Both the position numbers and the translations under genes were made by a program. A stretch of DNA of 25,360 nt from Myxococcota bacterium. Its GTDB lineage: Bacteria; Myxococcota_A; UBA796; GCA-2862545. The notes beneath the pieces were generated by a model. The model saw only the letters and a program-made list of their open reading frames with translations. It was not told where the DNA came from and did no database searches. Below, in pieces: positions 1-25,360 of this stretch (the first letter of the stretch is position 1; each line of letters opens with the position of its first letter). The stretch is taken from the NCBI GenBank assembly GCA_039208735.1, contig JBCCQY010000137.1:1-25360 (forward strand). The letters run 5' to 3'.

Positions 1-44
1 ACGTGGTGCGCCATGGAGCCGGTCGTACATATGGTCTCGGGGGC

Positions 45-200
45 CACGCAGATGCAAGCACCCGCGCTTCCTGCTTCCTGATCCTCGGATGAGGATCGTC
101 GGAGGCCGTTTCACTCGCGACGGACGAATCGTCACGAGCCAGAGCGAGCCTCCTCCACAGGCGTCTTTTTACGACCCCGAGGAGACTTCTCGGCGGTCGG
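45..200 (-). ncRNA. Putative TnpB omega-RNA (reRNA) scaffold overlapping the tnpB 3' end; boundaries approximate
   Basis: Minus-strand motifs GCCTGTGGAG (162-153), GTGAAAC (114-108) and GAAGCAGGAA (77-68) occur in the order I recognise from IS605/IS607 tnpB right ends. Stems: 101-106/148-153, 114-138, 80-97 (perfect 7 bp) and 47-66. The non-Watson-Crick pairs in the 114-138 and 47-66 stems are G-U only on the minus strand. Confidence 0.72.
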
Positions 201-1644
201 AAGCGAGCGCAGGGAACTGCGCGAGGTTCGCGGCAGCATTCGTGTCGCGGTCCGCTTCGAAACCACAACTCGAACAGTGAAAGTGGCGGATGGACGGGTC
301 GAGTTTGTCGCCAAGGTGACCACAGCGGCTACACCGCCGGGTGCTCGGATAGTGCCTTGGCGCTCGGGTGACCCGGCCTCCATGCCAGGTCACGCGTTGG
401 ATGAGCTTGGTGATGAAGGTGGCCCAAGCCAGATCGGCCAGAGCCCGGGCCATCCCGCGGCGTCGGGTTTGCATGAGCCCTTGGGTGTTCAACGTCTCGA
501 TGACCAGGTGACCGTGGTTCTTGGCCAACCGGGGCACTTCACGTCGAACAAAGGCCTCCCGCATCCGACGGGTACGAGCATGGAACCGCTTCAGGCGATG
601 TCGGGCCCTCCGCTGATTCGCAGAGCCCTTCTTCTTGCGCGCGACCGCGCGACTGAGGCGTTGGAGTTTCGGCAGACGGTCTCGCCACGGACGCGGATGC
701 TCGAGGCGCAGCACGTCGACCGCGTCAGCCGTCGCGAATACCGCGAACGTCTTGACCCCGAGGTCCAGGCCGACGGGAGCGACATCGCCGTGCACCGGTT
801 CCTCTTTGTGAAGAGGGCCCGTCTCGAGGGTCACCGCCATTCGCCATCGGCCGTCGTCGAACGACACCGTGACGTGGCACAGCTTGGTCTCGGGCTTGGC
901 GAGCAATCGGCGCAGCCGACGCATGCACTCCCGCACCTTGACCACGCCGCCGAGCTTGCGGGGGAGCCGCACGGCGCGGTGAGGGAGCCCCCCGTCGGCG
1001 GTCGTCGACTCCGAGAGGGGGCGAAAGGTGACGCCCCGCCTCACTCGGAACGACAAGCGGCTGCGGTGACGCTTCTTGAACTGGACCCGGCCCGGACAGC
1101 GCCCTTTGCGGTCGCCCTCGAACCACTTGGCTCGAGCACTCATCCCCGTTCCAGCGTCTTTCGCCCCTTCTTCCAGCACTTCCTGATGAAGCTCGGACAT
1201 CCAGGGGTGCCGAAACGTCCACTCGATGGCCTTTCTCGCCCTCTTGTCGGCCTCATCGAGCTTGCGAAGACAGGACGCTGCGAGCTGCACTGGCTCCGGG
1301 TCGTTCCCTTCGGTCTCGGCCTCGGACCGCGGGATCACCTTCCACTTGTTGAAGGCATCGATGCACTGCGTGCCCGTGACCGGAACCCACAGGTCAGGGC
1401 GACCGGACGGGTCTGCCGCCTTGACTTGCTTGCCCAGGATGTACAACGCCACCGCCTGGTTGAACGCAAATCGACGACCGTGGCCATGCGCCGAGAACCG
1501 ACGATGCTGATCTCGGGTCGGCTTCAGGGTGAACGTCCACGTCGTGCACCGCGTTCGCATCGGAATCCCGCGCGACTCCGTCGCGCTACAATTCCGCTCG
1601 GCCCTCGGCTTCGCCTGCGGGCTCTCCGGTGATGGCATCTTCAT
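169..1644 (-). CDS. tnpB: RNA-guided endonuclease TnpB (IS607-like clade). Conserved region starts at ATG 1560; in-frame ATG at 1644 overlaps the transposase stop
   Basis: N-terminal HTH (TWTFTLKPT...RRFAFNQAVA), FKKR motif, RuvC-I VGLDLGVK, RuvC-II LVIETL, zinc finger CSRC...CSSC and RuvC-III DRDTNAAANL. D-E-D triad intact. The ORF-track extension to 1869 overlaps the transposase and is unlikely. Confidence 0.93.
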   Translation of the reverse strand: MKMPSPESPQAKPRAERNCSATESRGIPMRTRCTTWTFTLKPTRDQHRRFSAHGHGRRFAFNQAVALYILGKQVKAADPSGRPDLWVPVTGTQCIDAFNKWKVIPRSEAETEGNDPEPVQLAASCLRKLDEADKRARKAIEWTFRHPWMSELHQEVLEEGAKDAGTGMSARAKWFEGDRKGRCPGRVQFKKRHRSRLSFRVRRGVTFRPLSESTTADGGLPHRAVRLPRKLGGVVKVRECMRRLRRLLAKPETKLCHVTVSFDDGRWRMAVTLETGPLHKEEPVHGDVAPVGLDLGVKTFAVFATADAVDVLRLEHPRPWRDRLPKLQRLSRAVARKKKGSANQRRARHRLKRFHARTRRMREAFVRREVPRLAKNHGHLVIETLNTQGLMQTRRRGMARALADLAWATFITKLIQRVTWHGGRVTRAPRHYPSTRRCSRCGHLGDKLDPSIRHFHCSSCGFEADRDTNAAANLAQFPALASDRREVSSGS

Positions 1645-2399
1645 GGCCAAGCGGTCCGCTCCACGGTCAACGCCGAGAGTCCGACGAACGCCCCGAACGA
1701 AAGCCCCGTCTTGTCGGTTCGGCAGCCTATCCGGCGAAATCGCTGTAGCCGCCAGAAGAACCGCTCGATGACATTGCGGAGTCCATACCGAGCACGGTTG
1801 TGCGGACGAGGGATCGGTCGACCTCGACGAGCAGGGATGACGCCTTCGATGTCGTGTTTCGACAACCAAGCCAGAAACCTGTCGCTGTCGTAGGCTCGGT
1901 CTGCGACCCGCGCTTTCGGGACCGGCATCCGCGAGAGCAGTGGGACCGCCTGGGAAATGTCGGCCCCTTGTCCGGGTGTCAGGTCAAAGCCAACCCAGCG
2001 GCCCCGGGTCGGGACGACGGCATGGACCTTGGTCGTTCGTCCACCTCGACTTCGGCCCAAAGCCTCTGCGGAAGCGGTGCTGCCTCGTGCCCCCGCCGAA
2101 TCCGGATGGGCTTTGACGATCAAGCTGTCGAGAAGGAAGATCTCCTCGGGCTCCTCGGCGCGACGGATCTCTTCGGCCATCTGCCGCCATCGTCCGACGC
2201 AAGCCCATCGGCGAAATCTTCGAAACACGGAATTCCACCGTCCGAACTTCGATGGAAGGTCTCGCCACGGAGCTCCGGTGCGCAGAATCCAGAACACGCC
2301 CTCGACGAAGAGCCGAACATCGCCGCCACGATTCCGGCGTCCGAGAACGGCGCCAGTCGACTGCACGATCCTTTGAATGGTCTCGTCTACGCCCATCAT
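1641..2399 (-). CDS. IS5-family (IS427-like) DDE transposase, single ORF; alternative TTG start at 2405
   Basis: DUF4096-like N-terminus (RLFVEGVFWILRTGAPWRDLP..FGRWNSVFRRFRRW), catalytic motifs LLDSLIVKAH, VADRAYDS and RNVIERFF, plus ALGRSRGGRTTKVH. Confidence 0.93.
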   Translation of the reverse strand: MMGVDETIQRIVQSTGAVLGRRNRGGDVRLFVEGVFWILRTGAPWRDLPSKFGRWNSVFRRFRRWACVGRWRQMAEEIRRAEEPEEIFLLDSLIVKAHPDSAGARGSTASAEALGRSRGGRTTKVHAVVPTRGRWVGFDLTPGQGADISQAVPLLSRMPVPKARVADRAYDSDRFLAWLSKHDIEGVIPARRGRPIPRPHNRARYGLRNVIERFFWRLQRFRRIGCRTDKTGLSFGAFVGLSALTVERTAWP

Positions 2400-2408
2400 A
2401 GGCAACTG

Positions 2409-2436
2409 AATATCTCATCAGATGAACGTATGTCAA
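2409..2436 (-). promoter_or_regulatory. Putative sigma70 promoter for the transposase-tnpB unit
   Basis: Perfect TTGACA (2436-2431), a 16-nt spacer and GATATT (2414-2409), lying 9 nt upstream of ATG 2399 in an AT-richer patch. Confidence 0.55.
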
Positions 2437-2478
2437 CCCCACCCCGAGACGATTATGAAGAGCGACGATCCAAACGCC

Positions 2479-3261
2479 CTAGGGCGTTCTGCGCAATTGG
2501 TGCAGCGCATCAGGCATTGGGGGAGGTTCAGGCATAGCCTCCGCCTGTTCAGCTCGATAGCGGAGCATACGGACCAATCGTTCGATCGTCGGTTCTGGGG
2601 TACCCGCTAAACGAAGGTGAAGCGCCCGCTGTTCACTCGTCAGGTGGATGACGGTGGCGTCCTCCGGGCCCCGTCGCTCGACGCCTAGGCCGCGCAACGG
2701 CCGTCGTTCATCGGAACGCCCCCGTCGAACGCGGACCGCTTGGCCATCGATGCGAATCCGAGTGGGCGCCGCAGGACACAGCAGGGCCACCAGGGCCGAG
2801 AAGAGCCCAAGCGGCGGGACCAGGCACCATAGTGCCATGACCGTGGTTGCCGCGCCATTCGCAGGAGGTGGCAAGGTGACGTCTACTCCGGCATGGTCTA
2901 CCCTGAACCTTGGGAGCGAAGCCTCCCGAACCCCGCCAAAACCCAAACGGAGTGCGCCAAGCCAAAGGCCGATTAGCCCCACGTAGCCGCAGAGTGCGCT
3001 GGTGGCAGAGACCCGGATCTCGCAACCGTTCGCCCGCAGACAATCTCCCCAATGCGAAAGGTGGCCAATCCAAAGGAGATACGCCAGTAGCGAGAGTCCC
3101 AAGCCGGCTCCCAACCGTCGCCGGATGGCCCGAACGCTGACTCGGGGTAGATCGTCGCCGTAGATCAGGCTCCAAGCAACACGACCCGTTCGTCCCCAGG
3201 CGAAGCCAGCGATCGCCAGGGTGAGGGGAGCGAAGAGAACCGGTAGCCTCAAAACGTCCAT
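2479..3261 (-). CDS. Hypothetical membrane protein with about 4 hydrophobic segments and a C-terminal soluble beta-rich domain
   Basis: 260-aa ORF with hydrophobic stretches; its TAG stop lies within the CTAG at the element boundary. Confidence 0.7.
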   Translation of the reverse strand: MDVLRLPVLFAPLTLAIAGFAWGRTGRVAWSLIYGDDLPRVSVRAIRRRLGAGLGLSLLAYLLWIGHLSHWGDCLRANGCEIRVSATSALCGYVGLIGLWLGALRLGFGGVREASLPRFRVDHAGVDVTLPPPANGAATTVMALWCLVPPLGLFSALVALLCPAAPTRIRIDGQAVRVRRGRSDERRPLRGLGVERRGPEDATVIHLTSEQRALHLRLAGTPEPTIERLVRMLRYRAEQAEAMPEPPPMPDALHQLRRTP

Positions 3262-3337
3262 GGGCCAAGCCTAAGTCACTGGCGGCGTGGCGAATCGGAC
3301 CTTTGTAGGAAACGTCCCAGATGGTTCCAAGCTACGC

Positions 3338-4111
3338 TCAAGAAGTTGGAAGACGGGGGATCCGGAACCCTTCGTCGAACTCGAACGGCGCCATCACCGT
3401 CATCGCACCGACGGCCACCAAGTCTGTCGGACTGTGCCGAGCCGACTCGCTTCTTGAGCGCTGGCTAAACGCGTCCATCGTTTCGCGCAGGGCCCGCTTG
3501 AACTCGAGGATGCTGCTGGGTAGCAAACGGAACCGGCCCAGCCCGAGTTCCGTGTGGCCAGGCAAGTCGTGCGCCTCGCGATTCGTGATGCGCTCTCGGG
3601 CGTGATCCAAAAGCGCATCCTGCAGGGTTCGAATCACGACATGGCCAAGTTCGGCATGCATTTGCAGTCCGAGGCGGTCGCGGTGGAACGGGCGCACCCG
3701 GCGATCGGTGACCACGACGAGTTCGAGACGTTGCAGCGTCATGAGGTAGCGGTGGGTCGAGTCCGGGTCGAGATCGTGTGCCTCCACAACGGCATCGACG
3801 TCGAAACGGTTCGCCCAAAGGCTCTCGAGGAAAAAGTAGTAGCCCGGATTACGGACCAAGAACGTCTGTTGCTCTTCATTGAGCAGCACGGGCTCACCGG
3901 GTGGGTTTGCCGCTTCGGCCACCAGGTCCTCGAACGACAGTTCGAGCGACTCGCAGATTCGCAAGAGCCGCGACACCGAGCCATCCTCGGCATTCAGCAC
4001 CTTCTTCACCCCCGATTCCGACAACCCAATATCGGTACCGAGCGCTTGGTAAGTGATCTTCCGTGCGCGCAAGATGCGCTTGAGTGTTCGAACCAGGTCA
4101 CCATACGTCAT
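3338..4111 (-). CDS. XRE-family helix-turn-helix transcriptional regulator
   Basis: N-terminal LKRILRARKITYQALGTDIGLSESGVKKVLN...SVSRLLRICESLELSFEDL is a Cro/C1-type HTH. Confidence 0.85.
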   Translation of the reverse strand: MTYGDLVRTLKRILRARKITYQALGTDIGLSESGVKKVLNAEDGSVSRLLRICESLELSFEDLVAEAANPPGEPVLLNEEQQTFLVRNPGYYFFLESLWANRFDVDAVVEAHDLDPDSTHRYLMTLQRLELVVVTDRRVRPFHRDRLGLQMHAELGHVVIRTLQDALLDHARERITNREAHDLPGHTELGLGRFRLLPSSILEFKRALRETMDAFSQRSRSESARHSPTDLVAVGAMTVMAPFEFDEGFRIPRLPTS

Positions 4112-4200
4112 AGCCCTGGAGATACCGCGCGGGGGTCTGTCACTCCGCGGAATTGTGGATCGGACCTAAATCGGGTCCCTTTTTGCCGCCCGGAGGCCCC

Positions 4201-4818
4201 ATGCACCCCAATCCGCTGTTTCGATCTCGCGACCCAGATGCGAACCTGCGATTTGCGCAGGACCGGGGCTTTGGTGTGTTGACGGTCAACGGGGAGGCGA
4301 GCCCTCACGTGGCCCACGTCCCCCTTCTGTTGAACGACACGAACACCGAGGTGTGGGCTCACCTGTCTCGAGCCAACCCCCTCCTCGGGGCGCTTCCCAA
4401 GAATGGATGCCTCGTGGTATCGGGCCCCGACGCCTACATCTCGCCCGATTGGTACGGTCTGAGGAGCCAGGTTCCCACCTGGAACTATGTGGCGGTCCAT
4501 CTTCGAGGCCACGTACAAATCGCAGGGCCAGACACGCTCCGCGAACATCTCGACACCTTGGCGGCGGCTCACGAAGCCCAGTTCCCTTCCAAGGCACCGT
4601 GGCGAACGACGTCCGTGCCACCCGAGAAACTAGAAGCCATGATGCGCGCGATTGTGCCGGTACGGCTTTCCCTTCAGTCCGTCGAAGGTACGTGGAAGCT
4701 CGGCCAGAACAAACCCCGTTCCGCGGTTCATGCAGCGGCCGAAACGCTCATGGATTCGGACTACGGCCAAGAAGTCGCTACGTTGGCCGATTGGATGCGC
4801 AAAGAACCAGACCGTTAG
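4201..4818 (+). CDS. paiB: FMN-binding negative transcriptional regulator (PaiB family)
   Basis: Motifs AHLSRANP, GPDAYISPDWY, VPTWNYVAVHLRG and WKLGQNK; GGAGG precedes ATG 4201. Confidence 0.9.
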   Translation: MHPNPLFRSRDPDANLRFAQDRGFGVLTVNGEASPHVAHVPLLLNDTNTEVWAHLSRANPLLGALPKNGCLVVSGPDAYISPDWYGLRSQVPTWNYVAVHLRGHVQIAGPDTLREHLDTLAAAHEAQFPSKAPWRTTSVPPEKLEAMMRAIVPVRLSLQSVEGTWKLGQNKPRSAVHAAAETLMDSDYGQEVATLADWMRKEPDR

Positions 4819-5798
4819 TCCTCTGCGATGAGGAGCGCATCTAGATCGCTGAAGAGGTCGTCGGCGGAAGCGGAGTCACTCGGCGGAGGGGGCCGCCGAG
4901 ACTTGGTCTTCGGAACCGTCACGGAGGCAGCCGTCGAGCGGCGTCGAACGGGCGGAAGTCCCAAGGCCGTGCGACGACGCCGCTCCTCCTTGATGGCCGC
5001 CGAGATCTCGTCCATCACCGACTCGAGGTTGGCCTTCTTGGACGAGCGCCGAAGGCGTCCTGTCAGTCGGGTGTCGGGCGTGAGCGTGGCCCGCTCGTAG
5101 TGGTTCCACAACTCTTCACCGTAGGGACGTCGGCGAAGGTCAGGCACCCATCGGGCCAGGAAGCTCGTGAGATTGTCGACGTCGCGAATCAGGAGCCGAC
5201 GGGCATTCTGGTTGGCCGCGGCGTCGATCGCCTGTGGAAAATCGATGATGGTTGGACCGCGATGGCCGAGCAGGACATTGAAGTCCGAAAGGTCGCCATG
5301 CACGAGGCCGGCGCAGAGCATTCGCGTCACCTCTCCCAACAGCTGATTGAAGAGCCGTCGCGCTTCGCCCTCCTCGAGATCGACATCCACCAGGCGAGGG
5401 GCAGGGTCCCCATCCGGCCCACGCACCAATTCCATGATGAGTACGCCATCCACGAAGTCGTAGGGCTCAGGAACCCGTACTCCAGCGCGCCACAGGCGGC
5501 GCATCGCGTCATACTCGGCAGAGCGCCAGCTCGCCTCGATCTCGCGCCGCCCGTAGGCCGAACGCTTGCCTTTGGCTCGCTCAGAACGGGTGTTTCGACC
5601 CCGTCGGCCCTCGAGATAGTCCGCACGATGTTTGAAGCTGCGACGCCCCGCGTCCTTGTAGACCTTGGCGACCCGAAGGTCTCCTCCATCCACGCTCACC
5701 AAGTAGACCTGCGCCTCCTTGCCCGACATCAATGGCCGCAGCACATCGTCGATCAATCCGGCGTCAAGCAAGGGTTCGAGTTCGGGGGGGACCCGCAT
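4815..5798 (-). CDS. RIO1-family (PA4780-like) serine/threonine kinase
   Basis: Motifs LMSGKEAQVY, VAKVYK, GVRVPEP, LVHGDLSDFNVL and IIDFPQAID; purine-rich GAGGGAAG precedes ATG 5798. Confidence 0.92.
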   Translation of the reverse strand: MRVPPELEPLLDAGLIDDVLRPLMSGKEAQVYLVSVDGGDLRVAKVYKDAGRRSFKHRADYLEGRRGRNTRSERAKGKRSAYGRREIEASWRSAEYDAMRRLWRAGVRVPEPYDFVDGVLIMELVRGPDGDPAPRLVDVDLEEGEARRLFNQLLGEVTRMLCAGLVHGDLSDFNVLLGHRGPTIIDFPQAIDAAANQNARRLLIRDVDNLTSFLARWVPDLRRRPYGEELWNHYERATLTPDTRLTGRLRRSSKKANLESVMDEISAAIKEERRRRTALGLPPVRRRSTAASVTVPKTKSRRPPPPSDSASADDLFSDLDALLIAED

Positions 5799-6083
5799 GT
5801 TGTCTTCCCTCAGGGCCACGCCTGACCCACTGGTGAAGGCCTTATCGACTTCTCAGGCGGACGAGCACAGCACCGTGGTCCAGGCGATGAGGTTGTTAGC
5901 CACCGTGCCACGCCGTGGCAAGCCTTCGCTCATTTCTCGTGCCCCTAAACAATCACATCTTGCCACCGGGCAGGCTCCTCCGTGTCTCTACGGAATCTCG
6001 TAGCCTCTTCAACGTGATGAATGAAGTCATCCAGCCGCAGCGCGTTGAGCGTGATGCGTATAGAACTGCGTTAGGGTCGCCCT

Positions 6084-7205
6084 ATGACAACCCCTGAGCG
6101 CAAACGATTCAAGGATTGGTTCGACGAAGCCGCGGCAAACGCGATTGGCGACCAGATACAGCGTGCTTACCCGGACTTTGCGAAGAAGGAATTCCTCGAC
6201 CTTGCGACGGCCAATCTCAACCGCCTTGAGATGATGGAGCGGGTGAAGCAGTGGTCCGATGCGATGGCCGCGACCCTACCTCCTCCGCCGGAATCCCTGC
6301 GCATCTTGACCGCAAGCTTGCCTGCGCCCCTGGACGGCACGGATTCCGTCACAGACGGATACCTCCAGTGGCCGGTCGGCCAGTACATCGCAGATCACGC
6401 TGTCGATCACTTCGAACCCGCCATGACGGCGATGATCGAACTCACCCAACGCCTGTCGTCGGAGTTTGCGGTACGACCTTTCGTGGAACGCTACCCGGAA
6501 GCGACCTTCAACCGATTGCTTACGTTGACCAGCCACGAGAACCCGCACGTGCGGCGGTGGTGCTCGGAGGGTATCCGACCTCGTCTCCCCTGGGGGCGCA
6601 AGCTGCACGCGTTGATCAAAGACCCCAACCCCATCTGGCCGATCCTCGAGGCGCTCAAAGACGACGACGAGCCCTATGTGCGCAAGTCCGTCGCCAACGT
6701 GCTCAACGACATCGCCAAGGACCATCCTGCAGCAGTGGTCGAACGCGGCCAAACCTGGTCGAAGGACGCACCGGCTGGCCGAGCCTGGATCATCAAGCAC
6801 GGATTGCGCTCGCTCGTGAAGGCGGGACACCCAGGCGCCCTTGCGGTCGTGGGATTTGACCCGCCCAAGGACATCGCCGTGAAGCTTGTGGCGTCACCCA
6901 TGCGGGTCGCTGTCGGAGGCACGCTTACGCTCGAGATGGCGCTCCATAATCAGTCCAAGCGGGACCAGGCGTTGTTGGTCGACTATGCCATTACATTCAT
7001 GCGCAAGGCCGGCCCGGGCGCTCCCAAGGTGTTCAAGGGCAGCACGGTTACGGTCGCTGCAGGCCAGCGAACGTCGATGACCAAGCGACACGTGTTTCGG
7101 CAGACCACAATCCGGCGACTGTACCCCGGACCCCACCAGGTGGCCGTACAAGTCAACGGGGTGGTATTGGATTCGACGACGGTTGAGCTGATCGACAGAG
7201 ATTGA
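6084..7205 (+). CDS. DNA alkylation repair enzyme, AlkC-like HEAT-repeat DNA glycosylase with a C-terminal Ig-like domain
   Basis: Motifs LTQRLSSEFAVRPF, HVRRWCSEGIRPRLPW, YVRKSVANVLNDIAKDHP and C-terminal TTIRRLYPGPHQVAVQVNG. Confidence 0.88.
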   Translation: MTTPERKRFKDWFDEAAANAIGDQIQRAYPDFAKKEFLDLATANLNRLEMMERVKQWSDAMAATLPPPPESLRILTASLPAPLDGTDSVTDGYLQWPVGQYIADHAVDHFEPAMTAMIELTQRLSSEFAVRPFVERYPEATFNRLLTLTSHENPHVRRWCSEGIRPRLPWGRKLHALIKDPNPIWPILEALKDDDEPYVRKSVANVLNDIAKDHPAAVVERGQTWSKDAPAGRAWIIKHGLRSLVKAGHPGALAVVGFDPPKDIAVKLVASPMRVAVGGTLTLEMALHNQSKRDQALLVDYAITFMRKAGPGAPKVFKGSTVTVAAGQRTSMTKRHVFRQTTIRRLYPGPHQVAVQVNGVVLDSTTVELIDRD

Positions 7206-7248
7206 GCTTGCCGCTAGGCGTGCTGGATCCCAGCCATGAATCGAAGGC

Positions 7249-7490
7249 TTATCGATAGGTTCCGGCGATGGACTCGAAGCGTTCTGCAGTGACCTCCTCG
7301 CCTGTGGCCATGAAGTGTTCCATGCCGATCAGAAAGTCGTCGAAACCAGCCTTGATACCGCCCTCAGCGAAATTCGCCAAGAACGCCGGCTTGAGGCGAT
7401 ACGTCATCGTGAACGCCACCTTGGCGCTTGTGTCATCGACAGGGGTGATGCGGCTACGAACCACACTGACCTCCGTGTCGATGGGTGTGG
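7249..7490 (-). pseudogene. C-terminal fragment of an SRPBCC-like protein (or a small 71-aa protein from GTG 7464)
   Basis: The strand-strand-helix pattern (SRITPVDDTSAKVAFTMTY...GFDDFLIGMEHFMATGE) resembles an SRPBCC C-terminus. The frame stays open upstream (PIDTEVS) and overlaps the tail of the preceding gene. Confidence 0.45.
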
Positions 7491-7951
7491 CTGAAGCTAC
7501 GGACCAAATCCGCCCACCAAACCGCCTTTACGTTGCGCAATGCCGTACTACGAAGCCCGGTACCTGATTTGCCAGGGTGCTTCTCAAGTCCCCGGTGTTG
7601 AAGATGAACCTCGGTGCCCCCAGCTACGGTTTTGAAACGCACCTCCAGTTTGCTGGCTTCACGGCCTCCCTCCGGCGGAGACCACGCCAAGACCAGCCGG
7701 CAGGTGCTGGTGCCCGCTCGAGGCGGCTCCCAAACGTCAACCCGGCCGATGACGCAATCGGGCGCATCGACGAATCGCTCGAAGAACCGCCCCCCCACCC
7801 AAGGTTCAAGAATCAAATTCCCTTCGCGACCCTCGCCAAAGCGAAACCGCGGGCCCCGCTTCCACCACGTGTTGATTTGGGTCGCGAAGAGGACGAAGGT
7901 GCGTTCCAAAGGCGCTCGAACGCGGGTACGAACGTCGACCTGGCCTTTCAT
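7454..7951 (-). CDS. SRPBCC/AHSA1-domain protein
   Basis: Motifs RVRAPLERTFVLFA..INTWW, LEPWVGGRFFE, GRVDVWEPP..RLVLAW and TEVHLQHRGLE; start overlaps the stop of the ArsR gene. Confidence 0.85.
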   Translation of the reverse strand: MKGQVDVRTRVRAPLERTFVLFATQINTWWKRGPRFRFGEGREGNLILEPWVGGRFFERFVDAPDCVIGRVDVWEPPRAGTSTCRLVLAWSPPEGGREASKLEVRFKTVAGGTEVHLQHRGLEKHPGKSGTGLRSTALRNVKAVWWADLVRSFSHTHRHGGQCGS

Positions 7952-8280
7952 AGATCGTCCCGTTCGACATGGGCTTTGAACGCATCAAGCTGCTCGCCCC
8001 ACAGGGATGCGACATGATTGAGCCATGCCGACAGCTCCAGAAAGCAACCTGGTTCGAGCTGGTAAATGCGTGCCCGGGCGTCGGCCGCTTCACCCGTCAC
8101 CGAAACAAGGCCCCGTTGTCGCAGGACGCGCAAGTGCCGACTCATCGCAGGACGGCTCATCTGCAAGTCGGTCGCAAGTTCACTGGCTCGACGAGGGCCC
8201 GCTCGTAGTACGTCAACGACCCGCCGACGAGAAGGGTCCGCGAGCGCGGAAAGCGTTTCATCGAGGCCTTGGACCCCCAT
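7948..8280 (-). CDS. ArsR/SmtB-family transcriptional regulator
   Basis: LDETLSALADPSRRRVVDVLRAGP..ASELA..MSRPAMSRHLRVLRQRGLV; ATG 8280 lies 2 nt after the VOC stop. Confidence 0.9.
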   Translation of the reverse strand: MGVQGLDETLSALADPSRRRVVDVLRAGPRRASELATDLQMSRPAMSRHLRVLRQRGLVSVTGEAADARARIYQLEPGCFLELSAWLNHVASLWGEQLDAFKAHVERDDL

Positions 8281-8282
8281 CT

Positions 8283-8738
8283 TCAGTAATCCGAAGGGTA
8301 AGTATCGAGCAGCGAGCCCAGGTCCACGTTTCGGACCTGCTGGGCGAAAATCCAACGGTGGCCCTCGGGATCTACGGCGCGGTAGTGACGTGCGCCGTGA
8401 GGTTGGTCTTCAGGCTCAGTGGCCACTGTCGCCCCCGCCTTCAATGCTTGTTCGTAGTGCGCGTCTACGTCGTCGACGTACACCAACACCTGCCCGTGAA
8501 CGGCAGGAAGGGCATTTGGTGCGGCCAAGCCCATCTCCTCGTAGGCGCTGGCCAGCAACAGGGCATGCCCCCCCAGTTCGAGTTCCGCGTGGCCAATTCG
8601 ACCGTCCGGCATGGGCATCACAAAGCGGCGCTGAAACCCAAACGCACGCTCAAGAAAGTCGATAGCGGCAGGGGCATCTGCATAGCTTAGGTAGGGGATG
8701 ACGCGTTGGTAGCCTTCGGGCGGGTTGGGCACAGACAT
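8283..8738 (-). CDS. VOC (glyoxalase/bleomycin-resistance, PhnB-like) protein
   Basis: Motifs VIPYLSYADAPAAIDFLERAFG, GRIGHAEL, VYVDDVDAHY and DPEGHRWIF; GGAG ribosome-binding site. Confidence 0.9.
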   Translation of the reverse strand: MSVPNPPEGYQRVIPYLSYADAPAAIDFLERAFGFQRRFVMPMPDGRIGHAELELGGHALLLASAYEEMGLAAPNALPAVHGQVLVYVDDVDAHYEQALKAGATVATEPEDQPHGARHYRAVDPEGHRWIFAQQVRNVDLGSLLDTYPSDY

Positions 8739-8764
8739 TTGTCGCTCCAGTGCATCGGCATCAT

Positions 8765-8786
8765 TGATTAACGATCTAGTTAATCA
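8765..8786. promoter_or_regulatory. Palindromic operator, probably for the ArsR regulator
   Basis: TGATTAAC-gatcta-GTTAATCA, a perfect 8-bp inverted repeat in an AT-rich island 26 bp upstream of the operon start. Confidence 0.75.
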
Positions 8787-8810
8787 TTAACCCACTCATT
8801 GCCAAATGAA

Positions 8811-9620
8811 TCACCGCTGGCCTTCGGCGCCATGCGCCCGGCAGGCTACGATGTGGGCTGTTTCGCGATCCAATCGAGCCTGCAGGGCCTCTCGCGATCC
8901 GTCGTCGGCCTTAGCGATCTGTGCTTCGAGCCTGGTCACATTTTCGAGCCGATAGGCCTCGAACTGTTCGTGCAAAGGCTCTTCTGGACTGTAGGGGAGC
9001 TGGTCTCGATGGACCCAGGTCGTGTCCCAGCGCGACAGTGAGGCGGGAACCAGCGAGATGACCAGGGTGGTGCGGGAGCGTTCCGCGGCCTCGGCTTGAT
9101 GACGAACGTGGCTCCCCTGCATCACAATCGCCTGTCCTGGCTCAAGCATGAACCTCGGGCCCCCCTCGACCCGAAGGGCACCTCCATCGCCGGGACTTCG
9201 GCGCAGCATAACGACGATGACGAACGGCACGTAGTCGGTGTGCCATCCATCCACGACAGGACGTCCCGGAACCTGAAGGTTCACGTGGGCATGTTCAAGG
9301 CGCATGGGATGTACCTTCAACGGCTCACCAACCACCGACGTGACCAACGACGACGTCGCCTCCGACCCAAAGGCCGCCTGCAGCGAAGGGACCCCTCGGA
9401 GGCTTGCCGATCGCGCGCTCACGAAGCACCGACTGCGATGGGCCTCAATGATGGCCAACACTTCATCGCAGGCAGCGTTCGACAGGGCCGGAAACGGCTC
9501 CGAGCAGGCGAAATCGATTTCGGGCGTTTCGCCGCGCGGATTGGTGCGGGTTGCCCAATCCTCATCGAGTTCCGACAGCCGATAACGACGGGGTTGCTCG
9601 ATTCGTGGCCGCCACTCCAT
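8811..9620 (-). CDS. Putative 2-oxoglutarate/Fe(II) dioxygenase-fold protein
   Basis: WHTD (HxD), then GGAL, QGSHVRH (distal His) and RTTLVISL (Arg); GGAGG ribosome-binding site just after the M28 stop. Confidence 0.7.
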   Translation of the reverse strand: MEWRPRIEQPRRYRLSELDEDWATRTNPRGETPEIDFACSEPFPALSNAACDEVLAIIEAHRSRCFVSARSASLRGVPSLQAAFGSEATSSLVTSVVGEPLKVHPMRLEHAHVNLQVPGRPVVDGWHTDYVPFVIVVMLRRSPGDGGALRVEGGPRFMLEPGQAIVMQGSHVRHQAEAAERSRTTLVISLVPASLSRWDTTWVHRDQLPYSPEEPLHEQFEAYRLENVTRLEAQIAKADDGSREALQARLDRETAHIVACRAHGAEGQR

Positions 9621-9633
9621 CCAACCTCCAAAC

Positions 9634-10800
9634 TCAGAACAAACTACAGGTGAACAACGACGCTTGTGGTCCCGACCAGCACATCAGGCGCTGAGCGGCG
9701 GCTCGAACGTCTCTCGGCGAAGCTTGACCATCTTGGATGCTCCGCAACGCTGCCTCAATCGATGTTCGAGCGGTCGGGGACCATCGATCCCGTTGGGGAG
9801 CAGACAGTGCAGCCCCGAGCAGCGCCGCGACAGAGCGTCGGTTCAACTCGTAGTTTTCTCGAAACCCCCACTGAATCCGGGAGCCGGAAGCCAAGGCGCG
9901 AATCACCTGATGAAGCCACCGTTGCTCCTTGGCCAACTTGTCGTAGTCGAGGGCCTCGGCCGTGTCGGCTGCGGTGTGGTACCGCTTGTTCTGCCCGTCC
10001 GTCATGAACAAGACCGGGATGTTGTGGTCGCGAAAGACCTCGTAGTCAGACCACACTGCGCGACGCCCAATCACCAGGTCTTCCACCACCGACAGGCCAG
10101 CTGGCAACACAGGCAATCCAGGCTCCCGAGCCGACGCCACCGCCGCTCGAATCTGCGGTGAGGTCTCTCCGCCAAGCGCAAAGGTCCCCGGGTAGCCATC
10201 CCAAAGGCCAGCTCCCAGGAGGTCGAGCACAATGACAGCCCCTACCTGCGTCAAAGGCACGGTCGGGTGCGCATGCCAGAACCGGGAGCCCATCGCCTCG
10301 GTCAGAAACGTTGGAGGTTCCTCGGCATCCCAAAAGGCAATGACGACATCGCGGTCCGCAGGGCGCTGCGCGAGGGCACACGCGAGCCGAAGGAGCACGG
10401 CGACCGCGGCCGCATTGTCCTGGGCTCCGGGATGCACCTGCCAGCCTGGATCTTGGTGGTCGTAGTGAGCGCTCACCACGATGGCCTGTGTTCCTTTGGA
10501 AGTCCCCGGAATCCGACCCAGCACATTTATTCCAACCCCTTGGTCGATGGGTTGAACGTAGCCATTGGAACCAGCAGGTTGAACGCCACAGACTCGAAAC
10601 TGCTCGACCAAGAAGGCCCGAACGACCGCCGAACCCTCGGACCCTTCGTCACGCCCATCCAGTGCCGGGTCTGCCAGCTGCTGAGTCAGCTCACGCAACG
10701 ATTCCGGCGATGCCATTTGGGAGGGTGACACCACCTGGCGGGCTGCCGGAGAGCCCGTCGTACAAGCCAACCCCAACAGACCCAACCACCAAGCCAACAT
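9634..10800 (-). CDS. M28-family metallopeptidase, probable lipoprotein
   Basis: Motifs SAHYDH, GAQDNAAAVA, WDAEE, LDLLG, SDY and YHTAADT; N-terminal hydrophobic stretch ending LGLAC. Confidence 0.9.
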   Translation of the reverse strand: MLAWWLGLLGLACTTGSPAARQVVSPSQMASPESLRELTQQLADPALDGRDEGSEGSAVVRAFLVEQFRVCGVQPAGSNGYVQPIDQGVGINVLGRIPGTSKGTQAIVVSAHYDHQDPGWQVHPGAQDNAAAVAVLLRLACALAQRPADRDVVIAFWDAEEPPTFLTEAMGSRFWHAHPTVPLTQVGAVIVLDLLGAGLWDGYPGTFALGGETSPQIRAAVASAREPGLPVLPAGLSVVEDLVIGRRAVWSDYEVFRDHNIPVLFMTDGQNKRYHTAADTAEALDYDKLAKEQRWLHQVIRALASGSRIQWGFRENYELNRRSVAALLGAALSAPQRDRWSPTARTSIEAALRSIQDGQASPRDVRAAAQRLMCWSGPQASLFTCSLF

Positions 10801-10912
10801 TCACCTCCATGAACGCTGACGCCTCGCCAACCGAGCGGTTCCCATCGATGGGGCTATATCGAGGTGTGGCCCGCGCCGACGAGGGGTTGACTCCTCTCTC
10901 GGTGGACTGTCC

Positions 10913-13900
10913 ATGCTCCGTCTCCATCTCCCCGCCCTCGCCACATGCTTGGGGCTCTGGCTGGCCGCGTTCCCCGCTCATGCAGCGTGTGGTGATGGCA
11001 TCGTCGATGTGGGAGAGACCTGCGATGATGCGAACGTGCTCAACCGCGATGGATGCAGCGCGAGTTGCCAAACCGAAGCGGGCTTTCGCTGTAGTGATGA
11101 AGGGTTTACCCTGGACTTCACCGAAGCGTTGACCACGGGGGGAGGCCCCGCCCCCCAATGGACCGTCTCGAAAGATGGACGGAGGGTGGCTCAACGTTCC
11201 AACTCCACCCCTACGGTCTACCTTTCCACCCTGCCCGCTTCGGGGCTGTCCATCACGATGGAAATCGAAGTCAGCACCACGAGAGACGATGACTTCATCG
11301 GATTTGTGATCGGCTATGCACCTGGTGAGAACGCAGACCAAGACGCAGAATGGTTGGTGTTCGACTGGAAACAGCGGACGCAGACCCATCTGGCCCGTAC
11401 CGCACGCCGAGGCACCTCGCTCAGCCGTGTCGTAGGCCCTATCCGGGACACGATCTATCGAAATCGAACGACGGACGGCTTTGCCGACCTATGGTCGCAC
11501 GAAAACGAAGTGTCCGAGATCGTTCGGGGTAGCGTGTTTGGCGACACAGGCTGGCTCGACAACACGGTGCACACCCTACAGGTCACCTACTCAACGTCTC
11601 AAATCGATATCTTCATCGATGGGGTTCTCGACATCTCGGAGACCGGGAGTTTTCCGTCGGGGAACTTCGGTTTCTACACGTTCTCACAGCCCGAAGGTTC
11701 CTTTACCCTGACGTCGCCTCTTGCGGGAACGTCACTGTGTGGGGAGCTCGACTCCGATCAGGACGGGCTCACCGACCCCGTCGAACTCGCTGCGGGCACC
11801 GATGTGTCGAGTGCCGACTCCGATGGAGACGGAATCGACGATTCGACCGAGTACGGGCTCTCCAGCGGCCCGGGCATCGACACGGATGGCGACGGACTCC
11901 TCGATGCGCTGGATGAGGATGACGACAACGATGGCCTCACGACCGCCGATGAAATCACGCTGGGTACGAACCCTCTCGATGCAGATTCGGACGGCGACGG
12001 ACTGACCGACGCCTACGAGGTGGACGTGATCGGTTCGGACCCCTTGAACACGGACACCGACGGCGATGGATTGTCCGATGCCGAAGAGGACGCCGCAGGC
12101 ACGTCTGCAAGTCTGCCGGACAGCGACGCGGATGGCGTTGTCGACCGCTACGACGTTGATACCTACGGTGGATCCACCTTCGTTGTGACCACGATCGCCA
12201 ACCATGGCGCGGGGTCGCTGCGGCGAGCTATCGAAGATGCCAACGCGCTCGCAGGCTTCGACGCAATCACCTTCGCCATTCCGGGGGACGGGCCCCACGT
12301 CATCGAACTGACGACGGCATTGCCCACCATCGATAGCCCTACCCTCGTCGATGGACTGAGCCAGCCGGGATCGGCGTGCGGCGAACGCGGCGCCGGACAC
12401 CAGCTCGAGGTCGTGCTTTCCGGTCAGAGTCAAGCCGTGCAAGGCCATGGGTTGTACATCCGCACCGCCGAGGCCACGGGATCGATGATTCGCGGATTGG
12501 TCGTTGGAGGATTTAGTAGAAACGCGATCTTCGTTCGTGATGCCGCGCAAGTGAAGGTGCAATGTTCCTACTTGGGGGTTGCGGTCGATGGGATCACGAC
12601 GATGCCAAACGGCTGGCACGGCCTGTCCTCGCGCAGCGATGGCACGAGGGCCCATGGCACGGTCGTAGGAACCGACGGGGACGGGATCGGCGATGCTTTG
12701 GAGTGGAACCTCATCGCGGGCAATGGTCTGTCTGGTGTGCAACTCAACGACACACAGTCAGGGGATTGGGTCGAGGACGTGGTGGTGGCGGGCAACGTCT
12801 TTGGGGCGGATGCATCGGGAACCCAACCTGTGGCACAAGGCAGCCATCAGATTCTCCTCATTGGCCGCCACCGGAATGTCCAGATCGGCACCAATGGCGA
12901 TGGAATCTCGGACGATCTTGAGGGGAACCTGTTTGGCGCCCACGGGGGCTGGGCCCTGCACGTGTCCGACCAAGGCTCGCAGAACCTTGTGTTTGCGGGC
13001 AACCTTTTGGGCACCACCCTCGACGGGACGACCGCTCTCGAACCATCGCGCCGTAATGGCGTTTGGCTGGGCGGGGAGAACGACGACGTCCGCATTGGAG
13101 GCTCCGGAGCGCTCGACGGCAACGTGTTCATGAGCATGAATCGTGGAGTTCAGGCGCAGGGCCAGCACATCTACACAAAGGGGGAGACCCAGTTCACCCA
13201 TCCGCGGTCGTTCTACGGAGGCGCCGTCGCAGAGCGCCTGCTCGTGCAGGGAAATGTCTTTGGCGAAGGAGCGACCGGCACCATCGACCGGGTAAACGAG
13301 CCCCTCGACCTTGAATTGGTCGCCGACGCGCAGGTGCTCGACAACCGGTTCGTCGGGGACAGCCAGGGAGGTCAACCAGCGATCACAGTGGTGGGAGCCG
13401 AGGCGGAAATCCGTGGGAATACGTTCGTGAACCAGCCCCATGCAGCCATCCAGCTACATCCTCACACCGGAAACAACCGCATCGACGATGAACTCGTTGC
13501 CCCCGATGACGTGCTTGCCGTGACGGTGATCCAGGCCAACCACTTTGAATCTGTGTTGCAAGGTACGAGTAGCCACGTCGAAGGTGCCATCGAGGCGATG
13601 GACACGCCGGTCGACGCGCTACACAACGACCGTGGCGGATGGTTGGTGCGCCAGAACACTTGGGGGAACCTCAACCAAGGGGTGGCGGTGCGGCAGCGTT
13701 GGCGAGGAACCGTCGAGTTTGTCCGCGACGGTGCATCCACCACCCCGGTGGGCCCAGTACAAACGCGCCAAGTCACCTCGTCCCGGGTCAGCGACACGAT
13801 CACGTACACCGCGGCGACCACCTTCGGTGCAGAGGCGGGAAGCGCCACCTTGCTCGCCGTAGATACAGACTCACTCGAAGAGCGGTCGGGCTGGGGCGCT

Positions 13901-16900
13901 CAACCTGAATTCCATCGGTTGAGCGATGGCACCATCGACACGGTGCTCATCGAGTCGCGGTGTGGCACCCGCTACTCCTACGATGCCGATTCCACCACCC
14001 ACCCCACCGACACCGGGGTGGGCTTTCCCGAAGGCATTGCAACCCCGCTCACGCACCCCCATTTCACCCGCTCGCTTCCTGGATCGGTGACACGGTACCA
14101 AGTGTTCGAGTTCGGCGAAGCCTGCGAAACGTGCGGCAACGGTTACCTCGATGCGGATGAAGCCTGCGATGATGGAAATGGCGTAGGCGGCGATGGCTGC
14201 AGCCCATCCTGCGAGATCGAGGAAGGCTACATTTGTCCGGTGGTTGGGGTCCCATCGACGGGAGTTGAGGACGTCACGGGCAACGCCCTGGCTCACGGCA
14301 GCGTTGATCCCCGCTGGGACGCCTCGTTCGACGGTGCCAGCTACACGCAAGCCAGCGTCCTTGACCTCGACGATTGCGGTCCCCAGGTGTGGACGCGGCC
14401 GGCCTTGGGCGTCCCGAGCCAGTGGCTTTTGGTGCCGGGAAGCGATGCGTGTGACACGCAACAGTCGCCCGGCTACCCGCGATGGCGCACCACGGTCGAC
14501 ATCACCCCTGCCCAGCGGTCCACGAGCACCTTCAAAATCCGCCTCGCCGCCGACAATCGCGTGAGGTTCGTTCAGGTCAATGGGGCACGCTACACACCGG
14601 CCTTCAACGTCGGATGGACGCTCGACACCCTCGAATTCCCGACATCTGCTCTCGAGGTCGGGTCCAACGTGATCGAAGTGGTCGCGCGAAACAGCGGTTC
14701 GGGACCCAATCCGACCGCGTTGATGGTCAGTCAATCCCCCGGAACGTGCGTGCGCGACACCGACGGAGACGGGATTGGGAATCCTGGAGACCCGGATGCC
14801 GACAACGACGGCATCGCCAATGTCGACGAAGGAACCCTCGATCCCGACGGGGATGGAATTCCCTCGGGACTGGACCTCGATTCGGACGGTGACGGCGTCT
14901 TCGACATCGAAGAAACCGGGTTGACCGACGCAGATGGCGATGGGCGGGTCGATGGGCCCGACACGGACGGCGACGGTGTCCGAGATGCCGTTGACGCCGA
15001 TCCGTCCGACCCCAACGTCACCGATCTGACAACCTCGACCGAAGTGTGCGGCAATGGCGTGGTGGGCTTCGGCGAGACCTGTGACGACACCAACGCGCAA
15101 GACGGCGATGGATGTAGCGCCACCTGTCAGGTTGAAGAAGGCTACGTGTGCGCGCTTGTGGACCTGCCCAAAACCGGCGTCGACGCATCGACGGGCCGCG
15201 CGGTGGCTCACGGTTCGTTGGACCCCCATTGGGACGTCTCCCTTGACGGGGGACCATTCGAAGCGGCAGGTGTGGTGGACGTCGATGTCTGCGGGCCCAC
15301 CACCTGGGTCAGGCCGGTGATCGGCCTGCCAAGCCGCTGGGTGGTAAAACCCGAGGCCGATCCTTGTGATCTGACCCAGACCGGCCCGGCCACACTGACG
15401 TTCCGAGCTGCCTTCAATGCCGCAGCGGTCGACCGCTCGGCCGGCGTGCTCACGTTCCGCCTGGCGACCGACAACATCCTGACCGCCGTCCGCGTCAACG
15501 GTGAAGCCTACACCGCCATTCCCAATCAAGGCCAGTTCTCGCGATTTTGGCGCGTGACGTTGCCCGGTGATGCACTGCTCGTCGGCAACAACGAGGTCGA
15601 ATTGGATGTGCTGAATCGAGCGCCCAGTCCGGTGGGCCTGCAGATCACCCAGTCCGCTACGACGTGCGTACTCGATACCGATGGCGATGGGATTGGCGAT
15701 CCTGGCGACCCCGATGCCGACAACGACGGCATCGCAAACACCGCCGAGGGAGGGTTCGACCCCGATGGCGATGGCATCCCCTCTTGGCTCGACACAGACC
15801 AAGACGGCGACGGCCTGTCCGATGTGGCCGAGGCCGGGTTGACCGATCTCGACGGGGATGGCCAAGTCGACGGGGACGACACCGATGGCGACGGAGTGCG
15901 AGATGGGGTGGATGCCGCCTCGACCGACCCCAACCAGCGGGGCGTCACGACACAGGCCGATACCTGCGGCAATCAGCGAATCAGCCAGGGTGAGAGCTGT
16001 GATGACGGCAATGCACTCGGGGGAGATGGCTGCAGCACAACCTGCCAAATCGAGGATGGCTACGTCTGCCCCGTGGTCGCAGTACCGCCCACTGGCGTCG
16101 ATGCGGTTTCGAACCAAGCCCTCGCCCACGGGGTCACCGACCCGAGGTGGCAGCTTGCTCTCGATGGGGTCGCATCTGACGCCACCACGGTGGTCGACAT
16201 CGATTGGTGCGGACCTGAGACTTGGGCCGCAGCGGCCCTCGGCATTCCTAGCCGCTGGCTCATCCCCACCCTCCCAGCGGTCGACAATCCGTGGGCCCCC
16301 CAAGACTTCCTTCGGACGACCTGTCCCTCCGCCTTGGGTCTCGACCAGCGGCTCAGCTACCTGGTGTCCTTTGACGTGGCGCCGCGCGACCTCGGAGCAG
16401 GGGTCCTTCGGCTGCGGCTTGCTGTCGACAATGAAGTCGTATCGGTCCGGGTCAACGACACCGAGTACACCGAGTTTCCAGACCCCTCTGGCTTAGGGAG
16501 TCTATGGGAACTCGAACTCCCCAACGAGGCGCTGGTAAGCGGCACCAATGAGCTTGAACTCAGTGTCGCGAGCGGAGAAGGCCCAGCGGGGCTTCAGGTC
16601 TCGGCCTCGCTGCCTCAGTGCGTGATGGACACCGACGGCGATGGCATCGGTGATCCAGGTGATCCCGATGCCGACAACGACGGCATCGCCAATGACGACG
16701 AAGGGGTCTCCGATCTAGATGGCGACGGGCTCCCCGCTTGGCAAGACTCGGACTCCAACGGCGATGGGATCAACGACGTCCGCGACATGGGGCTTCCCGA
16801 CACCGACGGAGATGGCCAGGTCGATGGGCCGGACACCGATGGTGATGGCGTGCGCGACGCGGTCGACGGCAATCCAACCGATCCGGACGACCGACAGGTG

Positions 16901-17575
16901 ACCACCGATCCGGAGGTGTCGGGAGCCGACCGTGATGGTGACGGGCTCACAGATGCGCTTGAAGCCGAGGTGGGTACGGATCCCGACTTCGCCGATACCG
17001 ATGCCGACTTGCTGACCGACGGGGAAGAGGTCCTGACGTTCGGTACCGACCCCCTGGACGCCGACACCGACACCGACAACCTGATCGACGGATTGGAAGT
17101 CTTGGGCTTTGACACGGTGTTGAACACCGGCGATGAGACCGCAGCCCTCGACCTCGATCCCGATGACGACGGCCTCGACGACCGGCAAGAGCTGTTTGGA
17201 CTGGACGGCCTGCTGTTCAGCGGCGACGAGACGGATCCAAACGAAGCGGACACCGACCAAGACGGCTTGATCGATGGCCTGGAAGCCGGCATGACCAATG
17301 GACTGGCGGATGGCGTCAGTGTGAGTGGCATCCCTTACGGTGGAACCGACCCGGCGGTTTCGCTGGACTCCGACGCCACTACGACGACGGATCCGAACAA
17401 CGACGACACCGATGGTGACGGCTTACTCGACGGTGAGGAAGATCTGGACCGCGACGGTGCGGTGAGCGTTGGAGAGACCGACCCGATCAACCCCGACTCG
17501 GACGGGGGTGGCGAAATCGACGGCGACGAGGTCACCCAAGGCAGGAACCCACTCGATCCAAGCGACGATCGTTGA
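10913..17575 (+). CDS. Giant secreted modular protein (2220 aa) with Myxococcus Cys-rich (DUF4215-like) repeats, a thrombospondin C-terminal-like domain, DxDGDG calcium repeats, a beta-helix region and three tandem modules
   Basis: Signal peptide ending AHA; four CG(D/N)..E.CDD.N...GDGCS..C-type repeats; [11 protein letters not shown]; many D.DGDG repeats; [11 protein letters not shown] followed by GN-rich beta-helix turns. Confidence 0.9.
14132..16918 (+). repeat. Three tandem modules of about 305-318 aa within the giant protein
   Basis: Module starts (TGCGGCAA) at 14132, 15047 and 15965, spaced 915 and 918 nt; each shares AHG..DP.W, RLA.DN and [23 protein letters not shown]. Confidence 0.9.
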
Positions 17576-17637
17576 AACAGCTCCATCGCGTGTGCGTTCT
17601 GCGCGCGTAGTCCGTGCGCGCGGCTATGCTCGGCGCC

Positions 17638-19422
17638 ATGACCGAACCATCGTCTGCGCCTTCGCCCTCCGCCCCTTCCCCCGAACGAGGAGGGCTCTTC
17701 GCCCGATTCCTCACCGGCGTGGAGTGGCTCGGAAACCTTCTTCCTCACCCGGTGACCCTGTTCGCGATGTTCGCCATCGGGGTGGTCCTCGTCAGCGGAC
17801 TGTGCGGCTGGCTCGAGGTCCAGGTCGAAGACCCACGCCCCGAGGGGGCCAAAGGCCGCTCGTCCGACGGATGGATCGTCGCGAAGAGCCTATTGACGGG
17901 TGAGGGCATTCGATGGATGGCCACCCATCTCGTGACCAACTTCACCGGCTTTGTGCCGCTAGGCACAGTGCTGGTCGCTCTTCTCGGTGTAGGGGTCGCC
18001 GAAAGGAGCGGGCTGCTGGGCGCGGCCATCCGCGGGCTGGTGCTCTCTGCCCCTCGCAACCTGGTCACCGTGGTGGTGGTCTTCAGCGGGGTGCTCAGCA
18101 ATATCGCGTCAGAGATGGGCTACGTCGTGCTCATTCCCTTGGCGGCCGTGGTCTTTCACTCCGTCGGGCGCCACCCCTTGGCCGGTCTTGCCGCGGCCTT
18201 CGCGGGGGTTTCAGGTGGCTACAGCGCAAACCTCCTCATTGGCACGGTGGATCCTTTGCTCGCAGGGATCACCGAAGAAGCCGCCCGCTTTGTCGACCCC
18301 AGTTACGAGGTACATCCCGCCGTCAACTGGTACTTCATGATGGCCAGTACCTTCTTGATCACGGTGCTCGGGACCTTCGTTACCGCCCGCATCGTGGAAC
18401 CTCGGCTCGGAACCTACGACCCCGCTGGAGCCGACGACTCCGTCCAGCAGCAACCTTCTCTCGAACACCTCACCCCCAAAGAGCGTCGTGGGCTCTTGCA
18501 CGCCGCCCTCGCCGTGCTCGTCACGGTGGCCCTGTTTGCAGGGCTCGCCGGACCCCAGTTCACAACGACCGTCATGCTCCCACCGGGTCAGGCCATCGAG
18601 GACGTGGCGCAGTGGTCAGCCGAACAAGTGGCCGCGGCCCAGTCTGGTGGGGGGCCACTCAAGCCCTACGCCATCCCCGTACAAGAGGGGTTTCGCGGCG
18701 CGCTAAACCAGGTGTTTGACGCGATCCCGCTATGGGGCGTGCTTCGCGACCCGGCCCAGAACACCCTGATGCCGTCGCCGTTCCTGAAGAGCATCGTGGC
18801 CATGATCTTCGTCTTCTTCTTGGTTCCAGGCTTTGCATACGGACGTAGCGTTGGCACCATGCGAGGCGACCGAGACGTCATCGACGGCATGGCCGGAGCC
18901 ATGAACGCAATGGGGCTTTACATCGTCCTGGTCTTCTTTGCGGCCCAGTTTGTGGCGTACTTCAAATGGACCAACCTGGGTTCCATTCTCGCGGTAGTCG
19001 GCGCCGATGCGCTCGTGGCCATGGGTCTAGATAACGCCTGGGTCTTCGTGCCGTTCATCCTCATGTGCTGCTTCGTCAATCTGATGCTCGGCAGCGCCAG
19101 TGCGCAATGGGCGGTGACCGCCCCGATCTTCGTTCCAATGTTGATGCACATCGGGTACAGCCCCGAGGTGATCCAGGCGGCCTACCGCATTGGCGACAGC
19201 ACCACAAACTTGATCACGCCAATGATGAGCTACTTCGGCCTCATCCTCGCCTACGCCTGTCGCTACGATCGAAACCTAGGCATCGGGACACTGATCGCAA
19301 CGATGCTGCCTTACAGCCTGTTCTTTCTCGCGGGGTGGATCGCGTTTTTCTACCTGTGGGTGTTTGGGCTCGGGCTCCCCGTCGGACCCGGCGCTCCGAC
19401 GTACTTCGAACTCGGTCCCTGA
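17638..19422 (+). CDS. abgT: AbgT-family transporter (p-aminobenzoyl-glutamate; YdaH/MtrF-like)
   Basis: Motifs VEWLGNLLPHPVTLF, NFTGFVPLGTVLVALLGVGVAE, GRHPLAGLAAAFAGVSGGYSAN and QAAYRIGDSTTN. Confidence 0.95.
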   Translation: MTEPSSAPSPSAPSPERGGLFARFLTGVEWLGNLLPHPVTLFAMFAIGVVLVSGLCGWLEVQVEDPRPEGAKGRSSDGWIVAKSLLTGEGIRWMATHLVTNFTGFVPLGTVLVALLGVGVAERSGLLGAAIRGLVLSAPRNLVTVVVVFSGVLSNIASEMGYVVLIPLAAVVFHSVGRHPLAGLAAAFAGVSGGYSANLLIGTVDPLLAGITEEAARFVDPSYEVHPAVNWYFMMASTFLITVLGTFVTARIVEPRLGTYDPAGADDSVQQQPSLEHLTPKERRGLLHAALAVLVTVALFAGLAGPQFTTTVMLPPGQAIEDVAQWSAEQVAAAQSGGGPLKPYAIPVQEGFRGALNQVFDAIPLWGVLRDPAQNTLMPSPFLKSIVAMIFVFFLVPGFAYGRSVGTMRGDRDVIDGMAGAMNAMGLYIVLVFFAAQFVAYFKWTNLGSILAVVGADALVAMGLDNAWVFVPFILMCCFVNLMLGSASAQWAVTAPIFVPMLMHIGYSPEVIQAAYRIGDSTTNLITPMMSYFGLILAYACRYDRNLGIGTLIATMLPYSLFFLAGWIAFFYLWVFGLGLPVGPGAPTYFELGP

Positions 19423-19491
19423 ACAGGTCCATCGCCAAGCTATCGACGGATTTTCTCGCGGGCGCTACCGCTCTGAAACAACTTGCAACGA

Positions 19492-19902
19492 TCACGTCGC
19501 CGTTTCGCTCGGCGTTTCGGCGATCATGTGCGGATTTCCATCGGGATCGAAGAAGGTGGCCAGTTTCACCATGTCGGGGATGTCTTGGGTCGGGCCGTCG
19601 AAGCGCACGCCCTTCGACTCGAGGTAGGCGCGGACCGACGCAAGGTCGCCCACCCCCCACACCGGCGTATTGCCGGTCACCGCCGGCTCCTCGGCTTCTG
19701 CCAGCCCGACCGTGACCTTGGCCACCGGACTCCGCAACTCGCCCCAGCGAATCTCATCCACTCGATAGACGAGTTCAAAGCCCAGCACCGACTGATACCA
19801 GGTGAGCGCCTCGTCGAGGTTTCGCACCTGCAGCGAGATCGTGAGTGCGCCGTCGTACCCCATGGCGCGAGCGGCCTCATTCGTGAGTTCGTTCGTAGAC
19901 AA
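19492..19902 (-). CDS. VOC-family protein; probable TTG start at 19902 (alternative ATG 19863)
   Basis: Motifs LQVRNLDEALTWYQSVLGF, LESKGVRF and TFFDPDGN; AGGAG lies 6 nt before the TTG. Confidence 0.85.
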   Translation of the reverse strand: MSTNELTNEAARAMGYDGALTISLQVRNLDEALTWYQSVLGFELVYRVDEIRWGELRSPVAKVTVGLAEAEEPAVTGNTPVWGVGDLASVRAYLESKGVRFDGPTQDIPDMVKLATFFDPDGNPHMIAETPSETAT

Positions 19903-19934
19903 GCGTTTCTCCTGATTATCACCGCAATGCACGC

Positions 19935-19955
19935 AAAGTATAGTAACTATACTTT
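19935..19955. promoter_or_regulatory. Perfect palindromic operator between the divergent VOC and HxlR-type genes
   Basis: AAAGTATAGT-A-ACTATACTTT, with 10-bp arms. Confidence 0.8.
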
Positions 19956-19981
19956 CCATCCGCAACCTTCCTGGAGCACGG

Positions 19982-20548
19982 TTGAGTGGAATTCAACGCC
20001 TTCTGCCGCTCTTCCATCGTCGCTGGGCGGCTTCCGTCCTCGTTCACTTGGCTCACCCCGACACCGCGCGTACCGGCCGGGCCCGAGTCTCGGCCATCGC
20101 GAGCATGTTCGGCGCGAATCGAGAAGCCGTTCGGCAGTCTGTGAGGGCGCTCGAAAGTGTCCAGGCGGTAGAGCGCAACCCCGGCCATGGTCACCCGTTG
20201 AGGCCGGAGCTTCGCCTTACCGAGCGCGGCCAACGGCTCGCCCCGCACTTCAAAGCGCTTCATGACCTGTTGACCGAACTCGGTCACCGCGATCTGGGAT
20301 TGCGCAAGTGGCCAATGCCCGCCCTCTACGCAGTAGGAGCAGGACCGACACGGTTTGGGGCCATCTCCGATCAGCTACCCAAGGTGACGGACCGCGCCCT
20401 TTCCCAGGCGCTCCGGCGCCTTCGGGAAGCCGAGCTGATCGACCGCACCATGAACGAGGACCAGCCCCCCCGACCCGTCTACCAGAGCATCGGACGGGGA
20501 CTCGACGTCGTGACCGTCTTGAACGACCTCGTCCAGACGGTCGACTGA
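19982..20548 (+). CDS. Winged-helix regulator with two tandem HxlR-like domains
   Basis: First domain HRRWAASVL...GHGHPLRPELRLTERG; second domain RKWPMPAL...RFGAISDQLPKVTDRALSQALRRL...PPRPVY; GGAG precedes the TTG. Confidence 0.85.
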   Translation: MSGIQRLLPLFHRRWAASVLVHLAHPDTARTGRARVSAIASMFGANREAVRQSVRALESVQAVERNPGHGHPLRPELRLTERGQRLAPHFKALHDLLTELGHRDLGLRKWPMPALYAVGAGPTRFGAISDQLPKVTDRALSQALRRLREAELIDRTMNEDQPPRPVYQSIGRGLDVVTVLNDLVQTVD

Positions 20549-20604
20549 AGCATTCGTACGGCCGAGGGCATGGCTTGTCCCTAAGGCAACCGTTGGGGCG
20601 TTCC

Positions 20605-23595
20605 ATGAAGCATTGGGCAGGTTGGTTTTTCGTTGGGTGGCTGGCCGCGTGTGGCGGGTCTGAACCCAATTGTGGGTGGGTACCAGACCGCGATGGGGAC
20701 GGGTTCGGCGATCGGGAGGCCACCCCAAGGTGTGGCGTATCGAGCAAAGATGGGTATGTCCTCGACAATACGGACTGCGACGACCTGAATCCTGGGGTTC
20801 GGCCCGATGCGACCGAGCAGTGCGACGTCGATGGCATTGACGAGAACTGTGATGGTCTTGCCAACAACGATGACGTGGAGCTGATTGGTGGTTTGGCCGG
20901 GTACCCGGATGCCGACGGGGACGGGTTTGGGGACGGCGCCGCGGAACCGGTCTGGTTTTGTACGATTCCAGACGACTACCGCTCGAACTCACAGGACTGC
21001 GATGACGACGACCCCTTTGCCTTCCCAGGCGCCGCGAGACGCATGGGAGCCCAGCTGTGCACCCGAGATGCCGACGGCGATGGTTGGGGGGACGCCACCG
21101 CGATGCCGCCGGTGGTCGCGGGGGACGACTGCAATGACGAGGATTCGCGGGTCTTTCCCGAGGCCGAGGAACGATTCGGAGATTTGGCCGACCAGGACTG
21201 CGACGGAGAAGACTTCTGGCGAATCGCCGATGGATTTGAGCTCGGGTTCCCAGATCCAGAGGTTTGGGAGCACATCGGAGGCACCGCCGATGTCACCGAC
21301 GCCTCACCGTACGAAGGTCAGTTGGCCTTGCGTCTGGATGGGGCGACGCTCACCACCGTCCAGGTCGACACCACTTCGTGTAGCAGCCTTCGCTGGGGAT
21401 TCTGGATCGAAAGCGTGTGGGCGGACGAGGTGATCGTTGAGGCCTGGAATGGGCAACAGTGGGTAGACCTTCTCTTCGAGCAGCCCACTCGTGGCTACGC
21501 TCGCATCGAAGGCACCTTGGATGACTCCTTTGCCTTTCATCCGGCATTCCAAATGCGAATCTTCGTCGATCGGTATTCAAGGGCCACCCTCGACTCCTTC
21601 GAATTGGCATGCCCAGGACCCGATGGCGATGGAGACGGATGGTTCTTTCATGAAGATTGTGACGACGGAGACTCCGCTCATTGGTCGGATTGCGGACTCT
21701 GCACCGACGTAGACGGCGACGATTTCGGCCTGGGCTGCAACCAAGGCCTAGATTGCGACGATTCCGATGCCGGAGTGTTCCCGGAAAGCGGCAACGACGA
21801 CTCGATCAATGGGATGGATGAGGACTGCGACGGCTCCGATGGCGACTCGTTCTTTGACGATTTCGAATCAGGGTTTCTCGGTGCAGCAATCTGGGAACCC
21901 AGCTCCGGCGCTCAGATCATCCAAGATAGCAGCCAGGTTTTGCGTCTTCGAAGCGAGGACTCCGCGACGACGACCCCTCTCGATATGGACGGGTGCTCGG
22001 GTATCTACTGGTCGATGGACGTCCGGAAGGGATGGCTCTTCCTCGATACAGCACCCCTACCCGGGGATCGACTCACCTTGCAGTACAACGCAGGGAACGG
22101 ATTCGTGAACGCTGGCACTTTGATCAGCAATGGCGGTCAGGACGTTCGACCGGGTCCGTGGTCAGGGATCCTCACGGATCCCCTCGCAATGGTCCCGGAG
22201 ATTCAATTCCGGCTGCAGGCGAGCCCTTCCAACCCACGCATGTCGTGGCTCATCGACAACCTCACCATCTCGTGCTCCGGAATCGATGAAGACAAAGACG
22301 GCTGGCCAGAGATGCGCGACTGTGCGCCTTTGGATAGGGCACACTTCCAGGACTGTGGACAGTGCATCGACGCGGACGGCGACGGAGCAGGAATCAACTG
22401 TGACCTTGGACCGGACTGCGGTGAGGGTATTGTCGAAATCCACCCGGGAGCTGCAGATTCCTTTGGTGACGGCCTTGACAGCGATTGTGATGGATACGAT
22501 GGAACCGCGTTCTTTACGTCATTCGAGACGGGGGTGTTTGATTCCCAGACGTGGAATCGCCTTGAAGGCGCCGCCATGTTGACGCGCGACCCTTTCGAAC
22601 GGACCCTGGCCATGTACCTAGACGAAGATTCGTCGGCGACAACGACGGCCTTCGATACGTCGCTTTGCCCTGCGGTGTATTGGTCGTACGAAGCGCAACG
22701 GAATCTGGAGCCAAAGGATGAACTGACGGTCGAAATGTGGACTGGCGAAGAATGGCGAGTGGCGGAAACGTGGTCTGGCGACACCTTCTCCGACGTAGAC
22801 TACGTCTTTCGCGATGGATGGATCGATGACCCCTCGGTGCTCCATCCCCAGTTCCGTCTTCGCTTTAGGGTGGAAGCCGACTCGGACCAAAACCACGTAA
22901 ACATTGACGATATTCTGTTCGCGTGTACCGAGCCCGACCTAGATGGCGACGGTTTCGCCAGCATTATCGACTGCGACCCCGCCGACCCCTTCCACTGGTC
23001 GGACTGTGGTCAGTGTGTAGATGGCGATGGCGATGGCTACGGAATGTCCTGCGACCTCGGGCTCGACTGCGACGACACCAATGTCGCATTCACCCCCTTT
23101 GGAGCCGATCCGTTCGGCGACGGATTCGACACGGATTGCTCAACCCAGGATGGTCCTGGTTGGTACGAAGGATTTGACGCGGGCTACCTCAGCGCTTTGT
23201 GGGAGGTCGTGCGGGAGCCCGCCCTGTTGTCGAACACCGATTTTCAGAGCGCCCCGTACAGTCTGCACCTCACCCGCGACGGTGGGGTGACCACTCGGAC
23301 TTGGGACACCTCCGGCTGTACATCGCTTGCGTGGGACGTTGCGATTCAGCGAGGGTTCTTCCCTCCTGACGCCAATGAACCCGTTGTTTTGTCCTGGTTT
23401 AACGGCACGGACTGGGTGCCCTTCTTCGAGTTGCTCGGTGGCATATCGGACAGTGGGTTCGTGCCCTATTCCGGCACGATCGTGGATGCCGAAGCCCAAT
23501 CCCCCGACTTCCAATTCCGCGTTGAGCTTAGAGCGGACTCTGATTGGGCGGATGAGGTGTTTGTGGATGACCTCACCCTGCATTGCATCGAGTAG
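20605..23595 (+). CDS. Repeat lipoprotein (996 aa) with MopE-like Cys/Asp-rich motifs and four jelly-roll-like domains
   Basis: MKHW...LAAC lipobox at ATG 20605; DCDD.(N/D)P..(Y/F)P.A.E..DG.D.(N/D)CDG-type motifs; repeat period about 630-660 nt. Confidence 0.85.
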   Translation: MKHWAGWFFVGWLAACGGSEPNCGWVPDRDGDGFGDREATPRCGVSSKDGYVLDNTDCDDLNPGVRPDATEQCDVDGIDENCDGLANNDDVELIGGLAGYPDADGDGFGDGAAEPVWFCTIPDDYRSNSQDCDDDDPFAFPGAARRMGAQLCTRDADGDGWGDATAMPPVVAGDDCNDEDSRVFPEAEERFGDLADQDCDGEDFWRIADGFELGFPDPEVWEHIGGTADVTDASPYEGQLALRLDGATLTTVQVDTTSCSSLRWGFWIESVWADEVIVEAWNGQQWVDLLFEQPTRGYARIEGTLDDSFAFHPAFQMRIFVDRYSRATLDSFELACPGPDGDGDGWFFHEDCDDGDSAHWSDCGLCTDVDGDDFGLGCNQGLDCDDSDAGVFPESGNDDSINGMDEDCDGSDGDSFFDDFESGFLGAAIWEPSSGAQIIQDSSQVLRLRSEDSATTTPLDMDGCSGIYWSMDVRKGWLFLDTAPLPGDRLTLQYNAGNGFVNAGTLISNGGQDVRPGPWSGILTDPLAMVPEIQFRLQASPSNPRMSWLIDNLTISCSGIDEDKDGWPEMRDCAPLDRAHFQDCGQCIDADGDGAGINCDLGPDCGEGIVEIHPGAADSFGDGLDSDCDGYDGTAFFTSFETGVFDSQTWNRLEGAAMLTRDPFERTLAMYLDEDSSATTTAFDTSLCPAVYWSYEAQRNLEPKDELTVEMWTGEEWRVAETWSGDTFSDVDYVFRDGWIDDPSVLHPQFRLRFRVEADSDQNHVNIDDILFACTEPDLDGDGFASIIDCDPADPFHWSDCGQCVDGDGDGYGMSCDLGLDCDDTNVAFTPFGADPFGDGFDTDCSTQDGPGWYEGFDAGYLSALWEVVREPALLSNTDFQSAPYSLHLTRDGGVTTRTWDTSGCTSLAWDVAIQRGFFPPDANEPVVLSWFNGTDWVPFFELLGGISDSGFVPYSGTIVDAEAQSPDFQFRVELRADSDWADEVFVDDLTLHCIE

Positions 23596-23657
23596 TCCGG
23601 ACGCTCACTCGATGGTGACGTCGAGCGCGAAGGGACCACTGATCAGCACACCGTCTA

Positions 23658-24845
23658 TCACCAGCGTCCACGTTCCACGATGAGGTACTGGACGATGGGC
23701 TCATGGGTGGGATTGAGCACATCGATCGGCGCATAATCGAACTCATCGGCCCGATCCGTGCAGCTGTCCTCTTGCTCACATGTGCTCCGCAATTCGAGCT
23801 GTCCATACGGATCGAGGTTCTCCTTTTCGATCTGGACCCGCGTAAACGGCGGAAGCTCAATGGGGATGACCCGGTCGGGAGCGTCGAGCCATCGATCGAG
23901 GCACCGATCGAGGCCAAACCCGAAGGCTGACGTCGCAGACCACAGGTCCACCCGGTAGTGCCCAGGTGCGTCGATGGGGGGAGTGTCCACTGCCTCATCA
24001 CACCGGTCCGGCAGGGGCGGCGCAGGCACAAGGGGCCGGTCGACGACCTCAAGCTCCACCACTCCTCCATCGAAGGAGCCGGTCTTCCCGATGCGAACCA
24101 CCCGACGTTGGGGAGCGTCGGTGTCATTGAACCAGGTCGACAGCCCACTCGCGGTTTCACAAGAGGCATCGAACCCCGCACAATCGTCGATCCAGGACAG
24201 GTTGACGAAATGGTCGTCGAGCCGGACCTCCGCCACCGAATGAGGCGGAACCTCAACCGACACAAACGCGGAGGGATCGTTGCCGCCAATCGGGCAGCCC
24301 ATCGGGGGCGCCATGAGCGGCCCATCGAGTGAAACACGATGAATGCCCGGACCGAGCCGGGGGGGGGGGCCGCTTCGGCATCGAGGCACGTTGCTTCGAG
24401 CACAGGGTCGAGCTGAGCATCCCTGCGTTCAATCACAAAGGTCACGCCACCCGTCTCGCGATGGGAAACCGTGAGGTAGACCCGTTGCACCTCATCGGTG
24501 GTGTTAACCCAGTCCAACGTCTCGATGGTCCCCAGTGGTCCTGCTTTGGCGAGGCAAGCTCGCGCTTCACTACACGCATCAATGAGCCCAATGCGGGCGT
24601 TTGCCCTTACGATCAACTGCTCACCGGGAGCCACCTCCAACGGCACCACCCGGCCGGGATCGCGCCACGGTGTAGCGCCGCGTCTTCTCGGTTTGATTGA
24701 CCCACGACACCCACGAAGCATCGTCGGAAGTAAGGCACGCACCTTCCTCCTCATCGCACTCAAAGAGCAACGACACCTGGGCTGCACCGCACAAAGTCTC
24801 CCCCGGAAAGGGCACAGGATGTGCCATTCTGTCGTATGGCTCACT
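23658..24845 (-). pseudogene. Disrupted repeat protein spread over three reading frames
   Basis: A recurring (W/L).N.T....R...V motif appears in three frames (WVNQTEKTRRYTV, WVNTTDEVQRVYLTV, WFNDTDAPQRRVVRI, VLNPTHEPIVQYLIV). Frame switches occur at G11 (24359-24369) and near 24665. Confidence 0.65.
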
Positions 24846-24849
24846 CGGT

Positions 24850-25360
24850 TCACCTGGCCTCGTGGGGCCGTTCGACCTCCGCATTGAACCGCATGAGATC
24901 AGGCAGCGCGTACGTCAGGACGTCCTCCTTTCCCTGCTCCTTCGCCCCCTGAACCAGCTGCCGCAGCAAGGCTACCGCCGCTTCGGTTCGATTGCGAGAA
25001 TAGTGAACCCACGCGAGCATGTACCAGGCATAGGGTTGGTGGCGAGAGTCGGGGAATTGTCCGGCCCGCGTAAAGGCCCACTCCGCCTCTTCGAAGGAGC
25101 CCTTTGCGAAAAGGTATTCGCCGAGGTGGATGTAGGCATCCGGCGTCCATGGCGAGTCCGGATACCGGTCGATCAGCGTACGAAAGGCGTCCATCGCCTG
25201 TTCTGTCGATCCCAACTCCAACCATGCCAACCCCAGGTAGGCCATCACCTCGTCGGCTCGGTGATGGTCTGGAGCACTCGACAAGATGCTGCGGTACAGG
25301 GCGACCGCATTTCTCAACCACCGCCGCGATTCCGTTTCGTCCATGTCGACGAACTCGCAA
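24850..25360 (-). CDS. Tetratricopeptide-repeat protein resembling myxobacterial gliding-motility TPR proteins; 5' end probably beyond the window
   Basis: TPR motifs RADEVMAYLG, LIDRYPDSPWTPDAYIHLGEY and YAWYMLAWVHY; the frame is open from 25344 to the window edge. Confidence 0.8.
   Translation of the reverse strand, partial: CEFVDMDETESRRWLRNAVALYRSILSSAPDHHRADEVMAYLGLAWLELGSTEQAMDAFRTLIDRYPDSPWTPDAYIHLGEYLFAKGSFEEAEWAFTRAGQFPDSRHQPYAWYMLAWVHYSRNRTEAAVALLRQLVQGAKEQGKEDVLTYALPDLMRFNAEVERPHEAR

Follow-up and report, generated by a model that had tools for sequence, protein, structure and literature searches.

The locus analysed here raises the question of what an RNA-guided nuclease could do for a cut-and-paste transposon. 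The available text of a 2026 review (PMC13565253) describes the reason why cut-and-paste transposons keep TnpB as unresolved, and there the benefit of TnpB appears less obvious because cut-and-paste excision makes its own break. In this study, we analyzed a stretch of 25,360 nucleotides from a Myxococcota bacterium (the window), and the copy found therein is a member of a widespread IS5 transposon family bearing tnpB and a predicted guide RNA. In our main reading, to which we give a probability of about 0.65, this IS5 lineage combines a DDE transposase gene with a tnpB overlapping it and with a structured RNA; the guide would come from host DNA past the right end, and the empty site would be cut after 5′-CTA, thereby favouring restoration of the element.

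Gene organization of the window copy

The transposase gene (open frame 1641..2405, minus strand) encodes an IS5-family DDE transposase of 252–254 aa with DUF4096 and DDE_Tnp_1 domains, scoring 211 bits with NF033580 (cutoff 110). Going by IS5 motifs, D93, D169 and E214 are presumably its DDE triad. Upstream, one sigma70-like promoter (TTGACA, 16 nt, extended −10; 2409..2436, minus strand) was found where shuffles expect 0.1, which agrees with the single putative promoter of the earlier note; the GTTCA motif of this region also occurs at many left ends. The TGA of the transposase gene (1643–1641) overlaps the ATG of tnpB (1644–1642) as ATGA at 1641..1644 (minus strand), as had been described, suggesting translational coupling. 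Such an overlap is present in 22/22 distinct junctions, and the transposase is split near profile position 106–122 at 7 loci. ISL2 and IS1031 are IS5-family subgroups; the IS427 subgroup, as opposed to IS1031, duplicates TA within YTAR and often has a two-frame transposase.

The tnpB gene (169..1644, minus strand) encodes a protein of 491 aa scoring 165 with guided_TnpB (cutoff 100). Its top profile is IS607_TnpB with 207 bits, under the cutoff of 350, with relatives at 225–317; the IS607-like type proposed earlier agrees with this best model, and farther TnpBs (L104 and L045) adjoin serine recombinases. The C4 zinc finger is intact, and the previously reported D-E-D triad was located at D294/E383/D467, with no variation at the covered positions among 34 co-directional relatives. 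For the predicted structure (pLDDT 79), the top fold matches were TnpB-omegaRNA complexes. With its intact triad and conserved RNA structure, TnpB is predicted to be an RNA-guided, TAM-dependent nuclease.

Also, the reported absence of a Y1 or serine-recombinase partner held: the IS5 DDE gene lies upstream, no Y1 was detected when 65 upstream ORFs from 48 loci were checked, and Resolvase was found only beside the two outgroup TnpBs L104 and L045, of which L104 belongs to an IS607 element that is not bounded by terminal inverted repeats (TIRs). Having TIRs and no Y1 HUH TnpA, the element does not fall into IS200/IS605. It likewise has no serine recombinase TnpA and carries TIRs and TA flanks, while IS607 is defined in the available text of PMC13565253 by no TIR, no target site duplication (TSD) and GG termini. 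A search of viral contigs revealed no relative of the transposase or of TnpB.

Boundaries and flanks

The element limits of 45..2482 given earlier had to be corrected: the element starts at 2479 and does not end at 45. The left TIR (2465..2479, minus strand) is followed outwards by TA at 2480..2481, probably the duplicated target; on the element strand, a C stands before this TA, giving CTA, the predicted TAM; the sequence of another run, X3, departs from the window past 2483. This left repeat agrees with the right end on contig C112 in 10/15 bases (by-eye count) and is more degenerate than most relatives' repeats. The TA together with the first G of the element forms the stop codon of a host gene (2479..3261, minus strand), which flanks the left end outside the element and has no Pfam match; the runs X2 and X3, which contain the element, leave 2551–3150 uncovered. 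On the other side, another IS interrupts the copy at 38/37; the right end is absent because an IS1111-type element sits at this position. The final 31 bp are most likely those on contig C112, and an intact right end is present in X2 and X3. The tnpB stop and the inferred element end are separated by approximately 160 bp.

The sequence check confirmed that the left end does not recur in inverted form between the two genes, and in the assembly its 13-nt sequence has no further exact match. A perfect 17-nt inverted match (1643–1659/2731–2747) was set aside as chance, with approximately 9 unrelated exact 17-mers present genome-wide; its internal arm codes for the conserved transposase tail. Element ends from several subfamilies are present in the genome, 8 of them left and 9 right, and the same element (~99%) occurs in X3 with a different left flank. 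The empty site of the window's own insertion was not found, the host gene having only a 32% match in one of four same-genus genomes.

Predicted omega-RNA

The omega-RNA-like tail after tnpB proposed in the earlier note was supported by folding (window 38–215, z = −3.64); Rfam contained no family for it. The 5′ part of the predicted scaffold (38..204, minus strand) overlaps the 3′ end of tnpB, and its hairpin 80–97 is extra, being missing from 16/16 aligned relatives. Compensatory changes were found in 28 of the 40 predicted pairs, and the right inverted repeat is the last hairpin of this covarying RNA: in the TIR helix, pairing amounts to 94% and 3 double changes were seen, with 32–51% for slid controls vs 96%. 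The TIR itself was considered as guide, and this reading was dropped because the TIR base-pairs inside the scaffold.

The terminal GCT(T) is complementary to an AAGC loop in 74 of the 77 GCT-ending elements scored (table of 93 rows, 6 of them without anchor), which indicates that RNA structure constrains the element end; 8 GCC-ending rows do not fit this simple pairing. The three pairs of the candidate pseudoknot never vary, so that covariation gives it no support; compensatory change of loop and end occurs only in L197.

Asymmetry of the ends

In the co-directional clade, the left flank is CTA in 15/15 cases and the first base at the left end is G in 12/15, while the last base at the right end is C in 0/22 (G in 12, T in 10); these counts, like all flank counts here, come from related, non-independent elements, so that p-values calculated from them are too strong. 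One lone right end scored as C (L055) was misregistered by two bases. At position +3, G was found in 20/22 ends of this clade, and as it is already so frequent there, the −3/+3 asymmetry (29/30 vs 46/60) derives mostly from the actinobacterial branch. TnpB-less IS5s, e.g. L198–L202, presumably an IS427-like group, share the transposase family (42–47% identity), similar repeats and a YTAR target with TA. In contrast, they end at most ~65 bp from the transposase and have symmetric ends in C, with C|TA at the right end in 9/9 resolved of 13 examined and T before the left TA in 3/9.

This flank asymmetry predicts a CTA TAM with self-avoidance, and the donor-site re-cleavage by TnpB suggested in the earlier note, still hypothetical, is now backed by it. 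The CTA at the left end partly reflects the transposase's own CTAG preference. A literature search revealed no paper on TAM asymmetry of such elements. An alternative that we consider unlikely accepts the element and the RNA-guided cleavage as real and places the TAM/guide boundary elsewhere, e.g. with a guide that includes TA and targets the TA-TA footprint, so that the asymmetry would stem from RNA folding or transposase chemistry. It draws on the complementarity of terminal GCT(T) and AAGC loop and on the left-flank calls that are not CTA (4/30; CTG or TGG at four ends). The candidate pseudoknot could set a terminal T at the right end; it would not set G, and the 12/22 right ends with G, unpaired with the loop A, still avoid C. 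Also, the ends of solo IS5s are symmetric, and fixed flanking bases are part of IS607 and Fanzor scaffolds (PMC10711439), both of which argue for the CTA reading.

Linkage, co-divergence and mobility of the family

The pairing of an IS5 transposase with TnpB is real and present in more than one instance, confirming the earlier observation. Of the 32 loci whose TnpBs are closest, a number including the window and duplicates, 28 have a co-directional IS5 transposase, 1 a divergent one and 1 none, and 2 are too short. The TnpB-linked transposases form one clade (SH-aLRT 99) apart from the 11 solo IS5s, so the objection that the nearest transposases might occur alone failed, and the TnpBs of co-directional elements also form a clade (support 97). 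Comparison of the two protein phylogenies, as had been proposed, revealed co-divergence (Mantel rho 0.75, n = 18, p = 0.0005); the transposase tree came from a quick IQ-TREE run and that of TnpB from FastTree, both unrooted. Linkage, clade structure and co-divergence thus agree on a stable IS5+TnpB element rather than a nested insertion.

Family elements have about 2.3–2.5 kb, inverted ends of ~15 bp and TA flanks. Both ends were found at 35 loci, with terminal repeats identical in 12–16 of 16 positions, and nearly all loci have TA at either side. An empty site with a single TA was obtained only for the sister-branch element L008, in L247, and was clean in 1/7 relatives. The flanks of the 35 complete loci revealed no empty allele among the loci or in genome G000, and for one flank from genome G424 searched in relatives the matches stop short of the junction.

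It is rather improbable that TnpB is a hitch-hiker or regulator with no role in retention, be it by binding to transposon RNA or to the empty site or by riding on IS5 ends. Most actinobacterial relatives would fit this, since the transposase is absent at 59/94 loci (139–190 bits, at least 900 nt upstream), and within one TnpB clade the partner transposases come from two IS5 clades that are distant from each other, which indicates that the transposase partner is exchangeable. However, the invariant triad, the conserved gene overlap, the long co-divergence and the C-avoidance at the right end speak against it. A one-off nested insertion, deletion product or misassembly, to which the missing right repeat of the window copy at a contig end and an assembly contamination of 6% might point, is already refuted by the intact ends in X2 and X3, by dozens of relatives with both repeats and by contigs bridging the gene junction (X3, 798–2483; X2, 1566–1764), with none of the misassembly near 1641 that had been feared.

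IS1111-type insertion into the predicted omega-RNA gene

Absent from the earlier note, the omega-RNA of the window copy is split by an IS1111-type insertion. Its left end (1..37, minus strand) comprises a 7-bp extension (37–31) and a 14-bp sub-terminal repeat (30–17), and in IS1111 elements the sub-terminal repeats are set back by 7 bp at the left end and by 3 bp at the right (PMC11187229). Two left and five right junctions show this 14-bp repeat with 7 + 3 extensions. The element has inserted where the penultimate omega-RNA hairpin forms its loop, and the contig breaks inside the insert. Three of the five right junctions lie at the omega-RNA motif; C191 has the right-half motif and was left out of the omega-RNA insertions because it has no clear TIR. 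Of the expected DEDD transposase, no more than 9 codons can be read where C22 ends; these we take to resemble IS110 N-termini, and the body of the element is absent from the assembly. In the 137 nt available for a downstream seekRNA, an 8-nt match to the donor junction was found (p 0.0075), and complementarity to the target was not significant. A full copy was not found in 60 relatives, where three weak matches were unrelated.

The inserted element itself is likely RNA-guided, and the omega-RNA gene of the window copy is probably disabled by it. IS1111 elements hitting other mobile elements (IS4321/IS5075 on Tn21 repeats; attC group; PMC11187229) share the sub-terminal repeats, the 7-bp/3-bp extensions and recurrent insertion at one motif of another element in one orientation. 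Unlike IS4321/IS5075, the insert in the window has the hairpin loop of a TnpB omega-RNA as target, for which our search of partly available literature found no published report.

Discussion

The pairing is not uncatalogued, as the earlier note had thought possible. The available text of Altae-Tran et al. 2023 (PNAS, PMC10691335) describes DDE-1 to DDE-6, six TnpB branches that are linked to DDE transposases and have inverted terminal repeats, and that of PMC13565253 names such branches ISL2, IS630 and IS1031; therefore, the window family is a variant within a known kind and no new class. Shared with DDE-1 to DDE-6 are DDE transposase and TnpB within inverted terminal repeats, a tnpB 3′ end at most 250 bp from the element end, solo TnpBs with the same ends and a guide-adapter hairpin enclosing the transposon end. 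The portion of that text available contains no co-directional coupled IS5 operon, TA/CTAG target, TAM or end asymmetry, and DDE-5, compared like the other branches by description, has TA 8 bp from the end, unlike the window family. The IS607 family (ISXfa1, CboIStron) shares probably the TnpB type, and also the order tnpA-tnpB-omegaRNA, a scaffold likely including fixed flanking bases and a candidate pseudoknot of a 5′ loop with terminal bases. However, it uses a serine recombinase and has GG ends and no duplication, whereas the window family has a DDE transposase, inverted repeats and a probable TA duplication. In the eukaryotic cut-and-paste transposons with Fanzor1 and Fanzor2* (PMC10711439), an IS607-derived nuclease resides in a TIR/TSD element whose TIR and TSD are predicted to be part of the RNA scaffold; in contrast, the window family is bacterial, has a canonical D-E-D site and represents a separate capture.

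In the main reading, the transposase likely puts the ~2.47-kb element into C^TA^G-type sites, duplicating TA; the ends were observed in the family and the duplication for the sister element only. One transcript would yield both proteins via stop/start coupling. The omega-RNA would extend through the right inverted repeat as its covarying final hairpin, and therefore the guide would start at or just after the TA, by analogy with IS607 and Fanzor work. Judged from the end asymmetry, an empty site, arising by precise excision or as an element-free allele, would present CTA plus target and be cut, and the occupied site with TTA or GTA plus target would be spared. For E. coli IS5, precise excision is reported in the available text of PMC5493358. 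In the window copy, the IS1111-type element would part the scaffold from the last hairpin and guide, and therefore the nuclease is probably unguided in cis. More tentatively, the right repeat may have been re-tuned so that the captured TnpB, its TAM CTA derived from the transposase's CTAG target, cuts the empty and never the occupied site, and a seekRNA-programmed IS1111 may hit the conserved omega-RNA hairpin and disarm the element, with unhit copies in the genome carrying escape changes in the motif.

The IS1111 insertions suggest that omega-RNA genes can serve as programmed target for other mobile elements. The family is a bacterial parallel to the capture of Fanzor by eukaryotic DDE transposons and a source of roughly 30 compact nucleases for which a short TAM is predicted. 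Its predicted one-base self/non-self rule is missing from solo IS5s, and as autonomous two-gene elements with a likely TA duplication and a predicted CTA TAM, its members make the question of TnpB retention testable.

Gene Organization and Assembly Support

In the window, which opens contig C137 of assembly G000, an IS5-family transposase gene (1641-2405, minus strand; NF033580 above cutoff) is followed on the same strand by tnpB (169-1644), whose 491-aa product scored above cutoff with guided_TnpB and best, but below cutoff, with IS607_TnpB. As the earlier note had claimed, the two genes overlap, sharing ATGA, the TnpB D-E-D triad is intact (D294, E383, and D467), and one promoter-like site is located upstream of the transposase gene. 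The predicted TnpB model (pLDDT 79) matched TnpB-omegaRNA complexes best. At the element left ends in the window, contigs C8, C94, and C184 of the same assembly (G000), locus L002, and others, there is a GTTCA...TGAAC palindrome, overlapping the spacer of the promoter, that is possibly a site of transposase autoregulation. The gene junction (1643-1659) and a host gene (2731-2747) share a perfect 17-nt inverted match, probably by chance. Elsewhere in the window, two large secreted-looking proteins of 2,220 and 1,095 aa (10913-17575 and 20308-23595) contain repeats rich in Cys and Asp, typical of myxobacteria.

A misassembly near 1600-1650, which could have created the gene pair artificially according to the earlier note, was not seen. 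Contigs of sequencing run X1, possibly the run from which the window comes, cover 13-4323 with zero differences, and the gene junction is bridged both in X3, from another sample (single contig, 798-2483), and in X2, from another study (1566-1764). In both X2 and X3 the element is present at ~99% from 38 to 2483 and 2551-3150 is without cover; the X3 sequence beyond 2483 is DNA different from that of the window. Before position 38, both runs carry an intact right end equal to that at the end of contig C112. None of the listed read-assembly pieces spans the entire element. Variant contigs in runs X2, X3, and X4 have 39 extra letters, a multiple of three, at 1604 in the TnpB N-terminal linker.

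Distribution and Phylogeny of the Family

G000 has a second two-gene element on C263 (62% and 50% identity), as well as eight left and nine right element ends that belong to several subfamilies and lie mostly where contigs stop. Stray ends or pieces of tnpB within C27, C72, C8, and C138 are remnants of deleted copies. From 164 loci collected by TnpB similarity, linkage was counted in the best 32, including the window and some duplicates: 28 have a co-directional IS5 transposase, one a divergent one, one none, and two were too short. Stop and start codons overlap in all 22 distinct junctions. L005 and L002 are identical loci, and L003 and L065 have identical flanks; L102 and L103 share the left flank with different right flanks, which may reflect an adjacent deletion, a rearrangement, or an assembly chimera.

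In a 96-row tree the linked transposases form one clade (SH-aLRT 99), separate from 11 IS5 elements without tnpB; L197, a distant co-directional example on the plasmid of a cultured isolate, and 12 divergent actinobacterial transposases fall outside. Of the 120 nearest transposases, 100 have the C-terminal signature seen in linked enzymes. The TnpBs partnered with the linked clade group together (support 97) within a larger clade (99) including actinobacterial forms, and identities between pairs of loci correlate across the two proteins (rho 0.75; 18 loci left once those >90% identical were removed). Of 65 upstream ORFs scanned, two encode serine recombinases, both beside outgroup TnpBs, and none encodes Y1. 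From the linked clades in unrooted trees, the co-divergence, and these serine recombinases we infer that capture of an IS607-like module took place on one or a few occasions and that the module has since been kept with IS5 ends.

The gene pair seen in the earlier note is confirmed and belongs to a real autonomous family; DDE-TnpB association is a known kind and already in print. Six TnpB branches linked to DDE transposases, with inverted repeats, are described in PMC10691335, and ISL2, IS630, and IS1031 are listed as DDE-linked groups in PMC13565253. The clade is probably already among the PMC10691335 data, because the actinobacterial branch is common in public genomes. Neither the coupled operon nor the end asymmetry was found in the accessible portions of the literature on TnpB with IS5, IS427, or IS1031, most subscription journals being outside its scope.

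In an actinobacterial sister branch (L017, L040, L042, L075, and others), a distant IS5 transposase is transcribed away from tnpB; many transposase-less derivatives have the same ends, with 12 end matches in assembly G424. A Promicromonosporaceae subclade (99; L006, L063, L076, L114, L119, and L033) keeps TnpB and the omega-RNA core with no recognisable right repeat; three of its loci follow a ROK gene, and its loci are possibly immobilised or exapted.

Omega-RNA, Element Ends, and Predicted TAM

In the 21 co-directional elements compared, double changes occur at 28 of the 40 predicted omega-RNA pairs, and 96% of alignment cells pair versus 32-51% in slid controls. The 3' strand of the last hairpin is the right inverted repeat; that transposon ends are encompassed by the guide-adapter hairpin is already stated in a passage of PMC10691335. 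A candidate pseudoknot may link the terminal bases to the first loop: the pairing fits 74 of 77 GCT ends and is compensatory in L197, and eight GCC ends misfit. Because IS607 scaffolds contain fixed flanking bases and Fanzor scaffolds are predicted to include the terminal inverted repeat and target site duplication (excerpts of PMC10711439), the guide should, by analogy, begin at or after TA. An extra perfect hairpin at 80-97 (~20-nt insert) is absent from all 16 aligned relatives, but the main contigs of X2 and X3 carry it.

Both ends are visible at 35 loci, with 12-16 of 16 bases inverted and TA flanks, and for the sister-branch element L008 one of seven relatives has a clean, unoccupied site carrying one TA. 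In G000, 10 of 13 CTA-flanked ends coincide with the stop codon of an ORF of ≥150 codons, compared with 17% of all CTAR sites; since the element's initial purine following TA restores the stop, such insertions are likely harmless. At the left junction, 2474-2489 form a perfect 16-nt palindrome with CTAG at its centre, and the L008 site likewise falls within an inverted repeat, with convergent genes on either side.

Within the co-directional clade, CTA flanks all 15 distinct left ends, and in 12 of them G is the first base of the repeat; a right end mirroring this would therefore close in C and put CTA before the guide target. The last right-end base is G in 12 cases, T in 10, and C in none. 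All 18 right ends in assemblies G000-G003 finish in T, and left ends in G003 start with G. Of 13 IS5 controls without tnpB (three being copies from one genome), all nine resolved have C followed by TA at the end. Judged from related sequences, this C-avoidance is the pattern expected under selection by a CTA TAM (target-adjacent motif); the simple -3/+3 asymmetry of the clade is weak (20/22 have G at +3).

Insertion of an IS1111-Type Element into the Omega-RNA Gene

The left end of a second element (7-bp extension plus 14-bp repeat; 37-1, minus strand) interrupts the predicted omega-RNA gene, and five G000 contigs carry its opposite end (the repeat with 3 bp). The same end geometry is described for IS1111 in a section of PMC11187229. 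In X1 the inserted element is a 1,882-nt contig at ~six times local depth. At C112, C32, and C146, three of the five right junctions, the sequence passes into a right end of the family at one shared point, which lies in the loop of the penultimate omega-RNA hairpin; on C191 the half-motif lacks a clear repeat, C54 is a near match elsewhere, and the second left junction, on C22, is a poor match to the target motif. In G000, each of the seven unhit right ends departs from the motif; C100, which shares its subfamily with C32 and C146, does so by one base. Sixteen shorter matches outside omega-RNAs carry no insertion, nor does one occurrence of the 13-mer. Because the insertion parts scaffold from guide, the window copy is probably guide-dead. 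Omega-RNA targeting was not found in the accessible parts of the IS110/IS1111 literature (including PMC11208160 and PMC11187229), which cover few subscription journals, and hits on this motif are known from one genome, G000.

The family gives a concrete, testable prediction of TAM and self-avoidance, to which is added an IS1111-type element striking the predicted guide RNA gene.
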